From: Dehalococcoidia bacterium
GTDB lineage: Bacteria; Chloroflexota; Dehalococcoidia; Lucifugimonadales; UBA1123
NCBI GenBank assembly: GCA_034420555.1
Contig: DAOULF010000259.1
Location: 13,444 to 77,443, forward strand
DNA length: 64,000 bases
Reading direction: 5' to 3'
Part shown: piece after piece, positions 1 to 64,000 of the stretch
Position numbering within the stretch: the first letter of the stretch is position 1
How the letters are laid out: each line of letters starts with the position of its first letter
The notes under the pieces: model-generated
The model's input: the letters and a program-made list of their open reading frames with translations, nothing else
Told to the model about the DNA's origin: nothing
Databases searched by the model: none
Translations under genes and position numbers: made by a program

Positions 1-2
1 TC

Positions 3-893
3 GTGGTCAAGAGGCCGCATCCGACGCTGGTTTCTCGGAATATGCACGGCGATGTCGAGAAGCGGACGCTGCTCCAGGCGGAGATTCGGACGCGGATCGA
101 GGATATGGCGAGTCTTGTAAAGCTGCATAGATTGACCGAACGGGATTCTTTCGGCTGGTACTTCGGCGACGACCTCGGCAACCCCTACTCAGTCCAGGTC
201 GAGGAACGGGCCAAGGGCGTCCCCCTGGTCGGGAGCGTGTCGGACATGATAAGAGGGCATCCGGCCGGCTTGCCGCTCAACCTGTTCGTTCTGCATCCGT
301 CAAGTGAACACATCGGTCGAGGGTATGCGAATCCCGCGCTCAGCGCGCTTGGGATCATAGAACGCTTCTATGAGGAAGGTTACCTGGCGCAGGACCTTGG
401 ACCGCAGAACGTGTTCTTCTCTCCCGCGTCCGGCACGAGCAGGGTGATTGACCTGGGAACGCTGCGAGAGCCGAGCGCAGCTACTCCACGCCGTCCCGCG
501 TTCGACCTGAACGACATTCTGTTCGACGTGTTCCGGCTATACACCACCCCGGAGAAGCCGCTGAGAGAGGCGGAGCAGTTCGCCCGGACACGGGAATTTC
601 GGCTGTCGGGGACGCTGGAACGAAAGGCCGAGTCGCTTTCCAAAGAGTACGCGGCAACGGACACAGGCCGGGCCGATTCCGCGCTGAAGATACTGTCCGC
701 GATTGGGCGGCGTGAGTACGACTCGCCCCTGCGTTTCGAGGCGGACTTCCAGAATTACCTTGCGGCAGCCGAGGCCGTCGAGAGAGACGGCGACGCCCAA
801 GAAGCCTGGCGCGCGGCGCTCCGGGAACTGAAGTCGCCGTACTGGAGGAAGTACCTGTTCGACGCCGGCGCCGAACTGCGCGGGCTGGTCTGA
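3..893 (+). CDS. protein-kinase-like fold protein, C-terminal part (5' end outside window)
   Basis: The ORF is open at the window edge. YLAQDLGPQNVFF resembles a kinase catalytic loop (D..N) and VIDLGTL resembles a DFG-type segment. No closer family is recognisable. Confidence 0.35.
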   Translation: MVKRPHPTLVSRNMHGDVEKRTLLQAEIRTRIEDMASLVKLHRLTERDSFGWYFGDDLGNPYSVQVEERAKGVPLVGSVSDMIRGHPAGLPLNLFVLHPSSEHIGRGYANPALSALGIIERFYEEGYLAQDLGPQNVFFSPASGTSRVIDLGTLREPSAATPRRPAFDLNDILFDVFRLYTTPEKPLREAEQFARTREFRLSGTLERKAESLSKEYAATDTGRADSALKILSAIGRREYDSPLRFEADFQNYLAAAEAVERDGDAQEAWRAALRELKSPYWRKYLFDAGAELRGLV

Positions 894-904
894 GATTCCT
901 GGGA

Positions 905-2014
905 CTATCCCGCGAATATGTCCTCCGGCAGGAACGCCGACACTGTTACGTTGGGCAGGTCAACTATGTTGCTGATTCGCAGGTCAACCGCCACCGAGCA
1001 GATCGCGTATGCCTGCTCCGCCGTGTATCCCCTCTCGCATAGAAGCTCTATCATGTCCAGCAGCGCGTTTCGCGCCGCGAGCGTCACATCCTCGCCCTCC
1101 TGGGTTCCATCCTCCCGTATCGGGTAGCCCATCGTGGCGGTGAAGTTCCTCGGGACTGAGTAATCGGGCGGCAGGAAGTATCCGGGGTGGGAGAACCTGG
1201 GAGTGCGGATATTCCTGCGCTCAGCCTCCCCCTTGTGGACTCTGAAACGCGCGCCCACCGTCGCGCCCATCTCTATGGCGGTTATGCATACCTCACCGTC
1301 TCCCTGGGCGAAATGGCCGTCCCCGACTGAGTAGAGCGCGCCCTCGACCGCCACCGGAACGTAGAGCCGGGAGCCGCGAGTTAGCTGTTTTATGTCCATA
1401 TTGCCCGCGTTCTCGCGCGGAGGGACGGTGCGAAGTCCTTCCTCGCCGATGCGACCGCCAGGAACGGCGTCCTGGATGTCGGGAGGCTGTACGATTCCAC
1501 CGCGTTCGAGCAGCTCCTGTTCCCGGCGAGTCCACGCCGCAAGCTGCTCATGGGAAGGCGCGACTCCAGCCGTTCCCATGAAAGACCCATCGGGTATTCG
1601 CACGCCCGGGATTTGTTCGGAGGTGGCGTAGCCGTGTTCTATATTCCAGTGCGCCACGAAAGGCTCGGTGAACACGTCCCTGAGAAAGCCCGCCCCGGGC
1701 CGGAAGCGTGTCCAGCCGTATGGCTCGGGGAATATGTCAACGTACTCGATTTCCAGGAGGTCTCCCGGTTCCGCCCCCTGCACGTAGATAGGACCGGTGA
1801 GCGGGTGGCTGACCTTCTGGTCCATCGCCTCCATGTCGGCAGCGACGGTGCCCGGGTTCATCTGGCCGTCGGAAGCGTCGCGGGTCTCGATTATGATGTT
1901 CTCGTTCTCGCCCACCTCGAGTATCGGGGGAATATCGGGATGCCAGCGGTTGTGCCCGGTTTCGGGCTGTTCTCTGAGTCTTTTGGTCCTGTCTATCTTC
2001 ACGAACTGAGTCAT
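905..2014 (-). CDS. acetamidase/formamidase family amidohydrolase
   Basis: The N-terminus MTQFVKIDRTKRLREQPETGHNRWHPDIPP and the overall sequence are typical of the FmdA/AmdA family. I preferred the ATG at 2014 over the longer start at 2053. Confidence 0.8.
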   Translation of the reverse strand: MTQFVKIDRTKRLREQPETGHNRWHPDIPPILEVGENENIIIETRDASDGQMNPGTVAADMEAMDQKVSHPLTGPIYVQGAEPGDLLEIEYVDIFPEPYGWTRFRPGAGFLRDVFTEPFVAHWNIEHGYATSEQIPGVRIPDGSFMGTAGVAPSHEQLAAWTRREQELLERGGIVQPPDIQDAVPGGRIGEEGLRTVPPRENAGNMDIKQLTRGSRLYVPVAVEGALYSVGDGHFAQGDGEVCITAIEMGATVGARFRVHKGEAERRNIRTPRFSHPGYFLPPDYSVPRNFTATMGYPIREDGTQEGEDVTLAARNALLDMIELLCERGYTAEQAYAICSVAVDLRISNIVDLPNVTVSAFLPEDIFAG

Positions 2015-2099
2015 GCGTGAACTCCACTCCCTCCGAATAACGCCCGCCCGCATTGTCCCGGTCGGCGTCGCCTCTGGCGCGAAAATTTCACCCGCAGCC

Positions 2100-2864
2100 T
2101 CACCCCGTAAACGGGTAGTCGTCCGCGGAGTCCTGGGGTTCCCAGCCCAGGACTTCCTTCGGGTGTGTGAGGTCCCTGTAGTTCCACTTGTTGTTCGAGA
2201 CCGCGAAGAAGATGTCGAACTTGAGGTCGTCCGGCGCGTCTATGCACGCCTTCAGATGTGTGGCGACGTCGCGCTGACTCAGATATATGGCATTCTCGCG
2301 CATAGTCCTGGGGCGGTCGCCCTGAGTTACCGATCCAATCCGAACGCAGATCATGCTCATGCCGTAATCATCCGAGAAGTGGCGGGACAGGGCCTCACCC
2401 CACACCTTTGCGGCTCCGTACAGCGCCTCCGGCCTGACGTCCTCGTGAGTGAGCCTGCGGAAATCGGGCGGCACTTTGTCGTAGTTGCCCGTCGCTATAT
2501 CTGAATACGGAGGAATACGTTCGAAACCGCGTATGGCGTTGCCGCTCGAGGCGAATATCACTCGCTTGGCTCCCGCACGTCTGGCGGCCTCGAATACATT
2601 GTACGTACCCAGAACATTGCTCGCGTGCTGACCTTCCCAGTCCTGCGAACCCAGGTAGGCGGCAAGATGTACGACGACATCCTGGCCCTCGAATGCAGGC
2701 GAGATGCTTTCCAGGTCGGAGATGTCGGCGCGAACCGTTCGCACTCCCTCCACCTCTCTCCTGTTGAGGGCGGTAAGCTCATAGCCACCCGCCTCCAGCA
2801 GGCTATCCTTCAGAACGCCTCCTATCAACCCGCTCATTCCCGTAATCAATACTTTCTTGGTCAC
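2100..2864 (-). CDS. NAD-dependent epimerase/dehydratase family SDR
   Basis: It has the Rossmann motif KKVLITGMSGLIGG and the catalytic YGAAK (YxxxK). The GTG at 2864 is preceded by GGAGAG. The longest ORF starts at a TTG at 2918. Confidence 0.75.
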   Translation of the reverse strand: MTKKVLITGMSGLIGGVLKDSLLEAGGYELTALNRREVEGVRTVRADISDLESISPAFEGQDVVVHLAAYLGSQDWEGQHASNVLGTYNVFEAARRAGAKRVIFASSGNAIRGFERIPPYSDIATGNYDKVPPDFRRLTHEDVRPEALYGAAKVWGEALSRHFSDDYGMSMICVRIGSVTQGDRPRTMRENAIYLSQRDVATHLKACIDAPDDLKFDIFFAVSNNKWNYRDLTHPKEVLGWEPQDSADDYPFTG

Positions 2865-3078
2865 GCTGCTCTCCTGGAATCTATGATGTACTCGATTAAG
2901 CCCCGCAAGATTATGCAATTAATTGTCGGCGTCAGACGCTGTTCTCCTATTTTGACATCCCGTAGCAAATAGTCAACGCTTGGGATTGTCGGGATAAGTA
3001 TCCAAACGCCACCTTACCCAGAGTTGGGGTATAATACATAATGTGGTAGAATACCGCCCCCTGAACTAAGAAAGTAAT

Positions 3079-4514
<1,436 letters not shown>

Positions 4515-4518
<4 letters not shown>

Positions 4519-4622
4519 CGCCGCGACAGCTTAGTTGTGATGGATATCCAGATTCCGACTTATCCCCTCTCCCTCTGGGTGAGGGTAGATAAGCCGCCAT
4601 TTCAAAGATGTTGAACCACTAG
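4515..4622. repeat. CTAG-bounded miniature repeat, family A-long, copy 1 (contains CCCTCTCCC..GGGTGAGGG hairpin)
   Basis: It is roughly 85 percent identical by eye to 18370..18483. Its left CTAG contains the rpoD TAG stop. Its right CTAG contains the stop (4619-4621, minus strand) of the deacetylase gene. Confidence 0.75.
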
Positions 4623-5317
4623 CGTCCTATGACGACGCGCTTGAACCCTTCGGCCAGCCCTCCTCCGATATGCTCCCCGGTCTCCGCGGATCGCTCTCGC
4701 AGCCAAGCCTCACGTTCCTCCCTTGGACTGCCCATCTGGCTGACGTGGCAGTACAGCGCGTCCACCTTTGTGACAAATGTCTCGGTTATGTCAACGAACA
4801 CATCCGGCTCCTGGGGCCTGAATAGCCACACTTCACGGACGTTGAACGGCTCCAATCCCTCTTCTATCAACTCAGGAAATGCCAGATGGTCCCGCGCGTA
4901 TGGAAAAACGGCGTCCAGGGTCACCCGACCCGTGTTGTAATGATCGCGGTGCCTGATATAGCGGTCGCTGCCGGGGTCTATCGTAACTACGAGGTCAGGA
5001 CGATGCTTCCTGATCTGGCGACTCAGCGCCAGCCTGAACTCGCGGCAGTCTTCCAGGTTCTGGTCCGGGAATCTCAGGAACACGACCTCTTCGACGCCCA
5101 GAACTTCGGCGGCGTCGAGTTGCTCCTTCTCTCGTATAGCCGCCAGCTTTTCGGGTTTGAGGTTCCTGTCGCTCGTTCCCTTGTCGCCATTGGTGCAAAC
5201 AACCAGAACGACTTTCTTGCCTTCTTTGGCGAACCTGGCGATTGTTCCTCCGGCTCCCCCTTCCGCGTCATCGGGGTGCGGCGTTACGACGAGAATTGTG
5301 TTACTTGGATTGGTCAT
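4619..5317 (-). CDS. PIG-L/LmbE family N-acetylglucosaminyl deacetylase
   Basis: ILVVTPHPDDAEGGAGGTIARF is the hallmark PIG-L motif (PHPDD). Confidence 0.8.
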   Translation of the reverse strand: MTNPSNTILVVTPHPDDAEGGAGGTIARFAKEGKKVVLVVCTNGDKGTSDRNLKPEKLAAIREKEQLDAAEVLGVEEVVFLRFPDQNLEDCREFRLALSRQIRKHRPDLVVTIDPGSDRYIRHRDHYNTGRVTLDAVFPYARDHLAFPELIEEGLEPFNVREVWLFRPQEPDVFVDITETFVTKVDALYCHVSQMGSPREEREAWLRERSAETGEHIGGGLAEGFKRVVIGR

Positions 5318-5444
5318 GCTATTGCCAGTCTCCTCTGTCCGATTTCATGTCCGGTATGATGTATCCTATATCCTGGATAGAACATACTAACATTGCAGGG
5401 GGGGTTATTTGTACACGACTTCACATAGGGGCAGGCGACAGTAG

Positions 5445-7919
5445 ATGAAGCGCGTTACTTCACCGCAGGAGTTTCTCGGCTTCAGGGTGGGAGACGACAG
5501 GAAACTGGCCGGTTGGGCTGACATGGTCGGCTATTTCGAACGCCTTGAGACGGAGAGCGACAGGCTCGTCGTAACTGAGATAGGTAGATCAACAGAGGAT
5601 CACCCCTTCAACCTATGCGTCATCAGTTCGGCGGATAACATCGAGCGGCTGGATGAGTATAAGGCGATTCAGCAGTCCTTATCCGACCCTGAGCCGCTCG
5701 GTTCACGAGAGGCCGAAGACTCTATTCGCCGCGCCCGGGCCGTTGTCGCCGTAACTTGCAGCATCCACGCGACCGAAGTGGGCGGCAGCCAGATGTCGCT
5801 CGAACTGGCTCACCTGCTTGCCTCCTCTGACGAGGAAAGAGTCCGCTCCATTCTGGAGAACGTGATTCTTCTCCTTGTCCCCACCATGAACCCCGATGGA
5901 CTGATTCGCGTCAAGGACTGGTATGACGCTTCGCTCGGAACTCACTTCGAGGGATCTATTCCGCCCTACTTGTATCACAAGTACACCGGGCACGATAACA
6001 ACCGCGACTGGTTCATGTTCACCCAGAAGGAGACCAGGCTGGTCGTGGAGCACATCCACAACGCCTGGCATCCGCACATTACCTACGACATCCATCAGAC
6101 TCGCGCCGACGGAATGAGGATGATTCTCCCTCCCCTGCTCGATCCCATCGGACCGAACGTGGATCCGGTCATACAGAGCGAGATGGCGGCGCTCGGAGCA
6201 CATATGGCAGCCCAACTAGTCTCCGAGGGCAAGGCCGGAGTCGCCATGAACATGGTCTATGACTCATACAGCCCCAGCCGCTCGTATCCTCACTACCACG
6301 GGGGCCTGAGAATACTTTCAGAGGCGGCCAGCGCAAAGATAGCCACCCCCATTGACATTCCCGCATCCGCCCTGCGCGAGGACAGAGGCGAAACGCCGAA
6401 AACCAAGTCCTGGAAGCACCCCCTTCCATGGAAAGGCGGCGTCTGGAAACTCCGCGACATCGTTGATTACAACCTCTCCGCTGCCATGGCCTGCCTCGAT
6501 CATGCCGCTCACAACCGGGGCTGGTGGGTCGGAAACAGCTATGATGTCCTCAAGAGAGCGTCAGCCAGCCAGTCCAATCCATACGCATACGTGATACCGA
6601 AGGCCCAGCACGACCCCAGCGCCGCCGACGAACTTCTGGAACTCATGGAGTTTGCCGAAGTCCGCATCCACCGCGCAGAGGAGTCTTTCAACCATGAAGG
6701 CTTCGAAGTCGAGGCGGGAGATAACCTGATCTTTACCCAACAGCCCTTCGGGTCTTTCGCGCAGACAATGCTTGAAACCCAATCGTACCCGGACATCCGC
6801 GAATATCCGGCCGGTCCGCCCAAGCAGCCTTATGATGCGACATCCCACAGCCTGCCGCTTTCGATGGGCGTGGAATGTTACGAGTTGAAGACACCCATAA
6901 GTGCCCGAACGAGTCCGCTAGGAAAGCCTGCTTCTGTAAACAGGCGTCAAGCGCGGCCCGTGATTGCCGAAGCGCCCGCCTACGCGCTGGAGGCGACATC
7001 CAACGCCTCGGTGTCAATAGTCAACCGGCTCTTGTTCAGTGGGCATCCCGTGCTGCGGGCATACTCCCCTACGCACTCTGGAAGTGAAGAGCTGGCCTCC
7101 GGAACCTGGTTGCTGCCCGCTTCCGACGCCTCTCGCGAAGTCCTCTCTTCGACGAACTTGAGGGTCGGCGTTCGACCGGTCGAGACCCGACCGGAAACAG
7201 GGATCAGACTACTGCGACCGCCAAGAATCGGCGTGTATGCGAGCTATGTTCCGAGTATTGAGGAAGGATGGACCCGGTATGTGTTCGACAGCTACGGCTT
7301 CGAGTACACGTCGCTCGTGGATAGCGACATAAAAGAACTCGCTCTGGAAAGCCGTTTCGACTGCATAATCATTCCACACCAGAGGGTCAGACAGCTGCGC
7401 CGCGGATTCAGCAGCGCCCACTACGCGCCACGCTTTTCCGGCGGGTTGGGAGACAGGGGCATCGCGGCGCTGCGAAGGTTCGCCGAGCGTGGGGGAACGA
7501 TCATCGGCTGGGACGATTCAAGCCGGCTGCTCTCTCATCATCTGAAACTGCCCGTCAGCAACCCGCTCGCCAGACTGCAAAGTTCGGACTTCTTCGCTCC
7601 CGGCAGCCTGCTGAGGATAGACGTTGATAACACTCATCCCATCGGGTTCGGAATGCCGGCTAACGCCGCAGCGCTGTACATGAACGGCCCGGCCTACCGG
7701 GTGGAAAAGGGCGATACGATAGCGCGCTTCTCGGAAGAGGAGACGTTGCTGAGCGGACTGCTCATCGGCCAGGAACATATAGCGGGCCTCTCAGCGCTGG
7801 TGTCGGTGCCGGTTGGACTCGGTAAGGTTATCCTGTTCGGGTTCAGACCCCACTTCAGAGCGCAGGCGAGAGGCGCTTATAAGCTCCTGTTCAACTCGGT
7901 GTACGATTCGGTCAAGTAA
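5445..7919 (+). CDS. M14 family zinc carboxypeptidase-like protein with large C-terminal extension
   Basis: HATEVGGSQMSLELAHLL (HxxE zinc site), NPDG and HDNNRDW are typical of peptidase M14. The C-terminal part resembles a GATase1-like domain. Confidence 0.75.
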   Translation: MKRVTSPQEFLGFRVGDDRKLAGWADMVGYFERLETESDRLVVTEIGRSTEDHPFNLCVISSADNIERLDEYKAIQQSLSDPEPLGSREAEDSIRRARAVVAVTCSIHATEVGGSQMSLELAHLLASSDEERVRSILENVILLLVPTMNPDGLIRVKDWYDASLGTHFEGSIPPYLYHKYTGHDNNRDWFMFTQKETRLVVEHIHNAWHPHITYDIHQTRADGMRMILPPLLDPIGPNVDPVIQSEMAALGAHMAAQLVSEGKAGVAMNMVYDSYSPSRSYPHYHGGLRILSEAASAKIATPIDIPASALREDRGETPKTKSWKHPLPWKGGVWKLRDIVDYNLSAAMACLDHAAHNRGWWVGNSYDVLKRASASQSNPYAYVIPKAQHDPSAADELLELMEFAEVRIHRAEESFNHEGFEVEAGDNLIFTQQPFGSFAQTMLETQSYPDIREYPAGPPKQPYDATSHSLPLSMGVECYELKTPISARTSPLGKPASVNRRQARPVIAEAPAYALEATSNASVSIVNRLLFSGHPVLRAYSPTHSGSEELASGTWLLPASDASREVLSSTNLRVGVRPVETRPETGIRLLRPPRIGVYASYVPSIEEGWTRYVFDSYGFEYTSLVDSDIKELALESRFDCIIIPHQRVRQLRRGFSSAHYAPRFSGGLGDRGIAALRRFAERGGTIIGWDDSSRLLSHHLKLPVSNPLARLQSSDFFAPGSLLRIDVDNTHPIGFGMPANAAALYMNGPAYRVEKGDTIARFSEEETLLSGLLIGQEHIAGLSALVSVPVGLGKVILFGFRPHFRAQARGAYKLLFNSVYDSVK

Positions 7920-7955
7920 AGCAGAGACCCTCACGGGCATCTAATCTCTGCTTTC
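7919..7955. terminator. stem-loop between convergent M14 and MFS genes
   Basis: AAAGCAGAG (7919-7927) pairs with CTCTGCTTT (7947-7955) across a 19-nt loop. It overlaps the last codons of the MFS gene. Confidence 0.3.
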
Positions 7956-9017
7956 CTCGGGCGCCTTGACCGACCTGAACATTGCGTACAGGGCCCCGTT
8001 GTAAACCAGCTTGATGAGACTGCCCACTATTATCGGAATGCCGAGCGTGGTCGCTTGCGCTACCACCCCCGCCAGCGCGGGACTGACCGCCTGTGCCATC
8101 GTCCTTCCCAGGTTGGTTACGCTTGCAGTCGCGGTCCGAGCTTCCGTCGGGACAATCGCCATGGAGTAGGACTGCCGCGTAGGAATATCCATGTCGTTTA
8201 TCAGCTCCCTTATCAGGAAGAACAGGACTGCCAGCAGCCAGTTTCCGGTAAGCGCCATGAGAATCATCACCGAGTTGGCGAGCCCCTGCGATGCGGCCAT
8301 CGTCGTTATCAGCCCGATGCGGCGGGCTATCGGAACGGCCAGCATTATGGACACGGCGTTGAGAATCTGTCCGGCGAAGAATATAGCCGCTATCGTCTCC
8401 AACGACATATTGAATCGGTTGGCGAAGAAGAACGACATGAAGCTCTGGACCATGAAACCGCCGCCGAGCGAGTCCAGGCTGAAGAGCGCGGCCAGTTGAA
8501 TCATGATAGTCCGCGCGCTGCGTGGCATATCGGGAGGGGGTTCGGATTCGGGAGACGTAGCGGGCAGCGACTCCGCGCTAGGCGTCAGTCTCCAGTATAT
8601 CGCTACGCCGGCGAAGGCGACGACGGAGTACACGAGAAACATTACCTTGTACGAAGCCACCTCTTCCATGCCAAGCCATGCCTGAAGCACGGCTGGCACG
8701 GCTATCATCAGCGAGCCAAGCGCCTTCGTCAGTCTGCCCACCAGGTTGTACCAGCTAAACAGCATCGTGCGCTGCGATGAAGACCCGGACTGGGCCAGTA
8801 TCGCCATGTCCAGCGACAGGAAGGCGGTTCTGTCGCCTCCGGTGGACGTGGTCATTGCCATGAGCGAGACTGCTACCAGAAGCGCAGCCTCCTCGGTCAG
8901 GGGAAAGAGAATGCCGCCCAGACCCATTAGCAAGGCCATGGCCACGAGCATCCGCCGTCTCCCAATCGTGTCCCCTCTCCAGCTTGCGACGATGTTGGAC
9001 AGGGTTCCTCCGGCCAT
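7941..9017 (-). CDS. MFS transporter (N-terminus probably extends to about 9170)
   Basis: It has many TM segments and the MFS motif A DTIGRRRM just after the annotated ATG. The in-frame upstream sequence encodes TM1/TM2 (KVVVIASAIRSLDYGFISVFLGVYL..) but contains no ATG, GTG or TTG. Confidence 0.7.
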   Translation of the reverse strand: MAGGTLSNIVASWRGDTIGRRRMLVAMALLMGLGGILFPLTEEAALLVAVSLMAMTTSTGGDRTAFLSLDMAILAQSGSSSQRTMLFSWYNLVGRLTKALGSLMIAVPAVLQAWLGMEEVASYKVMFLVYSVVAFAGVAIYWRLTPSAESLPATSPESEPPPDMPRSARTIMIQLAALFSLDSLGGGFMVQSFMSFFFANRFNMSLETIAAIFFAGQILNAVSIMLAVPIARRIGLITTMAASQGLANSVMILMALTGNWLLAVLFFLIRELINDMDIPTRQSYSMAIVPTEARTATASVTNLGRTMAQAVSPALAGVVAQATTLGIPIIVGSLIKLVYNGALYAMFRSVKAPEESRD

Positions 9018-9302
9018 GACCGCGCTGAGGACGATCCCTAGCTGGAGAGGCGTGAATTCGAGCAGGTCGAGATAGACGCCGAGAAAGACGCTGATGAAGC
9101 CGTAGTCCAGGGAGCGGATCGCGGACGCTATGACAACTACCTTCCCGTTTCGGTCAACAGTTGGGACCAGGGAGTTGCGAATCGTGTTGAGTGAATTCCG
9201 AATTTGAGTGCGTCCCTTGCGACAAGACTATCCTGGGTCGCGACCCAAGCGGCCATAAGCGCCGGCGACTAAGATATAGATTGCGCCGGTAACGACCTGC
9301 GC

Positions 9303-11987
9303 CTACCCTGCCAAGCGGTCGAGTATATCCGTGAGACGCGCTATTCTCTCCTGGGCGCTCGTCAGACGGTCGCGTTCCCGGTCAACTACCTCTTCGGGAG
9401 CGCGGCTGACGAAGTTCTCGTTGGACAGGTTGCGCGTGATGCGCTGCTCGTACTTGGTGAGTTCTCCAAGCTCCGACCTGATCCGGCGGGTTTCCTCGTC
9501 AAGGTCAACCAGACCGCCGAGCGAGACTGCAAGCGTACCCGACGCCAGGGCTTGAACAGCCATGTCTGATGATCCGGCTGCCTCGTTCTGAGCATTCGTT
9601 ACACTGAGGTCAATCATGGCCTGCGATCCGATGAAGTCCAGCGACTCCCGGAACACGACTGAATGCACGCCGGAGCCGGAGATCTCGGCCTCCAGCCGCT
9701 CGTTGTTCTGGATTCTGAATTCCGCTCGCAGGTTGCGGGCGGCGCGAACTAGCTCGATGATGGACTCGACCTCAGCCTCCGCCTCGGCATTGTACTGGGA
9801 GGCGTTGCTCTCAGGATACGGCGCTACGATCAGCGCTTCGGGACGGTCCGTGGCCTCGGGAAGGACATCCACCAGCCGCGTCCAGATCTCCTCCGTGACG
9901 AACGGCATGAAGGGATGGAGCATCCTCAGCATCTTTTCGAGAACGTGGGCCAGAACAGGCAAGGGAGAAGGCGTATCCTCCGTTCGTAGCCGCACCTTGC
10001 TCATCTCGATATACCAGTCGCAGAACTCGTTCCACAGGAAATCGTGTATGGCTCGCTGCGCCTCTCCGAACTGGTAGTCCCGCATACTCGCTTCCACCTG
10101 CTCGGCAACCCGGTTCAGGCGGCTGACTATCCAGCGGTCTTCACGATGTTCCACGTCATCCAGGTCGTGCCAGCCGTGCAGGTCGGAACTTGAGGCTCTC
10201 TCGAGATTGCTGATTACGAAGCGCGCGGCGTTCCAGACTTTATTGGCGAAGTTGCGGCTCGCCTCCAGTTTCTGCTCGTTCATTCTCATGTCGTTGCCGG
10301 CCGACGTGCCGGTCGTGAGCGCGAAGCGCACCGCGTCCGCCCCGTACTGGCGCACGAGTTCGAGCGGATCAACGACGTTGCCCTTCGTCTTGCTCATCTT
10401 CACGCCTTCAGGGTCTCGCACCAGGCCGTGCAGATAGACCGTGTGGAAGGGTATCTCGCCCATGTTCTCCATGCCGAAGAAGATCATCCTGGCAACCCAG
10501 AAGAACAGGATGTCGTGTCCCGTCTCCATGACCGACGTCGGGTAGAAGTAGTCCAGGTCCTCGGTATCGTCCGGCCAGCCGAGCGTGGAGTGAGTCCACA
10601 GGCCGGAGCTGAACCACGTGTCCAGAACGTCCGGGTCGCGCTCAAGTTCAGAGCTTCCGCACCTCGGACAATTGGACGGGTCTTCGAGTTCCACCATCTG
10701 CTCGCCGCAGTCGCAGTACCAGACCGGGATCCGATGTCCCCACCAGAGCTGTCGGCTTATAGGCCAGTCCCGGATGTTATCCATCCAGTTGAAATACACC
10801 CTGGCGAATCGCTCCGGCACCACCTTGATGCGACCATCTGCCACGGCGTCCCGTGCGGGCTTGGCGAGCGGAGCCATCTTCACGTACCACTGGTCACTGA
10901 CTATCGGCTCCACGATCTCGTCGCAGCGGTCGCAGTGCCCGACGGCATGGTGAAAGTCTTCGATCTTTTCCAGAACGCCGTCCTCTTCCAGTTGCCGGAC
11001 TACGTTGTCCCGGGAATCGGCGACGCTCTGCCCCTGGTATGCGCCCGCGTTTTCGTTCAACGAACCGTCCAGGTTCAGGATATTCACCGTATCCAGCGCG
11101 TGACGCTGCCCTATATCGAAGTCAACTGGGTCGTGGCCGGGAGTCACCTTGAGCGCGCCTGTGCCGAACTCGATCTCGACCGACTCGTCGCCGATTATGG
11201 GCAGGTGGCGGCCAACGATGGGAAGAATCGCGTTCTTGCCGATCAGGCCGGAGTACCGCCCGTCTTCAGGGTTCACCGCGACTGCCGTATCGCCGAGCAT
11301 CGTTTCAGGGCGTGTGGTGGCGATGACGACATGACCTGATCCATCTTCCAGTCCATACCTGATGTGGTACAGGTGGGCGCTTTCGTCCTGGTACTTGACT
11401 TCGAGGTCCGAGAGGGCTGTGCGGCAGCGCGGGCACCAGTTGGTGATTCGGTTGCCCTTGTATATGAGGCCCTTCTTGTACAGGTTGACGAACGTCGTTC
11501 GGACCGCCTTGGCCGGGCCCTCGTCCAGCGTGAAAGCGCGGCGAGTCCAGTCGCAGGACGCGCCCAGCCGCTCTGTCTGACGGTAGATCCGGTCGCCGTA
11601 GTCGTCCACCCAGGACCAGACGCGCTCGATGAACTTGTCTCGGCCCAGGTCGTGCCTGCTCAGGCCGTCGGAGGCAATCTGCCGCTCCACAACGACCTGC
11701 GTGGCGATGCCCGCGTGATCCGTTCCCGGAAGATAGAGCGTGGGTTCGCCCAGCATACGATGCCACCTGATCATCAGGTCTTCCAGTGCGATGGTGAGCG
11801 CGTGCCCCATGTGGAGTTCGCCGGTCACGTTCGGAGGCGGCATGATGATAGTGAACGGCTCTTTCGAGCGATCTATCTCGGGCGTGAAGTAGCCGTTGTC
11901 GTTCCAGAACTTGTAAATACGCTCCTCTACGGCCCCTGGCACGTAGGCGCGAGGCATATCTCCCTGTGGAACCAGCTTGTTCGCCAT
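9303..11987 (-). CDS. valS: valine--tRNA ligase
   Basis: It has the class I HIGH motif (PPPNVTGELHMGHAL), the KMSKS motif (KMSKTKGN) and a C-terminal coiled coil. Its 894 aa length is typical of ValRS. Confidence 0.97.
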   Translation of the reverse strand: MANKLVPQGDMPRAYVPGAVEERIYKFWNDNGYFTPEIDRSKEPFTIIMPPPNVTGELHMGHALTIALEDLMIRWHRMLGEPTLYLPGTDHAGIATQVVVERQIASDGLSRHDLGRDKFIERVWSWVDDYGDRIYRQTERLGASCDWTRRAFTLDEGPAKAVRTTFVNLYKKGLIYKGNRITNWCPRCRTALSDLEVKYQDESAHLYHIRYGLEDGSGHVVIATTRPETMLGDTAVAVNPEDGRYSGLIGKNAILPIVGRHLPIIGDESVEIEFGTGALKVTPGHDPVDFDIGQRHALDTVNILNLDGSLNENAGAYQGQSVADSRDNVVRQLEEDGVLEKIEDFHHAVGHCDRCDEIVEPIVSDQWYVKMAPLAKPARDAVADGRIKVVPERFARVYFNWMDNIRDWPISRQLWWGHRIPVWYCDCGEQMVELEDPSNCPRCGSSELERDPDVLDTWFSSGLWTHSTLGWPDDTEDLDYFYPTSVMETGHDILFFWVARMIFFGMENMGEIPFHTVYLHGLVRDPEGVKMSKTKGNVVDPLELVRQYGADAVRFALTTGTSAGNDMRMNEQKLEASRNFANKVWNAARFVISNLERASSSDLHGWHDLDDVEHREDRWIVSRLNRVAEQVEASMRDYQFGEAQRAIHDFLWNEFCDWYIEMSKVRLRTEDTPSPLPVLAHVLEKMLRMLHPFMPFVTEEIWTRLVDVLPEATDRPEALIVAPYPESNASQYNAEAEAEVESIIELVRAARNLRAEFRIQNNERLEAEISGSGVHSVVFRESLDFIGSQAMIDLSVTNAQNEAAGSSDMAVQALASGTLAVSLGGLVDLDEETRRIRSELGELTKYEQRITRNLSNENFVSRAPEEVVDRERDRLTSAQERIARLTDILDRLAG

Positions 11988-12018
11988 ACCGAATCTCCCG
12001 TGTGATTGAACTGCAACA

Positions 12019-12048
12019 ATTCTAGTTGCGCCGTAAAGCGAGCGTCAA
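12019..12048 (-). promoter_or_regulatory. candidate sigma-70 promoter of valS
   Basis: On the minus strand, TTGACG (12048-12043) is followed by an 18-nt spacer and TAGAAT (12024-12019). GGGAG lies upstream of the ATG at 11987. Confidence 0.35.
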
Positions 12049-12163
12049 ATGGGCCTGGTCATAATGAATCTATATCGGGTTAGACTGCTGTCTAATGTGT
12101 AGGGGCGTCCCTTGTGGGCGCCCATCCGCGCTGATACAGCTTCGGTCAAAGCTGTGGCGCTCC

Positions 12164-13516
12164 TCAGCCGGAGCGAGAGGTCATGCGAAGTATTGAGTAA
12201 CCCGCGAGACCCGCGAGGACCGAGGCGCACATGATCCCGAACTGCGCGTTCAGAATCAGGACGGGATCTGTGAAGGCGAGGTTGGATATGAATATGGCGA
12301 CAGTGAACCCGATGCCCGCCAGGAATCCGACGCCGATGACGCTGGTCCAGGACACGTAGGGCGGAAGTTCGACGATTCCGAACCTGGACGCCAGCCATGG
12401 GAATAGGGTGATCCCGATGACCTTGCCGAAGATCAGGCCGGCGATGACCCCGATTGTGACGTCGCTGGTTATCACGCTGCCCAACTCGACGTCGGAGAAG
12501 TTGAGGCCGGCGTTGGCGAGCGCGAACACAGGCAGGATGACGTAGCTCGTCCAGGGATGAACGAGGCGTTGGAGCCGCTCCATAGGGGACTCGGTGCCTT
12601 GTGAGAGTTCTTCCAGTTGTCCCAGAATCGCCTCCGAATGCTCCACGTCGCCATTAGCGAGCGCCTCGCGATATTCATCTATGAGGGACTCGGACTCTTC
12701 GGCGAAGCGTTCCTTGCTGTACTGGGGCTGCGCAGGAGTCAGGAGGGCGAACAGCACCCCCGCTATCGTGGCGTGTACGCCCGACTTGAGCATCGCCACC
12801 CATATCAGGAAACCGATTATGGAAGTGGCGGCGGCGTGGCTGAACCCGACTCGATTGGCGACTAGCACTATACCCACCAGGCCCGCGACCATCGCCAGAT
12901 GCGCGAAGGATATGGACTCGGTGTAGGCGACGGCTATGACCATTATCGCGCCGAGGTCGTCCACTACGGCCACTCCGAGCAGGAATATCCTCAGTTGCAT
13001 CGGGATCCTGCGCCCCAGAAGCGCCAGCACGCCTATGGCAAAGGCGATGTCGGTGGCCATTGGCACTCCCCATCCGCGCGCGCCTTCTCCGCCCAGGTTG
13101 AATATCAGGTATATGGCGGCGGGAACCGCCATGCCGCCCAGCGCGGCTATCACCGGAAGCGCGGCGCGGCGCGGCGTTGACAGGTGTCCCAGGCGCACCT
13201 CGCGCTTTATCTCCAGGCCGACCACGAAGAAGAACAGAGCCATCAGGCCGTCGTTTATCCAGTGGTGAAGTGAGAGGTCAACATCGAACAGGCCGACGTC
13301 AATGTTCAGGTGAGTTTCGAGAATGTTGTGGTAATTGTCGTACCAGGGGGAATTGGCCCAGATAAGGGCAGCGATGGTCGCGCCCAGCAGAACCAAGCCG
13401 CCGAGCGACTCGGTGTGAATATACTGCTGGACAGGCAGGCGGACCCTGCGCGTGAGATAGGAAGTCTCGGCCTGCGCTTCCAGAGCCCCTCTGCTTCGTG
13501 GAGGTATGTGAGCCAT
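12164..13516 (-). CDS. nhaA: Na+/H+ antiporter NhaA
   Basis: WINDGLMALFFFVVGLEIKRE and the multi-TM architecture are characteristic of NhaA. Confidence 0.9.
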   Translation of the reverse strand: MAHIPPRSRGALEAQAETSYLTRRVRLPVQQYIHTESLGGLVLLGATIAALIWANSPWYDNYHNILETHLNIDVGLFDVDLSLHHWINDGLMALFFFVVGLEIKREVRLGHLSTPRRAALPVIAALGGMAVPAAIYLIFNLGGEGARGWGVPMATDIAFAIGVLALLGRRIPMQLRIFLLGVAVVDDLGAIMVIAVAYTESISFAHLAMVAGLVGIVLVANRVGFSHAAATSIIGFLIWVAMLKSGVHATIAGVLFALLTPAQPQYSKERFAEESESLIDEYREALANGDVEHSEAILGQLEELSQGTESPMERLQRLVHPWTSYVILPVFALANAGLNFSDVELGSVITSDVTIGVIAGLIFGKVIGITLFPWLASRFGIVELPPYVSWTSVIGVGFLAGIGFTVAIFISNLAFTDPVLILNAQFGIMCASVLAGLAGYSILRMTSRSG

Positions 13517-13525
13517 GTTATCGCG

Positions 13526-14170
13526 TCAGGTCCTGCTCGCGGCCTGTGGCAAGAGAGCTTCCGAAACACCGATCATGCTGTCCCGCGTGACCAGCGTGGC
13601 CAGTTCCTCTTCCAACATCCCGTCCGTTCCCGCCGGTCTGCGAGGCAGGACGAGGTAACGCAGGTCCGCCGTGCTGTCCACGACCCTCACCTGCGTATCC
13701 TCATCGAGTTCCAGGCCGAATTCGCGCATGACCGAGCGAGGTCCAACAACCGCTCTCTGCCGGTAAGCGAAGCTCTTGTACCAGTCCGGCGGCGGCCCCA
13801 GGAGCGACGTCGGATAGCAGGAGCAGAGGGTACACACCACCAGGTGATGCAGGTCGTCGGTGTTCTCCACGACCGCAAGTTCCGCGTCGTGCGTGAGCGT
13901 GTAGCCGAGTTCGTAAACCGCCGCGCGAGCGTCGTCGAGCAGGCGCTGCTTGAACGCCGGGTCTCTCCACGCCTTCGCGACGACTCTTGCGCCGTCCGAG
14001 GGACTACGCGACCGGAACAATTCGGCACGCTCCCGGACCTCATCCTGCTCGATTATGCCCTTTTCGATGAGCAGTTCGTGAATTGCAAGCGCGCGCCTCG
14101 CAGGCAGGCTAAGCTTAGTATCGGGCTGCATTCCTTCGTGCTCGGACTCGTCGTGATGATTGTCGCTCAT
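13526..14170 (-). CDS. nthA: nitrile hydratase alpha subunit, Co-type metal site
   Basis: The metal-binding motif VVCTLCSCYP (C-T-L-C-S-C, with Thr/Tyr typical of Co-type) is followed by LLGPPPDWYKSFAYRQR. Confidence 0.88.
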   Translation of the reverse strand: MSDNHHDESEHEGMQPDTKLSLPARRALAIHELLIEKGIIEQDEVRERAELFRSRSPSDGARVVAKAWRDPAFKQRLLDDARAAVYELGYTLTHDAELAVVENTDDLHHLVVCTLCSCYPTSLLGPPPDWYKSFAYRQRAVVGPRSVMREFGLELDEDTQVRVVDSTADLRYLVLPRRPAGTDGMLEEELATLVTRDSMIGVSEALLPQAASRT

Positions 14171-14235
14171 TTTGAACTCTCAGTGCTTCAAGCCATCTCT
14201 TAAATGCCGGCTCCATACTTGGGAGCGCCTCTGTA

Positions 14236-14270
14236 ATTCCCTCTCCCTTGATGGGAGAGGGTTAGGGTGA
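14236..14270 (+). repeat. family A hairpin repeat (CCCTCTCCC-TTGAT-GGGAGAGGG + TTAGGGTG)
   Basis: It forms a perfect 9-bp stem. It lies in the 151-nt spacer between the nitrile hydratase beta-C and alpha genes. Confidence 0.7.
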
Positions 14271-14321
14271 AACACGCGATTCCTCCCAAGGTTCGATATC
14301 TATGACATAGCTTCTAAACTA

Positions 14322-14639
14322 TCAGCCCTCAGTTACGGGGCGCAACCACTGCTCGTACACGTCCACGATGAGCAGGTCGTTTTCGTCCTCAGCGTAAGAG
14401 TCGCCCCAAACGTGAGACTGCTCGAACTCGACCTGGTAGAGGAGGCGCTTGGGAACTCCCGTTCCTCCGTGCGCCCTGGTCTCCGGGTCGAAGAAGGGTC
14501 CGCTCACCGCGAGCACCCTGCCCTTCTTTCCTTTGATGAACCAGGGAGTGCGATGGTGGTGATCCACGATGTCGGACTTCACCAGTACATCGTCGCCTGG
14601 CCGGAATTCACCGGGCTCTGCCGAGAAGACTATCCCCAT
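14322..14639 (-). CDS. nitrile hydratase beta subunit, C-terminal-half protein
   Basis: FRPGDDVLVKSD..HHRTPWFIKGKKGRVLAV..LYQVEFEQSHVWG..VDVYEQWL matches the SH3-like C-terminal domain of NHase beta. Confidence 0.8.
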   Translation of the reverse strand: MGIVFSAEPGEFRPGDDVLVKSDIVDHHHRTPWFIKGKKGRVLAVSGPFFDPETRAHGGTGVPKRLLYQVEFEQSHVWGDSYAEDENDLLIVDVYEQWLRPVTEG

Positions 14640-14932
14640 CGGTCGTCCAACTCTTTCACTTTGGCGTCTATCTCTTCCGTAGTAAGGACTCCCTTCTCTA
14701 CGATCAGCGTCTCCAGCGATGCGGACCAGCGTTCATAGTAGCTGTACGACTCATACAACTCGCGCGGTATGGCCTCTATGCCACGCCTGAGTTCGTCAAC
14801 CGTCACCAGGTCGCGCGTCCTGAGCGCGCCGACCAGCGCGTTGGTCAGGTGCTCCCAGTCCGCCCATTCGTGTTCCGACCTGTCTATCGGTTCGTCCGAG
14901 GGGAGTCCTCCCCTGTCGTGTACTTCGGGCAT
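14630..14932 (-). CDS. nitrile hydratase beta subunit, N-terminal-half protein
   Basis: MPEVHDRGGLP..EHEWADWEHL..YYERWSASLETLIVEKG matches the N-terminal domain of NHase beta. Its stop overlaps the next ATG by 10 nt (ATGGGGATAG). Confidence 0.8.
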   Translation of the reverse strand: MPEVHDRGGLPSDEPIDRSEHEWADWEHLTNALVGALRTRDLVTVDELRRGIEAIPRELYESYSYYERWSASLETLIVEKGVLTTEEIDAKVKELDDRWG

Positions 14933-14936
14933 AGTC

Positions 14937-15254
14937 CTACTCGTGCCCGACCGAACTCAGAGGATTCACCGTAACGCGGCTCAGAGTAACCTCTCCCGTA
15001 TTGCGGAACTGGTGCTCCACGTCGGGCGGCACTAGAACGGCGTCCCCGGCCTTTATGGGATACTCCGTCCCTTCCACCCACAGGACACCCTCGCCCTCCA
15101 CGATGTAAGCCTGATGCTCCCAGGGGTGAACGTGCTGCGCGCTCGTTCCTCCCGGCGGATGCTGCACCCACAGCATCACATAATTCGGTACGCCGTCATC
15201 CGGACCGAGAACAGGGTTGCCCCTGCCTTCCACATTCTTTATCACTGGTTCCAT
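14937..15254 (-). CDS. cupin domain protein
   Basis: It has the cupin motifs HVHPWEHQAYIVEGEG and GDAVLVPPDVEHQFRN. The ATG at 15254 has an upstream GAGG. It ends 4 nt before the NHase beta-N start. Confidence 0.8.
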   Translation of the reverse strand: MEPVIKNVEGRGNPVLGPDDGVPNYVMLWVQHPPGGTSAQHVHPWEHQAYIVEGEGVLWVEGTEYPIKAGDAVLVPPDVEHQFRNTGEVTLSRVTVNPLSSVGHE

Positions 15255-15321
15255 GTTTACCTCATTTAGTTGTTTAAGTTTAGCAGTGATATTTCCTATA
15301 TTTCGCAACCGTAGGGGATAG

Positions 15322-15678
15322 TCACAACAGCCTGTACGGGACTCGAATCAGACGCTGCCTCGCAGGGTCAACGCCAAGTCCTAGAATCTCAAGTGTAACC
15401 GCTCCAAGTATGGGGTGCATTTCCGCATCCCCGAAAACCACAACCGAGCGCACTTCCTCACCCTCCACGCGAAGAACAGTCTCCCCTATTCGGTAGTCTC
15501 GAAAACTTCCGTCTGCAAGTTCGAAAGAGCCACTCCTCTGGGCTTCGACCCCAAGGCTGTCCAGAATGGGCGCCGGAACGATTGAGAAGGTCGCGCCCGT
15601 GTCCACCAGCGCTTCCGCCATCTGGAAGCGTTCGCCCTGCGGGTCGCCCACCCCTATCGGAACATTGAATAGTCCCAT
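15322..15678 (-). CDS. retropepsin-like (clan AA) aspartyl protease
   Basis: It has the ALVDTGATFSIVP catalytic D-T-G-A motif, the 118 aa single-domain size, and ILGAVTLE near the C-terminus. Confidence 0.7.
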   Translation of the reverse strand: MGLFNVPIGVGDPQGERFQMAEALVDTGATFSIVPAPILDSLGVEAQRSGSFELADGSFRDYRIGETVLRVEGEEVRSVVVFGDAEMHPILGAVTLEILGLGVDPARQRLIRVPYRLL

Positions 15679-15693
15679 AGCTGAAGTTTCTCC

Positions 15694-16389
15694 CTAGTAC
15701 CTCTGGGCCAGCATTTCCTTCAGGCCCTCGACGGTAAACTCCGGCGAGTTGGCATATCCGATCATTTCCTGCTCGTTGTTCTCGACCCGCTTCACGGCGT
15801 CGGGAATCTCGGCGGCAATGTCGCGCGGCACCTTGATTACGCCGTGCTGGTCGCCCTGGATTATGTCCCCCGAATTGACCTCCAGGCCGCCGATTTTCAC
15901 CGGGACGCCCACGTCGGTTATGTGAACGTAGGCGTGGGACACGAGTACGCATGACGCGAAGGCGAAGAATCCCGCTTCCTGCATCTCGTCCAGGTCGCGA
16001 ACTCCACCGTTCGTAACCGTGCCGACCGCGCCCAGCGCTCGGTGCAGATTCGCCTGCACCTCTCCCCAGAACGAACCTATCGGGTTGGGATAATCAATAT
16101 CTTCCAGGACCAGCACCCTCGGCCCAGGAACCTTCATGATCTCGTCCACCCACTCGGTCCTGGAGACATTCATGTGGGCGGAAGGTGGGGCGTCCGCGGC
16201 AATCTTGGCTGTAACCGCGTACCCGATCATGTGACCCATGTTCGGGAAGATGCTCTTGATCTCCGGCCCCATGAAGCCCACGTTTCGGGGCTGAACCGAG
16301 AACGTCTCAATCGCGTTTGCTATCGAGCAAGACGGTATCTGGCGCAGCGTTTCAAGAAGGTTGGCGTCTATTGGCTTGATGTCTGACAC
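15694..16389 (-). CDS. RraA family protein (RraA / HMG-CHA aldolase-like)
   Basis: It has GAVGTVTNGGVRDLDEM and GDIIQGDQHGVIKVP. The GTG at 16389 is preceded by GGAGG. The longest ORF starts at 16437. Confidence 0.8.
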   Translation of the reverse strand: MSDIKPIDANLLETLRQIPSCSIANAIETFSVQPRNVGFMGPEIKSIFPNMGHMIGYAVTAKIAADAPPSAHMNVSRTEWVDEIMKVPGPRVLVLEDIDYPNPIGSFWGEVQANLHRALGAVGTVTNGGVRDLDEMQEAGFFAFASCVLVSHAYVHITDVGVPVKIGGLEVNSGDIIQGDQHGVIKVPRDIAAEIPDAVKRVENNEQEMIGYANSPEFTVEGLKEMLAQRY

Positions 16390-16446
16390 TTGTTGGTCCT
16401 CCTGGGACGGTAATGTTAGTTTTGGCGGTGAACCCACCGCAGGTAT

Positions 16447-16896
16447 TCAAGTCTCTATTATCTCAAAATTGCTGGTGATTCGCGCGCGGCCTCCAACGGT
16501 CGCTCCGATAGAGCAGTATTTCTCCTCAGACAGGTAAATGGCGCGCCTCACAAGGTGTTCTTTCAGACCGGAGCCGCGAATCGTGTAGTGAATCTCGATG
16601 TCCTCATAAGCCCAGGGCGGTTCGGGGTTCTGATGCCCCTTCACGCTGATTTCGATTCCATCCACCTTCTGGCGCATCCGCTCCAGGATGTTCACCACGT
16701 CTATCCCGCTGCATCCCGCCAGGGCCGTGAGAAGCATGTCGCCGGGCATGAAGCCCTCGAATTTCGCGCCCTCGCTCTGCGGCGCGTCCAGGGTAAGTGT
16801 GTGTCCGTGCGTGTCGCGCGACTCGAACCTGAAGCCTTCCTCCCAGCTAAGGTTCACTGTGTTCGACGGTCTTTCAGCGTCAGTCAATCCGTTCAC
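16447..16896 (-). CDS. OsmC family peroxiredoxin-like protein
   Basis: LLTALAGCSGIDVVNILERMRQ and a C-terminal EKYCSIG are typical of OsmC/Ohr. The start is a GTG. Confidence 0.85.
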   Translation of the reverse strand: MNGLTDAERPSNTVNLSWEEGFRFESRDTHGHTLTLDAPQSEGAKFEGFMPGDMLLTALAGCSGIDVVNILERMRQKVDGIEISVKGHQNPEPPWAYEDIEIHYTIRGSGLKEHLVRRAIYLSEEKYCSIGATVGGRARITSNFEIIET

Positions 16897-16897
16897 C

Positions 16898-17218
16898 TCA
16901 CTCGGGCATTCCTGCGTCTATCCACCTGGAAATCTCATCAATCTCGTCCGGCTTGAGGAACGGACCGCCCATAGGCATCCGCGGTATGGATCCGAATCCT
17001 TTTCTGAGGGATATGATCAGCGCGGTCTCCTCTGCGGGCACTCCCGACTCGATGAACTTGCTCCCCATGGATTCGTCGTTCGCCAGTTCCTGCGGCGTAG
17101 CCCATGAGTAGGAATGGATTCCGGGAAGACCCTTGCGGCCTTCCTTGCGCTCCCATCTTGCCATGATGCCGTCCAGGAGTTCTTGGACTCTCGGCCAGGT
17201 CGCGATTTCTGTACTCAT
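16898..17218 (-). CDS. hypothetical protein (106 aa)
   Basis: The ORF is coding-like and its stop lies 1 nt before the OsmC start. The C-terminus LKPDEIDEISRWIDAGMPE resembles the tail of planctomycete-type cytochrome c domains, but there is no CxxCH. Confidence 0.45.
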   Translation of the reverse strand: MSTEIATWPRVQELLDGIMARWERKEGRKGLPGIHSYSWATPQELANDESMGSKFIESGVPAEETALIISLRKGFGSIPRMPMGGPFLKPDEIDEISRWIDAGMPE

Positions 17219-17274
17219 GAGCCATTCCTGCGCAAACTGCTGAATATAGAACCAAAGGCATAGGCATATTATCC

Positions 17275-17295
17275 ATTGCAATACACTTTTGCAAT
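17275..17295. promoter_or_regulatory. perfect palindrome ATTGCAA-N7-TTGCAAT in divergent intergenic region
   Basis: The inverted repeat is read directly from the sequence. It lies between the minus-strand operon (start 17218) and the plus-strand reductase gene (start 17477). Confidence 0.3.
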
Positions 17296-17476
17296 CGTCT
17301 CACGATCTCCCAAACCCGCGACTCAAACCGCTTCCCCACTTCGATAGTCACTTGACCCTGTCGCCCTGTCAGATTAACCTTGACGCGAGTTACTACTATG
17401 AGGAATAAACCCTCGTTAGGGCGCTCTCCGACGGGCATAATAAGCTCCGGTGACGCCCTTGAGAAAGGAGAGCAAG

Positions 17477-18373
17477 ATGCCAAGCGGAGAAGTAGGATTT
17501 GTTGGTCTGGGCATTATGGGGCGCCCGATGGCGCGAAACCTGATGAAGGCCGGATACTCGCTGACCGTCTATGACGTAGTGGGGTCCGCAATGGAAGAGG
17601 TGGTCGGAGACGGAGCCAAGCCCGCATCCTCAGCTGCCGAAGTCGCGGCGGCAACGCCCACGATAATCACTATGGTCCCGGATTCCGCCGACTCCGAAGC
17701 CGCGATCCTGGGCGACAACGGAGTTCTTGAGGGCGCGTCGTCGGGGTCGGTCGTGATAGACATGAGTTCCATAGCGCCCGCCAGTTCCCAGAAGATTGCT
17801 GCCGCCTGCGAGGCCCAGGGAGTCGCGTTCCTGGACGCCCCCGTGTCCGGAGGCGAGCCCGGCGCCATATCGGCCACGCTGGCTATCATGGTGGGCGGCA
17901 AGAAGGACGTCTTCGACGCCCACGTCGGCCTGCTCGAAGCAATGGGTTCCAGCATCGTCCTCTGCGGCGACTATGGAGCCGGAAACACCACCAAGCTGGC
18001 GAACCAGATAATGGTTGCGGCGAACATCGAAGCCGTAGGCGAAGCGCTGACCCTCGCCAGGAAAGCCGGCCTCGACCCGAATGTCGTCTTCAATGCAGTT
18101 AAAGGCGGCCTGGCGGGATCCAACGTCCTGAACGCCAAGGGCCCAATGATGATCGAAGGAAATTTCGATCCCGGCTTCCGAATCGTCCTTCACCACAAGG
18201 ACCTGAACAACGCCCTACTCACGGCCAAGGAACTCGGCGTGGGACTCCCCGTGACGTCCCTGGTACAGCAGATGATCGTCTCGCTGATGAACGAAGGCAA
18301 GGGCAACGCCGACCACTCCGCCATCGCAAACTTCATCGAGGACATGGCCGGCGTCACCATCAGCGGCGACTAA
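17477..18373 (+). CDS. NAD(P)-dependent beta-hydroxyacid dehydrogenase (2-hydroxy-3-oxopropionate / 3-hydroxyisobutyrate reductase family)
   Basis: It has VGFVGLGIMGRPMARNL, DAPVSGGEPGA and NTTKLANQ. AAGGAG lies upstream of the ATG at 17477. Confidence 0.85.
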   Translation: MPSGEVGFVGLGIMGRPMARNLMKAGYSLTVYDVVGSAMEEVVGDGAKPASSAAEVAAATPTIITMVPDSADSEAAILGDNGVLEGASSGSVVIDMSSIAPASSQKIAAACEAQGVAFLDAPVSGGEPGAISATLAIMVGGKKDVFDAHVGLLEAMGSSIVLCGDYGAGNTTKLANQIMVAANIEAVGEALTLARKAGLDPNVVFNAVKGGLAGSNVLNAKGPMMIEGNFDPGFRIVLHHKDLNNALLTAKELGVGLPVTSLVQQMIVSLMNEGKGNADHSAIANFIEDMAGVTISGD

Positions 18374-18483
18374 TAGTGCGACAACTTAGTTGTGATGGAT
18401 ATTCAAGTTCCTATTTATTCCCTCTCCCCTTGGGAGAGGGTTAGGGTAGATAAACCATCATTTCAATAATGTTGAACTACTAG
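18370..18483. repeat. CTAG-bounded miniature repeat, family A-long, copy 2
   Basis: It aligns with 4515..4622: GCGACA(G/A)CTTAGTTGTGATGGATAT ... hairpin ... GTAGATAA.CC..CATTTCAA..ATGTTGAAC.ACTAG. It starts at the stop codon of the reductase gene. Confidence 0.75.
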
Positions 18484-18527
18484 CCGAACACCGTCTCACA
18501 GAGTGGAAGCCCAAAAGGAGCGCAGGC

Positions 18528-20075
18528 ATGAAGTACGACTACATCATCATCGGCGCCGGTTCCGCCGGCGCGATCCTCGCCACACGGCTTACCGAAGACC
18601 CGTCCAAGTCCGTCCTGCTGCTGGAGGCGGGGCCCGATTATGCCGAGATGGAAGATCTGCCGGACGAGGTTCGCTACGGATACGCCACCGCGACGGACAT
18701 TATGACCAGCGACCACAACTGGCAGTTCACCGGGCGCGCAACCGATTCCGCAGAGCCGATGCTGGTCCCCAGGGGCAGGGTCACGGGCGGCTCGTCGGCC
18801 ATCAACGGGCAGATCTTCCTGCGCGGTGTGCCGGAGGACTACGACAACTGGGCCTCCTGGGGCAACGACGAATGGGGATTCGAGGACTGCCTGCCCTACT
18901 TCCGCAAGCTGGAGACGGATACTACCTACTCCGACGACTTCCACGGCACCGACGGGCCGATCATCTGCCACAGGTTCCAGCCCGAGACCTGGCAGGACGC
19001 CTCCAAGGCTTTCTACCAGGCGTGCCTGGATTACGGCTTCGAGGACTGCCCCGACCACAACGACCCCGACTCCACGGGCGTCGGCCCGCTCCCGCTCAAC
19101 AACCCCAACGGCATCAGGTGGAGCACCAACCTGGGCTACCTCAGCCTGTCCAGACATCGCCTAAACCTGACCATCCGCGCCAACTGCACTGTCCACAGGC
19201 TGGAGTTCGACGGCAGCAGGGCGACGGGAGTAGTCGTCGAAAGCGGCGGTGAGGTCTTCACCGTTCAGGGCGACGAGATAATCCTGAGCGCCGGTGCAGT
19301 CGGTTCTCCGCAGATACTCATGCTGTCCGGCGTCGGCCCGTCCGCACACCTGGAAGATATAGGGATTCCGCTCGTCCACGATCTGCCCGGCGTAGGACAA
19401 AACCTGCGCGACCACCCGCTGATCTATGTGACCTGGAGAGCCAAGCCTGAGCACGAATTCGATCTCGACGGCCCCAGGATGCAGTTCGGCCTGCGCTACA
19501 CCGCCACCGGATCCGACCTCCGCAACGACATGATCGTTTACATGAACACGTTCGCGACGGAGCGCGTCAATCGCGGCGGAAACCGCATGGAACCCATCGG
19601 CATAAGGATGATCGTCGCGCTGGATCTCGCGGTCGGCTCCGGCGAGTTGAAGCTGAACTCAGCCGACCCGTCCGATCAGCCAATTCTGGACTACAACTAC
19701 TTCACCGAGGAGTTCGACAGGGAGCGGATGCGCGAGGCCGTCCGAATATGCTCCAGGATGGGCGAACATGAAGCGTGGAGCGACATCATCGAAGAGCGAG
19801 TCGAGCCACCTGAAGAGGTCATGGACTCCGATGACGACCTCGATGAGTGGATGGCGCGCGAGGTGACCACCGGTCACCACATCTCATGCACTAACAAGAT
19901 GGGGCCAGCCGACGATCCCATGGCGGTGGTTGACCAGTACGGTAATGTCCACGGACTCGAAGGTCTGCGCGTGATTGACGCCTCGATAATGCCGGACTGC
20001 GTGAGGGCAAACATCAACGTGACTACCATGATGATCGGGGAGAAGATAGCCGACCTCATCAAGGAGGGCCGCTAA
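18528..20075 (+). CDS. GMC family FAD-dependent oxidoreductase (paralogue 1)
   Basis: It has [24 protein letters not shown] (the FAD ADP-binding fold), [16 protein letters not shown], and the C-terminal [10 protein letters not shown] with IDASIMP. Confidence 0.9.
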
Positions 20076-20076
20076 A

Positions 20077-21597
20077 TTGAAGTACGACTACGTAATCGTC
20101 GGGGCTGGTTCGGCGGGCGCGACGCTGGCCGCGCGGCTGTCGGAAGACCCCGGCCTCTCGGTTCTGCTCCTGGAAGCGGGCCCCGACTACCCGGACTTCG
20201 ACGCCATCCCTGAAGACCTCAAGTACGGCTGGGGAACAGGCGCCGACTTCGTAGTCGAGGATGAACATAACTGGGCGTTCACCGGACGGGCGACACTCAC
20301 AAGGACAGATATGGAAGTGCCTCGCGGAAAGGTCACCGGCGGGACCAGCGCCATCAATGGGCAGGTGTTTCTGAGGCCACTGGTCCACGACTTTGATTAC
20401 TGGACATCGCTCGGTAACGACGAATGGACTTACGAAGATACCCTGCCCTATATGCGCAAGATCGAGACCGACACCGACTTCTCCGACGACTACCACGGCA
20501 CGGACGGCCCGATCATAGTCCGCAGGCACGCGCTCGACTCTCTCCAACCCGAACAGTCCGCCTTCTACCGGGCCTGCCTGGACATGGGCTTCCCGGACGT
20601 GCAAGACCATAACCACCCCGGCGCGACCGGCGTGGGACCGTATCCCCTGAACAATCCCGGCGGCGTGCGCTGGAGTACCGCAATCGGCTACCTGGGCGAG
20701 GCGCGACATCGGCTCAACCTCACGATACGACCGAACTGCTTCACGCGGCGGGTCCTGTTCGATGGCGATACCGCCGTGGGCGTGGAAGTAGAGAGCGGAG
20801 ATGAGGTCTTTGAGGTTTACGGAGACCAGATCGTCCTGAGCGCCGGACCGATTGCGTCGCCCCAACTGCTGATGCTGTCGGGCGTTGGGCCTTCGGAGCA
20901 TCTATCACAGTTCGGCATCCCGACGGTTCACCACTCTCCGGGTGTCGGACAGGGACTCAGAGACCATCCTTGCGTCACCATGCTCTGGAAGGCCCAGGAC
21001 CACGTTCCCGCGCCGCCGCACGAGGTAGGCCCCCAGAAGGTCTCCCTGCGATACACCGCGCCCGGCTCCCACTTCCCTGACGACATGATTACCGTGATGC
21101 GCTTCGGCAAGTGGGACCATGTCCTCGTGATGAGCGTCGGTCTCTATCTGGCCGTTGGAAATGGAAGTTTGAGTCTCCAGTCTGCCGATCCCCACATTCA
21201 GCCGGTTCTGGACTACAACTACCTCGTAGAGGAGTTCGACAGGCAAAGGCTGAGAGACGGCGTCAGGCTGAGCCTGGACATAATCCAAAACCCCGCCTTC
21301 TCGGACATCGCGGGCGAGCTCATCGCGCCCGATCCCGCGGCGTTGCAGTCGGATGACGCCCTGGACGAATGGATGCTCGGCAACGTCAGCACCATGCACC
21401 ACATATCCTGCACCGCAAAGATGGGCCCGGACGACGACCCGATGGCGGTCGTTGACCAGCACGGGCGCGTGAGGGGTGTCAACAATCTCAGGGTGGTTGA
21501 CGGTTCCATACTGCCCGACTGCCCCCGCTCCAACACCAACGTGCCGATTATGATGCTGGCTGAGCGGATCGCGGGCTGGATATTGAGCGGAGAATGA
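20077..21597 (+). CDS. GMC family FAD-dependent oxidoreductase (paralogue 2, TTG start)
   Basis: It shares the motifs of paralogue 1. The TTG start lies 1 nt after the preceding stop and is preceded by AAGGAGGG. Confidence 0.9.
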   Translation: MKYDYVIVGAGSAGATLAARLSEDPGLSVLLLEAGPDYPDFDAIPEDLKYGWGTGADFVVEDEHNWAFTGRATLTRTDMEVPRGKVTGGTSAINGQVFLRPLVHDFDYWTSLGNDEWTYEDTLPYMRKIETDTDFSDDYHGTDGPIIVRRHALDSLQPEQSAFYRACLDMGFPDVQDHNHPGATGVGPYPLNNPGGVRWSTAIGYLGEARHRLNLTIRPNCFTRRVLFDGDTAVGVEVESGDEVFEVYGDQIVLSAGPIASPQLLMLSGVGPSEHLSQFGIPTVHHSPGVGQGLRDHPCVTMLWKAQDHVPAPPHEVGPQKVSLRYTAPGSHFPDDMITVMRFGKWDHVLVMSVGLYLAVGNGSLSLQSADPHIQPVLDYNYLVEEFDRQRLRDGVRLSLDIIQNPAFSDIAGELIAPDPAALQSDDALDEWMLGNVSTMHHISCTAKMGPDDDPMAVVDQHGRVRGVNNLRVVDGSILPDCPRSNTNVPIMMLAERIAGWILSGE

Positions 21598-21607
21598 CAG
21601 GACTACT

Positions 21608-23947
21608 TTGATGGGAGGGGCAGTTCGGTCAAAGGATCTCTGCGGGAAATCTGGGACGATTGTGACCGGGTATCTATGGTTTTGCGTATTCGCTGTCGTG
21701 GCGTTCCTGCTAATGGCTGGATGTGGAAGTGAGAGCGACCAGGACTCGAATGCTCCCGGCGTTTTCCAGCAAGAAGTTCAAGCCCTCAAGACGGAACTTG
21801 CTCAGAGCGAAAGGCGCAGAAGTGAGTCTTCGGAAGAGTTATACGCTCGCGTCGAGGACCTTTCAGAGAAACTCAGCGCTCTGAGCGAATCGAACGCCGC
21901 GCTGCGTCAGGAAGTTCGAGCGCTGAGTTCCGAAATCGAAACGGCGCGAATCCGGGAAGATGCGAGTCCAGGCGACACGGCGGAACCGGCATTCACGCTC
22001 CAACTCCTGCACGCCGCCGATATGGATAGCTCCGTCGGAGCGCTGGACAACGTCGAAAACTTCTCGGCCATACTGGACGGCTTCCGCGCGCAGTTCCCAC
22101 ACAATACGCTGGTCGTGAGTTCAGGCGACAACTACATCCCCGGACCGCGCTACTACGCCGCCGGAGACGACTCAACCGCGGAGGCGCTAGGCGTTTCGGC
22201 GAACGGCAGGGGCGACATCACTCTTCTTAACGCGATGGGATTTCAGGCGTCCGCCGTCGGCAATCACGAACTGGACCACGGCACGGGAAACTTTGCCAAT
22301 ATCATAGGCTCAGAGGTTGACGAAGGCAGAATGTACCCGGGAGCTGCGTTCCCATATCTGTCGAGCAACCTCGACTTCTCGGAAGACTCCGGTCTGAGCG
22401 GCCTTGTAGTTCCCGACGGGCAGGAAGCCATGCTGGTGGCCGGGAGCCTGGCCGGGAGCGCGGTCGTGACCGTCGGAGGAGAGCGCATCGGACTGGTCGG
22501 AGCGACGACCCCGACACTGACCAGCATCACCGCGATAGGCGACATCATCGTCCAACCGTCCGACCCTTTTGACACCGGCGAACTGGCAAGCATAATCCAG
22601 GCCGGCGTTGATGGTCTGTCAGGCCGGGGGATTGACAAGATAATCCTGCTTGCCCACATGCAGCATCTCGATGTCGAGCGAGAATTGGCGACGAAGCTGA
22701 ACGACGTGGACATAATAGTGGCGGGCGGGTCGAACACGCTTCTGGCCGATGAGACCGACAGATTGCGCGCTGGAGACGAGCGCATGGGCAACTATCCGCT
22801 CCACTATACGAGTCCGGGCGGCGACCCCGTGATGCTGGTCAACACGGACGGAGACTACAAGTACCTCGGTCGCCTGGTCGTGGATTTCGATTCTCAGGGG
22901 CGGATAATCGAGAATTCGGTCAATCCCTTCGTCAGCGGAGCCTATGCGACGGATCACCAGGGTGCGCAGGCATTCTCCGGCCGCCCCGTTCCTGGGGTGA
23001 CTCTCATAAGGGATTCTCTGCGAGCCGTGCTGCGAAGTCGCGACGGCAATATCATCGGCAAAACCGAGGTTTACCTGGCCGGAGCCAGGAATGACGTGCG
23101 GAGCCAGGAAACCAATCTTGGAAATTTGACGGCTGATGCCTGTCTGTGGTTGGCGCGGCAATTGGACCCATCCACCCAGGTCGCTCTCAAGAATGGCGGC
23201 GGCATCCGCGACGATATAGGCGAGGTCTTCCATCCCCCGGGAACGACCGACCCGGCAGACGTGATGCTTACGCCGCCCGCCGCAAATCCCTCCATCGGCA
23301 AGCAAGCGGGCGATATATCCCAGTTCGACGTGGAAGGCGCGCTCCGTTTCAACAACGGCCTGGTCATCATACCGCTGACCGCCGGGGAACTGGTGAATGT
23401 CATCGAACACGGCGTGGGCTTCGAGGGCGCCGGAGAGGTGAGCGCGGGAAAGTTCCCACAGGTGGGAGGAATGCGCTTCAGCTTCGACCCGGGCGGACCC
23501 ATTGGAAACCGCGTTCGCTCGCTGGCAATCGTAGATGACAGCGGTACGGTTACAGATAGGGTGGTCGAGAACGGCATCCTGGTCGGCGACCCCGACCGGC
23601 AGATCAAGATGGTCACCCTCAACTTCCTCGCGAACGGCGGCGACGGATACCCCTTCCCCGACGACCAGAGCGGCAGAATTGACCTTTCGGGTGAGGAAGG
23701 CCAGTACAACCCTCCCAATCCCGACTTCCCCGATACCAACGGCAACGGCAAGATTGACGGGCCTAGCTCTCCCGATCCGGGTCTGTCCAACTTCTCCAAC
23801 CCGGGCGGTGAACAGGACGCGCTGGCCGAATATCTGGCATACAGGTACGCTTCCGACCCGTTCGACAAAGCTGAGACACCACCGTCGGAGGACAGGCGCG
23901 TTCAGAACCTGGGCATCCCCGGCAAACGCGACACCGTGTTCGAGTAG
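21608..23947 (+). CDS. lipoprotein 5'-nucleotidase / metallophosphoesterase
   Basis: It has the lipobox LLMAGC, the metallophosphatase motifs LLHAADMDS, SGDNYIPG and GNHELD, and a C-terminal 5'-nucleotidase-type domain. A coiled-coil-like linker follows the lipobox. Confidence 0.8.
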   Translation: MMGGAVRSKDLCGKSGTIVTGYLWFCVFAVVAFLLMAGCGSESDQDSNAPGVFQQEVQALKTELAQSERRRSESSEELYARVEDLSEKLSALSESNAALRQEVRALSSEIETARIREDASPGDTAEPAFTLQLLHAADMDSSVGALDNVENFSAILDGFRAQFPHNTLVVSSGDNYIPGPRYYAAGDDSTAEALGVSANGRGDITLLNAMGFQASAVGNHELDHGTGNFANIIGSEVDEGRMYPGAAFPYLSSNLDFSEDSGLSGLVVPDGQEAMLVAGSLAGSAVVTVGGERIGLVGATTPTLTSITAIGDIIVQPSDPFDTGELASIIQAGVDGLSGRGIDKIILLAHMQHLDVERELATKLNDVDIIVAGGSNTLLADETDRLRAGDERMGNYPLHYTSPGGDPVMLVNTDGDYKYLGRLVVDFDSQGRIIENSVNPFVSGAYATDHQGAQAFSGRPVPGVTLIRDSLRAVLRSRDGNIIGKTEVYLAGARNDVRSQETNLGNLTADACLWLARQLDPSTQVALKNGGGIRDDIGEVFHPPGTTDPADVMLTPPAANPSIGKQAGDISQFDVEGALRFNNGLVIIPLTAGELVNVIEHGVGFEGAGEVSAGKFPQVGGMRFSFDPGGPIGNRVRSLAIVDDSGTVTDRVVENGILVGDPDRQIKMVTLNFLANGGDGYPFPDDQSGRIDLSGEEGQYNPPNPDFPDTNGNGKIDGPSSPDPGLSNFSNPGGEQDALAEYLAYRYASDPFDKAETPPSEDRRVQNLGIPGKRDTVFE

Positions 23948-24020
23948 CGAACTCACGACTACTCGATCCCTCCCCCGGAAGGACCTTTGCTAAATCGCTC
24001 TTAAACTCTGCACCGTCATT

Positions 24021-24134
24021 TGTATGTTGAAAATCCCCTCTCCCTCTGGGTGAGGGTGAACTGCAATTCAGTCATTCCCGCGAAAGCGGGAACCCCGAAG
24101 GGCTCGCCGCTCGGCAATCCAGGGGGAGGTGCGG
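24021..24134. repeat. composite repeat: family A hairpin followed by ATTCCC-N8-GGGAA hairpin module
   Basis: CCCCTCTCCCTCTGGGTGAGGGTG is followed by GTCATTCCCGCGAAAGCGGGAACCCCGAAGGGCTCGCCGCTCGGCAATCCAGGGG. The latter stretch of about 57 nt is identical to part of 59482..59538. Confidence 0.75.
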
Positions 24135-24345
24135 TCAAATCCCCGACAGTGAGGACTGTGAGAAAGACCCGCTACCCCCTGAGGTTCCAATCCGCTATCT
24201 CGTATTCTCTCGTAAGATATAGCATCCGAGAAAGGCGATAGCCGTATGCCGAGAAACCCACTATACATACCCTTGAGTTTAGTGGAAGCATCAACTACCT
24301 GGTTGGTGTCAATTAAACAATCCATCGCAATTGGTAGAGCGATAG

Positions 24346-24383
24346 TTCCCTCTCCCTTGAGGGAGAGGGCTAGGGTGAGGGTG
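24346..24383 (+). repeat. family A hairpin repeat
   Basis: The sequence is TTCCCTCTCCC-TTGA-GGGAGAGGG-CTAGGGTGAGGGTG. It overlaps the probable GTG start of the DUF3179 gene. Confidence 0.7.
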
Positions 24384-26003
24384 CCAATCACTCTTGTGTT
24401 GCTTCCAGGTTTAGTCGTCGGATTGACGGCCGCCACTCTTGGCTGTTTTGGAGGACCCTCACTGCCTCCGACGCCAGAGCCTACCCCCGCGCGGGTCTCG
24501 GCGAACGCGGACATGAGCGCAAAGACGACAGCCGCAGCGCCGTCCCCGACCCCAATTCCGACTTCCACACCTGTCCCGGAAGCCACCCAAGCTCCGGATG
24601 CTACTCCTACGGCAGCGACGCCTGATCCTACGCCTACTTCTACCGCTGTTCCGTATGAATCGGAAGCGGCGATGTACGATATGTTCCCAGGATTTACGAT
24701 GTCAATGTCGCAAACGCTCGAAGCGCTGGAACGGATCAAGCAATACGACGACTCTTCGATGATTCCGGTTCTGATAGAGGTTATGCGCTTCATGCCCACC
24801 CAGTCGTCCCGCGACAGCGTTGCGGACGCGCTGAGGGCGCTTACGGGTCAGCCCTTCGAGGGCAACGACTGGGATAAATGGATGGACTGGATGGGAGCGA
24901 ACCTGGACGAGATCGAACCGCCCGAAGGATACCCCGACTGGAAGGCCAGGCTGTATTCTGCCATAGACGAGAGGTTCGCGTACTTCCTGAGACCCGCGCG
25001 AGACTTTTCCAGGATCAGGCTGGAGGAGGTAGTCTGGGGCGGAGTCCGGCCCGACGGCATTCCCGACCTGCGAAGGCCCTCCTTCCTGGAAGCCTCGGAA
25101 GCCGAGTACATGGACCCGGACGACAGGGTATTCGGACTTGAGATAAACGGCGACATCAGGGCCTACCCGCTTAGGGTGGTCAACGCGCACGAGATGGTGA
25201 ATGACTCCGTGGGAGGCGAACCCATCTCGCTAATGTGGTGAACGCTCTGCGGAGCCGGAATCGTGTATTCCGCGAAGATAGACGGACAACCCACCACATT
25301 CGGCACGTCGGGGTTTCTGTATCGCTCCAACAAGCTGATGTACGACCGGAAGACCAACTCGCTTTGGAGTTCCCTGGTTGGGGAGCCTGTCATTGGAGAT
25401 CTGGCTGAGCGAGACGAAATCATCAAGCTCGACTTCTTCCCCGTCGCCCTTACAACCTGGGGGGAGTGGGTCGAGGAGAACCCGGACACCAAGGTGCTGT
25501 CCCTGGATAACGAGTTCTATCCTCCCTACTTCTATGAACCTGAGACCAGTGAAAGGTCCATCTACTACGACTATCGTGTAAGGGCCGACACCATGTTCCC
25601 CGTGTGGAATCGCGACCACACCCTGGAAGCCAAGGACGAGGTGCTCGGTCTGTCAATCGGAGACACCCACAGGGCCTACCCTGTTATGAAACTGCGCGAA
25701 CTGAGGGTTGTCAACGACACGCTGGGCGACAGGAACGTCGTCATCCTGTCATCCGAAATGTCCTCCGACGCAAGGGTATTCGAGCGTGGCGATGAGACCT
25801 TCGCTATCAAGAGTGGCGAAGACATCGAAGGGATTCCGACTTCACTTGTTGATTCCAACGGCGAGACATGGACGGTTGGTAAGACGGGACTCACGAAATC
25901 CGGCGACCAGAGCGCAACTCTGTCCAGGCTGCCCTCATTCGTAGCCTTCTGGTTCGGCTGGTATGCCTTCCACCCCGACACTACCCTGTTCGAGCCCGAA
26001 TAG
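24375..26003 (+). CDS. DUF3179 family lipoprotein with in-frame TGA (25239-25241), candidate selenocysteine codon
   Basis: The two track ORFs (24246..25241 and 25263..26003) share one frame and are separated only by the TGA. Read-through gives a continuous DUF3179 core. It has a lipoprotein signal (MRVPITLVLLPGLVVGLTAATLGC) and a Pro/Thr-rich linker. Confidence 0.6.
25242..25277 (+). promoter_or_regulatory. candidate bacterial SECIS-like hairpin downstream of TGA
   Basis: GGAAU (25257-25261) pairs with AUUCC (25267-25271), plus C25256:G25272, around the apical loop CGUGU. An alternative helix pairs 25248-25253 with 25269-25274. Confidence 0.4.
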
Positions 26004-26018
26004 ACGTCGCCCGCCGCG

Positions 26019-26124
26019 CTAGTACCAGAGAACTGCATGAATATGTCATACTCCGGTAGCTAACCGTCATTCCCGCTTTCGCGGGAATCCATGGGCGGGG
26101 CCAGGCTTATAACTGGGAAAACTG
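26019..26124. repeat. miniature repeat family C, copy 1 (contains ATTCCC-N8-GGGAAT hairpin)
   Basis: It aligns with 55675..55779: CTAGTACCAGA..CATGAATATGTCATACTCC.GTAGCTAACCGTCATTCCCGC....GCGGGAATCCA.GG..GGGG.CAGGCTTA.AAC.GG.AAAACT. Confidence 0.75.
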
Positions 26125-26138
26125 ACTGGATGCTGTAC

Positions 26139-26717
26139 TTAAGGTTCGCGTAGTTCTATCACTCCCGCCGATCCGAGCGCGTCCGGCTTGTCGTCGTCTG
26201 GGCCTGTGGGGGCGCCACGCCGCGCCTTTGCGTTCCACTCCTCTATCTTCACTTTGACGAGCGCTGTCACTCCCAGGTCCGGGGACGGCGGGGCGTTGTA
26301 GTCATGGCCTACCGTCCGGCCCGGAAAGTATCTCTGCACCATCTTGTCGAACAGATCGAACTTCTCATCTTCGTTCGTCACCTCGCGGGCGCTTCCAAAC
26401 AGAGTCACGCTGCGATAGTTGACAGAGTGGTTCATCGCCTTGCGGGAATAGACGAGGCCGTCGGTGAGGGTCACGGTTATGCAGACGGGCGCGCCCGTGG
26501 CGAGATGCTTGAGCGCGCGACTGCGTATCGAGCCGTGAAGGTAGATGAGGTCGGGCGCGTCCGGGTCGTAGTGATAGGTGAACGGGATGACGAAGGGGAC
26601 GTCGTCCTGGATGAAGCCCAGGTGGGCGACCAGGCCCTGGCAGAGTATGTCGGTCGCCTCTTCGGGGACGGCCCTTTCAGGATGATTTCTGATGCGGGTT
26701 CGTTCGGTAAGTTTCAT
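26139..26717 (-). CDS. pyridoxamine 5'-phosphate oxidase family (FMN-binding split barrel) protein
   Basis: MKLTERTRIRNHPERAV..GLVAHLGFIQDDVPFVIPFTYHYD is typical of the PNPOx-like / NimA-like family. Confidence 0.75.
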   Translation of the reverse strand: MKLTERTRIRNHPERAVPEEATDILCQGLVAHLGFIQDDVPFVIPFTYHYDPDAPDLIYLHGSIRSRALKHLATGAPVCITVTLTDGLVYSRKAMNHSVNYRSVTLFGSAREVTNEDEKFDLFDKMVQRYFPGRTVGHDYNAPPSPDLGVTALVKVKIEEWNAKARRGAPTGPDDDKPDALGSAGVIELREP

Positions 26718-26773
26718 CGGCGTATCCTGTGGAAAACAGACGGGATGAGGTTCTCCCCCACCCCGTCGAGTTC

Positions 26774-27847
26774 TTAGTCCGCGGTCACTGGAACTCTTGA
26801 CTTAGCCTTGTCGCCGGCCCACCGCAGCAGGTCTGCGGTCTCGTCCCAGCCCAGGCAGGCGTCGGTAACGGATACGCCATATTCCAGCGTATCGAGAGGC
26901 CCGTCCAGCTTCTGGGAGCCGGGATTGATGTTGGATTCCAGCATACACCCGATGATGTGATCATTGCCCTCGGCGCGCTGGGCCACCACGTCCCTGAAGG
27001 CGACGGGCTGAAGTCGGTGGTCCTTGTTCGAATTGCCGTGCGAGCAATCAACAAGCAAGTCCGTCCTTACGCCGGCATCCCTCAGAAGACCCTGCGCCTC
27101 GGAGACGAATTTCTCCGCGTAGTTCGGTCCTGAACGACCGCCGCGCAGCACCATGTGTCCATGCTCATTGCCACCGGTGTGAATGACCGAGGTCTGGCCA
27201 TAGTGGTCTATGCCCAGAAATGCGTGGGGAGACTCGGCGGCTAACATGGCGTCAACAGCGGTCTGCGGGTTGCCGTCCGTCCCGTTCTTGAAGCCGACTG
27301 GCATCGAAAGGCCGCTCGCCATCTGGCGGTGCGTCTGACTCTCGGTCGTCCGCGCGCCTATCGTCGCCCAGCAAACGAGGTCCGCGAGGTACTGCGGCAC
27401 TATCGGGTCCAGGAATTCGGTGCCTGTGTAAACGCCCATCTCCGTGATGGAGTGCATAAGGTGGCGCGCCACGCGAAGACCCTCGTCAATATCGAACGTG
27501 TCGTCAAGATTCGGGTCGTAGATGAGGCCCTTCCAGCCCACGGTAGTTCTGGGCTTTTCGAAGTACACCCTCATAACGATGAGGAGCTTGTCTTCGAGCT
27601 CCTTGCGCAGCTCCAGGATCCGGCCGGCATAGTCAACCGCGGCCTTCTGGTCGTGAATCGAGCAGGGGCCGACGACCATCATCATGCGGTCGTCCTCGCC
27701 GCTCAGAATTCGTCGAATCTGCTCCCGGCCTTCCAGGACGGTCCTCTCGGCTGCCTGGCTGATCGGTATCTGTCTTACTAACTCCATTGGACTGATAAGC
27801 TGTTCCGTACTCACGACATTGACATCCCTTACTGGCGACTCTTGCAT
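26774..27847 (-). CDS. aroG: 3-deoxy-7-phosphoheptulonate (DAHP) synthase, class I (AroG/F/H type)
   Basis: It has VVGPCSIHD, RVYFEKPRTTVGWKGL and VDCSHGNS. The ATG at 27847 is preceded by GAGGAGAGAAGG. The isozyme (Phe/Tyr/Trp) is not assignable. Confidence 0.9.
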   Translation of the reverse strand: MQESPVRDVNVVSTEQLISPMELVRQIPISQAAERTVLEGREQIRRILSGEDDRMMMVVGPCSIHDQKAAVDYAGRILELRKELEDKLLIVMRVYFEKPRTTVGWKGLIYDPNLDDTFDIDEGLRVARHLMHSITEMGVYTGTEFLDPIVPQYLADLVCWATIGARTTESQTHRQMASGLSMPVGFKNGTDGNPQTAVDAMLAAESPHAFLGIDHYGQTSVIHTGGNEHGHMVLRGGRSGPNYAEKFVSEAQGLLRDAGVRTDLLVDCSHGNSNKDHRLQPVAFRDVVAQRAEGNDHIIGCMLESNINPGSQKLDGPLDTLEYGVSVTDACLGWDETADLLRWAGDKAKSRVPVTAD

Positions 27848-27894
27848 CTGACCTTCTCTCCTCTGGGATTCGTAAAATCCTCTCTCTGACAATC

Positions 27895-27919
27895 AAAAAC
27901 CCCAGTCTGCCGACTGGGG
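27895..27919 (-). terminator. intrinsic terminator in the aroG leader (attenuator)
   Basis: On the minus strand, CCCCAGUC-GGCA-GACUGGGG (an 8-bp GC-rich stem with a 4-nt loop) is followed by UUUUU. It lies 48 nt upstream of the aroG ATG. Confidence 0.6.
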
Positions 27920-27966
27920 TCTGGTTTTCAGCGTCTCGCCTTATTCAGGACTTCGGACAAAACCTC

Positions 27967-28038
27967 TCAGCCGACAGCTTCACAGCCGGTGCGGTAAAAG
28001 TAATATCCAAAATACGTGTTGGCGGTGACTTCAATCAT
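27967..28038 (-). CDS. candidate Tyr/Phe-rich leader peptide (23 aa) of the aroG attenuator
   Basis: My own translation gives MIEVTANTYFGYYFYRTGCEAVG*. Six of seven consecutive codons are Tyr or Phe. The last codons and the stop lie within the antiterminator arm. Confidence 0.55.
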   Translation of the reverse strand: MIEVTANTYFGYYFYRTGCEAVG

Positions 28039-28047
28039 CTTGCGCCC

Positions 28048-28077
28048 AAGATAGCAGTACCAGACAAGCAGTGTCAA
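28048..28077 (-). promoter_or_regulatory. candidate sigma-70 promoter of the aroG leader
   Basis: On the minus strand, TTGACA (28077-28072) is followed by an 18-nt spacer and TATCTT (28053-28048). This implies a very short or absent 5' UTR before the leader ATG at 28038. Confidence 0.3.
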
Positions 28078-28133
28078 ATGTCGGATTGGGAACCCAGGGT
28101 CGTTTTCGTTTTCAAGAAATAGGTCAGTCAATA

Positions 28134-28294
28134 GCCCCCTCTCCCTGAGGGCTCACAAGGGTAGGCAAATGAGCAAATCGACTATGGATGTCAGCGAAAA
28201 GTCCCCTCTCCCCCTGGGCTAACAAGGGTAGGCAAACTTGCAGCCAGCTATGAACACCAATCAACAAACCCCCTCTCCCTGAGGGTGAGGGTGA
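28134..28294 (+). repeat. tandem cluster of three family A-like units (period about 67 bp)
   Basis: Units start at about 28134, 28201 and 28269. The first two share CCCCTCTCCC..GGGCT.ACAAGGGTAGGCAAA. The third reverts to CCCTCTCCCTGAGGGTGAGGGTG. Confidence 0.7.
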
Positions 28295-28379
28295 TTACGC
28301 TGTCTTGAATATACGAACATTGGATAATGAAAAGACCCTGGCGCCGACTAACCCTTCATGTACAACCGCTCCCCTGTCA

Positions 28380-28388
28380 TGCTATAAT
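28380..28388 (+). promoter_or_regulatory. extended -10 promoter-like element TGCTATAAT
   Basis: TGnTATAAT is read directly from the sequence. A weak -35 (TGTACA) lies 18 nt upstream. Its target is unclear. Confidence 0.25.
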
Positions 28389-28709
28389 CCGAACATACAA
28401 ACTAATGGTGGAGCGCAGACCACGATGACTCTGAACCTCGATATACATAAATGTGCAGTTATGCAACCGGAATCTGGGGGAGTGCGAAAAAATTCTCCAA
28501 AGCTAATGCAGGTGATTAACAGGTGGATTTCTGGTGTTCTAATCACCAGTCGCCCTCCTGTTCCCCACCAGTTAAGCTACCTGTTGCCACCTGTCGCTTT
28601 ATAAAACCCGATATATGACCCGATGAATTCATCCACCACCCGCCCGCTGGAAGCATCAAATATCTGGTGCGCGGCTATAAAACGACCGTCGGAATCGGTA
28701 GCGCAACAG

Positions 28710-28735
28710 TCCCCTCTCCCTCTGGGCGAGGGTGG
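28710..28735 (+). repeat. family A hairpin repeat
   Basis: The sequence is TCCCCTCTCCCTCTGGGCGAGGGTGG. Confidence 0.65.
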
Positions 28736-28878
28736 CGAACCACTTTTGTGATGCTACCCCGCCCGCGCCCCATCTGGATAAATATCACCAAATCTGTTAT
28801 TAGTTTAGACAATCGGTTAGCTCCCTCTATTGGGAAGACTCTGAAGATTCACCACTCCGATACGCAGGGAGAACATCT

Positions 28879-29451
28879 ATGCCCATGAATAGGACAATTT
28901 CTCTCAGACAGGTAACGCGCGAGGACGTCTCTCGCATACGCCAATGGCTGGATGACGACGAAGTCGCCGATAGCTGGTTCGGCAGATACTCTTATGGCGA
29001 ACCGGCCCATCTGGGATACCGGCCTCAGGAAATGGAAGAGGCAAGCGACGAAGAGTTCGCGCGAATTCTGGAAGACCCCGATCACCTGACTCTTTCGATA
29101 TACACGGAAGACGGCGATCACATTGGCGAGCTCCACATCACCCTTGAGGAAGCCCTGGGCGACGGTCAGCTGTCAATTCTGATAGGCCGCAAAGATCTGT
29201 GGCACAGGGGCTACGGACGCGCCAGCGTCCATGCCGCCCTGGACACCGCTTTCAACGAGTACGGCCTCTACCGCGTTTGGGTGGACGTTCCTGAGTACAA
29301 TATGCCCGCTCGCGCCCTGTTCGAGGGCGTCGGATTCGTACACGAAGGCACCCTTCGGAAGAGCAGGCCCCACGAGGGCTCCAGGTTTGACTCCGCCGTC
29401 ATGGGAATCCTCGCCGCGGAGTACCAGCAGCAGACAGCCTCGGCTGAGTAG
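28879..29451 (+). CDS. GNAT family N-acetyltransferase
   Basis: It has the GNAT core (LSILIGRKDLWHRGYGRASVHAALDTAF, YRVWVDVPEYNMPARALFEGVGF). AGGGAG lies upstream of the ATG. Confidence 0.8.
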   Translation: MPMNRTISLRQVTREDVSRIRQWLDDDEVADSWFGRYSYGEPAHLGYRPQEMEEASDEEFARILEDPDHLTLSIYTEDGDHIGELHITLEEALGDGQLSILIGRKDLWHRGYGRASVHAALDTAFNEYGLYRVWVDVPEYNMPARALFEGVGFVHEGTLRKSRPHEGSRFDSAVMGILAAEYQQQTASAE

Positions 29452-29471
29452 GCGGGAGGTCTGCACAAGAA

Positions 29472-30797
29472 ATGCTGTATGAGTCGGAATCCGGCAACCT
29501 GACGCTTGTCGCGAGCGGAGACACGATGATAACCCGGCGGCTTTCGGTCTTCCGAGAGCCTCGCTTTCTCTCTTTGGTCGAAATCTTCAGGAACGCCGAT
29601 GTCGGTTACACGAACCTCGAGATGCTCATGCACGACTTCGAGCATTCGCCCGGACTGGCCGGGGGCACCTTCACCGCATCCGAGCCGGCCAATCTGAAGG
29701 AGTTGCAGTGGGCCGGCATCAACCTAGTTTCCACCGCGAACAACCACAACTACGACTACGGCGAGCAGGGCGTTCTCACTAACATCAAGCACATCAGGGA
29801 GGCCGAACTCTCATTCGCCGGAACGGGCAGAAACCTGAGCGAAGCGAGAGGCCCCGGCTACCTCGACACTCCGGCAGGCAGGGTCGCCTTGATTTCAGCA
29901 TCCTCCACGTTTCACGATGCGGGCCGCGCAATGGACCAGCGCCCGGACATAAGCGGAAGACCCGGCCTGAATGCCCTGCGACACACGACCGCACACACCG
30001 TTGACAAGCGCGCCTTCGACGCGATGCGAAGGGTCAGCCGCGAACTTGGATTCGAGGCGCGCAACGCCGCCCAGCGCCGGTTCAGGCCCAAGGGCGCCGT
30101 CATGGAGGACAATGACACTCAGATCAACTTCCTGGGGAGGAAGTTCCTGAGGGGAGAAGAATTCTCCACCTCGACGACCCCGAATCGGCGCGACATGGAA
30201 GAGAACCTGAAGTGGATCGAGGACGCCAGGCGGATGGCGGACTGGGTTTTCGTATCCTTCCACTGCCACGAGAACGGCCAAAGCATGGACGACCCCCCTG
30301 AGTTTCTTCAGACTTTCTCGCGCGCCTGTATAGATGCGGGCGCGGACGGCTTCCTGGGACACGGACCGCACGTCACAAGAGGGATTGAAATACACCGCGG
30401 ACGCCCTATCTTCTACAGCCTCGGCAACTTCATCTTCCAGAACGACACGGTGCGCTGGCAGCCCGCCCTGAACTACGAGAGCGTCGGCCTTGGACCGGAC
30501 GCGACCCCGGCGGACTTCTACGACAAGCGCAGCGAGAACGACACCAGGGGATTCGCGGGCGACTCCGTGTACTGGCAGAGCGTGGTCGCCGAATGCAGGT
30601 TCGAAGACCGCAAACTGGACCAGATCACCCTTCATCCCATAGACATGGGGCACGGCAAGCCACGCTCTCAGCGCGGTCGTCCGGTCATCGCCAAGGGTCC
30701 GGTGATGCGAGTCGCGCTCGACAGGACGAGACGTCTTTCCAAGCGCTTCGGCACCGAAGTAGAGATCAAGAACGGCGTAGGCGTAATCAGGGCGTAG
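29472..30797 (+). CDS. CapA family (PGA_cap metallophosphatase-like) protein
   Basis: SGDTMITRR, NLE, NLVSTANNHNYDYGEQG and HCHENG are typical of the CapA/PGA_cap family. Confidence 0.75.
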   Translation: MLYESESGNLTLVASGDTMITRRLSVFREPRFLSLVEIFRNADVGYTNLEMLMHDFEHSPGLAGGTFTASEPANLKELQWAGINLVSTANNHNYDYGEQGVLTNIKHIREAELSFAGTGRNLSEARGPGYLDTPAGRVALISASSTFHDAGRAMDQRPDISGRPGLNALRHTTAHTVDKRAFDAMRRVSRELGFEARNAAQRRFRPKGAVMEDNDTQINFLGRKFLRGEEFSTSTTPNRRDMEENLKWIEDARRMADWVFVSFHCHENGQSMDDPPEFLQTFSRACIDAGADGFLGHGPHVTRGIEIHRGRPIFYSLGNFIFQNDTVRWQPALNYESVGLGPDATPADFYDKRSENDTRGFAGDSVYWQSVVAECRFEDRKLDQITLHPIDMGHGKPRSQRGRPVIAKGPVMRVALDRTRRLSKRFGTEVEIKNGVGVIRA

Positions 30798-30798
30798 A

Positions 30799-32172
30799 AT
30801 GTCCACTGCCCCGCTATCGTCAAGTCCCGACACGATACGAGCCTGTATGCTCCTACTCGATCCGGATGGCCGGAGGATGCTTACCCGTGAGCCAGGCGGC
30901 TCGCTTCCGGCGTTCGATGTGCCTCCCGTCTTCTACCCGGAGGTGGAAGACTTCGTAAGAACCGTGCGAGAAGAGTGCGGGCTGGACATCGCAATCCTTC
31001 GCTGCCTGGAAGCCGGAGACGCCAACGAGGATCTGCCCCGGTTATACTCCGCCATCTGCACCTCTGAGGATGTCGAAACAAGCCCGGGTTTCAAGTGGGT
31101 CGCGTTAGACGAACCAAATTTTGACCGGAGCGACAAAGTCGCCCTGGGAAACATTACCCAACTGGAAGTCGAAAGACTCTCATCACCTGCCCTGGCGGAT
31201 TCTCCAGTACCCTGGGACTCACCCACAGGCTGGCATCGGGCCGCGCTGAACTGGCTCGAAGCGAATCTTCCGCCCAGTCACGACGGACAGCCCTGGCAGG
31301 CGTCTCAGATCAGGTCCTGGTCTATATCCTCCGTATGGCGCGTAACTTCTGCCGGAGCGCGCCTCTACTTCAAGGCGTCGCCTCGCTACTTCGCGTCTGA
31401 AGTCGCGGTTACGCTGGACGTAGCCGACAGGTTCCCCAGTATCAGCCCGTCAATCGTCGCTGCCCATCCCGAGAGTGGATGGATGCTCATGCACGACCTC
31501 GGCGACGTAACCCTGAGCGCGATTGACACTGCCAAAATGTGGCACGACACGATGAAGACGATTGCAACGGTGCAGCACGGCTATATGGGGAAGTTCCGCG
31601 AAATGGAGCGAATGGGCATCGAAAGAAGGACTACCGAAGCCATAGTAGAGACTTTGGTGAACTGGACAGACGACCCGGCAGGGGTCGAGATACGGATGTT
31701 TGGGGAAGAAAATGAAGCCGCGCTGAGACGACTGCTGCCAAGTGTCGCCAGGATCGAATCCATAGCGACCAAGCTGCGAGGGCTCGGAATACCGCCAACC
31801 CTCGAACACGGCGACCTGGACGCGACCAACATCTTCATCCGAAATGGATCTCCGGTTCTCATGGACTGGTCTGACGCCTGCGTCTCTCATCCATTCTTCA
31901 CTCCGCTCACTCCCGCTCAGGCGCGGCGGCATCCGGGATTTGTGGACACTTACTTGCGCGAGTGGACGAGCTACGCGCCCCTGGAGAGTCTCCGCAGGGG
32001 ATTCGGGTTCGCCAAGCCACTGGCCGCGCTCGAATCCGCGTTCCACTACCATCGAAACATGGTGCCCTACCTGCCCTACCCGTATCCTGACTTCAGGACC
32101 CTGGAGCGATATATCCCCGCGCTGCTGAATATGTCGGCGGACGCCCTTGAGTATCTCCCAGAGGACGAATGA
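30799..32172 (+). CDS. phosphotransferase (APH/choline-kinase-like) family protein with N-terminal extra domain
   Basis: It has LEHGDLDATNIFIRNGSPVLMDWSDACVSHPFF (the Brenner motif HxDxxxxN plus the D of DxSD). It starts 1 nt after the CapA stop. Confidence 0.7.
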   Translation: MSTAPLSSSPDTIRACMLLLDPDGRRMLTREPGGSLPAFDVPPVFYPEVEDFVRTVREECGLDIAILRCLEAGDANEDLPRLYSAICTSEDVETSPGFKWVALDEPNFDRSDKVALGNITQLEVERLSSPALADSPVPWDSPTGWHRAALNWLEANLPPSHDGQPWQASQIRSWSISSVWRVTSAGARLYFKASPRYFASEVAVTLDVADRFPSISPSIVAAHPESGWMLMHDLGDVTLSAIDTAKMWHDTMKTIATVQHGYMGKFREMERMGIERRTTEAIVETLVNWTDDPAGVEIRMFGEENEAALRRLLPSVARIESIATKLRGLGIPPTLEHGDLDATNIFIRNGSPVLMDWSDACVSHPFFTPLTPAQARRHPGFVDTYLREWTSYAPLESLRRGFGFAKPLAALESAFHYHRNMVPYLPYPYPDFRTLERYIPALLNMSADALEYLPEDE

Positions 32173-32331
32173 GTTCGGACAGGCGAACCGGCTCTGCTCT
32201 GTGGGAGAAGAGTAGCGTGCGGTATAATAGAAGAAGGATATTCTATGGAATCATCCGAGTCTAAGAGTCTATACTCACCGTTGAGCATTACTAGGGAACT
32301 ATGACCTTGGTGTCTATGGGCAATCTGTCTG

Positions 32332-32709
32332 TTGACGGTCACATGGACGGTGCTCATAACGTGGAGTGAAGTATCGAATCAGAATCACCCGGGTATCCTG
32401 GAAACTTCAATCGCTGTCGGGTCGAAAGCGTCGACTGGAGTGCCGATAATCGTAGTATATTCGATACTCGGCGTAATGATCGGGAACTTCATACTTGGAG
32501 GCGGAATAATGGTTATGGCGCGCGCTACGAAGGAATATCTATACGACAAGATAGAGCGCCAGCGTGAAAGACTAAGGCAAGAGGGACGCGAGCAAGGGAT
32601 AGAGCAGGGACGCGCAAGCCTGGCTGCTGAGGTGGCGAACTGGAATGCGCGGCGTCTGGAGGCCGAGAAGCGCGGAGAGTCGTTCAATGAGCCTCCCCCT
32701 GACGCTTGA
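32332..32709 (+). CDS. hypothetical small membrane-anchored coiled-coil protein (start uncertain)
   Basis: One hydrophobic segment (VPIIVVYSILGVMIGNFILGGGIMVM) is followed by a charged helical tail. No family is recognised. Confidence 0.35.
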   Translation: MTVTWTVLITWSEVSNQNHPGILETSIAVGSKASTGVPIIVVYSILGVMIGNFILGGGIMVMARATKEYLYDKIERQRERLRQEGREQGIEQGRASLAAEVANWNARRLEAEKRGESFNEPPPDA

Positions 32710-32778
32710 TCGCATCTTAGCGTTGAGTATCCAGAAAATAGACTATCCGAGTCCGCGACTCGAAAGAAATTGCGGGTT

Positions 32779-34173
32779 ATGACGAACGATAACTACTCAG
32801 ACTTGACATACGACCAGGCCGTGGATCTGGCGATGAGCCTGGCCGACTTCGAACGAGCGACGAATTGGCCGGGGCACTCCTTCTTCCACCTGGAGAGAGT
32901 ACAGATGCTCGCCGAACGTCTGGGCGACGTTGATAAGGCGGTGCCAGCCGTTCACGTCGCTGGGACCAAGGGCAAAGGCAGTACGTGCGCCCTGATAACC
33001 TCGATCCTGACGTGCGCCGGGTACAAAGTGGGCCTGTTTACCTCCCCTCATCTACACAGCGTGTGCGAGCGCATCCGCGTCGGGCTTGAACCGATTTCCA
33101 CGACCGACTACGCCGCGCTCATCGGACAGATTTGGCCCGCCGTCAAGTCTGTAGAGAGCGATGGAAAGTACGGTGGCGTTTCATTCTTCGAGATGCTGAC
33201 CGGGCTGGCGATGGCCCACTTCAGAAACATCGGCGCCGACTTCCAGGTTCTAGAAGTCGGAATGGGTGGTCGTCTGGACTCGACGAACATCGTGACCCCT
33301 GAAGTCTCGGTAATCACCTCGATCAGTCTCGATCACGTCAATGTCCTTGGCGACACCATTGAGAAGATAGCTTTGGCAAAGGCGGGCATCATAAAGGACG
33401 AAGTGCCTTGCGTGGTGGGACCGCAGGCCGAAAGCGATGCTATGCGGGTGTTCGAGAGAGTAACCGACGAACATAACGCCAGGCTGATCTCCGCGGCCGA
33501 CAGGTTCAAATGGGATGTGGGGCGCTCGGACATACACGGTCAGGAGATTACGCTGACCGGCAGCGATAAGATGTACAGCCTCTGGACGCCACTGCTCGGA
33601 GACTATCAGGCTGAAAACGTCGCTACCGCAGTCGCGACCGCCGAGGTCCTGATCGAAAAAGGGTATGACATTCCTGACGATGCGATCTCGGCCGGCGTGA
33701 GTGATGTTTCATGGCCTGGCCGGTTCGAGGTCTTCAATATTGATGGCAAGACAGTCGTCGCCGACGGCGCCCACAACCCATACTCAGTAGGTCGTCTTGT
33801 CGAGAATCTACAGGATTACGTGCAGTTCGATGGAGTAATTCTGGTGTACGGCGCGCTGGGCGGACACAGCGCCAGAGATATGCTCGCTGAACTTGCCGCG
33901 CTCGACCCCCGCATCGTAGCGGTCCATTCCAGGCATCCCAGGTCATCCCATTCCAAGGTAGTCGCCGAAACGGTATGCGACCTTGGGATGAATCTGGTTT
34001 CGCGGTTCGAGTCGGTGGCGGAAGGATTTCGGAAGGCCGTTGAAATCGCCGGACCGGGCGATCTCGTTCTCTGTACGGGTTCTCTCGCGGTTGTCGCGGA
34101 GGTTCTCGAGGAGATTCATGGCATCGAACCTGAGATATATGAGAATCTGAAAGGGCCGCGCCCCCGTAGCTAA
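32779..34173 (+). CDS. folC: bifunctional folylpolyglutamate synthase / dihydrofolate synthase
   Basis: It has the P-loop VHVAGTKGKGST and the Mur-ligase-like architecture, with SPHLHSVCERI and DGAHNP. Confidence 0.9.
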   Translation: MTNDNYSDLTYDQAVDLAMSLADFERATNWPGHSFFHLERVQMLAERLGDVDKAVPAVHVAGTKGKGSTCALITSILTCAGYKVGLFTSPHLHSVCERIRVGLEPISTTDYAALIGQIWPAVKSVESDGKYGGVSFFEMLTGLAMAHFRNIGADFQVLEVGMGGRLDSTNIVTPEVSVITSISLDHVNVLGDTIEKIALAKAGIIKDEVPCVVGPQAESDAMRVFERVTDEHNARLISAADRFKWDVGRSDIHGQEITLTGSDKMYSLWTPLLGDYQAENVATAVATAEVLIEKGYDIPDDAISAGVSDVSWPGRFEVFNIDGKTVVADGAHNPYSVGRLVENLQDYVQFDGVILVYGALGGHSARDMLAELAALDPRIVAVHSRHPRSSHSKVVAETVCDLGMNLVSRFESVAEGFRKAVEIAGPGDLVLCTGSLAVVAEVLEEIHGIEPEIYENLKGPRPRS

Positions 34174-34204
34174 CATGGCGCATGGTCACAACAGGAGCAA
34201 CGAT

Positions 34205-35455
34205 ATGAAAGGCAGTGACACGAGGGTAGTCATAACCGGAATGGGAGCGGTGACCCCGCTCGGCGAGACGGTAGAAGAATACTGGGACAACCTTGTGAAT
34301 GGCGTGTCCGGCATAGGGCCAATGACCTTGTGCGATCCCTCGCAGTATCCGTCCAGAATATCAGCCGAGGTTAGCGGCTTCGATCCGGACACGTACATAG
34401 ATCGCAGAGAGCATCGCCGGATGGCTAGATTCTCGCAGATGTCCGTGGCTGCCGCCGGACTGGCCATCGAGGACGCCGGACTCGACCTGTCTAAGGAAGA
34501 CTGCGACCGGATCGGAGTCGTCATGGGCAACGGAAACGGCGGTTTCCCGACAACCGAGGACAACGCGCGCATTCTGGTCAGGCGCGGCGGCATGAGGATG
34601 TCCCCTTTCTTCATTCCAATGATTCTTCCGAACATGGCGGCGGCCAACGTCAGCAGGATATACGGCCTCAAAGGTTATACCTCTACCGTGATCACCGCCT
34701 GCGCGGCGGGAACGCAGGGAATAGGCGAGGCGGCCGTAGCCATCAAGCGTGGCGTCTCGGACATCGTGCTGGGTGGTGGCTGTGAGGCTGGCATCAGCCA
34801 GTTGGGGCTCGGCGGCTTTAATGTCATCAAGGCCCTGAGCAGGCAGAACGAAGAGCCCGAAAAAGCCAGCAGGCCGTTCGACCTGAAGAGGGACGGCTTC
34901 GTGCCCGGCGAGGGCGCCGCGATTCTGATAATGGAGAGCCTCGAACACGCGATTGACAGGGGCGCCGACATACTGGCTGAAGTTATAGGGTATGGGGTAT
35001 CGTCCGATGCTTTCCATGCGGTTCAGCCTGACGAGGACGGTTCCGGTGCCGCTAGGGCGATTAGCTGGGCGCTCGAGGACGCGGACCTCAAACCCTCTGA
35101 GGTCAGCTATATCAACGCGCACGGCACGTCAACGCCCAAGAACGACCACGTCGAAACGCTCGCAATCAAGAAGGTCTTCGGCGACGCCGCCTATAAGACT
35201 CCCATAAGCTCTACGAAGTCCATGATAGGACACGTGCTGGGTGGGGCTGGCGCAATCGAGGCCGTAGCGTGTGTCAAGAGCATCGAGCAGGGTGTCATTC
35301 ACCCGACTGTCAACTACGAATACCCCGATCCCGAATGCGACCTCGACTATGTTCCAAACGAAGCGAGGCAGGCCGATGTCGCGACCGTCCTGTCCAACAG
35401 CTTTGGATTCGGCGGCCAGAATGCCTGCGTAGTTTTCGGCAGGTTCGATGACTGA
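34205..35455 (+). CDS. fabF: beta-ketoacyl-ACP synthase II
   Basis: It has VVITGMGAVTPLG, the active-site Cys in TVITACAAGT, and INAHGTSTP and GHVLGGAG (the Cys-His-His triad). AGGAG lies upstream of the ATG at 34205. Confidence 0.92.
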   Translation: MKGSDTRVVITGMGAVTPLGETVEEYWDNLVNGVSGIGPMTLCDPSQYPSRISAEVSGFDPDTYIDRREHRRMARFSQMSVAAAGLAIEDAGLDLSKEDCDRIGVVMGNGNGGFPTTEDNARILVRRGGMRMSPFFIPMILPNMAAANVSRIYGLKGYTSTVITACAAGTQGIGEAAVAIKRGVSDIVLGGGCEAGISQLGLGGFNVIKALSRQNEEPEKASRPFDLKRDGFVPGEGAAILIMESLEHAIDRGADILAEVIGYGVSSDAFHAVQPDEDGSGAARAISWALEDADLKPSEVSYINAHGTSTPKNDHVETLAIKKVFGDAAYKTPISSTKSMIGHVLGGAGAIEAVACVKSIEQGVIHPTVNYEYPDPECDLDYVPNEARQADVATVLSNSFGFGGQNACVVFGRFDD

Positions 35456-35496
35456 CACCTGTCGCGAGTGAATCGCGCGAAGGCCGGGAAAAGACA

Positions 35497-35524
35497 GAAG
35501 GCCATCCCTTTGGGGATGGCCTTC
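35497..35524. terminator. bidirectional stem-loop terminator between fabF and SWIM gene
   Basis: GAAGGCCATCCC-TTTG-GGGATGGCCTTC forms a perfect 12-bp stem. Confidence 0.6.
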
Positions 35525-35547
35525 CTCGATTGACGAAAAATGCAGGG

Positions 35548-35802
35548 CTAGGAAGCCACGGGAACGGATCCCACGAGATCTTCGAGCATCATCTGCATCG
35601 CCATGACATGAGTGCAGGTATCGCGCCCTATATGATAATCGCAGTCGCAATGCCAACTGCCAGCTTCATAAGTTATCTTGTGGTCGCCGTTGTCGCCCTG
35701 GAAAAGCACTGTACAATCGGTGAGGTTGACTCTCTCTTTCTGAAGAGCGTAATCCTTGGCCTTCTCGACCTTCCTTATAAAGCTTGAGTTCATAGACTGC
35801 AC
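35548..35802 (-). CDS. small SWIM zinc-finger protein
   Basis: WHCDCDYHIGRDTCTHV fits the SWIM pattern CxCx(n)CxH. The protein is 84 aa or slightly shorter. Confidence 0.6.
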   Translation of the reverse strand: MQSMNSSFIRKVEKAKDYALQKERVNLTDCTVLFQGDNGDHKITYEAGSWHCDCDYHIGRDTCTHVMAMQMMLEDLVGSVPVAS

Positions 35803-35998
35803 TCCTCCTTTACCTGAGTGGTTGCGAGGAAAGATGTCCTCCCTACTCTTGAAATTTTAGCGAGGTCTGCGTTTGCCAGTCAATTGGATTCCAGAGATTT
35901 CAGGCGCCCGGGCGACGCTTCTTCCACCGCTTTTTCAGATAATCTCCAAGCACCCATTCCCATTGTGGAACCTGTATCAACATAGTTGTTCACCTCAT

Positions 35999-36048
35999 CG
36001 TCATACCCGCCTTCGCGGGTATCCAGGGGTGAGGTGGCGCAGGTCTTG
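35999..36048 (+). repeat. variant of the ATTCCC-N8-GGGAAT hairpin module (ATACCC..GGGTAT)
   Basis: GTCATACCCGCCTTCGCGGGTATCCAGGGGTGAGGTGGCGCAGG aligns to the family C core with a compensatory T:A to A:T change in the stem. Confidence 0.65.
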
Positions 36049-36234
36049 ATGTAGTCCACCGACCAAACTGGTACAGCATCCCCGTTGCGGTATGGATTTG
36101 CCACCATAGCGGTTAAGTGGTAAATTCTGTGCCATGAAACCCACCGGAAGATTAAATCTGCCCGCACACCCCTCATGAAGGTGGAGGGACAGAGTCGAAA
36201 GTCCTGTGTTGACATGGAAGTGAGGAATACAAGT

Positions 36235-37167
36235 ATGGCGGATGATTTGAGAATCGCTGTAATCGGCCAGGCTGCCTTTGGCAAAGATGTGCTGGCCGCT
36301 CTCGCAGATAACTCGGAGAACATTGTAGGCGTGTTCTGTCCTCCCGACCGTGAGGGAAGGCCCGCCGACCCCATAAAGCAGGAAGCCGAGGAGCGAGGCA
36401 TCCCGGTCTTCCAGTTTCGGCGTATGAGACGCAAGCGCGCCATAGACGCCTTCCTCGAACTGAACGCGGACCTGTGTGTGATGGCGTTCGTAACGGACAT
36501 AGTGCCGGACGAGATTCTCGAAGCCCCCACCCGCGGAACGATCCAGTACCACCCTTCCCTGCTTCCCAAGCATCGTGGCCCAAGTTCGATGAACTGGCCT
36601 ATCATCTGGGGTGAGACCAGGACGGGATTGACCGTCTTCTGGCCCGACAAGGGTCTGGATACCGGCCCTGTCCTCCTTCAGAAGGAGGTCGAGATAACGC
36701 CGGACGATACTCTCGGATCACTCTATTTCGGCAAGCTCTATCAGATGGGTGTGGACGCGATGGTCGAGTCGGTGGCGATGGTCAGAGATGGGACCGCTCC
36801 CAGGATACCCCAGGATCATTCCCAGGCAACCTATGAGGGCTGGTGCAATCCGGCGGACGTGGTCATAGACTGGGAAAAGAGTGTGGACGAAATCTACAAT
36901 ATGGTGAGGGGTGGCGACCCCAGTCCCGGAGCGAACACTACACTCAATGGTTCAAGCGTGGCGTTTTTCAGGGCGGCGAAGATAGATGGCGACACAGGCA
37001 AGGCCGCTGGCGAAGTTGTAGAGGTGGATGAGGATGGCTTCACAGTCGCGGCGGCCGGTGGCGCTATCCGCGTCGGTCGTGTTCAGGCGGCGGGACAGCG
37101 CAAGGTAATGGCTCCGGAGTGGACTGAGCAAATCGGCCTGAATCCCGGAGACAGGTTCGGTACGTAA
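36235..37167 (+). CDS. formyltransferase family protein resembling the N-terminal hydrolase domain of 10-formyl-THF dehydrogenase
   Basis: LRIAVIGQAAFGKDV, YHPSLLPKHRGPSSMNWPIIWGE, GLTVFWPDKGLDTGPVLLQKE and ATYEG closely parallel the ALDH1L1 N-terminal / Fmt-like fold. Confidence 0.8.
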   Translation: MADDLRIAVIGQAAFGKDVLAALADNSENIVGVFCPPDREGRPADPIKQEAEERGIPVFQFRRMRRKRAIDAFLELNADLCVMAFVTDIVPDEILEAPTRGTIQYHPSLLPKHRGPSSMNWPIIWGETRTGLTVFWPDKGLDTGPVLLQKEVEITPDDTLGSLYFGKLYQMGVDAMVESVAMVRDGTAPRIPQDHSQATYEGWCNPADVVIDWEKSVDEIYNMVRGGDPSPGANTTLNGSSVAFFRAAKIDGDTGKAAGEVVEVDEDGFTVAAAGGAIRVGRVQAAGQRKVMAPEWTEQIGLNPGDRFGT

Positions 37168-37204
37168 GCCAATCTGAAATAACATTCGTGCCGAGGTTGG
37201 GATA

Positions 37205-38842
37205 ATGCGAAGTCGTGAGAATCACATAGCCGGAATAGTCAGGCGACTAACCGGTGTAGGCCAGGCCTCTGAGGAACAGATTCAGGAAGACGCTGAAATT
37301 CTCGCCAATAGGCTTGCGTCTTTTCCCGAACACAATCCGAACCCCGTAGTGGAAGTTGATTTGGACGGGAACGTCACCTTCATGAATCCCGCCGCCCAAG
37401 TCTATGTTTCCGGCAGGGATGCGTCTCCCGGGCATCCTCTCGCGCAGGATATCGGTCCGCTTCTGGGCAGGCTTCTTGGGACTGGCGGAGGCTTTGCCAC
37501 ACGCGAGATTACAGTTGAAGAGTCAACTTTCGAGCAGAAGATCGTCTATATTCCCGAGGATTTGGCCATACGCATCTACTCCAGCGACATTTCTCGGCTG
37601 AGAGCCGCGCATGAATCGCTGCGGTCTGCCGGAGATGAGGCCCGCACCCTGGCCCGCGAAAACCAGATACTTGGCGAAATCGGGCGGATCATAAGCTCCA
37701 GCCTGGACATAAACGAAGTTTACTCCGGCTTCGCCGATCAGGTGAGGAGACTGATTGATTTCGACAGGCTTTCGATCAGCCTGGTGAACCTCGATGACTA
37801 CACTTTCACAAACGCCTACATTCTGGGCGAGGATGTGGAAGGCCGCCAAGTCGGAGACGTCGTCTCTCTGGAAGGTACTGTGACCAGCGAGGCGGTTCGC
37901 TCAAGGAGGGCCATGATCATACAGGGAGACCCTATGGACCTCAGGGAACAGTATCCCAACCTGTTGGGCTTCCCTTCCATAATCCTGGCGCCTCTCATCT
38001 ATCGTCGCCAGCTCTTTGGAGTGCTCAACGCGCGGTCAACCAAGGTAAACGCCTACACAGAAGAGGACGCGGAAATCTTGTCACGTGTCGCGTCGCAGAT
38101 AACGCCTGCCATAGCCAACTCCCTTCTCTATGCCGACATTGTGCGTACACAGGGCGATCTCGCTCGCTCCAACTCGGACCTGGAACAGTTCGCCTACGCC
38201 GCTTCGCACGACCTTCAGGAGCCTCTTCGGACCATCACCGCCTATCTCGGACTGGTCAAGGATCGGTATGCCGGCGACCTGGACGATACTGCCCAGGAAT
38301 TCATTGATTTTGCGGTTGACGGCGCCGAACGCATGGGGACGCTCATCAACGACCTCCTCGAATACTCCCGTGTCAACGTCCAGGAAAGGCCACTGGAATC
38401 GGTGAGTTGTGACGACGCTCTGAACACCGCGCTCAGAAGCCTCAACCAGGCAATCGAGCGAAATGGAGCCGTCGTAAAGACCTCGCCTCTTCCGGTGATT
38501 ACGGGCGACGAGTCGCAGCTTCACAGGCTGTTCCAGAATCTTCTGAGCAATGCGCTGAAATTCCGGGGAGACAGGAACCCCGTCATTCAAGTATGGGCGG
38601 AACTGCAAGGCGAGGAATGGGTATTCTCCGTACAGGACAATGGGATTGGCATAGCACCGGAGTTTCAGGAAAAAGTGTTCGGTATGTTTTCGAGACTTCA
38701 CTCCAGAGCGCAGTATGAAGGTACTGGTGTAGGTCTCGCCTTGTGTAGTAAGATTGCACAACGCCACGGAGGGCGTATCTGGGTTGAATCGGATGTCGGC
38801 AAGGGAGCGACTTTCCGCTTCAACATCCCGGTAGTTGGATAA
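37205..38842 (+). CDS. PAS/GAF sensor histidine kinase
   Basis: It has a PAS-like segment (NPNPVVEVDLDGNVTFMNPAA), a GAF-like middle, the H-box FAYAASHDLQEPLRTI, the N-box LLSNALKF and the G-box GTGVGLALC. Confidence 0.85.
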   Translation: MRSRENHIAGIVRRLTGVGQASEEQIQEDAEILANRLASFPEHNPNPVVEVDLDGNVTFMNPAAQVYVSGRDASPGHPLAQDIGPLLGRLLGTGGGFATREITVEESTFEQKIVYIPEDLAIRIYSSDISRLRAAHESLRSAGDEARTLARENQILGEIGRIISSSLDINEVYSGFADQVRRLIDFDRLSISLVNLDDYTFTNAYILGEDVEGRQVGDVVSLEGTVTSEAVRSRRAMIIQGDPMDLREQYPNLLGFPSIILAPLIYRRQLFGVLNARSTKVNAYTEEDAEILSRVASQITPAIANSLLYADIVRTQGDLARSNSDLEQFAYAASHDLQEPLRTITAYLGLVKDRYAGDLDDTAQEFIDFAVDGAERMGTLINDLLEYSRVNVQERPLESVSCDDALNTALRSLNQAIERNGAVVKTSPLPVITGDESQLHRLFQNLLSNALKFRGDRNPVIQVWAELQGEEWVFSVQDNGIGIAPEFQEKVFGMFSRLHSRAQYEGTGVGLALCSKIAQRHGGRIWVESDVGKGATFRFNIPVVG

Positions 38843-38869
38843 TAATTCCCACCGTAGGAGGTGATGCCA

Positions 38870-39376
38870 ATGGTTACCCAGATTGAAGATAGACCTGTTG
38901 AAGTCCTGCTAGTGGAGGACAATCCGGCGGATGCTCGGCTCGCCCAGGACACCATAGAGCAGTCGAGCCAGGAGGCGAACATCACACACGCCGAGGACGG
39001 TGAAATAGCTCTCGCCATCCTTAGAAAAGAGGGCGAATACGCATCTGCCCCCCGACCCGACCTTATACTTCTCGATCTCCGAATGCCTCGAAAGGACGGC
39101 ACTGAGGTGCTGGCTGAGTTAAACGCGGACGAAGACCTGGTCTCCATACCTGTCATGCTTCTTACCGGCACAGAGGCTGAGGCAAGCCTGCTGGAGTCCT
39201 ATTCGATTCCTCCCAGCCGCTATGCGCGAAAGCCACTCCAGTTGGAGCAATTCAACCGGGTCCTGGGCGCGCTCGGTCTGTTCAGCCGTCAGCCCATCCA
39301 GATACCTACCGAATCTGAGGCGCGCCAGGCAACGGCGCCCGAAAGCCGACGCCGATGGTGGTGGCCCTTCGGATAA
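38870..39376 (+). CDS. response regulator, receiver domain only
   Basis: It has VLLVEDNPADA and DLILLDLRMPRKDG. GGAGG lies 8 nt upstream of the ATG at 38870. The longest ORF starts at 38861. Confidence 0.85.
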   Translation: MVTQIEDRPVEVLLVEDNPADARLAQDTIEQSSQEANITHAEDGEIALAILRKEGEYASAPRPDLILLDLRMPRKDGTEVLAELNADEDLVSIPVMLLTGTEAEASLLESYSIPPSRYARKPLQLEQFNRVLGALGLFSRQPIQIPTESEARQATAPESRRRWWWPFG

Positions 39377-39479
39377 ACTTGCGGCATTTGCCCAACATCC
39401 ACAACCCAGATACTCCGTGGAACACTCGCACCCGATAGTAAAGCTTACCCAGGACTCAACCCAGTCGTAGCATAAATCA

Positions 39480-39527
39480 CAGGAACCCGCCGCAGAGTAA
39501 CGACTTTGCGGCGGGTTCCTGTTTTCT
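39480..39527. terminator. bidirectional intrinsic terminator
   Basis: CAGGAACCCGCCGCA ... TGCGGCGGGTTCCTG forms a 15-bp stem and is followed by TTTTCT. It lies between the convergent response regulator and VWA genes. Confidence 0.7.
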
Positions 39528-39558
39528 GCGCTGAATCGTGGAGCAGAGGGGCGTGAGG

Positions 39559-41589
39559 CTACGCTATCCGCTTCTTTCTCGCCCGCATATAGTCCACCAT
39601 CACATATTGCCCAAGCTGGTTCGGCGATGTGTAGAACGCCCTGCCCTTGTTGACCTTCGTCACCTGGTCAATGAAGTCCATCAGGTAGTAGTTCGCCTCC
39701 AGCATGAAGGTATTGATCGTTATCCCGTCCTGCGTGCAGCGCTTGACCTCTTTCAGAGTCTCGTCAATCGTCTGGTAGCTGGGCGGGTAGCTGAAGTAGG
39801 CGTGGCCGTTCTCAAGGTGGGAAGTCGGCTCGCCGTCGGTGACCATGATGATGTGCTTGTTCGCCACCTTCTGCCGGGAGAGCAGCTTGCGGGCCAGCAT
39901 AAGTCCGTGCTGCATATTCGTGCCTGAGTTCCAGTAGTTCCAGGTAATCTCCGGCAACTCTTCTTCCTTGAACTCCATAGCGTAGTCGGAGAAGCCGACT
40001 AAGTAGAAGTAGTCGCGCGGGAACTGGGAGTGAATGAGCCAGTACAGGGCCATCGCCACCTTCTTTGCCGGGCCCCAGTAGCCGAACATCCCCATTGACT
40101 TGCTCTGGTCCAGGAGCAGCACCGTGGCGGTCTGAGTCAGATGCTCGGTATGATGCACTTCCAAGTCTTCGGGCGTCAGTCTCAGAGGCACGTTCGGTCC
40201 GTTCCGCAGTACCGAGTTGAACAGAGTGCGGTGCATGTCAATGTCGAACGGATCTCCAAACTGGTACTGCCGCGTCTCGCCCGTGTACTCGCCGCCATCG
40301 CCGCGGGTGAATACCTCGTGCCTGCCCATGCGCTCCTTCTTCATCTCCGAAAAGACTTCGCGAAGCGCGCTCTGCGCCAGCTTTCGCATCCCTCTCGCGG
40401 TCAGTTCGAGCCTATCCCCCTTACGGCGCAGATACCCGGCCTCTTCGAGCTGCTGGATTAGCTGCTGAAGCTGTTCGAGTTCACGGCGCGCGTCCTCTCC
40501 CATCAGCTCCTCGACCTTATCGGGATCAACGTTCTCAACTCCGCCCTGTCGCGTCACGGACTCGAGTTGATCGTCCAGCCGGTCCATGTCCTGGAGTTGC
40601 TCCATGAGCTGCATTGCCTGGTCCAGGGTCACGGACTCGTCGCCCATGAATGGGTACTCTGAAGCCATGTCGTCGAACGGGAACATTTCGTACATCGTCG
40701 AAGCAAGTTCGGCCATGTCCTGCATCATCTCCGACGGCATCGAAGACTGGAGCATATCCTCAAGTTCGTCGCGCATCTGCGACGACATAGAATCCATCAA
40801 TGACTGCATGGACGCCATCTGCTGCTGAAGCTGTTCTATAAGCTCGTCCAGGCTCGCGGGACGGTCCGGGTCGAAGTAGTGACCGTACTGTTCCATGAAG
40901 CCCTCGAAGTCCGGGTCATCGCCCATCGCCCTGTCCCTGAGCATCTGGTTCAGGGCCTGTATCATCTCCTGTATGCCGCGCATATCTTCCGGCGACATAT
41001 TCTGAATCGCGTCCTTCATCCCCTGGAAGAAGTTCTGCATCATCTGTTGACGCAGCATCTCCATCAGTTCCTGGAACTTCTCCTGCGCTTCGGGATCCAT
41101 GAAGTCGTAGTCCGACAGGGAACGGACCTGGCCTGCGGCGCTCTCAGGCAGAAGGTCCAACTTCTCCGTGTTCTGCTGGGCGCGCTGTTCCAGTACGTCC
41201 ATCGCGTTGCCGAGAATATCGTTGAGATCGGAATCCTCACCCGCGCTCTCAAGCTGCTGTCTCGCGTCATCCAGGCGTCGCTCGATGCCGCTTCTCTCCG
41301 TGGAGATTATGTCCTCAAGACGCTCGGCAATGTCGTCCATGGCCGACTCGAGATTATAGCGTTCCATCTGCTGCTGCTGGAGGCGGCTGAGACGCTCCCG
41401 GAGTTCACGAATCCCCGTAATCTTCTGACCCTGGTCGCCGCTCATCCCCTGCCGCATGAGATTGCGCATCGCCCGGTTCACGTCGCCGTGATTCATGATG
41501 TCTTCGGACAGCGCTTCCAAAACATCGTCCTCGTCGAGATCGAACGGGTTCTGGGTTCCGTCCCAATAGGAGTAGCGATAGCTGACCAT
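39559..41589 (-). CDS. VWA domain-containing protein with long Met/Gln/acidic-rich helical N-terminal region
   Basis: The C-terminal VWA domain has a MIDAS-like VLLLDQSKSMG and HIIMVTDGEPT. The N-terminus is MVSYRYSYWDGTQNPFDLDEDD. Confidence 0.75.
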   Translation of the reverse strand: MVSYRYSYWDGTQNPFDLDEDDVLEALSEDIMNHGDVNRAMRNLMRQGMSGDQGQKITGIRELRERLSRLQQQQMERYNLESAMDDIAERLEDIISTERSGIERRLDDARQQLESAGEDSDLNDILGNAMDVLEQRAQQNTEKLDLLPESAAGQVRSLSDYDFMDPEAQEKFQELMEMLRQQMMQNFFQGMKDAIQNMSPEDMRGIQEMIQALNQMLRDRAMGDDPDFEGFMEQYGHYFDPDRPASLDELIEQLQQQMASMQSLMDSMSSQMRDELEDMLQSSMPSEMMQDMAELASTMYEMFPFDDMASEYPFMGDESVTLDQAMQLMEQLQDMDRLDDQLESVTRQGGVENVDPDKVEELMGEDARRELEQLQQLIQQLEEAGYLRRKGDRLELTARGMRKLAQSALREVFSEMKKERMGRHEVFTRGDGGEYTGETRQYQFGDPFDIDMHRTLFNSVLRNGPNVPLRLTPEDLEVHHTEHLTQTATVLLLDQSKSMGMFGYWGPAKKVAMALYWLIHSQFPRDYFYLVGFSDYAMEFKEEELPEITWNYWNSGTNMQHGLMLARKLLSRQKVANKHIIMVTDGEPTSHLENGHAYFSYPPSYQTIDETLKEVKRCTQDGITINTFMLEANYYLMDFIDQVTKVNKGRAFYTSPNQLGQYVMVDYMRARKKRIA

Positions 41590-41782
41590 AGAATGCCTCT
41601 CAGACGGCCGATCAGTCGGCCAGGTAAGGCTGAGCCTTCACCCTTGTTTAGATGGGACTGTTACACGGTCCAGCCATGGCCGCGCTCACCCTGACTTCTA
41701 ACTCATAGGAACTGGGCCAATGATATGTATGCCGCGCGAGTGTGTCAATCACCGACACTGGCGCCAGCGCGCCATGCGCAGA

Positions 41783-44620
41783 TTACTGGCTCGGAATAGC
41801 TATATGCTGGTCGGCCGGCACGTTGGTCAGTACGCTGGTCTCGCCATTGACCCACTCGACGCGAATTTCGTCCACGGTCCCGGCGCTTCCCAGGCCGAAG
41901 TGAGCGATCCTTCCCGGTCCCTGGGTAACGAAGTTGGTCGAAGCGTGCAGTTCGCGCATCTGCGTCAGTCCGTTTGCGGTCACATAGACCCTCGACCCAA
42001 TGCCGTGACTGTGTAGCGGCGGAGACCCGTCCAGTGTAACCTTCAGCCAGTGATTCCCAACCTGCGTATCGTTTCTGAGCAGGGTTGGCTGGGCCGGACG
42101 TCGGACTGGCTCCGCGCCGTCCATCGTGTATTCGTGGTTGTTGGTGATGAATATGTCCAGGTCGCCATCATTATCGAAATCGAACAGGATCACGCCCCTG
42201 CCCTGCCCCCTATCGGCGGCGCCCGCCTGCTCGCCCACCTCGTGGAAGCCCAGATAGCCGCCATTCTCGAATAGGCGCGCGGTCTGGTTGTTGAATTCCT
42301 CGGGGCTGCCCTCTTCAGCCCGTTGGACCCAGCCGTTTACATGGTACAGGTCAAGGTCACCGTCATTGTCAAGGTCGCCGAAACTGGCCGCCCAGCCCCA
42401 GCCTCCGTCACGGATGCCCGCTTCGGCGCTCAGGTCCGCGAATCTCATTTCTGACTCGTTCCGGTAGAATCGGTTCCCTGTGCCTCCAGACACTCCCTTG
42501 TCAGGGTTGTTCTGTCCGAATATGCTGGACACGAACCAGTCCAGGTCACCGTCGTTGTCATAGTCCCCGATTGCCGACCCCATCCCGTTCTCGTCCGTGA
42601 ATGTCGGCGACGCGCTTCTCTCCACCTGGAACTTACCGTCGCCCACGTTCCTGTATATCCGCGACAACCCATAGTCCGACACGACCGCCAGGTCCGTCAG
42701 GCCGTCACCGTCCAGGTCCGCGAACCTCGGCGCGAAGACCCACAGATCAATCCCTGGAGCCGCTCGGAACTCATACGGTTCCAGCCTTCCCTGCCCATCA
42801 TTGCCGTAAACGAACAGGGGCGACAGGTCATCTCTCCCGATCAAAGGATTCTCATTTGCAATCGCAGGGATATCGTTATCGGCTTTCGTCGCGGCGTCAT
42901 AATTCTTCGCCGTTTCCGGATTCCACTCACCCAGGGCCAGTTCGAGGTCTCCATCATTATCCACGTCTCCCCAACTCGGACTGGTGGCGAACATCTCTGG
43001 CTGCGTAAGCGCCGTATTATTCACGCCGAACCGTCCCGACCCATCATTGACAAGCAAATAGTGAGGCGCTTGCTGCGCCGTGACCACTATGTCTATGTCG
43101 CCATCGTTATCATAGTCGGCGGCAGCGGCGGCTACTCCATGCTTTGTCGGAAGGTCCGCTCCTCTCAGCGCGGCCTCCTCCGAGAACGTGCCATCTCCCC
43201 TGTTCATGTACAGTACACTGGGCGCTTCGCCGCCGCGCAGGACAAATAGGTCTATCCAACCATCGCCGTCGAAGTCTTCCGCTGCCGCGCCCCCTACCAT
43301 GTCTTTAGGTTCTATCTTGCCCAACAGGGGTTCCGGCGCCGTGTGAGTATGAGTAACGCCCGACGAGAGGGTAACGTCCGTGAACCGCATCGAGCTTACC
43401 CACTCTGTCCCGTTCCCCGGCGCCACGACTGAAACTGGTGGCGTGAAGCGGGACGATGTTCCATAGTCGGCGCGCAGACCAAAGTCCGGCCCGTTCCCGA
43501 GTGATACGAACAGCAGCGCCGCCAAGCCCCCGACAACTCCCAACAGCCACGTACTTCCGCCAAACGCTGCAATCGCTCTCCTCGGCATGACCTTGGACAG
43601 TCCCCAGAAGGTTATCGGCCCTGCCGCGGCTGCGGTGAACAGTAAGGCCGCCGCCGGCGCGGTTCCCATGCCCGCCATCAACAGAACGGCCACCAGGGGT
43701 ATCTCAAACAGCAGCGGGACATTGATGGCGATTCCGATTGTCGCCGCTATCACCACGCCAAGAATGTCGTCACCCAGCCAGGTGGTCACAGTCTCAGGGC
43801 TGAGCCATTGGATCGCGAATCCGCTTGCGAATCCCGCCAGTATCATCACGGGGGCCAGGCGTATCACGTGCCCGGCTGTGATCTTCGCCCACTCTCTGAA
43901 GCTCTCCCCTATCGTCTCCCGCCACCCGGTCATGTCCGGCGCGGTCGGACTGTAAGGCAGGTCTAAGAGACCGCCGTCATCCTGTTTCAGAATCTTCGCG
44001 ACCAGAGGGCCTATCAACAGAACGCCCACAAGACTCACCGCGATGCGAGTCCCCCCAATCAACGGCGCGAAAACCATCGCCGCCATGACCAGAGAGGGCA
44101 CGTTGAATGTGGAGGAGCTTTGCGTAATGGCCAAAGTGGTCTCTATACCCGAGCCGCGTCTGCGGAAAGCCGAGGCCACCGGCACGATGCACGCCGAGCA
44201 TAGATTCACAGCCGGTCCTATGAGCAGACCCTTCAGAGCCCCCTTGATACCCGTGCCCGACAAACTCCACCCGGCGGATTTAGGGAAGATGAACGCCTCG
44301 GTCGCTCCCGCTACGAGGAATGCGAAGATCATGCCCACCGTAACGAGTTGAAGATAGGTGAGTGAGAATTCCCACCATCGAGACATGAAAGACTTCTCGG
44401 GCTGCTCTTCGATGCAGAAGCCCTGGAAACACTCCGCGACTGGTGACGTCGCCACAGCGAGATCGGCCTGCACCGTGTCCAGCTTGGGAACCCGGTTGAA
44501 CGCCAGGAACAGCGCCAGCATGATGCCAATAAGAAGCAGCCCTATGACGCGGCGCTTCTTCAGCCCGCTGTCATAGAGCGAGTTCGGGAAGTTGCTGGTT
44601 CCGGCGCGGATTCTAAGCAT
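41783..44620 (-). CDS. fusion protein: N-terminal UPF0718/ArsP-like permease + C-terminal FG-GAP (VCBS) propeller and ASPIC/UnbV domain (CRTAC1 family)
   Basis: The N-terminal ~380 aa are multi-TM and contain NLCSACIVPVASAF. Seven DxDxDG-type repeats follow (DFDGDGWIDLFV ... DFDNDGDLDIFI). The UnbV-like tail reads NHWLKVTLDG..GIGSRVYVTANG..HFGLG..VDEIRVEW. Confidence 0.75.
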   Translation of the reverse strand: MLRIRAGTSNFPNSLYDSGLKKRRVIGLLLIGIMLALFLAFNRVPKLDTVQADLAVATSPVAECFQGFCIEEQPEKSFMSRWWEFSLTYLQLVTVGMIFAFLVAGATEAFIFPKSAGWSLSGTGIKGALKGLLIGPAVNLCSACIVPVASAFRRRGSGIETTLAITQSSSTFNVPSLVMAAMVFAPLIGGTRIAVSLVGVLLIGPLVAKILKQDDGGLLDLPYSPTAPDMTGWRETIGESFREWAKITAGHVIRLAPVMILAGFASGFAIQWLSPETVTTWLGDDILGVVIAATIGIAINVPLLFEIPLVAVLLMAGMGTAPAAALLFTAAAAGPITFWGLSKVMPRRAIAAFGGSTWLLGVVGGLAALLFVSLGNGPDFGLRADYGTSSRFTPPVSVVAPGNGTEWVSSMRFTDVTLSSGVTHTHTAPEPLLGKIEPKDMVGGAAAEDFDGDGWIDLFVLRGGEAPSVLYMNRGDGTFSEEAALRGADLPTKHGVAAAAADYDNDGDIDIVVTAQQAPHYLLVNDGSGRFGVNNTALTQPEMFATSPSWGDVDNDGDLELALGEWNPETAKNYDAATKADNDIPAIANENPLIGRDDLSPLFVYGNDGQGRLEPYEFRAAPGIDLWVFAPRFADLDGDGLTDLAVVSDYGLSRIYRNVGDGKFQVERSASPTFTDENGMGSAIGDYDNDGDLDWFVSSIFGQNNPDKGVSGGTGNRFYRNESEMRFADLSAEAGIRDGGWGWAASFGDLDNDGDLDLYHVNGWVQRAEEGSPEEFNNQTARLFENGGYLGFHEVGEQAGAADRGQGRGVILFDFDNDGDLDIFITNNHEYTMDGAEPVRRPAQPTLLRNDTQVGNHWLKVTLDGSPPLHSHGIGSRVYVTANGLTQMRELHASTNFVTQGPGRIAHFGLGSAGTVDEIRVEWVNGETSVLTNVPADQHIAIPSQ

Positions 44621-44650
44621 GAGCAGATGTCATAAAGTCTTCGGAATCGC

Positions 44651-44687
44651 AAACGGGGTGTGGAGACATAATCGCCACACCCCGTTT
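44651..44687 (-). terminator. stem-loop terminator after the ABC substrate-binding protein gene
   Basis: AAACGGGGTGTGG ... CCACACCCCGTTT forms a 13-bp stem with an 11-nt loop. Confidence 0.55.
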
Positions 44688-44725
44688 CACTAATCGTCCT
44701 ATTTGCTAGACGTAGGATCTATCGC

Positions 44726-46723
44726 CTATCGGAATCCGGTCCTGGACTCTCTCAGGTCGCGGTCTAGCCAGATGTAGGCCCACTTCGTGGAGTAGTCCAC
44801 GAAGGCCAGGATTCTCTCGCCATTGTGGTTCTGGACCCATGGCTGCCAGTAGTCGCCACCGAAGCCGGCGGGAATCTGAATAAGCGGAGCCAGTTCTAGG
44901 AAGCCGGTGTTCGCGGCCTTGATCCGGGCAATCTGCTCGTTAGACTCGGTCGCGGCCAGTACGTCCTCCCACATGGCGTGCCATTCGGGGTCGTTCAGGT
45001 TGGACCTGTTCCACTGGTGTCCGGCTCTGAAGTCGTTCAGCGCGTTCGGCCTTGCGACCAGTGCGTTGAACATGAAGTCATACTGCTTCTCGAACAGACG
45101 GCTCTGAATGACAGGGCTGTCCACGAGGTCCAGTGTGACCTTCACGCCGATGTCGTCCCAGAAGTCCACCGCTATCTGCGCTGACTCAAGCTCCAGCTCG
45201 ATGGTATTCCTGATCATCAGATCAATCTCGAAGCGTGTTCCGTCGGAGTCCAACGGGTATCCCGCCGCGTCCAGAAGCTCGCCCGCCTTCTCAGGATTGT
45301 ACTCGAAGTATTCCTGCACCGACTCCGGCTGGTCCTCCAGCGGTACGTAGTGGAGCGGCCACTCAGGAGACGACGGGAAGGCGAACAGGACCGCATCGCC
45401 CTCGTACAGGTTGTCCGCGAAGACCTGCCTGTCTATCGCCATGTTCATCGCGCGACGCACCTGGAGGTCGTCGAACGGAGGCTTGTTCATCGGCATCCAG
45501 AATATGTGCGCGCCCTGGAGGGGCTTGACCTTTCCAAGGTCAGGGTTCGACTCTTCGATGCTGGCCCAGTCGGAGGTCCGCACGTCTCTGAGTTTGTCAA
45601 TCTTGCCGGTCCTCAGGGCAGCCAGCCTGGCGGCTTCCTGCGGAATGATGATCTCTACTATCCCATCTATGAAGGGCAGCGCGTATTCACTGCCTTCGTA
45701 GTTATAAGTGGCCCACCAGTCCGGGTTCTTCTCGAACTCGGTCTTGCTGCCAGCCACGTATCCGCCCTCGACCGTCATCCACGGCCCGGTGCCGGACTGG
45801 TTCCAGGGATCGTCGGTGCCAAGCTCGATGGTCTCAGGAGGAGCGGCTATGAGGTAGGGACCCCAAGCGAACTCGTAACCCCAGAAAGAGACCGGCTTGT
45901 TGGTGTGGTAGGTAACCGTGTCGCTGACGCCATCACCGTCCGTATCGTCGCCGGTGACCTTATCCAGGAAGTCATGCCTGGGCCAGCGGCAGTCCTTGAT
46001 GCGTTCCATTTCGGCGACCAGTTCGTCAACTTCTACCGGCCTGCCGAATGTGGGATGCTTGTCCTGCCATCTGACTCCCGGCCTCACGTGGAAGCTGTAT
46101 GTCAGAGGGTCCGGCACTTCCCAACTGTCGGCCAGGGCTCCGGTGGCGAGCTTGTCCGTTCCGAATCCGAGTACCGGAAGGTACGTGGTCTCGCCGCTGC
46201 CGGATGGACCCTTATCATAGTCGCCCATCAGGAAGTTCTCGACCGAATAGGTGAGCATATGCTGGTTCTTGAACTCGCACATGTCCCACTTGGAGCCTGG
46301 ATCGCTCGCTGCCGCAATTCTCAGCTGCCCTCCGTAGGACGGGCCTGTCCTTATCTCGACAGCCTTCACGTCTTCGGGCCTCAGCTGCGTCATCGCGACC
46401 GGCGCGGCCTCGACCGCGGCCTCAGCCGCCTTCTTCGCGGCCTCTTCGACGGACTTCGCTATCTGCGCCTCTTGGGCCTTCAGGGCTTCCTGAACGGCCT
46501 TGGCCACTTCTTCAGAAGTAGCGCCCTGCTGCATCGCAGGGGCCGGGGCCGGTTGCGCCGCCTGCGCCTGCTGGACTGCTTGCTGGGCTGCTTGCGCCGC
46601 TATCGCGGCCACGTCCGGTGTCGGCGCTGCCGGAGCCGCCGGCGTATCACTTGCACACGCCATCAATGCCACTAACGCTATCGCAAGCGTCATGATGACT
46701 GCTACTGATTTCAGTTTACTCAA
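44726..46723 (-). CDS. ABC transporter substrate-binding lipoprotein, family 5 (peptide/nickel type)
   Basis: It has the lipobox ALMACAS, a linker of roughly 100 aa rich in Ala/Gln/Glu, and an SBP_bac_5-like body. Confidence 0.8.
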   Translation of the reverse strand: MSKLKSVAVIMTLAIALVALMACASDTPAAPAAPTPDVAAIAAQAAQQAVQQAQAAQPAPAPAMQQGATSEEVAKAVQEALKAQEAQIAKSVEEAAKKAAEAAVEAAPVAMTQLRPEDVKAVEIRTGPSYGGQLRIAAASDPGSKWDMCEFKNQHMLTYSVENFLMGDYDKGPSGSGETTYLPVLGFGTDKLATGALADSWEVPDPLTYSFHVRPGVRWQDKHPTFGRPVEVDELVAEMERIKDCRWPRHDFLDKVTGDDTDGDGVSDTVTYHTNKPVSFWGYEFAWGPYLIAAPPETIELGTDDPWNQSGTGPWMTVEGGYVAGSKTEFEKNPDWWATYNYEGSEYALPFIDGIVEIIIPQEAARLAALRTGKIDKLRDVRTSDWASIEESNPDLGKVKPLQGAHIFWMPMNKPPFDDLQVRRAMNMAIDRQVFADNLYEGDAVLFAFPSSPEWPLHYVPLEDQPESVQEYFEYNPEKAGELLDAAGYPLDSDGTRFEIDLMIRNTIELELESAQIAVDFWDDIGVKVTLDLVDSPVIQSRLFEKQYDFMFNALVARPNALNDFRAGHQWNRSNLNDPEWHAMWEDVLAATESNEQIARIKAANTGFLELAPLIQIPAGFGGDYWQPWVQNHNGERILAFVDYSTKWAYIWLDRDLRESRTGFR

Positions 46724-46854
46724 TTTCGATACCCCATCCTTTCCTATACCTTAAGCAACGTCCCTGAACGCTACCAAATCTGAGCTAGTCAATGATAGTG
46801 AATTTTGCTCTATGTCACAAGATGTCTCCCTAAAAGCCGTCACACCTGTACGTC

Positions 46855-47787
46855 CTAGTACCGACCACCCGCGGCGCCCCTGAGCCTTGGGTCGAGGAGG
46901 TCTCTGAGTGCGTCTCCGAACATATTCGTGCTGTACACTACAACGCTAAGCGCAAGGCCGGGCCACACTGCGAGCAATGGCGCTCTCAGCATATAAGACA
47001 TTGCAGCGCTGCTGAGCATACCGCCCCAACTCGGAGCCGGCGGAGGAACGCCGAGACCGAGGAAGCTGAGACCCGACTCGGCCAGCATCATGCCGGGCAT
47101 TCGAGTGGTGACCAGCACCAGCAGGAATGGCGCGACGTTCGGAAGAACGTGTCTCAAGAGGATCCTGGGAGTCGATACTCCGACAGCCTGCGAAGCCTCT
47201 ATGTAGGCGTTCTGCCTGATTCCTATGACGGCTCCCCTTACCGACCTTGATCCACCCAGCCCGTATTGTAAGCCCAGGATGAATACTATATTCCAAAGGC
47301 TGGGACCAACCAGGGCCACCAGCAATATCAAAAGTATCAAGTCGGGAAACACAAGCCATGCGTCAATGAACCTTTGCACGACAAGATCGAACTTCCCTCC
47401 AAAGTATCCTGAAGGAATACCAATCAGGCACGATACGATGAGCGAAGTGATACTTCCGATTACACCCACCAGCATGGAGATACGCGCGCCGTAGATGATG
47501 CGACTGAACATATCCCGACCTATGCTGTCGGTGCCGAGAAAGTGATCGAACGAGGGCGAGGAGAGACGCTCGAAGCGCGTAGTCGTCCCGTCTTCGTTCC
47601 TGATTTTCTGCTCGTTGAAGCCGTAAGGCGCGATGAAGTTCGCGAATACGCCGACAAAGAAGAATACCAGCACGATGACCGCGGAGACCGTGCCTAGCGG
47701 TTTCGTCCTGACCAGCCGCGTGGCGAAGTCGGCAAATTGATTGCGTCTCTCTCGGACTGGCGCGGCGCCTATAGTTGCTTGTGCCAT
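46855..47787 (-). CDS. ABC transporter permease (DppC/OppC type)
   Basis: It has an EAA-type loop (YIEASQAVGVSTPRILLRHVLPN) and six TM segments. Confidence 0.9.
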   Translation of the reverse strand: MAQATIGAAPVRERRNQFADFATRLVRTKPLGTVSAVIVLVFFFVGVFANFIAPYGFNEQKIRNEDGTTTRFERLSSPSFDHFLGTDSIGRDMFSRIIYGARISMLVGVIGSITSLIVSCLIGIPSGYFGGKFDLVVQRFIDAWLVFPDLILLILLVALVGPSLWNIVFILGLQYGLGGSRSVRGAVIGIRQNAYIEASQAVGVSTPRILLRHVLPNVAPFLLVLVTTRMPGMMLAESGLSFLGLGVPPPAPSWGGMLSSAAMSYMLRAPLLAVWPGLALSVVVYSTNMFGDALRDLLDPRLRGAAGGRY

Positions 47788-47802
47788 TCTTCCCGCGTAC
47801 CT

Positions 47803-48768
47803 CTAACTGTAACGAATCCTGGGGTCTAGCCAGGCGTAGCTTAAGTCGGTTATCAGAATGATGAGCAGCACGAACATGCTGAACACGAGCGTTACCCCTA
47901 TTATCACCGGGAAGTCTCTGAGGAAAGCCGCCTCTACGGCCAGCCGACCCATTCCCGGAAGACCGAAGATCTGCTCGATTATTACGGAGCCGCCTATTAC
48001 GACTGGCACACCGAGCGCAAGAACCGTAATCACCGGTATCAACGCGTTCTTGACCGCGTGCCTGAAGATGACGACTTTTTCTGTCAGCCCCTTCGAATAG
48101 GCGGTCCTGATGTAGTCCTCTCTCACGACCTCCAGCATCATCGTTCGCATCAATCTCATGTTGACGCCGTTGATGGCCATGCCCATGATGACTGCCGGGA
48201 GCAGGATCATCTTCAGATTCTCCCACGGATCTTCCCAGATATGGACGTAGATGATGGGCGGCGACCAGTTCCACCATAGCGATGGGAAGACAATCACCAT
48301 GATTCCTACCCAGAATGAAGGAAGGCTGATGAACAGAATGGCAAGACTGCGGAATACGTAGTCCACCCATGAGTCCTGTCGCACAGCCGAAAGTATCGCC
48401 ACAGGAAATGAGATCAAGATGGCGATCAATATCGCCAGAATTCCAAGCTCGAAGGTGACGGGCAACCTCTGTATTATCTGGTCCTTGACGTCAAAACCCA
48501 TGATCACCGCGTCGCCCAGGTCCTGGTGAAGTATCAGGTCTCTCCACCATCTGAAATACTGGATGTAGATGGGAACGTCAATTCCGAGTTGCTTTTCGAG
48601 TTCGGCGCGCAGCAGTCCCCGGTCTTCTTTGCCGGAGAGGTCCATCTGGCCGATCAGGACATCAATCGCGTCGCCCGGGATTACTCGCAGCGCGGCGGTG
48701 GTCAGAAGTGTGACGATTAGAAGGGTCGGTATAGTAAGAAGCAGCCTTCTTATTATGTAAGTGGTCAT
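47803..48768 (-). CDS. ABC transporter permease (DppB/OppB type)
   Basis: It has MTTYIIRRLLLTIPTLLIV and DYIRTAYSKGLTEKVVIFRHAVKNALIP. Confidence 0.9.
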   Translation of the reverse strand: MTTYIIRRLLLTIPTLLIVTLLTTAALRVIPGDAIDVLIGQMDLSGKEDRGLLRAELEKQLGIDVPIYIQYFRWWRDLILHQDLGDAVIMGFDVKDQIIQRLPVTFELGILAILIAILISFPVAILSAVRQDSWVDYVFRSLAILFISLPSFWVGIMVIVFPSLWWNWSPPIIYVHIWEDPWENLKMILLPAVIMGMAINGVNMRLMRTMMLEVVREDYIRTAYSKGLTEKVVIFRHAVKNALIPVITVLALGVPVVIGGSVIIEQIFGLPGMGRLAVEAAFLRDFPVIIGVTLVFSMFVLLIILITDLSYAWLDPRIRYS

Positions 48769-48783
48769 CTGACTATATCACCC

Positions 48784-49686
48784 TCATTTATCTACTCTGA
48801 CGCCCTTTTCTTCCAGAGCTGGAATCACGACGTTCACGGAATTGTCATCCAGACTCAGACCCCAAAGCCTGACCGTATCGCCTTCACCCAGACCTGACTC
48901 CAGCAGGGGTGAGATGTCCGTTACCTCATTTCGGGTGAGTTCTAGGTGGTTCAGACTGGAAAGCGAAGCCAGAGGCGAGATGTCGCTGATCTGATTCTTA
49001 GTCAGATTGAGAGTCTCCAGATTGGTCAGGCTGGCAAGGGGAGAGATATCCGTTATCTGGTTCTCCCAGAGATCCAGTTCAGTCAGGTTGGTGAGTCCGC
49101 TCAGAGGGGTCAAATCGCTTACGAGGTTGTCCTTCAATCGGAGATAAGTCAGGTTGGTGAGTCCGGCCACCGGTGTAACGTCGCTTATGGCGTTTTGGGC
49201 CATATCCAGACTTGTCAGTTTGGTCAGCCCAGCCACCGGAGATATATCGCTTATGGTGTTCTGGGACATATCGAACTTTACGAGATTAGTCATGTGTTCT
49301 GTCCCGGATATGTCCGCTATATACCACCGCTGATTCAGTTGAAATTCGGTGAATTCCGTCACATCCGCGATCATTATAGGCCCTTCGTCCTGTTTGAGAG
49401 TCGCCCTGACAGCATTCTCTACCTCCGGATCCGGGAAGATGACCTCTCCCTCAGCCGCGACTCGCTGCGGCCTTTCTTCCGTGACTGTCTTCTGGCCCGA
49501 CCTCTGCGCTCGCCGCGCGTCTTCCGCCACTTCTACCGCCAATGCCTGTTCCGCCACTTGCTGGGCCGACTCCTCCGCTTCTCCGCCTCCACCGCCACCG
49601 CAAGCTATAACGACAGCCGTAGTGGCGAAAACTACAACTGTGAGAAACCACAGACGAACCAACATTACCCTCCATAAGCCCTGCAT
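48784..49686 (-). CDS. leucine-rich repeat (internalin-like, 22-aa repeats) lipoprotein
   Basis: It has the lipobox VVIACGG and at least six LTNLTxLxLxxNxISDISPLAx repeats. Confidence 0.8.
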   Translation of the reverse strand: MQGLWRVMLVRLWFLTVVVFATTAVVIACGGGGGGEAEESAQQVAEQALAVEVAEDARRAQRSGQKTVTEERPQRVAAEGEVIFPDPEVENAVRATLKQDEGPIMIADVTEFTEFQLNQRWYIADISGTEHMTNLVKFDMSQNTISDISPVAGLTKLTSLDMAQNAISDVTPVAGLTNLTYLRLKDNLVSDLTPLSGLTNLTELDLWENQITDISPLASLTNLETLNLTKNQISDISPLASLSSLNHLELTRNEVTDISPLLESGLGEGDTVRLWGLSLDDNSVNVVIPALEEKGVRVDK

Positions 49687-49868
49687 TGCCGGGCAGTATC
49701 CTGATAACTGATTTTTTCGGGATAGCGTTCAGTGTTCCGCAATATATCCAATCTGCGGACGGGACAGACTATATGACAGACTATCTATGTTGTCAACCAC
49801 CATGACACTCGCCTCACTCATCGTATGATATGATTTCTGCCAACCATGATAGAAAAGGACCGACATCC

Positions 49869-50966
49869 ATGAAGATCACAAGCCTCACGATGGAAACCTA
49901 CCGCTGGAAGCGGGCCACTCCTATACGCAACGGTATGTACGTGTACCCCACCGCCGGTTTGAACGTAGTCAAGGTGGAGACCGATGAAGGCGCCACCGGA
50001 ATAGGTCTGGCGGGCGGAATCCAGGGGGCAGAGGAAATCGGAGCCGCCATTCTGGAGCACTTCGCTCAGGTTGTCGTCGGACAGGACCCCTTCGACACCG
50101 AGCGTATCTGGGATAACATGTGGCAGCCCAAGCTGGTCGGGCGGCGCGGGATTACCACCCGCGTAATCAGCGGCATAGACATCGCGCTCTGGGACCTCAA
50201 GGGCAAGATCACCGGCCTGCCCGTCTATAAACTGCTCGGCGGCTACACCAACAAAATGCCCGTGTACATCGCCGGCGGCTACTACGAAGAGGGCAAGGGC
50301 CTTGGCGAACTGGCTGAGGAGATGGTGACCGCCGTCGGCCTCGGAGCCCGTGCTGTGAAGATGAAGATCGGCGGCGCGCCAATCAACGAGGACGTCGAGC
50401 GCGTGCGGGTCGTCAGGGAGGCCATTGGCCCCGACGCCAGGCTCATGGTGGACGCCAACTGCGCCTATCGCCACTTCGAGGCGCAGGAAATTGCCCGCAA
50501 GATGGAGCCTTACGACGTGTTCTGGTTCGAAGAGCCGGTGAACCCTGACGACTATGAAGGACACAGGCTGGTCAGCCAGTCAACCACCATTCCCGTAGCC
50601 ACCGGCGAGAACGAGTACACGCGCTACGGGTTCAGGGAATTGATCGAGGGCCGCTGCTGCGACATTCTCCAGCCCGACGGCCTCATAATGGGCGGCGTGA
50701 CCGAGTTCATGAAAGTCGCCGCGCTCGCCCAGGCGCACGACCTTCTCATCGCCCCGCACGGCAACCAGGACGTCCATGTCCACCTCGTGTCCGCAATCCC
50801 CAACGGACTGACCGTCGAGTATTACAGCAACTCAACCGACCCTATGTGGGGACATATGTTCAACGAGACGCTGATGGTCGAAGATGGCCACGTCAGCCCG
50901 CCGGACCGCCCCGGCTTCGGTATCAGCCTGAACGAAGAGGCCCTGGCCCCACACAGAATAAGATGA
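49869..50966 (+). CDS. enolase superfamily enzyme (mandelate racemase / muconate lactonizing / acid-sugar dehydratase family)
   Basis: It has the N-terminal capping domain, KMKIG, the metal-ligand context MVDANCAY, FEEP, and ATGENE. Confidence 0.85.
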   Translation: MKITSLTMETYRWKRATPIRNGMYVYPTAGLNVVKVETDEGATGIGLAGGIQGAEEIGAAILEHFAQVVVGQDPFDTERIWDNMWQPKLVGRRGITTRVISGIDIALWDLKGKITGLPVYKLLGGYTNKMPVYIAGGYYEEGKGLGELAEEMVTAVGLGARAVKMKIGGAPINEDVERVRVVREAIGPDARLMVDANCAYRHFEAQEIARKMEPYDVFWFEEPVNPDDYEGHRLVSQSTTIPVATGENEYTRYGFRELIEGRCCDILQPDGLIMGGVTEFMKVAALAQAHDLLIAPHGNQDVHVHLVSAIPNGLTVEYYSNSTDPMWGHMFNETLMVEDGHVSPPDRPGFGISLNEEALAPHRIR

Positions 50967-51712
50967 GAATATCCATCGTCACACCCGTGTTCAACGATCC
51001 TCGTGTCGCTCGCGCCCTGGACTCCATCCTCTCGCAGCGACACGAGCATGAGTTGGAACTAATCGTCGTGGACGCAGGTTCCACCGACAACACAATGGAA
51101 ATCCTGGAGGGATACCGAGACAGTATCACCACCCTCATTAGCGAGCCGGATGATGGCATATACGACGGCATGAACAAGGGCGTCCGCCTTGCGACCGGAG
51201 ATATTGTCGGCATACTCAATGCAGACGACCGTTACGCCGACGAACTCGTGCTGCGCGATGTCCTGGAAACATTCTCGGACGGCGATACTGACGCCTGCTA
51301 CGGCAACCTCGTTTACGTTAACGACAACGACGAGATAGTCCGCTACTGGAAATCCGGCGGACATTCGGCAGGCAAATGGCGCTGGGGCTGGATGCCGCCC
51401 CATCCCACGTTCTTCGTGCGCAGAGGTATATACGAACGGTACGGAGTCTTCGACCTGGGATTCCCCATAGCCGCTGACTACGAACTCATGCTGCGCCTCT
51501 TATTCAAGGAGCGCGTCCGGGTAGAATACCTGGACCGGGTACTCGTAAGAATGGCCCTCGGAGGCGCGTCCAACGGCTCCGTATCGAATATAATCAAGGC
51601 AAATCAGGAAGTCGCCCGCGCCTGGCGCCGCAACGACTTGGGCGGTGGGTTCTTAGTCCCATTCCTGAAGCCTGCAAGCAAAGTGTTGCAGTTCGTCGGA
51701 AAACCACATTGA
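50963..51712 (+). CDS. glycosyltransferase family 2
   Basis: It has ISIVTPVFND, VVDAGSTDNT and NADDRY. Its ATG overlaps the preceding stop (ATGA). Confidence 0.85.
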   Translation: MRISIVTPVFNDPRVARALDSILSQRHEHELELIVVDAGSTDNTMEILEGYRDSITTLISEPDDGIYDGMNKGVRLATGDIVGILNADDRYADELVLRDVLETFSDGDTDACYGNLVYVNDNDEIVRYWKSGGHSAGKWRWGWMPPHPTFFVRRGIYERYGVFDLGFPIAADYELMLRLLFKERVRVEYLDRVLVRMALGGASNGSVSNIIKANQEVARAWRRNDLGGGFLVPFLKPASKVLQFVGKPH

Positions 51713-51736
51713 TCATGATTCATCAAGGATAAGTTC

Positions 51737-52696
51737 ATGAAAGTAGTCGTCACCGGAGCAGGCGGTTTTATCGGGCATCACCTTGTGAAGCGGCTCAAGT
51801 CCGAAGGCCACTGGGTAAGGGCCGTTGACGTCAAGTACCCTGATTTCGAAGAGAGCGCCGCGGACGACTTCATGCTCGCCGACCTGCGCCATTTCGAGAG
51901 TTGCCTCCAGGCAACCGACGGCATGGACGACGTATATCAGCTTGCGGCGGACATGGGCGGGATTGGCTACATAACCGCCAATCATGCCTTTCTCACGCGG
52001 AACAACACCCTCATCAACAGCCACATGCTGGAAGCCGCCAGGGTCTCGAAGGTGGGCAGGTATCTCTACACAAGTTCGGCCTGCGTGTACCCCAGCTTCC
52101 TTCAGGAGAGCGAGGACGTAACTCCACTGAGAGAGGAGGAGGCCGTCCCCGCCGACCCAGAAAAGGGATACGGCTGGGAGAAACTGTTCGCTGAGCAACT
52201 CGCAACCTACTACCACGAAGAAGTCGGTCTCGACGTCCGCATCATTCGCTTCCACAACATATACGGACCGCTTGGCACCTACGACGGGGGTAAAGAAAAG
52301 GCTCCCGCAGCCATCTGCCGGAAAGTGGCCGTGGCCCCCGACGGTGGAAGCATCGAGGTGTGGGGTGACGGCGAGCAGACCCGAAGTTTCTGCTACATAG
52401 CCGACTGCGTAGAGGGCCTCCGCCGCATCATGGAGTCGGGCTATACCAGGCCCGTCAACCTCGGCACGGAGGAGTTGATTACCGTGAACGAACTGGTTGA
52501 CGCGGTCTGCTCCGCCGCGGGCAAGACCCTAACCAAGCAACACGACCTCACCAAGCCCCAGGGCGTCCGTGGGCGCAACAGCGACAACACCATCCTGGCC
52601 GAGGTCATAGGCTGGCAGCCCGAAATCCGGGTCGCGGAGGGAATCAAGTACACCTACGACTGGATAGCCGGCGAAGTCTCCCGGAATGGGGCCTGA
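51737..52696 (+). CDS. NAD-dependent epimerase, GDP-mannose 3,5-epimerase-like
   Basis: It has VVVTGAGGFIGHHL, AADMGGIGYI..NH, SSACVYP, YGWEKL and FHNIYGPLGTYDGGKEKAPAAICRK. These closely parallel plant and bacterial GME as I recall it. Confidence 0.75.
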   Translation: MKVVVTGAGGFIGHHLVKRLKSEGHWVRAVDVKYPDFEESAADDFMLADLRHFESCLQATDGMDDVYQLAADMGGIGYITANHAFLTRNNTLINSHMLEAARVSKVGRYLYTSSACVYPSFLQESEDVTPLREEEAVPADPEKGYGWEKLFAEQLATYYHEEVGLDVRIIRFHNIYGPLGTYDGGKEKAPAAICRKVAVAPDGGSIEVWGDGEQTRSFCYIADCVEGLRRIMESGYTRPVNLGTEELITVNELVDAVCSAAGKTLTKQHDLTKPQGVRGRNSDNTILAEVIGWQPEIRVAEGIKYTYDWIAGEVSRNGA

Positions 52697-52707
52697 GTTG
52701 ATACTGC

Positions 52708-54261
52708 ATGAAATACGACACAGTCATAATTGGCGCGGGTTCCGCCGGATGCGTGCTCGCCTCTCGCCTTAGCGAAGACCGCAACCGTTCGGTCCTGCTC
52801 CTGGAAGCGGGCCCCGACTACCCGGACTTCGATACTCTGCCCGGCCAGATCAAGTATGGCGTGCGTGCCTGGTATGAGTCCTACGACCCCATGGCGCACA
52901 CCTGGGAATACGAAGCCCGCGCCTCGGATGACAGGGAACCCTTCAACCTGCCGCGAGGCAAGGTGACCGGCGGATCGAGCGCCATCAACGGCCAGATATG
53001 GTTCCGGGGAATCCCCGAGGACTTCGACGAGTGGGCGAGCCTGGGCAATGACGAATGGGACTTCCTCGGCGTCCTCCCCTACTTCCGCAAGTCCGAAACC
53101 GACCTGGACTTTCCGGGCGACGATTTCCACGGCTCGGATGGCCCCATTCCCGTCCGTCGCTACACTGACGACGAACTTCTGCCCAGCCCCAGGGCGTTCC
53201 TCGATGCGTGCGTCGCGGCGGGCTTTCCTCAAACCCATGACATGAACCATCCCGAATCCACAGGCGTAGGATTCTACGCGCTCAACCGCATAGACAACAT
53301 TCGGATGAGCACCGCCCTTACCTATCTGAGAATGGCGAGAAACCGGCTCAACCTGACATTGAGGTCCGATGTCCTGGTGCATCGGATTCTGTTCGAGGGC
53401 AATCGCGCAATCGGCGTCGAGGCGGAGTCCGGTGGAGAGGTTTTCAGAGTCGAAGCGGATCAGGTGATCCTGAGCGGCGGCGCGATCAACTCGCCTCAAC
53501 TCCTCATGCTCTCAGGAGTCGGCCCCGCCGGGCATCTTTCAGAGGTCGGCATTCCCGTCGTGGCCGATGTTCCCGGTGTCGGACAGAATCTGCGCGACCA
53601 TCCCGCTGTCTTCATGCACTACGAGAGTGAAGTCGAACTCCCTGAACGCCCTCCGCCTCTTCAGATTGGTATGCGTTACACAACTCCAGGCTCGCCCTTC
53701 CGCAACGACATGCAGATGCGTCCACTCCAGATACGGACTGAACACATACCGGTTGACTTCCATATCAGCGACGGGCATATTCCCACCGGATTCAGCATCG
53801 CCATGCAGAAGGCGACGTCCCAGGGCGAAATAAGACTGGCAAGCGCCGACCCGAGAAAGCAGCCGATTCTGGACTACCGCTACCTCACCGACCCATTCGA
53901 CCTGGAGAGGATGCGAGGCGCGGTCCGCCTGTGCGCCCGGATTTCCGCCATGCCCGAATACGCGCCCGCTCGCATGAATCGCCTCTCACCCTCGGATGAA
54001 GTCCTCGCGGACGACGATGCCCTGGACGCCTGGTTAAAGGCCAATGTGCTCACCCAGCACCACTCCTCCGGCACCTGCAAGATGGGCCCGGCTTCCGATC
54101 CGATGGCCGTCGTTGACCAACGCTGTCTGGTGCGTGGCTTCGACAACCTCATGGTGGTGGACGCCTCGATAATGCCCGACGTGATACGCGCCAACACCAA
54201 CGCAACCACCATAATGATTGCTGAGAAGGCCGCCGACCTCATCAGGGGACTCGCGCCCTGA
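52708..54261 (+). CDS. GMC family FAD-dependent oxidoreductase (paralogue 3)
   Basis: It has [50 protein letters not shown] and VDASIMP. Confidence 0.9.
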   Translation: MKYDTVIIGAGSAGCVLASRLSEDRNRSVLLLEAGPDYPDFDTLPGQIKYGVRAWYESYDPMAHTWEYEARASDDREPFNLPRGKVTGGSSAINGQIWFRGIPEDFDEWASLGNDEWDFLGVLPYFRKSETDLDFPGDDFHGSDGPIPVRRYTDDELLPSPRAFLDACVAAGFPQTHDMNHPESTGVGFYALNRIDNIRMSTALTYLRMARNRLNLTLRSDVLVHRILFEGNRAIGVEAESGGEVFRVEADQVILSGGAINSPQLLMLSGVGPAGHLSEVGIPVVADVPGVGQNLRDHPAVFMHYESEVELPERPPPLQIGMRYTTPGSPFRNDMQMRPLQIRTEHIPVDFHISDGHIPTGFSIAMQKATSQGEIRLASADPRKQPILDYRYLTDPFDLERMRGAVRLCARISAMPEYAPARMNRLSPSDEVLADDDALDAWLKANVLTQHHSSGTCKMGPASDPMAVVDQRCLVRGFDNLMVVDASIMPDVIRANTNATTIMIAEKAADLIRGLAP

Positions 54262-54307
54262 TTGGAAACCGCTCGCGCTCTTCATTTACTATTAACCTCA
54301 ATCCGGC

Positions 54308-55678
54308 ATGAATCGTGCCCTTGAAGAGGTAATCGTGGTTACTAAAGAAGACTCCCGCGTGGATCTGGACAAGCTGGCTTCCCTGTGCAAGCGCAGAGGC
54401 TTCATATTCCAGAGCAGCGAGATATATGGCGGACTCGCAAGCACCTGGGACTACGGTCCCCTGGGAGTAGAACTCAAGAATAATGTCAAGAACTCCTGGT
54501 GGCGGACTTTCGTCTGGAGCCGCGACGACATCGTGGGCCTGGACGCCTCTATCCTCATGCACCCGGACGTATGGCGCGCCAGCGGACACGTCGGCAGCTT
54601 CACCGACCCCCTCGTGGAATGTCTGGAATGTCATCGGCGCTTCAGGGAAGACCATCTGGAAGGCCCGAATTGCCCCGACTGCGGCGGCGAATTCACCGAA
54701 GCGCGGCAGTTCAACCTCATGTTCAAGACCTTCATAGGCCCGGTGGAAGACCAGGCCTCCGAGGCGTTTCTGCGCCCGGAGACTGCCCAGGGAATCTTCG
54801 TGAATTTCGAGAACGTTCTGAATGCGACCCGCAAGCGTCTGCCGTTCGGCATCGCCCAGATTGGCAAGGCATTCAGAAACGAGATTACGACCGGCAACTT
54901 CATCTTCCGCACCCGCGAGTTCGAGGCCATGGAGATAGAGTATTTCGTAATGCCCGGCGAGGATGAAGAGGCCCATGAAAGGTGGATAGAAGACTGCGTG
55001 GGCTGGTACACGGATCTTGGAGTAAACCCGGACCGGATTCGTGTAAGGCCGCACGACGCCGACGAGCTTTCACACTACTCCAAGGCGACTCACGACCTGG
55101 AGTACCTCTACCCCTGGGGCTGGGGAGAAATACAGGGTGTCGCCAACCGGACGGACTACGACCTGAAGGCGCACGCCGAGGCCAGCGGCCAGAACCTTAC
55201 CTACTTCGACCAGGAAAGCGGCCAGCGCATCGTGCCATACGTCATAGAGCCTGCCGCCGGTGTTGACCGCTCCGTAATGACCTTCCTCGTGGACGCCTAC
55301 ACCGAAGAGGAGGTCTCCACGCCATCGGGCAAGACCGAGACCCGCGTTCTGCTCAAGCTGCACCCTGAACTCGCGCCCGTGAAGGTCGCCATCCTGCCGC
55401 TGTCCAGAAACGCGCGCCTCGCTCCGACCGCCCGCGAAGTATTCGAGACTGTCCAGAGGTCCGGCCTGATTCCCGGATTCGTCCAGTACGACGACACCCA
55501 GAGCATCGGCAGGCGATACCGTCGCCAGGACGAGATCGGAACGCCCCTGTGCGTAACCGTGGATTTCGATACGCTGGACGACAACGCCGTAACCATCCGG
55601 TATCGCGATACAATGGAACAGATACGTGTGCCAATCTCGGAACTCGTGCAGCGCCTTGCTCAGGACTTGGGCGCCTAG
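54308..55678 (+). CDS. glyQS: glycine--tRNA ligase (dimeric class II type)
   Basis: It has RRGFIFQSSEIYGGLASTWDYGPLGVELKNN, FRNEITTGNFIFRTREFEAMEIEYF and a C-terminal anticodon-binding domain. Confidence 0.95.
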   Translation: MNRALEEVIVVTKEDSRVDLDKLASLCKRRGFIFQSSEIYGGLASTWDYGPLGVELKNNVKNSWWRTFVWSRDDIVGLDASILMHPDVWRASGHVGSFTDPLVECLECHRRFREDHLEGPNCPDCGGEFTEARQFNLMFKTFIGPVEDQASEAFLRPETAQGIFVNFENVLNATRKRLPFGIAQIGKAFRNEITTGNFIFRTREFEAMEIEYFVMPGEDEEAHERWIEDCVGWYTDLGVNPDRIRVRPHDADELSHYSKATHDLEYLYPWGWGEIQGVANRTDYDLKAHAEASGQNLTYFDQESGQRIVPYVIEPAAGVDRSVMTFLVDAYTEEEVSTPSGKTETRVLLKLHPELAPVKVAILPLSRNARLAPTAREVFETVQRSGLIPGFVQYDDTQSIGRRYRRQDEIGTPLCVTVDFDTLDDNAVTIRYRDTMEQIRVPISELVQRLAQDLGA

Positions 55679-55779
55679 TACCAGAACCACATGAATATGT
55701 CATACTCCAGTAGCTAACCGTCATTCCCGCGAAAGCGGGAATCCAGGGGTGGGGTCAGGCTTACAACCGGCAAAACTAG
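55675..55779. repeat. miniature repeat family C, copy 2, CTAG-bounded
   Basis: It aligns with 26019..26124. Its left CTAG contains the glyQS TAG stop. The hairpin loop is GAAA here and TTTC in copy 1. Confidence 0.75.
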
Positions 55780-55839
55780 CGGGACGCCATACTAGCTCAA
55801 TATTGTATATCCCCCAATCACACAAATCACAGTTCGGAC

Positions 55840-57075
55840 ATGAAGATACTGCATTATGCCGACGTTCATATCGGCGTGGAAAACTACTCTCGAACGGACC
55901 CGGATACCGGCCTCTCCACCAGGCTTCAGGACTTCCTGGAGACGTTCGACGAGCTTGTGGACTACGCGATAGGCTCGGACATACACCTGGCGCTGTTCTG
56001 CGGCGACGCCTACAAGAGCCGCGACCCCTCCCAGACCCAACAGCGCGAATTCGCAAAGCGCATAGTCCGCCTCTCGGACGCCGGCATCCCCTCCTTCCTG
56101 CTGATCGGAAACCACGACACTCCCCACGTACAGGGGCGCGCCACTTCGCTGGACATCTACCGAACTCTGCCCACGCCCAGGGTGACCATAGGGGACAATG
56201 CTGCGACCTATATCATCGAGACTGCCGTCGGCCCTGTTCAGATAGTCGCCGCGCCATGGATCCGTCGGAGCCAGTTTCTAGCAAGAGAGGAAATGCGCGG
56301 TCTCTCGACCTTCGAGATCAACGAGAAGATCAGCGACACTCTCACCAACATAATCCAGGTTCAGGCGGAGAAACTGGACCCCGATGTACCAGCCATTCTC
56401 TCGGGACACGTAACCGTCAACGACGCAAGAACAAGCTCCGAACAGTCCATGATGCTGGGCAGCGACCACGTTCTGCTGAGAAGTTCGGTCGCCCTGCCCC
56501 AGTTCGACTACGTGGCGCTAGGCCACATACACAAGCACCAGGTCATCGGACAGAACCCGCACGTAGTTTACTCCGGGAGTCTTCAGCGGATTGACTTCGG
56601 GGAGGAAAATGACGATAAGGGCTTCTGCGTCATAGAACTGGACTCGGCCAGGCCGCAGGGTAGTCGAATGTCCGACTTCCACTTCCAGACTGTCAATGCC
56701 CGGCGGTTTCTCACGATTGACGTAAAGCTCGGCGCAGACGACCCATCACCGAACCAGACTGTCGCCGACCGCGTAGGTCGCCACGCCACGAGGGACGCCA
56801 TCGTCAAGCTCAACATCGAGATGCCCGCAAACATCGAACCCCTGCTGTCCGACTCAGAGATTCGGGCCTCCCTGTCGGACGCGCACTACGTGGCTTCCAT
56901 ATCGAGACAGATTACCGAGCGTCCCCGCACCAGGCTGGACGGGACATACTCCGAGGGACTAACCTCGTCGCAGCTTCTCGAACGCTACCTCGACTCCCGC
57001 GACACTCCGCCCGACCGCTCCAAAGAACTGATGGAACGAGGAGCCCAGCTAATTGCGGAGCGCAACGCCGACTGA
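55840..57075 (+). CDS. sbcD: SbcD/Mre11-type DNA repair exonuclease
   Basis: It has the calcineurin-like motifs MKILHYADVHIG, CGDAYK and IGNHD, plus GHVT. Confidence 0.85.
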   Translation: MKILHYADVHIGVENYSRTDPDTGLSTRLQDFLETFDELVDYAIGSDIHLALFCGDAYKSRDPSQTQQREFAKRIVRLSDAGIPSFLLIGNHDTPHVQGRATSLDIYRTLPTPRVTIGDNAATYIIETAVGPVQIVAAPWIRRSQFLAREEMRGLSTFEINEKISDTLTNIIQVQAEKLDPDVPAILSGHVTVNDARTSSEQSMMLGSDHVLLRSSVALPQFDYVALGHIHKHQVIGQNPHVVYSGSLQRIDFGEENDDKGFCVIELDSARPQGSRMSDFHFQTVNARRFLTIDVKLGADDPSPNQTVADRVGRHATRDAIVKLNIEMPANIEPLLSDSEIRASLSDAHYVASISRQITERPRTRLDGTYSEGLTSSQLLERYLDSRDTPPDRSKELMERGAQLIAERNAD

Positions 57076-57126
57076 ATCTATCCAACACTCTGATTCATCT
57101 AATAGGCTGACCGGGAAACGCCACAA

Positions 57127-57154
57127 TCCTGTAAATCCTGATTCAGATAGAGTG
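57127..57154 (+). promoter_or_regulatory. conserved 28-nt upstream motif, copy 1 (TCCTGTAAATCCTGATTCAGATAGAGTG)
   Basis: It matches 57915..57943 at 24 of 28 positions. It ends 4 nt before the thioredoxin-like gene ATG. Confidence 0.3.
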
Positions 57155-57158
57155 AAAC

Positions 57159-57716
57159 ATGAAGCTACCATCTTGCACATCCACCCGCTCATTCCTGATA
57201 CTGGGTCTTCTTGCGGCCCTGGCTCTGATTGTTATAGCCTGCGGCAGCGACGCTGATGACGGCGGTAGCAACGCCAACCGCGCCGCCGACTTCGAGCTCA
57301 CCCTCTACGCCAACGCCGAACACGAAGCCGGGGACACGATCAAGCTGTCCCAGTTCGACGGCGAGCCCGTCGTGCTGAATTTCTGGTTCCCCTCATGTCC
57401 TCCCTGTGTCGCCGAGATGCCCGACTTCGAGCAGGCGTACCAGAAGTACAAGGGCGACGGTCTGAGAATGATCGGCGTGCAACTCCTGGGCCTGGATACT
57501 GCCGAAGACGGTCAGAAATTCGTGCAGGACCTGAACGTGAACTATATGCTGGGTCCCGACCGCCAGGGCGACAGTTCCGGCGAGATTCTCAAGAACTACC
57601 AGATCCAGGGCTTCCCTACCACGATATTCATAGACAAAGACCAGAACATCGTCAGGACATGGTCCGGCGCCCTGAACCTGGAAAAGCTCGAAGAACTGAT
57701 CCAGGAAATACTCTAG
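57159..57716 (+). CDS. TlpA/ResA-like thiol-disulfide oxidoreductase lipoprotein
   Basis: It has the lipobox LIVIACGS and the thioredoxin fold motif WFPSCPPC. Confidence 0.85.
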   Translation: MKLPSCTSTRSFLILGLLAALALIVIACGSDADDGGSNANRAADFELTLYANAEHEAGDTIKLSQFDGEPVVLNFWFPSCPPCVAEMPDFEQAYQKYKGDGLRMIGVQLLGLDTAEDGQKFVQDLNVNYMLGPDRQGDSSGEILKNYQIQGFPTTIFIDKDQNIVRTWSGALNLEKLEELIQEIL

Positions 57717-57842
57717 GCCGTGTTGACATTTCTCGTCATTCCCGTGAAAACGGGAATCTAGGGGTGCGGGGTGTAGCTATCTTCCCTACCTACCGCAATA
57801 CCTTGAAGGCAGGGAGAACCATAGAATGTCAACAGAACCTAG
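57713..57842. repeat. MITE-like repeat family B, copy 1, with terminal inverted repeats
   Basis: The left end is CTAGGCCGTGTTGACATT. The reverse complement of the right end is CTAGGTTCTGTTGACATT (15 of 18 match). It contains the hairpin CATTCCCGTGAAAACGGGAATC. Its left CTAG holds the TAG stop of the upstream gene. Confidence 0.75.
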
Positions 57843-57914
57843 CTTCGCCGGTCTGCGTGAAGGCCAATCACCGAATCATCTCCGGCGCGGGATTGCATCC
57901 TGTTTATCCTCAAG

Positions 57915-57943
57915 TCCTGTGAATCCTGATTCCGACAGTGGTG
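57915..57943 (+). promoter_or_regulatory. conserved upstream motif, copy 2 (TCCTGTGAATCCTGATTCCGACAGTGGTG)
   Basis: See 57127..57154. It lies 33 nt upstream of the membrane protein ATG. Confidence 0.3.
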
Positions 57944-57976
57944 TACAATAGCCTCGTAAATTCTCGGAGACCCTGA

Positions 57977-58474
57977 ATGACCGGCGGCGACCTCTTTCTG
58001 GTGGTAGTCAGATGGATTCACGTCGTCGCGGCGGCGGCGTGGGTGGGCGGAAGCATTTTCTATCTCTTCGTTCTCAGGCCCGCGCTGCGCCGTTCTCCTG
58101 AAGCCGGACGCAGGATCAACGAAGCGACCGCCGCCGAGTTCGGAACGCTTGTGGACACCTGTATCTTCATGATACTGGCCACCGGCGTCATCCTCACCTT
58201 CAACCGTCTGACCGTCGGAGTAACCGGCCCGTCCTACGGGTTAGTTCTGGTCGCCAAGATCGCGCTCAGTGTGTGGATGTTCATTCTCGCCCGCGGCAGA
58301 CGACGGCGCACGGCCCTTCTGGATATGTACCGACAGAATCCTGACCCACCGTCGGGCAGGTTCAGGAAGTTTTTCAGCGCCCTGTCAGGCTACAATACGA
58401 TAGCCATTCTGGGCGTGATAGTATTACTGCTGGCCGACCTGCTCAACACTCTTTACGAGGTCGCCATCCGCTGA
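57977..58474 (+). CDS. integral membrane protein (4 TM, CopD-like topology)
   Basis: It has four hydrophobic segments and the N-terminus VVVRWIHVVAAAAWVGGSIFYLFVLRP, reminiscent of CopD/DUF4149-type proteins. The assignment is weak. Confidence 0.45.
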   Translation: MTGGDLFLVVVRWIHVVAAAAWVGGSIFYLFVLRPALRRSPEAGRRINEATAAEFGTLVDTCIFMILATGVILTFNRLTVGVTGPSYGLVLVAKIALSVWMFILARGRRRRTALLDMYRQNPDPPSGRFRKFFSALSGYNTIAILGVIVLLLADLLNTLYEVAIR

Positions 58475-58530
58475 GCGGTTGCGTCGCTGACACATCCCGA
58501 CACACTTGCTGAGAGGTGAGTATCTTGAAG

Positions 58531-58707
58531 ATGGAACTTATGGAGATCCTGGTCTGCCCTATGTGCAGGAGCGAACTCGATCTCAGTATCACGGAGCAGA
58601 AAGGGGACGAGATCGTGGAGGGCGTCCTCACCTGCGCCGCGTGCGACGAAATCTACCCTATTACGAATACCATACCCAATATGCTGCCCCCTTCACTAAG
58701 GGACTAA
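58531..58707 (+). CDS. Trm112 family (UPF0434) zinc-ribbon protein
   Basis: It has LVCPMCRSEL ... LTCAACDEIYPITNTIPNML. GAGAGGTGAG lies upstream of the ATG at 58531. Confidence 0.75.
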   Translation: MELMEILVCPMCRSELDLSITEQKGDEIVEGVLTCAACDEIYPITNTIPNMLPPSLRD

Positions 58708-58728
58708 TAGGCATCCAGAGAGGCTGAT

Positions 58729-59418
58729 TTGATACACAAAGATTTCAGATGCGAATTCTACTTCATACGACATGGCGAGTCGGAATCGAACGCCACGCCC
58801 GGTTTCGCGGCGGGGAAGAACTATGACTCCGCGCTCACCGACGAGGGTGTCCGGCAAGCCAAACTGCTCGGACAGCGCTTCAAGCGAGAAGGCGTAAGGT
58901 TCGACCGTGTTTACAGTTCGAGCCTGGAGCGGGCGAAGAAGACCGCGCGGTATATGCTCGATGAGATGGGCGAGCATGACCGCTCAGTTCCGGCTGTGGA
59001 CGATCTGGTGGAGCAGAAAGCGATGGGCTGGCGCGGAGTCCCGGTGGAGGAGGTGTTCACTCCCGAGAACATTGCCTACATCATGAGCAAGGGTCCCGAC
59101 TTCATACCCCCACAGGGAGAGTCTCTGAGGATGGTGAGGCGGCGCGTGTCGGGCTGGGTGGAGTCGGAGATCATCTACAACAAGGAAGTCGTATCCAATC
59201 ACAAGGAACTGACTATCGCGGTCGTCGGGCACGGGACGGCGTCGCGCTGCCTGTTCCAGTACATAATGGGCTTCAACGACACCCTGCTATGGAGAGTCGC
59301 GCTGGACAACACCTCCATCTCGCGGTTCGTATTCGACCGGAATGGCTGGTCAGTCGTGCGGCTCAATGATGCCTCCCATCTGACCGAAGAAGCCGTGAGT
59401 TTCGATGCCCGCGCCTAG
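58729..59418 (+). CDS. histidine phosphatase (phosphoglycerate mutase-like) family protein
   Basis: It has the FYFIRHGESESN catalytic RHG motif and VVGHG. The start is a TTG. Confidence 0.85.
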   Translation: MIHKDFRCEFYFIRHGESESNATPGFAAGKNYDSALTDEGVRQAKLLGQRFKREGVRFDRVYSSSLERAKKTARYMLDEMGEHDRSVPAVDDLVEQKAMGWRGVPVEEVFTPENIAYIMSKGPDFIPPQGESLRMVRRRVSGWVESEIIYNKEVVSNHKELTIAVVGHGTASRCLFQYIMGFNDTLLWRVALDNTSISRFVFDRNGWSVVRLNDASHLTEEAVSFDARA

Positions 59419-59459
59419 ACCTGAATCCGCGCGTCGCTATCGGTAGAGAGAACTACTGT

Positions 59460-59609
59460 CTAGGCCGTGTTGACATTTATCGTCATTCCCGCGAAAGCGG
59501 GAACCCCGAAGGGCTCGCCGCTCGGCAATCCAGGGGTGGACGGGTAGCCGATTTTGTTGCTACGACGACCATCTGTATTGCTGAAACATCAAATGTCAAC
59601 AGAACCTAG
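59460..59609. repeat. MITE-like repeat family B, copy 2
   Basis: It has the same terminal inverted repeats as 57713..57842. Its internal part shares about 57 nt with 24071..24127. Its right CTAG contains the stop (59606-59608, minus strand) of the PspAA-like gene. Confidence 0.75.
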
Positions 59610-59884
59610 TCCGGCACCAGGCCCTCGCCCACAAACAGTTCCTCCGCCTCTTTCAGCGTGATGTCCGGCTCGGGCAGCACCAGGTCGGACTCGACCAGTT
59701 CGTCCAGCGGAACCGGCGTCCCTTTTTCTCGCACGAGATCGAGGAGCGCCGCCAGCGCCGGACCAAAATTCTCCTGGTCGTCCCGCTCCACCACTTCGAC
59801 AAGTTTGTTGTCCAGTTCGTTCAATTCGTCAATGAATGCGCCGGGTAGGTTGAACTGGCCTTCGGTCAGTATTCTTACTATCAT
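59606..59884 (-). CDS. PspA-associated small acidic protein (PspAA-like)
   Basis: It lies immediately downstream of pspA. MIVRILTEGQFNLP..LNELDNKLVE is as I recall for PspAA. The longest ORF starts at 59905. Confidence 0.5.
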   Translation of the reverse strand: MIVRILTEGQFNLPGAFIDELNELDNKLVEVVERDDQENFGPALAALLDLVREKGTPVPLDELVESDLVLPEPDITLKEAEELFVGEGLVPD

Positions 59885-59914
59885 CGGATTTATCTCATTC
59901 TCCAAGGACGCGCT

Positions 59915-60649
59915 TCAGCTGCCCGGAAGCGCCCTCTTTTGACTTGAAGCGGGCAAGCTGGTCCTGAGCGCCGCCAGTTCGTCTTCGACATTCTGCTCGG
60001 CGGTCAACTGCGCCAGCTCCCGGCTCAGTACGTCGCCCCCGCCCGGAGTCAGCTGATCGTCCAGGACGCCGGATTCGGCCAGTTCGTCAATCGCGCCGGC
60101 CTTGGCGCGCAGGTTTTCGGTCTTGTCCTCGGCGCGTTCCACCGCGAGTTGAACGTCTCCCATCTCCTCAGATATGCCCGAGAGAGCGGAGCCAATCCTC
60201 ACCTGCGCCTGCGCCGCGCTGTACTGCGCCTTGATTATCTCCTTGCGGGAGCGGAAGGACTCCACCTTAGCAGTCAGACGCTGCTCTGCGCGAGTCAGCT
60301 TCTCCTGTTCCAGTTCGAGCTGGGCTACCTGTTCGTCCAGCCCTTCCAGTTCGATTAAGGCAGTCTGTTTTCTCTGGAGCGCCACGCGAGCCAGGTCTTC
60401 CCTGCCCGCCGCCATAGCCTGGCGCGCCTGATTCTCCACGTTCACGATGCTCGCCCTGACCTTCTCGGCCTGGAGCTGGAGCCTGCGCTTGGTGGTGACC
60501 ATCTCGACTATGCCGCGCTTGACGTTCTGAAGCATCTCGCGCTGTTTCTCGTATGCGTAGTCCAGGTTCTCGGCGGGATTCTCCGCGTCATCCACCAGCC
60601 TGTTGATCTTGGCTTTGACTACCGTTGATATTCGGGACATGAGGCCCAT
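59915..60649 (-). CDS. pspA: PspA/IM30 family protein
   Basis: It has MGLMSRISTVVKAKINRLVDDAENPAENLDYAYEKQREMLQ and a long coiled coil. Confidence 0.9.
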   Translation of the reverse strand: MGLMSRISTVVKAKINRLVDDAENPAENLDYAYEKQREMLQNVKRGIVEMVTTKRRLQLQAEKVRASIVNVENQARQAMAAGREDLARVALQRKQTALIELEGLDEQVAQLELEQEKLTRAEQRLTAKVESFRSRKEIIKAQYSAAQAQVRIGSALSGISEEMGDVQLAVERAEDKTENLRAKAGAIDELAESGVLDDQLTPGGGDVLSRELAQLTAEQNVEDELAALRTSLPASSQKRALPGS

Positions 60650-60703
60650 TTTCCCAACTCCCTAATAGTTCATTCTGATCCGTCATTCAATCTGGAATGT
60701 ATT

Positions 60704-60895
60704 TCAGAAATCGGAGGACTTCCTGCCGGTGAATATCGAGATGATCCCGACGACCACAATCACGATTCCGAGAATAATCAGGATTAGTCCAGTGATGTCT
60801 ATCAGCCACTGTATGATGCCCAATCTGAAGACGAGGCCCAGTAGCACCAGGACGGCCCCGAGCACCAGCAGGCCAAAACCGCTCAGCTTAGTCAT
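60704..60895 (-). CDS. small two-TM membrane protein upstream of pspA
   Basis: It is 63 aa with two hydrophobic helices and lies in the same orientation, 54 nt from pspA. Confidence 0.5.
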   Translation of the reverse strand: MTKLSGFGLLVLGAVLVLLGLVFRLGIIQWLIDITGLILIILGIVIVVVGIISIFTGRKSSDF

Positions 60896-61327
60896 TGTTT
60901 GTACCTTCCATTTTGCTGCGCGCCGAAGCGGGCTTTCCCTGCCTCGACGATACTCGTCTCAATCTTAACCCAATATGGACGGCGATAAAAGTCAAACGAT
61001 TGCCTCTACCAAGACCTTTTCCAAATCGGTGGCCGAATTGGTAGTGAACAATATACATATATTCCGGTTTATGAATACGTTGGGTTGAACAAGGCGCTTA
61101 ACTGGAGTTGAACAGGGTCCGGCTGGGGCAATTTTCGTCCTGTGTTGCCCAGAGTTTTCCCAGCGTTGAAGCTACGGGAAGAGAAACTCCGTGTCCTCCA
61201 TGCCTACGTCATAAATTCCTGCTTATATATATGTTCTGATTTCATGCGGTCATTGTAGCATAGAGTGGAGTGGTAGTGTAGTCGCGGTAGAAACCCGAAC
61301 CTGTATCAGCTTGGTCGGTAGGGGAGT

Positions 61328-61368
61328 CACCCCCATCCTAACCTTCCCCCATCAAGGGGGAAGGGAAT
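61328..61368 (-). repeat. family A hairpin repeat, inverted orientation, with compensatory stem changes
   Basis: CACCCCCATCCTAACCTTCCCCC-ATCAA-GGGGGAAGGGAAT aligns with the reverse complement of 14236..14270 (CCCTCTCCC/GGGAGAGGG becomes CCTTCCCCC/GGGGGAAGG). Confidence 0.65.
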
Positions 61369-61549
61369 TTTCTCGCCACTGGCAGAGCCGACTAAATTGG
61401 TACAGTATCTATAAACCCTTTGAGAAGGCACTCCTGCCTCCACAGGACAATCTCATCCAGATTTCAGCGGATTCCGTGACCATACTGACAACCCACGGCC
61501 AAACACTATAAACTAACCTCCAGGAATCAAAGGGGAACGGAGCGCCGAC

Positions 61550-62377
61550 ATGACCACGCTGCACACCCAGACAGATAGACCGCCGACCCCCAACGACGGC
61601 GTATATTATCCCGAATCAGACGGTGAACCAGTGGCTGAAACCCCATCTCACTATTTCCCGGCAACCTATGCTACTTGGGCGCTATTCGCGCACTTCGAGG
61701 AGCGTCCCGACGTCTATGTCGGCGGAGATATGTTCATCTACTTCCGGGAGGGAGACCCTTCCGGCAGCGTCGCTCCGGACGTGTTCGCCATACCCAACCT
61801 GGACAAGCGGCTTCGCTCTTCCTACTTCATGTGGCTGGAGGGAGAAGCTCCAATGTTCATAATGGAGGTGACCTCCAACGGCACGTGGCGAGAGGATGTC
61901 GGACGCAAGCGCAATCTCTACGAGAGTTGGGGCGTTGAGGAATACTGGATGTACGACCCAACCCAGGAAACCCGGCTCGACCCGCTGCTTCAGGGCTTTC
62001 GACTGGTTGACGGGGCATACGAGCCAATCGAGATCGAGGTTGACCCGGACAGCGGCGTATGCAGGGGGTTCAGTTCGGTACTGAACCTCGAACTGCACGG
62101 CAGGAAGGACTGGTTCAGATTCTTCAACCCCTCCACCGGCGAGTACATAGACAATCTCAGCGAGTCCCTAGCCGCCCGCAGGAAGGCACAGGCAGAACGA
62201 GTGAGAGCCGAGGAGGAGCGCGACAGCGAGTTCGTCGCCAGAATAGCCGCTGAGCAAGAGCGCGACAGCCAACGCGAAGCGCGGGTCAGGGCGGGGCGGG
62301 AGAGAGACGACGAGCGCGCCAGGCTCCGAGAGATGGAGCGCTTGCTGCGCGAACACGGCATCGAGCCGCCGAGCTAA
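61550..62377 (+). CDS. Uma2 family (DUF820) endonuclease with charged C-terminal tail
   Basis: It has YYPESDGEPVAET, DVFA and FIMEVTSNGTWREDVGRKRNLYESWGVEEYWMYDP (a PD-(D/E)xK-like core). The tail is rich in ERD repeats. Confidence 0.85.
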   Translation: MTTLHTQTDRPPTPNDGVYYPESDGEPVAETPSHYFPATYATWALFAHFEERPDVYVGGDMFIYFREGDPSGSVAPDVFAIPNLDKRLRSSYFMWLEGEAPMFIMEVTSNGTWREDVGRKRNLYESWGVEEYWMYDPTQETRLDPLLQGFRLVDGAYEPIEIEVDPDSGVCRGFSSVLNLELHGRKDWFRFFNPSTGEYIDNLSESLAARRKAQAERVRAEEERDSEFVARIAAEQERDSQREARVRAGRERDDERARLREMERLLREHGIEPPS

Positions 62378-62426
62378 CATCGGCCCGGAACGATTTGCAG
62401 ACACAAAGCAATTTGAGGAGAGAACT

Positions 62427-64000
62427 ATGACTCTTTCGGCATCGGCACTGGAACAGGGCAACATCGGGCAGCAGGCCACAGGCCGGCCGGTGGTGTATGG
62501 AACGCAGGGCGTCATATCCAGCGGACACTATCTCACCTCCATGGCGGGGATGCGGATGCTGCTTTCCGGCGGAAACGCCTTCGACGCTGTGGTGGCCGCC
62601 GGGTTCGCCGCCGCGGTCACTGAGCCAATCGCGTCCTACTCGCTGGCCGCCGAGGGCGTGTTCATGCTGTATCACGCCGAGAGCGGCGACCTGCTTTCCC
62701 TCAGCGGTCAGGGGACGGCCCCCAGGCTGGCAACCGTTGACTGGTATCGTTCGCAGGGCCAGGAAGAGATCCCGACAGGGCCGGGGCCACTGGCGCATCT
62801 GAGCTTCACGGTGCCGGGCGTCGTGGCCGCGTACCTTTCCCTGCTGGAGAAGTATGGGACCAAGACCGTCGGCGAAGTGTTAGAGCCGTCCATCCACTAC
62901 GCCGAACGCGGCATTCCGAACTATGAGTATATGCTGGAGAGAATAGACGGACCCGGAACGCGAAGCCAGTGGGACGAGTACCCGCCGGGCGGGACGGACG
63001 TGTTCTACGACGACGGCAGGGTGCCCGAACCGGGATCCATTCTCGTGCAGAAGTCTCTCGGCCTGATACTGCGCAAGCTGGTAGAGGCCGAAAGCGCCGC
63101 CCCCGGCCATCGCGTTGACGGCGTTCGCGCCGCGCGAGACTGCTTCTACACCGGAGAGATAGCCCAGATAATCCACGACTGCGCCCACCGGGTCGGCGGT
63201 ATTCTCGGCCTCAAGTCTCTCGCCTCTTATGAGGCCAAGTACGAGACGCCGCTCAAGACGTCCTACATGGGACACGAGGTACACGGACAGCAAACCTGGA
63301 CGCAGGGCGCGGTCCTGATGCAGGCGCTCAACATCCTGGAGAACTTCGACCTGCGCGGCATGGGACACAACTCCACAGCCTACGTCCACACCGTCAGCCA
63401 GGCAGTCAATCTGGCCTTCGCCGACCGTGAAGCCTACTACGGCGACCCCGACTTCGTGGATGTGCCGGTGGACGGGCTGCTGTCCAAGGAATACGCTAAA
63501 GAGCGCGCCGCGATGATAGACCCGAACAGGGCGATGCCCGAACTGCCGCCTCCGGGCGATCCGTACAAGTATTCCGCAATGTCCGGCACAGCGGCTCGGC
63601 CGCGCGCGGAAATCCCCACCGCGGCAGCCGACGGCGGAGGCGCGGACAGCGGCACGACGCACATATCCGCGATTGACCGCGACGGCAACATGGTTTGCGC
63701 CACCCCGTCAGGCGGTTCGTTCGGCAAGTCGGTGTACTTCCCCGAACTCGGCTGCGCTCTCAGCACCCGGATCGAGATGTTCAACTTCGAGGACGGCCAC
63801 CCGAACCGCCTGGAGCCGTTCAAGCGTCCCAGGACGACGCTGGTCAACTACATGGTCACCAAAGACGGCGTTCCGATAATGACTATCGGCTGCCCGGGCG
63901 GCGACCACCAGGCGCAGGCTAATATGCAGCTTGTCCTCAACTCGGTGCTGTGGGGCATGAATCCACAGGAGGCGGTCGAGGCTCCGAGGTTCGCCAGCCA
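62427..64000 (+). CDS. gamma-glutamyltransferase family protein (3' end outside window)
   Basis: This ORF is not in the track because it is open-ended. My own translation gives MTLSASALEQGNIGQQATGRPVVYGTQGVISSGHYLTSMAGMRMLLSGGNAFDAVVAAG... and the nucleophile context GTTHISAIDRDGNMV. GAGGAG lies upstream of the ATG. Confidence 0.85.
   Translation, partial: MTLSASALEQGNIGQQATGRPVVYGTQGVISSGHYLTSMAGMRMLLSGGNAFDAVVAAGFAAAVTEPIASYSLAAEGVFMLYHAESGDLLSLSGQGTAPRLATVDWYRSQGQEEIPTGPGPLAHLSFTVPGVVAAYLSLLEKYGTKTVGEVLEPSIHYAERGIPNYEYMLERIDGPGTRSQWDEYPPGGTDVFYDDGRVPEPGSILVQKSLGLILRKLVEAESAAPGHRVDGVRAARDCFYTGEIAQIIHDCAHRVGGILGLKSLASYEAKYETPLKTSYMGHEVHGQQTWTQGAVLMQALNILENFDLRGMGHNSTAYVHTVSQAVNLAFADREAYYGDPDFVDVPVDGLLSKEYAKERAAMIDPNRAMPELPPPGDPYKYSAMSGTAARPRAEIPTAAADGGGADSGTTHISAIDRDGNMVCATPSGGSFGKSVYFPELGCALSTRIEMFNFEDGHPNRLEPFKRPRTTLVNYMVTKDGVPIMTIGCPGGDHQAQANMQLVLNSVLWGMNPQEAVEAPRFAS

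Follow-up and report, generated by a model that had tools for sequence, protein, structure and literature searches.

A predicted three-subunit cobalt-type nitrile hydratase with a split β subunit in an uncultivated marine Dehalococcoidia lineage

Introduction

Nitrile hydratases (NHases) with a split β subunit and no activator have been studied in two Streptomyces enzymes only, and no high-resolution structure is available (PMC8574189). ScNHase of Streptomyces canus CGMCC 13662 is encoded by anhD-anhE-anhA, whose products are subunits of 10.4, 11.4, and 21.3 kDa. This enzyme is cobalt-dependent and requires all three subunits for activity, which is lost in the AnhDA and AnhEA combinations; its authors, who saw no activator gene in the genome, proposed that AnhD works as a chaperone (PMC7329996). 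ToyJKL of Streptomyces rimosus forms an (αβγ)2 complex of α (21.2 kDa), β (10 kDa), and γ (11.4 kDa) subunits (PMC8574189), acts on a nucleoside nitrile and is encoded within the 13-gene toyA-M deazapurine cluster (PMC12648386). According to the citation of Nelp et al. (2014) in PMC7329996, ToyJ on its own is able to bind cobalt and to undergo modification. Three-gene NHase sets of this kind are routinely annotated in RefSeq.

Here, we compare these systems with a locus found in the window, i.e., the whole 64,000-nt stretch of Dehalococcoidia DNA that was analyzed. With a probability of about 85%, this locus is predicted to encode a functional three-polypeptide non-corrin cobalt NHase of the split-β type known from Streptomyces (ToyJKL; AnhD-AnhE-AnhA), for which the proposed reaction would be RCN + H2O -> RCONH2.

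Domain Identity of the Three Proteins

The ORF list and the sequence place the three genes on the minus strand in the order βN–βC–α (Table 1). A preliminary description of this DNA had reported the three ORFs with their coordinates, a 10-nt overlap and different frames of the two β halves, all of which were found as stated; its assignment to Co-type NHases from the VVCTLCSCYP motif of α agrees with the Pfam matches of all three proteins.

Table 1. Positions of the features of the NHase locus in the window
Feature	Position	Strand	Size or sequence	Assignment
βN gene	14630..14932	-	100 aa, 11.6 kDa	Stand-alone N-terminal helical domain of NHase β
βC gene	14322..14639	-	105 aa, 11.9 kDa	Stand-alone SH3-like C-terminal domain of NHase β
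α gene	13526..14170	-	214 aa, 24.0 kDa	Predicted catalytic, metal-binding subunit of Co-type NHase
βN/βC overlap	14630..14639	-	10 nt, ATGGGGATAG	
βC–α spacer	14171..14321	-	151 nt	No ORF; inserted palindromic repeat
REP/MITE-like core hairpin	14240..14260	.	CCTCTCC-N-GGAGAGG then GTTAGGGTGA	
Codons of the claw-setting metal site	13817..13834	-	C113-T-L-C116-S-C118	
His/acid-rich α N-terminal tail	14138..14158	-	H5-H6-D-E-S-E-H11, then E-G	
Cupin_2 gene	14937..15308	-	123 aa	PF07883, 2.7e-19

In Pfam, βN matched NHase_beta_N (PF21006, 2.4e-20) over model positions 1-98 of 115, βC matched NHase_beta_C (PF02211, 2.7e-19) and α matched NHase_alpha (PF02979, 9.8e-80). The NCBIfam model of full-length NHase β (TIGR03888) was covered by βN at positions 1-98 of 226 and by βC at positions 135-226, and canonical β positions 99-134, corresponding to ~36 linker residues, were missing between them. 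Each half separately scored below the full-length β equivalog cutoff, which is expected because the proteins are half-length. At the sequence level, the interdomain loop of the canonical β subunit has been lost and each domain has a gene of its own. The α protein passed the NHase α equivalog TIGR01323 (253.4 bits; cutoff, 249.85) and failed the equivalog of the γ subunit of thiocyanate hydrolase (SCNase), TIGR03887 (184.9 bits; cutoff, 291.45). Its top PDB matches were Co-type α chains (3e-66 to 3e-55), and the βN and βC profiles matched all NHase β chains (1.9e-16 to 1.7e-8 and 1.3e-13 to 1.6e-6, respectively). The AF2 model of βN (pLDDT 79.5) matched only NHase β and SCNase β chains, and that of βC (pLDDT 74.5) only NHase and SCNase β-type chains, with a TM of 0.73 to NHase β C-terminal halves. 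These profile and structural comparisons, which the preliminary description had named as a check on its assignment, agree with it.

The family alignment revealed invariant residues in both halves, i.e., R49, R50, Y60, Y65, E67, R68, and W69 of βN and the H28-H29-R30-T31-P32 motif of βC. In the alignments, R49 and Y65 (both in βN) and R30 (in βC) fall on conserved Arg/Tyr positions of 4FM4_B and 3QXE_B. From these alignments and the residue numbering of the literature, we take them to be βArg52, βTyr68, and βArg157 of Pseudonocardia thermophila NHase, respectively. They would be the second-shell residues that, in solved NHases, form hydrogen bonds with Ser117 and the oxidized cysteines. A composition of (α·βN·βC)2 is probable for the complex.

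Metal Site and His-Rich Tail of the α Subunit

The presence of Thr and Tyr in the claw motif marks Co-type NHases. Residues 111-120 of α read VVCTLCSCYP, in which T114 and Y119, the latter directly following the claw, form the Co-type signature, consistent with the Co-type chains being the best PDB matches of α. The sequence CTLCSCYP was invariant in all 62 family α sequences (62/62), and its C113-T-L-C116-S-C118 claw is identified by sequence as the predicted metal-binding site. Two of the three claw cysteines would be oxidized post-translationally to Cys-SO2H and Cys-SOH. We noticed that α has P120-T121-(S/A)122 where the canonical Co-type enzymes in the PDB-match alignments have P-W-P, and that T121 is present in 59 of the 62 family sequences.

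Further analyses revealed that His-rich N-terminal tails are found in α throughout the family, with 2-11 His residues and (D/E)H(P/E)G at the end. A His-rich stretch is also found at the same position in the fused NHases of opisthokonts (PMC3323583). The family-wide tail probably helps to capture cobalt.

The βN–βC Junction and the βC–α Spacer

βC begins with its start codon 10 nt before βN ends (overlap context, cgATGGGGATAGtc). The frame offset between βN and βC is 293 nt, and, given that 293 mod 3 = 2, the two genes are in different frames. The C-terminus of βN is RWG, whose Arg-Trp codons (cgATGg) contain the ATG of βC; βN is terminated by TAG. The same ATGGGnnTAG junction was found in 40 loci from four phyla, and junction types vary among relatives (−10, −13, −4, +1, +3, and others). 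No clear Shine-Dalgarno sequence was seen in the sequence before the βC start codon. Because this start codon sits within the last codons of βN, ribosomes that terminate on βN could re-initiate on βC, which would give an output of ~1:1; the geometry of the overlap thus suggests translational coupling of the two genes. A programmed frameshift that would yield a fused β was also considered and rejected, as the overlap contains no slippery heptamer and the junctions of relatives differ in both frame and spacing.

The spacer between βC and α is highly structured, with a predicted RNA fold of −51.2 kcal/mol (z, −3.1). No promoter-like or terminator-like consensus site was found in it, and its hairpin does not qualify as an intrinsic terminator by the T-tract criterion because a T-tract is lacking. 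The hairpin of the repeat occurs in 3 copies in the window, compared to 0.01 expected by chance, and copies are also found in the NHase spacers of three other loci (L004, L062, and L070). Among relatives, the βC–α spacer ranges from a 4-nt overlap up to 276 nt. In many of them α lies at −4 to +3 nt, and α of this locus was probably once coupled likewise and is now separated by the repeat insertion. The inserted palindromic repeat may modulate transcript stability or the α:β ratio, and the structured 151-nt spacer could reduce α expression.

Gene Neighborhood

The stop codon of the Cupin_2 gene lies 4 nt before the βN start codon, and, of the 22 loci with this cupin, 20 show the same 4-nt spacing. 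In the Dehalococcoidia lineage, the operon probably begins with the cupin gene. The nearest solved structure to the cupin is the Mn cupin TM1459. Its NCBIfam match to (R)-mandelonitrile lyase is weak (27 bits; cutoff, 140), and unrelated cupins match comparably. The other neighbors include genes for a clan-AA protease-like protein, an RraA-like aldolase, OsmC, NhaA, ValRS, and GMC oxidoreductases. Synteny of cupin, OsmC, RraA-like, and NhaA genes is limited to close Dehalococcoidia; the Gammaproteobacterial, Latescibacterota, and other loci keep the NHase genes without the cupin. Across the phyla, the three NHase genes were the only ones in common, and no conserved amidase, activator, or transporter gene was found.

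The preliminary description had reported no adjacent activator gene, and NCBIfam and Pfam scans of the neighbors to ~10 kb bear this out. In NCBIfam, no full-length NHase accessory-protein match was found in the three NHase proteins and five neighbor products, and no full match to TIGR03889, CobW, or an NhlE-type protein was found among the scanned neighbors to ~10 kb. A Pfam search of the neighbors over the same distance revealed no cobalt-transporter or amidase domain. The lone accessory-protein signal was a partial TIGR03889 match in βN residues 58-88 (24.9 bits; cutoff, 46). By analogy with the S. canus enzyme, a separate activator may not be needed, such that cobalt would enter α directly with βN as a swapping chaperone.

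Conservation of the Split and Alternative Explanations

The searches recovered 505 βN homologues of ~100 aa and 61 βC homologues of ~103 aa (nearly all 100-119 aa). The nearest relatives of βN are overwhelmingly stand-alone βN proteins: of the 150 top-ranked representatives of clusters built at 50% identity, 90 had a match to the βN profile alone, and the remainder, too, were mostly ~100-aa βN proteins. We compared 80 related loci from independent assemblies, complete chromosomes among them, of Dehalococcoidia, Pseudomonadales/Gammaproteobacteria, Latescibacterota, Gemmatimonadaceae, and Planctomycetota. A βN-βC fusion was found in none of them (0/80), and a separate βC ORF adjoined βN in 73. 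The dN/dS ratios were 0.05–0.17 across all three genes. Because the three-gene layout recurs in 80 loci under purifying selection, it is more than a product of chance. Together, the homologue lengths, the loci, the junctions, the dN/dS ratios, and the invariant catalytic and second-shell residues support a split that is ancient and selected. The states of gene fission and fusion found in the family include βN|βC|α, βN|βC-α, βN-α, and βN-βC-α, together with a βC-α-βN gene order. Nine related Dehalococcoidia loci encode βN and βC without an adjacent α, so that the β halves may in some cases work without an α encoded in cis.

Two adjacent β halves that differ in frame and share 10 nt, as found here, could be the result of one indel; the β gene would then be a pseudogene, or a normal β that was mis-assembled, owing to a recent frameshift or to an indel introduced during sequencing or assembly. 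The identical split in the 80 independent assemblies contradicts this explanation, as do the many kinds and frames of junctions among relatives and the dN/dS of 0.06-0.17 in the two halves. In addition, the absence of ~36 canonical β residues is beyond the reach of a 1-nt indel, and an unsplit β was not found at this locus in any relative of the fetched set; an unsplit β in all close relatives is what the preliminary description had named as speaking against its view of the split as genuine. Short of a systematic read error common to all assemblies, the indel explanation is already refuted and retains next to no probability.

The preliminary description had left nitriles, nucleoside nitriles, and thiocyanate as substrate options, of which the first is favored here. 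Were the locus to encode an SCNase (SCN- + 2H2O -> COS + NH3 + OH-), its architecture with a split β would be the same, and SCNase β (157 aa), SCNase α (126 aa), and SCNase γ indeed align with βN, βC, and α, respectively. Katayama et al. in 1998 reportedly described the gene order scnB-scnA-scnC, which corresponds to βN–βC–α here. However, α misses the SCNase γ cutoff and passes the NHase α equivalog, and in sequence searches with all three proteins the SCNase chains rank under every NHase chain. The respective values for SCNase and the best NHase are 4.7e-44 and 3e-66 for α, 3.7e-7 and 1.9e-16 for βN, and 2.1e-5 and 1.3e-13 for βC. Moreover, βN lacks the ~45-residue N-terminal extension of SCNase β, the match to which begins at chain residue 48, and sulfur-oxidation or COS-related genes were not found nearby. 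Hydrolysis of thiocyanate is thus very improbable. We regard as equally improbable a tailoring enzyme of the ToyJKL type that would serve a secondary-metabolite pathway by hydrating a nucleoside nitrile, either toyocamycin or a preQ0-like 7-cyano-7-deazapurine. The three-subunit composition is the same and the sizes are similar (PMC8574189; PMC12648386), but ToyJKL lies in the toyA-M cluster (PMC12648386) and the neighbors here are of other kinds. GTP cyclohydrolase I, QueC, QueD, and QueE-like genes were not found within ~10 kb, which leaves the nucleoside option with no contextual support, and only the three NHase genes are conserved across phyla.

Finally, an NHase-fold enzyme could have a non-classical reaction or role, e.g., on a cyanohydrin or other C≡N compound together with the cupin. 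Consistent with this are the close and recurrent linkage of the cupin upstream of βN, its top NCBIfam match to a cupin hydroxynitrile lyase, albeit far under the cutoff, the pocket-adjacent motif YPT(S/A) of α in place of YPWP, and the lack of an amidase partner. The generic nature of the cupin match, the cupin-free NHase loci in other lineages and the catalytic NHase residues, which are all intact, argue against it. We consider such a role improbable, if slightly less so than the two preceding ones, and favor a classical split-β, Co-type NHase.

Significance

The layout is real and conserved, yet it has already been described in Streptomyces, and the locus represents a new marine member. The architecture is less novel than the preliminary description had implied, as AnhD-AnhE-AnhA has been characterized biochemically (PMC7329996). 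What is new is the family-wide His tail of α, the cupin gene 4 nt upstream in Dehalococcoidia and the repeat in the βC–α spacer.

The split-β family is large, diverse and strongly selected, extending through uncultivated marine Dehalococcoidia, Gammaproteobacteria, Latescibacterota, Gemmatimonadota, and Planctomycetota. Its variants are candidates for structure determination and for biocatalysts whose maturation in E. coli would require no activator, and they allow a test of whether βN and the α His tail replace the activator. For the biology of the host, the locus would indicate a capacity for nitrile use, with no amidase linked to it that would point to the fate of the amide.

More speculatively, the split-β NHase may be a self-sufficient, horizontally mobile cassette that needs no activator, carries its own cobalt-capturing α His tail, occurs in at least five phyla of uncultivated marine bacteria (some from sponge-associated genomes) and acts on a natural marine nitrile. 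In Dehalococcoidia, the cassette and a metal cupin would make up an operon of four genes, in which the cupin provides or converts the nitrile (e.g., by cleaving or forming a cyanohydrin) or aids metallation. We hold this extended scenario to be rather unlikely as a whole. For the related MAGs, an association with sponges is only partly supported: PMC7883664 lists SB06xx bins with the sponge-associated Poribacteria, and a literature search gave no match to the COS, IRC, and RHO bin names. The OZ, OY, and CBD MAGs are presumably of host origin. The aeroplysinin-1 nitrile hydratase of the sponge Aplysina was rejected as a match, given that this activity is Mn-dependent, is associated with bands of 26 and 72 kDa and yielded peptides without NHase homology (PMC3766881).

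Comparison with Known Systems

The locus resembles ScNHase in its βN–βC–α order, its Co-type motif and the lack of an activator gene, with subunits of 11.6, 11.9, and 24.0 kDa. It differs in phylum, being from an uncultivated marine Dehalococcoidia lineage, and the sequences are only distantly related, as judged via a RefSeq Streptomyces homologue. The latter, encoded on a plasmid in the same three-gene order, shares 39, 40, and 55% identity with βN, βC, and α of the window, respectively. Its βN–βC overlap is 4 nt, compared to 10 nt here, and its α motif is YPRP, compared to YPTS here. In this comparison the His-rich α tail is a feature of the Dehalococcoidia locus, whereas the adjacent aquaporin and HoxN/NixA cobalt transporter genes are found at the plasmid locus only. 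ToyJKL is likened to this locus by architecture, i.e., by three subunits of which the two small ones correspond to the β halves, and differs by its deazapurine cluster, a context that is not found here. The kinship to ToyJKL and AnhDEA is thus read from architecture and from the Streptomyces homologue as a proxy.

SCNase and ToyJKL had been cited as split-β precedents in the preliminary description, and the comparison is apt. In SCNase (ScnB/ScnA/ScnC of Thiobacillus thioparus, 2DD4), β is likewise split, the domains map onto genes in the same way, and the α-like γ subunit holds a cobalt site of the claw-setting type. Among the solved relatives, SCNase is nevertheless the most remote in sequence from each of the three proteins, and the N-terminal extension of its β is absent from βN.

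With the canonical Co-type NHases of P. thermophila (1IRE), Bacillus RAPc8 (2DPP), and Pseudomonas putida (3QXE), the locus has in common the α fold, CTLCSCY, the β N- and C-domains and the second-shell Arg/Tyr residues. In these enzymes, however, β is a single chain of 219-233 aa with the ~36-residue linker that is missing here, a dedicated activator gene (P14K or NhlE) is present, compared to none detected near this locus, and α has YPWP and no His-rich N-terminal tail. Eukaryote-type fused NHases reportedly need no activator, according to work by Martinez and colleagues. These β–α enzymes of Monosiga brevicollis and others (PMC3323583) have a short βN–βC linker (representatives P0168, P0177, P0193, and others). 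They are made as one fused polypeptide of ~450-600 aa, in contrast to the three genes here, and, like the α subunit of this locus, they carry a His-rich stretch directly N-terminal to the α domain (PMC3323583).

Three Genes for a Probable Co-type Nitrile Hydratase with a Split β Subunit

The three minus-strand ORFs named in the preliminary description were found at exactly the same coordinates in the ORF listing. They encode the N- and C-terminal domains of the nitrile hydratase (NHase) β subunit (βN and βC) and the metal-binding α subunit. The reverse-complement sequence also bore out the 10-nt overlap of the βN and βC ORFs in different frames. As the junction reads gacgaccgATGGGGATAGtcttc, the start codon of βC is formed within the Arg and Trp codons at the end of βN (…D-R-W-G-stop), and βC would be made by termination-reinitiation at this overlap.

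Features of the NHase region in the window and in related genome loci (L numbers)
Feature	Position	Strand	Remarks
βN	14932..14630	minus	100 aa; ORF listing
βC	14639..14322	minus	105 aa; ORF listing
α	14170..13526	minus	214 aa; ORF listing
Cupin_2 gene	14937-15308	minus	123 aa; upstream of βN, ends 4 nt before βN start
Clan-AA (retropepsin-like) aspartic protease homologue	15322-15678	minus	118 aa; PF13975, 2.6e-7
Small conserved protein	16898-17281	minus	~111-127 aa; syntenic in 23 related loci
REP/MITE-like repeat	14240-14260, 18421-18439, 24349-24368		sequence match
REP/MITE-like repeat	L004:6674-6692 and 6790-6808		two copies, βC–α spacer, 276-nt gap
REP/MITE-like repeat	L062:6338-6356; L070:6341-6359		βN–βC spacer

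The α, βN and βC proteins matched the Pfam models NHase_alpha (9.8e-80), NHase_beta_N (2.4e-20) and NHase_beta_C (2.7e-19), respectively. The α protein scored above the NCBI equivalog cutoff for NHase α (253.4 vs. 249.85 bits) and below that for the γ subunit of thiocyanate hydrolase (SCNase; 184.9 vs. 291.45 bits). Its nearest PDB sequences were Co-type NHases (3e-66 to 3e-55), followed by Fe-type enzymes (~1e-47) and then SCNase γ (4.7e-44). The profiles of βN and βC matched every solved NHase β (1.9e-16 to 1.7e-8 and 1.3e-13 to 1.6e-6, respectively), and SCNase chains ranked last in these searches (SCNase β at 3.7e-7 for βN and SCNase α at 2.1e-5 for βC). The only significant structural neighbors of the AlphaFold models of βN (five helices, pLDDT 79.5) and βC (SH3-like, pLDDT 74.5) were NHase β and SCNase β/α chains (TM 0.63-0.73). 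The Co-type NHase reading is supported by the α equivalog match, the closest PDB chains and the motif VVCTLCSCYP of α (C113, C116, S117 and C118), and NHase chains outrank those of SCNase in the sequence searches. The preliminary description had left the substrate open among nitriles, nucleoside nitriles and thiocyanate; an ordinary nitrile is now the most likely class, and the other two are unlikely.

R49 of βN and R30 of βC align with the Arg of the F/Y-R-H-x-I-E and H-x-R-x-P motifs, respectively (vs. 4FM4_B and 3QXE_B), and Y65 of βN lies 16 residues beyond R49. We take these three residues to be βArg52, βArg157 and βTyr68 of the Pseudonocardia thermophila enzyme, where they serve as second-shell partners for the oxidized cysteines and for the serine of the active site; the PDB includes mutants of that NHase at βR52 and βR157. 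R49, Y65 and W69 of βN, R30 of βC and CTLCSCYP of α are invariant across 59-81 family sequences. The locus is shown to encode the complete predicted catalytic and second-shell residue set of a Co-type NHase over three polypeptides under purifying selection.

A weak recurrent similarity was also noticed between βN residues ~61-96 (the last helix-turn-helix, …LETLIVEKGVLTTEEIDAKV) and NHase α residues ~20-55 (the N-terminal helices, …AIHELLIEKGIIEQDEVRE), which shows as sub-threshold α matches in profile searches.

The Split β Subunit

A 1-nt assembly error or an unsplit β subunit in close relatives would make the split an artefact. Homologue lengths, the compared loci, the variety of junctions and the dN/dS values all argue against both. 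A search of 5.8 billion proteins returned 505 βN homologues, of which nearly all among the matches listed are 100-105 aa long, many on megabase contigs. The 61 βC homologues are nearly all 100-119 aa, and one is named "nitrile hydratase subunit beta [Dehalococcoidia bacterium]" by NCBI. Scanned with HMMER and without word index, 1.84 billion cluster representatives yielded 1,202 relatives. The βN profile was the only match for 90 of the top 150, and the remainder were mostly ~100-aa βN proteins too, with a spurious short α-like match in the last helix. Among 80 genome loci (from Dehalococcoidia/Chloroflexota MAGs, Pseudomonadales/Gammaproteobacteria, Latescibacterota, Gemmatimonadaceae and Planctomycetota), no βN ORF continues into βC; in 73, βC is an ORF of its own adjoining βN, and the others are cut short or have no clear βC match. 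The 10-nt overlap ATGGGnnTAG is shared by 40 loci in four phyla, and other junctions are −13, −17, −19, −4 (ATGA/GTGA), +1, +3 (TGA-nnn-GTG), +5, +16, +69 and +101 nt. In pairwise comparisons with six relatives, all three genes gave dN/dS values of 0.05-0.17. βN covers positions 1-98 and βC positions 135-226 of the full-length NHase β model TIGR03888 (NCBIfam), and therefore ~36 linker residues of the canonical β are absent.

In many relatives the βC and α genes overlap by 4 nt or lie 1-3 nt apart, which makes close coupling of the whole trio the likely ancestral state and the 151-nt βC–α spacer of the window a likely insertion. This spacer has no ORF of at least 40 aa on the coding strand and no T-tract, and its predicted RNA fold is −51.2 kcal/mol (z = −3.1). 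It carries the palindromic repeat TTCCCTCTCCC-N-GGGAGAGGGTTAGGGTGA, whose three copies in the window compare with 0.01 expected by chance. The same short REP/MITE-like palindrome, in the form TTCCCTCTCCC-N3-5-GGGAGAGGGTTAGGGTGAGGG, is scattered between genes of this and related Dehalococcoidia genomes. The repeat has inserted independently in different NHase operon spacers, βC–α in the window and L004 and βN–βC in L062 and L070.

Other domain arrangements were also observed. The gene order is βC–α–βN in a Microvirga plasmid locus (L082), and a Latescibacterota MAG (L024:6294-7268) has βC and α naturally fused in a single ORF of 324 aa. A frameshift breaks the α gene in a Pseudomonadales MAG (L014:6613-7259; pseudogene or assembly error). 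Protein cluster representatives include βN–α fusions (P0189 and P0182), βN–βC–α fusions with short linkers (P0147, P0168, P0177 and P0193) and tandem βN–βN proteins (P0122, P0124 and P0164), which could be activator-like. Nine Dehalococcoidia loci (L023, L030, L041, L048, L049, L050, L051, L053 and L054; ~6001-6600 in each) hold a conserved βN–βC pair with the junction TGA-nnn-GTG, and neither strand has an α gene within 6 kb of it; either α is encoded at another place in these genomes or βN and βC have a different partner. In L050, GAPDH comes after the pair, and antitoxin-like and PduO-type corrinoid adenosyltransferase-like ORFs come before it, as assigned by eye from translations.

Neighboring Genes and Maturation

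Of 22 Dehalococcoidia loci with this cupin, 20 keep the 4-nt cupin–βN spacing (βN identity of 96-69%). The cupin, a candidate functional partner of the NHase, is absent from the compared loci of other phyla. Among solved structures it is nearest to the Mn cupin TM1459, and its top NCBIfam match, cupin-type (R)-mandelonitrile lyase (27 bits vs. a cutoff of 140), is a lead, not an assignment. The protease homologue, which matched TIGR03698 below cutoff (3.7e-11), has the RraA-like gene on one side and the cupin on the other. The small conserved protein has no Pfam or NCBIfam match. Further neighbors include an RraA-like aldolase, OsmC, NhaA, ValRS, an MFS transporter, a 3-hydroxyisobutyrate-dehydrogenase-like protein and two GMC oxidoreductases. 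Across phyla, no neighbors beyond the three NHase genes are conserved.

Consistent with the earlier remark that no activator gene is adjacent, no NHase accessory protein, amidase, cobalt transporter or deazapurine gene was found among the neighbors scanned (~10 kb). A separate activator may be unnecessary for maturation, and a sub-threshold match of βN residues 58-88 to the NHase accessory-protein model is consistent with this. Cobalt(III) would be held in the Cys-Ser-Cys claw with two cysteines oxidized, and the α tail may capture cobalt. This N-terminal tail is rich in His/Asp/Glu (MSDNHHDESEHEG at 14138-14158, α residues 5-11). The feature is family-wide: tails of relatives (L001-L080) have 2-11 His and always end with (D/E)H(P/E)G (e.g., HEHGHDHHHGDRDGHEHDHDGHEHEG in L067). 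Fused NHases of opisthokonts have a His-rich stretch between their β and α domains, the same position as the α tail (PMC3323583). The complex is probably (α·βN·βC)2, by analogy with two Streptomyces enzymes, toyocamycin NHase (ToyJKL), measured as a three-subunit dimeric complex of this kind (PMC8574189), and AnhD-AnhE-AnhA of S. canus (ScNHase), measured as AnhD2E2A2 (PMC7329996).

Comparison with Known Split-β Systems

Both the earlier observation and its interpretation hold, with the enzyme function of the three-gene NHase predicted from sequence. The results are evidence for a large and broadly spread family of split-β, activator-free NHases, and they offer candidates for work on structure and maturation.

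The three-gene split-β architecture is already published and not new. The precedents named earlier, SCNase (gene order scnB-scnA-scnC) and ToyJKL, were apt. ToyJKL, likewise of three subunits, is described in PMC8574189 and PMC12648386. ScNHase is Co-type, with the gene order anhD-anhE-anhA and subunits of 10.4, 11.4 and 21.3 kDa, and comes from a genome in which its authors identified no activator gene (PMC7329996). The locus resembles ToyJKL and ScNHase in architecture, and ScNHase also in gene order; the sequence proxy for them is a homologous trio on a RefSeq Streptomyces plasmid, annotated as "nitrile hydratase" (111 aa), "SH3-like domain-containing protein" (102 aa) and nthA. The genes of this trio overlap by 4 nt, their products have 39, 40 and 55% identity to the proteins of the window, and an aquaporin gene and a HoxN/NixA Ni/Co transporter gene come next. 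Stand-alone βN-like genes are also found on Rhizobium, Burkholderia, Microvirga, Agrobacterium and Planktothrix plasmids. Distinctive of the clade described here are its uncultivated marine host lineages (some names of related bins appear among sponge-associated genomes), the RWG-stop/MG overlap of 10 nt, YPT(S/A) in α where canonical Co-type enzymes have YPWP, the His-rich α tail and, in Dehalococcoidia, the coupled cupin.

Follow-up and report, generated by a model that had tools for sequence, protein, structure and literature searches.

The 64-kb window (the whole stretch of DNA that was analyzed) contains, on its forward strand, a DUF3179 gene that is open in a single frame except for one internal TGA. 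The two ORFs on either side of it, 24246..25241 and 25263..26003, share this frame and, as an earlier note on this DNA had described, nothing but the TGA at 25239-25241 separates them. The nucleotides 25227-25253 read TCG CTA ATG TGG TGA ACG CTC TGC GGA, of which 25233-25250 (ATG TGG TGA ACG CTC TGC) translate as M W * T L C, and the read-through peptide across the site is ...SLMW-U-TLCGAGIVYSAK. Reading through was expected to restore one uninterrupted DUF3179 core, and it did so: in a Pfam scan of the 542-residue product, with Cys placed at the TGA, a single match to PF11376 (DUF3179) spans the TGA and covers residues 227-536, corresponding to positions 2-292 of the 292 in the profile and hence to the full domain (E value 1.4e-80, 271.3 bits versus a cut-off of 27). 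Since this is one match, the stop sits in the middle of the domain.

The start of the gene had to be moved. The GTG at 24375 favored by the earlier note lies inside a 132-nt insertion without counterpart in the orthologues, whereas the ATG at 24246 is common to them and is aligned with the ATG of three orthologues (L078, L004, and L044). The features of the locus are as follows.

24246..26003, forward strand: whole gene in a single frame, from the ATG common to the orthologues, through the TGA that is very probably recoded, to the TAG stop at 26001-26003
24375..24446, forward strand: alternative GTG start (that of the earlier note) and putative lipoprotein-type signal peptide, MRVPITLVLLPGLVVGLTAATLG-C, from the translation
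24444-24446, forward strand: putative lipobox Cys codon, from the translation
24447..24644, forward strand: Pro/Thr/Ala-rich low-complexity linker, from the translation; a similar linker is found in homologues
24645..25052, forward strand: N-terminal helical domain of ~135 residues without a Pfam family, conserved in the alignment of homologues of 440-550 aa
25053..25982, forward strand: DUF3179 domain (PF11376; Pfam E value 1.4e-80), beta-rich and internally duplicated, the repeat being found in both model and sequence
25239..25241, forward strand: TGA very probably read as selenocysteine (TGA in 84 of 88 orthologous sequences, TGC in 4)
25239..25250, forward strand: U-T-L-C motif (TGA ACG CTC TGC), from the sequence and the homologue alignment
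25242..25271, forward strand: suppressed synonymous variation at codons +1 to +10 past the TGA, from codon entropy
25256..25272, forward strand: bSECIS-like hairpin, with CGGAAU at 25256-25261, loop CGUGU at 25262-25266, and AUUCCG at 25267-25272

Conservation of the codon and of the downstream hairpin

To place the TGA within the family, we used HMMER on 1.84 billion representative proteins, which gave 9,078 DUF3179 family members at an E value of ≤0.001. Motifs were counted in the best 150 of these 9,078, among which 145 span the TGA column. The aligned column is a conserved Cys, as the earlier note had anticipated, in 138 of the 145 (95%), and in all 22 full-length homologues the TGA is aligned with the first Cys of C-T-L-C. 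Its assignment to the first Cys of the family motif was therefore right, but C-P-L-C, given in the same note as the consensus, was not, C-T-L-C being the commonest form (111 of these 145). The fourth position of the motif is mostly Cys (128 of the same 145), with Ser in 8 and Thr in 6. Further split Sec forms are found among the representatives, two of them ending just upstream of the column and four starting a short way downstream.

When the read-through domain was used as a protein query, the 18 best matches (76 to 99% identity) were proteins of ~246 residues that comprise only the part after the TGA, and full-length proteins (~540 aa) were found only at ≤57% identity. Eight of the metagenome contigs behind the short matches were retrieved, and each carries two adjacent "DUF3179" ORFs in the synteny of the window, with W-TGA-ACG-CTN-TGC at the corresponding place. 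Species-representative genomes, scanned one per species, provided 79 loci, all of them from Dehalococcoidia/Chloroflexota MAGs and with 48 to 94% identity to the query, in which the codon is an in-frame stop in 75 and Cys in 4 (context AY-C-TLCGAG). The orthologue on chromosome OZ242284.1 is 94% identical.

Together with the window and the eight metagenome loci, these species representatives make up a set of 88 sequences from ~75 species of Dehalococcoidia/Chloroflexota. At the codon corresponding to 25239-25241 the set has TGA in 84 and TGC in 4, the two states foreseen in the earlier note, and neither TAA nor TAG in any of the 88. No stop was found at any other position in the orthologues, so that the independently placed stops of a pseudogene pattern are absent. 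The 83 distinct Sec-form genes have at least 75 open codons upstream of the TGA and 238 to 263 downstream, up to a common stop, and pairs of them are on average 70% identical in amino-acid sequence on the upstream side and 55% on the downstream side. On comparative grounds, the codon behaves like one that is translated, unlike what a pseudogene or a faulty assembly would give.

A hairpin downstream of the TGA is present in the orthologues and covaries. It starts 14 nt past the TGA and has 6 bp, and its loop is spaced 20 nt from the UGA. From an alignment of 68 distinct sequences (A1, covering 25233-25286 of the window), RNAalifold recovered the 6-bp hairpin without prompting, in columns 24-29 and 35-40. 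In three of the pairs both partners have changed in a compensatory way (CG to UA, n = 7; GC to CG, n = 9; AU to GC, n = 9), and a further 11 sequences have G-U intermediates (1 in the first pair, 8 in the third, and 2 in the AU pair beside the loop-closing pair). Standard pairs fill 89.5% of the pair cells, versus 26 to 62% when the partner columns were slid, and the covariation score of 0.220, versus 0.105 in shuffles, was reached by none of 500 shuffles. In one clade (L066-L076 and L082), GGA...UCC (Gly...Ser) is replaced by GCG...CGC (Ala...Arg), turning GIVYS into AIGYR, because compensation in the hairpin alters the encoded residues; the stem may be embedded tightly enough in the coding sequence to force such coupled replacements (G...S to A...R). 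The hairpin is absent from the four TGC (Cys) genes, where the sequence is unrelated. The 40 nt past the TGA are nearly invariant in close orthologues, while synonymous sites elsewhere are diverged. Normalized synonymous codon entropy is 0.28 at codons +1 to +11 (scored on conserved-residue codons) versus 0.76 elsewhere in the gene, and the 6-column window with the lowest entropy of the whole gene is +3..+10, over the hairpin.

The bSECIS model allows a loop of 3 to 9 nt and a stem of 4 to 16 bp, with a G in the first two loop positions, a UGA-loop spacing of 16 to 37 nt, and a minimum free energy (MFE) of ≤-7.5 kcal/mol (PMC13188914, section 5). The hairpin falls within these constraints, with a 5-nt loop (CGUGU), a 6-bp stem, G at loop position 2, and a spacing of 20 nt. 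Folding of the 38 nt made up of the UGA and the next 35 nt gives an MFE of -11.3 kcal/mol for the window and of -10.4 and -7.8 kcal/mol for two other sequence types; the hairpin alone accounts for ca. -5 kcal/mol. A second small hairpin 5' of this stem, which appears in the window's own fold, was rejected, as its columns vary without compensation, and no conserved lower stem was found in the hairpin region. Compared with known bacterial SECIS elements (the Zhang and Gladyshev model and E. coli fdhF), the hairpin likewise lies in coding sequence just 3' of the UGA, and the second base of its 5-nt apical loop is G, the next being U (in one clade, G), as in the bSECIS model. However, the stem is very short, with 6 bp (7 in one clade), and the bulged U of E. 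coli fdhF has no counterpart shown in the candidate hairpin.

Genetic code, selenocysteine machinery, and the reading of the UGA

Among the 40 complete long stop-to-stop ORFs of the window, TGA terminates 14 (15 if the first half of the DUF3179 gene is included). It is thus a normal stop in the neighboring genes, which indicates that there is no genome-wide reassignment. ARAGORN detected no tRNA genes in the 64-kb window, 88 of the retrieved loci gave no tRNA-Sec with the same program, and Rfam at gathering thresholds gave no match over the whole window. With E. coli SelA, SelB, and SelD (from NC_000913) as tblastn queries, no selA, selB, or selD was found in the 64-kb window, and in the window plus all loci (705 kb) the only hits were a selA in one related genome (L080, chromosome OZ241740.1) and weak matches to PLP enzymes. 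This selA, whose product is 45.6% identical to that of E. coli (E value 4e-52), ends ~1.5 kb upstream of the DUF3179 Sec gene of that chromosome, with one transporter gene in between. The closest database relatives of its product belong to PF03841, have source names of L-seryl-tRNA(Sec) selenium transferase, and come from Dehalococcoidia/Chloroflexi. At a Dehalococcoidia selA locus (L090), the neighborhood contained neither selB nor DUF3179. The BSepDB paper (PMC13326102) places two MAGs of Dehalococcoidia, one with 49 selenoprotein genes and the other with 46, among the ten largest bacterial selenoproteomes.

We consider it very probable that the locus is a single gene, whose DUF3179 product would be exported and lipid-anchored, and that the UGA at 25239-25241 encodes selenocysteine in U-T-L-C. 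The candidate selenoprotein put forward in the earlier note is supported by the match of the TGA to a Cys column, by the conservation of the TGA among orthologues, and by the covarying hairpin, and analysis of sequence alone could hardly give the Sec reading better support. By analogy with known bacterial Sec biology, the hairpin at 25256-25272 (loop CGUGU) would act as a bacterial SECIS and recruit SelB carrying Sec-tRNA(Sec), which would outcompete release factor 2 at the UGA. Sec would then be inserted in U-T-L-C, at a site that is C-x-x-C (or C-x-x-S/T) in most of the family.

Other readings of the same codon have to be weighed against this one. A recent nonsense mutation or a miscall in a Cys codon (TGC or TGT to TGA) would make the gene a pseudogene or a sequencing error; TGC to TGA is a single-base change, and some related long-read assemblies do show signs of local flaws, such as the shortened upstream half in L007 and the split gene of the neighboring DAHP synthase in L008. 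Pseudogenes, however, would be expected to have scattered stop positions, and here TGA stands at one and the same codon in 84 sequences, each assembled independently, from ~75 species whose synonymous sites have diverged heavily; no further in-frame stops occur, and purifying selection acts on both halves. We regard such an origin as already refuted by the comparative data and leave it practically no probability. It is also highly improbable that the locus gives two polypeptides, with translation stopping at the TGA and restarting at the GTG at 25263 and a split DUF3179 protein being assembled from the halves. Gene callers do give two "DUF3179" ORFs in each of the public records examined, and in the window the GTG lies only 7 codons past the TGA, but this codon is not usable everywhere, the downstream ORFs of L007 and L008 being called 19 to 24 codons later. 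The 7 intervening codons (TLCGAGI) are conserved as protein and hold the second Cys of the motif, the second half has no signal peptide although the first is predicted to be exported, and the Cys-form relatives are single chains. The covarying hairpin, exclusive to the TGA forms, would be left unexplained by a restart.

The UGA could also be read through without Sec, by near-cognate or suppressor decoding (Trp, Cys, or Arg) that the hairpin would stimulate, or by a lineage-specific recoding of another kind. Downstream structures can stimulate read-through in other systems, and the 64-kb window showed no Sec machinery. Nevertheless, the position is that of a near-invariant Cys of CxxC/S/T, as in a classic Sec/Cys pair, and the hairpin fits the bSECIS model, the loop G included. 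With selA located beside the orthologue in one related genome, Dehalococcoidia known as selenoprotein-rich, and TGA used as an ordinary stop in the neighboring genes, we judge decoding without Sec very unlikely.

Protein architecture, evolution, and relation to known selenoproteins

Full-length Cys homologues consist of a lipoprotein-type signal, a Pro/Thr-rich linker, a helical domain of ~120 to 135 residues, and DUF3179, and the translation of the window gene matches this layout. By eye, the putative lipobox reads ...GLTAATLG-C in the window copy, which has the insertion in this region, and ...(V/A)ACGS at the corresponding place in homologues. The 132-nt insertion, absent from the orthologues, is in frame and is made up of a 125-nt MITE-like element and a 7-nt duplication. 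As it falls in the signal-peptide region, export of the window copy could be impaired.

The N-terminal helical domain had no Pfam match even at an E value of ≤10. In an AlphaFold2 model of a Cys homologue (P0112; pLDDT 90.2, pTM 0.86), this domain is all-helical at high confidence, and DUF3179 is predicted as a beta-rich domain of two similar halves with the motif in the first only; in the window gene, U-x-x-C is likewise confined to the first repeat. A Foldseek search of the PDB with this model gave nothing significant among the 50 matches listed (best E value 0.03, TM ≤0.16), and a PDB sequence search gave no match. A likeness to Rieske ferredoxin was discarded, the partial Foldseek match being too weak (probability 0.69, TM 0.48 over 120 columns). 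There was no Pfam match of thioredoxin type and no thioredoxin-like fold among the 50 Foldseek matches listed. Gene neighborhoods differ between clades, with no conserved operon context and no functional clue.

DUF3179 shares its motif logic, a nearly invariant first Cys/Sec followed by a second Cys, Ser, or Thr, with the Trx-, Grx-, and DsbA-like UxxC/CxxC selenoproteins; however, its predicted fold, a helical domain plus a duplicated beta-rich domain, is not thioredoxin-like. Its motif resembles that of the thioredoxin-fold UxxC oxidoreductases, but judging from the model it is not a member of them. Such a combination of motif residues usually points to a single redox nucleophile, with a resolving partner that is optional. 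The most likely role for the protein appears to be thiol/selenol redox chemistry outside the cytoplasm, with metal or metalloid binding as a second option. UxxC/T-type motifs are read by reviewers as redox sites (PMC13188914).

In neighbor-joining trees, the Sec forms (83 leaves) fall in one subfamily, together with 14 Cys leaves and separate from the 103 remaining Cys proteins. Parsimony on these trees requires a minimum of 2 to 4 Sec/Cys switches in 100 bootstrap trees, never just 1, and the ancestral state is ambiguous. The Sec form appears to have been retained across a whole radiation of marine and host-associated Dehalococcoidia, represented here by ~75 species. It is conceivable, although we consider it rather doubtful, that DUF3179 constitutes a structurally new class of extracytoplasmic, lipid-anchored selenol/thiol enzymes in which Sec has been kept across a radiation with repeated Sec/Cys switching.

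The earlier note had left open whether a Sec form of DUF3179 was already cataloged. It is, U-x-x-C site included, and it is not new as a kind. DUF3179 figures with the motif UxxC/T in the selenoprotein tables of Zhang et al. 2022 (PMC9312934) and Zhang et al. 2026 (PMC13188914, Table 1), with MBW1804167.1 and MDJ0986319.1 as the catalog's example accessions. The 2026 review classes it as "predicted with high confidence," not experimentally verified (PMC13188914), and in the literature examined we found no report of experimental selenium incorporation for any DUF3179 protein. Both reviews credit this selenoprotein to Zhang and Gladyshev 2007 (PMC9312934, PMC13188914), whose paper described new families, under provisional names, from the symbionts of the gutless worm Olavius (PMC1976440). 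The genes described here belong to the same PF11376 with Sec first in U-x-x-C, and they have one Sec per protein and a stem-loop directly past the UGA, as in the cataloged family. They differ in their source, Dehalococcoidia/Chloroflexota MAGs versus the Olavius symbionts of the original report, and this subfamily adds a putative lipoprotein signal, the Pro/Thr linker, and the helical N-terminal domain without a Pfam family.

These data reveal no new kind of system, and their practical value lies in annotation, since dozens of Dehalococcoidia genomes carry a mis-called DUF3179 selenoprotein. NCBIfam gave no match and has no model for the family, which is partly why the Sec genes are split in public annotation. 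The data also supply a natural case of a minimal SECIS hairpin that is well supported and covaries clearly. Sec-to-Cys reversion is called rare in bacteria by the 2026 review (PMC13188914), and if the nested Cys clades are true reversions, they would add one more case to this rare bacterial class. With a large and clean set of Sec/Cys pairs and a fold without a solved relative, DUF3179 would be a reasonable target for structural and biochemical work.

Architecture of the DUF3179 gene and its linkage to selA

The DUF3179 domain (window 25053-25982) is an internal duplication, in which RVFGLEINGDIRAYPLRVVNAHEMVNDSVGGEPISLMW[U] is similar to EVLGLSIGDTHRAYPVMKLRELRVVNDTLGDRNVVILSS; the U/CxxC site is retained in the first copy alone. 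In chromosome OZ241740.1 (locus L080), the DUF3179 Sec gene has selA ca. 1.5 kb upstream, with one transporter gene in the opposite orientation between the two. This linkage was not seen at the other Dehalococcoidia selA examined (locus L090). Near the latter selA, ARAGORN called a tRNA-Ser(GGA) of unusual length within an annotated DUF2851 gene.

L080 3-785, selA (selenocysteine synthase)
L090 4308-4405, tRNA-Ser(GGA) call, 98 nt

Neighboring genes and apparent disruptions in related MAGs

The window also contains a nitrile hydratase alpha subunit gene and an OsmC-like gene whose stop codon is TGA, with an RraA-like gene directly after the latter in the same reading frame. Although OsmC-like proteins count among the known selenoprotein families, the two appear to be ordinary neighbors and not a second case of read-through.

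Window 13529-14179, minus strand, nitrile hydratase alpha subunit (PF02979, 1e-79)
Window 15697-16446, minus strand, RraA-like gene
Window 16450-16917, minus strand, OsmC-like gene

Among the related MAGs, an earlier stop shortens the portion upstream of the TGA in the L007 orthologue, and the DAHP synthase gene beside the L008 orthologue is in two pieces. Both disruptions may be assembly errors or genuine decay in those MAGs.

L007 5479-5928, DUF3179 orthologue, shortened upstream of the TGA
L008 7351-8425, split DAHP synthase gene

An inserted element and palindromic repeats

Insertion of a 125-nt element has added 44 in-frame codons to the part of the DUF3179 gene that encodes the signal peptide; the orthologues compared with the window copy (L078, L004, and L044) lack this element. 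The element is bounded by terminal inverted repeats (GGAAGCAtCAAC ... GTGTTGCTTCC), with the 7-nt direct repeat GTTTAGT on either side, and its predicted fold is a long hairpin (-49.7 kcal/mol). The element resembles a MITE/REP-type insertion, one that by chance left the frame open, and the GTG at 24375 that it brought in, proposed as the start in the earlier note, is possibly a new start for the gene.

Window 24284-24408 (24277-24415 with flanks), inserted element
Window 14239-14261, 18420-18440, and 24348-24369, palindrome CCCTCTCCC-(3-5 nt)-GGGAGAGGG
Window 26069-26088 and 55723-55742, palindromic repeat ATTCCCGC-NNNN-GCGGGAAT

A second palindromic repeat, ATTCCCGC-NNNN-GCGGGAAT, is present in two copies (none expected), one of them 66 nt past the stop codon of the DUF3179 gene. 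No T-run follows this copy, and it is therefore not a classic intrinsic terminator. The CCCTCTCCC/GGGAGAGGG palindrome, which forms the core of the inserted element, has three copies in the window against none expected and is also found in related-genome loci (L007, L017, L022, L028, L029, and L083); this recurrence points to a dispersed repeat family of these Dehalococcoidia.

Follow-up and report, generated by a model that had tools for sequence, protein, structure and literature searches.

A candidate ribosome-mediated attenuator with a Tyr/Phe-rich leader peptide upstream of a DAHP synthase gene in Dehalococcoidia

Does the charging of tRNA-Tyr and tRNA-Phe set the expression of the DAHP synthase gene aroG in this Dehalococcoidia bacterium? 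The question is raised by the minus strand of the window, the whole 64,000-nucleotide stretch of DNA analyzed here, on which a short open reading frame (ORF) dense in Tyr and Phe codons and a hairpin followed by a T-run precede aroG. The aroG product scored 478 bits with TIGR00034 (cutoff 173) and 502 bits with NF009395, and its best solved relative was the Tyr-sensitive AroF of E. coli (6agl, 397 bits over residues 1-343); with the isozyme-specific AroG and AroH models, the window's protein stayed below the cutoffs. The terminator-like hairpin located directly after the stop codon suggests that aroG is monocistronic in the window. The features of the locus are collected in Table 1.

Table 1. 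Elements of the aroG locus and of its leader in the window
Feature	Position	Strand	Details
Sigma-70-type promoter	28048..28077	-	TTGACA (28077-28072), 18-nt spacer, TG-extended TATCTT (28053-28048)
Leader ORF	27967..28038	-	23 codons + TGA, peptide MIEVTANTYFGYYFYRTGCEAVG
Regulatory codon run, codons 9-15	27994..28014	-	TAT TTT GGA TAT TAC TTT TAC
Helix 1:2, anti-antiterminator/pause hairpin	27946..28018	-	positions 21-55 with 60-93; -25.2 kcal/mol
Segment 2, antiterminator 5' strand	27960..27977	-	CUGUCGGCUGAGAGGUUU; last three leader codons, UGA and 7 nt beyond
Segment 3	27907..27922	-	AGACCCCAGUCGGCAG; 5' terminator arm, loop and first base of the 3' arm
Intrinsic terminator (helix 3:4)	27895..27922	-	AGACCCCAGUC-GGCA-GACUGGGGUUU, overlapping the start of UUUUU; -19.1 kcal/mol
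Shine-Dalgarno tract of aroG, purine-rich	27852..27864	-	AGAGGAGAGAAGG; putative, read from the sequence
Type I-alpha DAHP synthase (AroF/G/H family), 357 aa	26774..27847	-	TIGR00034, NF009395
Terminator-like hairpin right after the aroG stop	26739..26767	-	12 pairs (8 G-C), then TGTTTTCC

A first reading made from the sequence only (hereafter the sequence-only reading) had described a minus-strand ORF of 23 codons containing four Tyr and two Phe codons in seven, and every coordinate of this ORF proved correct. The frame runs ATG (28038) ATT GAA GTC ACC GCC AAC ACG TAT TTT GGA TAT and continues TAC TTT TAC CGC ACC GGC TGT GAA GCT GTC GGC TGA (ending at 27967), with Y-F-G-Y-Y-F-Y, that is four Tyr, two Phe and one Gly, at codons 9-15. 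Such density exceeds chance. At least five aromatic residues per seven were found in none of the 826 other small ORFs of the window (the leader itself is outside this count) and in 17 of 7282 small ORFs from 473 kb of background sequence, of which two reached six; runs of this kind are thus attained by ~0.03-0.2% of background small ORFs.

The TTGACA-18-TATCTT promoter that had been placed just upstream was recovered by a promoter scan, its hexamers matching 10 of 12 consensus bases in addition to the TG extension. The scan of 26500-29000 revealed no second promoter-like site on the minus strand, nor did the interval between the terminator and aroG contain a further one on that strand. Because 9 nt separate the end of the -10 hexamer from the leader ATG, consensus promoter spacing, from which the transcription start was derived, predicts that the leader mRNA is leaderless or carries a 5' UTR of at most ~3 nt. 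In 13 of 14 orthologous Dehalococcoidia loci, TTGAC precedes the leader ATG by exactly 39-40 nt, which strengthens the earlier suggestion of a nearly leaderless mRNA. Together with the conserved frame, this fixed spacing lends indirect support to translation of the leader, probably from such a leaderless transcript.

Analysis of the leader RNA confirmed the canonical intrinsic terminator between the ORF and aroG: the terminator scan found a hairpin of 11 pairs at 27922..27897 followed by a T-run, whose end at 27895 is separated from the aroG ATG (27847) by 47 nt. The 10-bp alternative helix of the sequence-only reading is present, CUGUCGGCUG (27977..27968) forming eight Watson-Crick and two G-U pairs with CAGUCGGCAG (27916..27907), but its length had been underestimated. 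The full antiterminator joins leader positions 62-79 to 117-132 through ~15-16 pairs (-24.9 kcal/mol) and covers the whole 5' terminator arm. Segment 3 can pair alternatively with segment 2, giving the antiterminator, or with segment 4, giving the terminator, so that the two structures are mutually exclusive in the leader RNA. While the terminator/antiterminator pair of the earlier two-helix design was retained, the 1:2 hairpin, which completes the classical three-helix design, had been overlooked. In the minimum free energy fold, this helix connects the aromatic codons to the last part of the ORF and to the nucleotides beyond the stop codon, and the Gly codon of the run contributes G-C pairs to it. 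The 156-nt leader as a whole folds at -53.3 kcal/mol, with z = -3.4 relative to dinucleotide shuffles.

The effect of a translating ribosome was modeled by moving a 30-nt footprint according to the A-site codon and by considering the state just before the synthesis of the 3' arm. Before the 3' arm exists, a ribosome whose A site is at codons 7-17 lets the 5' terminator arm pair with segment 2 at a probability of 0.86-0.93. This probability was 0.52-0.66 when the ribosome was at codons 19-24 or absent, and 0.32-0.35 in the relative L001. A ribosome at the stop codon covers 18 of the 18 nt of segment 2. In this model, stalling on codons 7-17 would free the antiterminator strand and the stop-codon footprint would bury it. 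At equilibrium, the probability of the terminator did not switch under ribosome masking in the window's sequence but stayed at about 0.9, and for this reason the state preceding the 3' arm was taken as a kinetic proxy, which is an approximation rather than a co-transcriptional simulation. Even with a stalled ribosome, the terminator state was preferred at equilibrium (-39.5 versus -33.1 kcal/mol, with a terminator probability of about 0.96); the switch must therefore be kinetic, as in trp.

The same arrangement was found upstream of aroG orthologues, where the sequence-only reading had suggested looking for it. The AroG clade of the window comprises 15 members from Dehalococcoidia MAGs with 64-93% protein identity, and in all 15 a leader in frame places 5-7 aromatic residues (Tyr/Phe/Trp) within eight (orthologous ORFs in L001, L002 and L161-L172). 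A terminator is likewise present in 15 of 15, detected in 13 by a simple scan and by eye in L167 and L169, whose U-runs are interrupted; it ends 143-151 nt after the leader ATG (n = 14, the window and the 13 loci extracted). The codons of the run vary yet remain aromatic (e.g., FYFWTYAYF, RFFAYAYYW, TYGYYFYF), with Trp entering in some loci, while the ORF frame, the distance from the start to TTGACA and the position of the stop inside segment 2 are kept. Both the aromatic run and the helices are conserved among relatives, contrary to the outcome that the sequence-only reading had named as a refutation. In the 12 orthologous loci fetched, the upstream neighbors vary (transposases, Uma2, ferrochelatase, a cadherin-repeat protein, enoyl-CoA hydratase and others), yet promoter, ORF and terminator accompany aroG. 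A hairpin that follows aroG beside such differing neighbors does not behave as the end of an unrelated upstream RNA.

Covariation, which had been named as a check, was found for the terminator and for helix 1:2, whereas the antiterminator is conserved with almost none. Across 14 loci, 99.4% of the terminator cells in the alignment are paired and four pairs show compensatory changes, such as U-A to C-G in five sequences. For helix 1:2, 79% of cells are paired and 10 pairs are altered on both sides; none of 500 shuffles surpassed its covariation score, and an unbiased RNAalifold consensus recovered the helix with no prior given. Alignment columns 31-32, which correspond to the Gly codon, make G-C pairs in 12-13 of the 14 sequences. 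In the antiterminator, the 10 closest loci keep 8-10 of the 10 pairs of the core, and the loop is conserved in its 5' half, with the pattern G-R-Y-A/G. In the MAFFT register, in which gaps due to loop length misregister two antiterminator pairs, no antiterminator pair changed on both sides and shuffles scored equally well. Anchoring the register on the stop codon gave a pairing of 9.6/10 within sequences versus 9.46/10 across sequences, and one double change (L165). The support for this helix therefore comes from its conservation, from its position and from shuffle statistics. Of 23 loci with a leader, 19, among them families of quite different sequence (L002, L003, L078, L099, L170), can form an antiterminator duplex of -15 to -25 kcal/mol that no more than 7 of 200 shuffles equal, and 22 of the 23 show an overlap between the antiterminator 5' strand and the stop-codon footprint. 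The antiterminators of three distant loci (L004, L092, L117) are weak.

Aromatic leaders preceded by a Shine-Dalgarno sequence were also identified in Desulfobacterota-like loci (L015, L078, L089, L099, L104, L117, L137). They surfaced in a scan of metagenome contigs with the AroG protein, in which the relatives among the matches listed had at most 58% identity and brought no close leader, and their AroG proteins adjoin the window's clade in a neighbor-joining tree. Like the window, these loci present an aromatic run (e.g., GGYFWFWYYFY, FYFGYYYFY), an intrinsic terminator and a stop-proximal strand complementary to the 5' terminator arm. They differ by an AAGGA Shine-Dalgarno sequence 8-10 nt before the start, by the lack of TTGACA at -39 and by diverging primary sequences, and three of them have two tandem terminators. 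In other Dehalococcoidia (L009, L010, L012, L081, L085), the aroG leader reads ...YFGY.YT.GLFT.G.SYRS up to its stop codon, with no visible intrinsic terminator; YFGY is also encountered in the distant Shine-Dalgarno-led family (L089, FCFGYYFYF; L099, FYFGYYYFY). The aromatic small ORFs of L033 and L122 were excluded, having no terminator downstream, and their shared ...KIWE.. ending suggests that they are the C-terminal ends of an upstream gene.

Taken with a probability of roughly 0.8, our preferred reading is that the element is a classical ribosome-mediated transcription attenuator, in which the charging of tRNA-Tyr and tRNA-Phe sets DAHP synthase expression. Transcription would begin at or within ~3 nt of the leader AUG, and the ribosome would load on a leaderless mRNA. 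When Tyr- and Phe-tRNA are plentiful, it would reach the UGA with its footprint over segment 2, leaving segment 3 to pair with segment 4, and RNA polymerase would be released at the U-run (27899-27895), ahead of aroG. When either tRNA is scarce, the ribosome would stall in YFGYYFY and melt helix 1:2; the free segment 2 could then capture the emerging 5' terminator arm and loop, no terminator would form and aroG would be transcribed. If the leader is not translated, helix 1:2 would sequester segment 2, making termination the default. The central proposal of the sequence-only reading, in which a stall frees the antiterminator whereas arrival of the ribosome at the stop codon masks it, is supported by sequence and comparative evidence.

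Three other explanations share parts of this evidence. The upstream ORF might act without codon starvation, either because the nascent YFGYYFY peptide arrests the ribosome in response to a free effector, in the manner of TnaC, or through an action mainly on translation or on Rho access. The recurrence of YFGY in the terminator-less leaders and in the distant Shine-Dalgarno-led family could hint at a peptide-level constraint. However, within the clade the run varies freely while remaining aromatic, a pattern more in line with codon counting than with a specific arrest peptide, the G-C pairs of helix 1:2 account for the conserved Gly codon, and a canonical terminator with compensatory changes lies exactly where attenuation requires it; we therefore regard this explanation as unlikely. 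Less probable still is an ordinary terminator or insulator beside a chance ORF; the hairpin would close an unrelated transcript from upstream or just insulate aroG, and the aromatic codons would arise incidentally from an AU-rich structured region. Terminator-like hairpins are indeed common locally (7 found versus 1.9 expected in a 2.5-kb stretch), the plus strand of the hairpin is scored as a terminator too, though a weaker one, and the aromatic codons sit in a conserved helix, where nucleotide conservation alone would retain them. But the gene nearest on the upstream side (28879-29451) runs divergently and the minus strand has no gene ending there, the three elements stay with aroG in the 12 orthologous loci whatever their neighbors, and the frame, the promoter distance, the placement of the stop and the rarity of such runs in the background all speak against it. 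Comparison has already largely refuted the chance-ORF explanation.

Termination might instead be controlled by a trans-acting factor, be it a riboswitch, a tRNA sensor resembling the T-box or a TRAP/PyrR-type RNA-binding protein; terminator/antiterminator pairs are common to these systems, and the aromatic genes of Firmicutes use T-boxes and TRAP. For the window, control of this kind is equally improbable: no Rfam family, the T-box and the leader families Phe_leader, Trp_leader, His_leader, Leu_leader and Thr_leader included, matched at the gathering score over the whole 64 kb, and a search of 27700-28500 at E up to 10 returned three chance-level matches to unrelated families and no T-box, riboswitch or leader family. 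In addition, the 144-nt leader shows neither a specifier loop nor a T-box architecture, and a trans-acting factor would leave the conserved in-frame aromatic ORF and the placement of its stop codon unexplained.

The attenuator reading can be compared with known systems. The sequence-only reading knew of no leader-peptide attenuation of DAHP synthase in this kind of organism, but such control has a precedent: in Corynebacterium glutamicum, the experimentally studied leader aroR, with its Phe-Tyr-Phe codons, attenuates the DAHP synthase gene aroF, and according to papers citing the original study (Neshat et al. 2014, J Biotechnol 190:55), Phe limitation alone had an effect. In both systems a short leader peptide with Phe/Tyr codons immediately precedes a DAHP synthase gene, and the proposed logic is the same, a shortage of charged tRNA stalling the ribosome and increasing read-through; the run of the window is much longer and dominated by Tyr (six of seven codons, against three in aroR). 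The two also belong to different phyla, Actinomycetota and Chloroflexota (Dehalococcoidia), and the window's leader may be likened to aroR-aroF by functional analogy. The attenuators of the C. glutamicum aroR-aroF study are reportedly leaderless transcripts, as predicted for the window's leader. Leaderless leader peptides are documented elsewhere in Actinobacteria, with trpL, leuL and ilvL of Streptomyces lividans and the ilvB leader of C. diphtheriae. There too, the ORF starts at the transcription start, as predicted for the window, and is followed by a hairpin and a U-run, but these transcription starts were mapped, while that of the window comes from promoter spacing, and the amino acids sensed, the operons and the phylum are others.

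With pheL-pheA and trpL-trpE of E. coli (Rfam Phe_leader and Trp_leader), the window shares the four-segment logic: the regulatory codons lie in segment 1, the pairings 1:2, 2:3 and 3:4 give the pause (anti-antiterminator) hairpin, the antiterminator and the intrinsic terminator, and the stop codon is positioned for a terminating ribosome to mask segment 2. In contrast to these leaders, the window's element is not detectably similar to any leader model of Rfam, would act on the entry step common to the whole pathway instead of on a terminal branch, combines Tyr with Phe codons (in some relatives also with Trp) and is predicted to be translated leaderless instead of from a Shine-Dalgarno sequence.

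The mechanism is not new, this kind of attenuator being already known from C. glutamicum aroR-aroF. On the wider proposal we are evenly divided: classical ribosome-mediated attenuation might here be recognized for the first time in Chloroflexota, and the element might be the founder of an uncatalogued RNA family that moves with one AroG lineage across phyla. In full-text literature searches on Chloroflexi and Dehalococcoidia, we found no description of leader-peptide attenuation; a 2010 comparative survey (Lopatovskaya) may already list Chloroflexi attenuators. If the proposal is true, members of the family would be aromatic 'YFGYY' leaders preceding DAHP synthase genes, leaderless in Dehalococcoidia and Shine-Dalgarno-led in Desulfobacterota, with a terminator-less variant in other Dehalococcoidia. 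The charging of Tyr- and Phe-tRNA (and possibly Trp-tRNA), rather than a repressor, would gate entry into the shikimate pathway, and transcription and translation would be tightly coupled on leaderless mRNAs in uncultured marine and sponge-associated bacteria. The candidate attenuator would extend to other phyla a control of DAHP synthase by leader peptides that has so far been studied in C. glutamicum only. Dehalococcoidia, including those of the SAR202 type, are abundant in marine and sponge communities and almost wholly uncultured, and their regulation is known only by inference. The attenuator would offer them a concrete, testable regulatory element: it predicts a terminated transcript of ~144 nt, detectable in metatranscriptomes, and implies coupled transcription and translation beginning on a leaderless AUG. 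About two dozen leader sequences could seed an Rfam-style family for annotating MAGs.

Finally, an MslH/CapA-like gene is located 1.4 kb away on the opposite strand. A role of the leader as a RiPP precursor was rejected, since this neighbor is not conserved beside the leader in relatives.

On the minus strand ahead of aroG, a promoter, a short leader ORF and an intrinsic terminator were all recovered at the positions assigned to them by the sequence-only reading, which had proposed a Tyr/Phe leader-peptide attenuator of this DAHP synthase gene. Analysis of small ORFs revealed that the leader ORF is not a chance product: at least five aromatic residues in any seven positions occur in none of 826 small ORFs of the window (the leader itself outside the count) and in 17 of 7282 in 473 kb of background, where two have six. 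A folding energy of -53.3 kcal/mol was obtained for the leader RNA, with z = -3.4 relative to dinucleotide shuffles. The consensus scan found no further promoter-like site between terminator and aroG, and the gene is apparently monocistronic, since a second terminator-like hairpin follows its stop codon.

Features of the aroG leader region and other elements of the window
Feature	Position	Strand	Description
Promoter	28077..28048	-	TTGACA-18-TATCTT, TG extension; consensus scan
Leader ORF	28038..27967	-	encodes MIEVTANTYFGYYFYRTGCEAVG, then stop; read from sequence
Leader codons 9-15		-	aromatic codons TAT TTT GGA TAT TAC TTT TAC
Terminator	27922..27897	-	11-pair hairpin, then T-run ending 27895, 47 nt before aroG ATG; scan
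aroG	26774-27847	-	ATG 27847; type I-alpha DAHP synthase, 357 aa; TIGR00034 478 bits vs cutoff 173
Second terminator-like hairpin	26767-26739	-	after aroG stop codon
Pyridox_ox_2 gene	26139-26717		
Paired DUF3179 genes	24246-26003		
Nearest gene upstream of leader	28879-29451		GNAT-type acetyltransferase
Short repeat, three copies	28118-28290		67-nt spacing
Short repeat, other copies	28693-28727; 4565-4585; 24036-24056; 24355-24369		
MslH-matching ORF	29472-30797	+	441 aa
Two tandem paralogous ORFs	18528-21597	+	515 and 506 aa

The AroG protein has its nearest genomic relatives in MAGs that bear the label Dehalococcoidia or Chloroflexi, and one cluster takes its name from the SAR202 cluster. 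For comparison, 172 loci encoding AroG relatives were gathered: 80 from GTDB genomes, 80 from metagenomes (among the matches listed) and 12 by exact look-up of proteins of 64-93% identity. Orthologues bear out the proposed unit, as the window and loci L001, L002 and L161-L172 form a monophyletic clade in an NJ tree, and all 15 members carry the in-frame aromatic leader and the terminator ahead of aroG. The N- and C-terminal residues of the leaders drift (examples from a longer list are MNNSFANRYFGYYFYRTGWEAVG, MNQSFASRYFGYYFYRSAHSAVG, MTTASTYGYFGFYFYRGEQAGG, MKFATATFYFWTYAYFSGAHAAD, MRYVTANETYGYYFYFTGCRAVG, MSIATADTRFFAYAYYWRRPLSADPVASIA, MKFATALYFGYYYFTDGISVG, MVISNGSLYFGYYFYFTGNAGGVLVS and MMISSHRFYGYYWLFTGSS), the run is kept aromatic by Tyr/Phe/Trp interchange, and frame, start and stop are all preserved; the leader ATG lies 143-151 nt from the end of the U-run in the 14 loci extracted.

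The possibility that the hairpin terminates an unrelated upstream RNA is removed by the upstream neighbours, which change in almost every locus (transposases, Uma2, ferrochelatase, cadherin-repeat protein, enoyl-CoA hydratase, peptidase, FGE-sulfatase and others); the leader unit therefore goes with aroG and not with the upstream gene. In the window itself, no minus-strand gene ending at the hairpin was found, and the first gene beyond the leader on the upstream side is divergently oriented. In many of L161-L172 the Pyridox_ox_2 and paired DUF3179 genes are kept downstream of aroG, whereas the upstream side is variable, often with transposase fragments.

In an alignment of 14 leader-to-terminator stretches (the window and 13 loci), pairing holds in 99.4% of terminator cells and compensatory changes occur in four pairs; the covariation score was reached by none of the shuffles. 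RNAalifold, run without prior, gave this terminator and a long hairpin pairing the aromatic-codon region with sequence just past the stop codon. The latter is the classical 1:2 element (pause/anti-antiterminator hairpin), absent from the sequence-only reading; an explicit count found 79% of its cells paired and 10 pairs with both sides changed, and its covariation score was exceeded in 0 of 500 shuffles. The Gly codon within the run supplies its two best-conserved G-C pairs (columns 31-32), which would explain why the motif reads YFGYY.

The ten pairs originally proposed for the antiterminator, CUGUCGGCUG with CAGUCGGCAG, are present, two of them G-U, and the helix is longer than proposed: when a ribosome footprint covers the aromatic codons, leader-RNA positions 62-79 are paired with 117-132 in the minimum-energy fold (27977-27960 with 27922-27907), the 3′ strand of the helix spanning the entire 5′ terminator arm, the loop and the first 3′-arm base. 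Isolated energies are -25.2 kcal/mol for helix 1:2, -24.9 for the antiterminator (2:3) and -19.1 for the terminator (3:4). Across the 10 closest loci, 8-10 pairs of the 10-bp core are kept; several one-sided changes preserve pairing (G-U to G-C, G-U to A-U, U-G to U-A) and a single double change occurs, in L165. The 14-sequence alignment gave no formal covariation for the antiterminator, whose own-sequence pairing is scarcely above cross-sequence pairing. Conservation extends to the 5′ half of the terminator loop, something not required for simple termination. Lineages of divergent sequence provide a stronger argument than covariation: in L002, L170/L171, L003, L078, L089, L099 and L104 primary sequences differ and the stop-proximal strand is complementary to its own terminator arm, with duplexes of -14 to -22 kcal/mol equalled by at most 5 of 200 shuffles.

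Ribosome geometry was modelled with a 30-nt footprint, the state of the 5′ terminator arm being read just before the 3′ arm is made. With the A site at codons 7-17, all aromatic codons included, the arm is already paired to segment 2 with P = 0.86-0.93; with the A site moved on to codons 19-24, or without a ribosome, the value is 0.52-0.66 for the window sequence and 0.32-0.35 for L001. At the stop codon, the footprint masks 18/18 nt of segment 2. Because the full-length equilibrium favours the terminator in every state, the choice between terminator and antiterminator would have to be made kinetically, during transcription, as in the trp paradigm. The elements, their conservation and the footprint geometry thus support the attenuator interpretation, and the aroG leader is probably a leader-peptide transcription attenuator of the trp/pheA mechanistic type; our confidence in this mechanism is about 0.8, limited in part by weak antiterminator covariation.

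Regarding the amino acid sensed, E. coli AroF, the Tyr-sensitive isozyme, is the solved relative that matches the enzyme best (397 bits; Phe-sensitive AroG scores 373). At residues about 207-214 (PHAFLGID) the window's enzyme carries the Gly of AFLGI, as does AroF, where wild-type N. meningitidis 5d02 has Ser (FLSV). The 4hso chain, which we take to be the S213G variant of the N. meningitidis enzyme, also has Gly, and work on yeast Aro3/Aro4 and on S213G reportedly links Gly at this site with Tyr sensitivity. This suggests feedback inhibition by Tyr, which would fit the Tyr-dominated leader.

The statement that attenuation was undescribed for DAHP synthase proved too strong in general: the closest functional precedent is C. 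glutamicum aroR-aroF, where a DAHP synthase gene is reported to be preceded by a Phe-Tyr-Phe leader peptide and Phe limitation to elicit a response. For this kind of organism the statement holds as far as searched. The element matches no Rfam family, and full-text searching found no description of leader-peptide attenuation in Chloroflexi or Dehalococcoidia. The aroG leader is a known kind of regulator in a phylum new for it, with priority not fully sure, as an earlier Chloroflexi report may exist. Its relatives make up an interesting group, and the element should be useful as an annotation target.

The spacing from TTGAC to the leader ATG is exactly 39-40 nt in 13 of 14 Dehalococcoidia loci, which puts the end of the -10 hexamer 9-10 nt before the ATG; no Shine-Dalgarno precedes the leader ATG in these loci. 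From typical promoter-to-start consensus spacing, we infer that the leader mRNA begins at the AUG or within about 3 nt of it. Leaderless leader peptides of Streptomyces and Corynebacterium are a parallel, with mapped starts there and a spacing-based one here.

Overall, 23 of the 172 loci (the metagenome part among the matches listed) have an aromatic leader and terminator, 21 found by a simple scan and L167 and L169 by eye (interrupted U-runs); L137, broken off at a contig end, is one more member. A second group has an AAGGA Shine-Dalgarno ahead of the leader, without TTGACA at -39: L015 (Deltaproteobacteria MAG), L078 (Desulfococcaceae) and, among the metagenome matches listed, L089, L092, L099, L104 and L117. 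Their AroG proteins adjoin Dehalococcoidia in NJ ordering. Two tandem hairpin and U-run terminators, not one, separate leader ORF and aroG in L078, L099 and L104.

Another Dehalococcoidia AroG clade (L009, L010, L012, L081, L085, L086) has an upstream gene whose end, HAYLNDAAKLRPDLS before the stop, resembles AroH-type chorismate mutase. Between it and aroG, about 100-300 nt upstream of the latter, lies a conserved, aromatic-rich uORF of ~45 codons ending YFGY.YT.GLFT.G.SYRS, then stop, with no visible hairpin and U-run; the uORF may represent a related form of the attenuator that does without a terminator and acts through Rho or translation. Conserved short reading-frame ends also precede aroG in the Dehalococcoidia loci L016 and L023 (YRW[FT]YICRRRA, then stop) and L005 and L014 (LFT....SAS.SY[SR], then stop), with no obvious intrinsic terminator upstream of aroG in either pair.

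A dispersed short repeat with an imperfectly palindromic core, CCCTCTCCCTGAGGG, is matched 10 times in the window, where 0.11 matches would be expected, and resembles REP or MITE elements; its tandem trio lies directly upstream of the leader promoter. The 441-aa ORF matches the lasso-peptide Trp epimerase model MslH (E = 2.7e-100) at 336 bits, far below the 700-bit cutoff, and its product is probably a CapA/PGA-type relative; no linkage of this gene to the leader was found in other genomes. The two tandem paralogous ORFs both start MKYDY(I/V)I(I/V)GAGSAG, an N-terminus that looks like that of GMC oxidoreductases, and a GMC-oxidoreductase gene lies close to aroG in L165.
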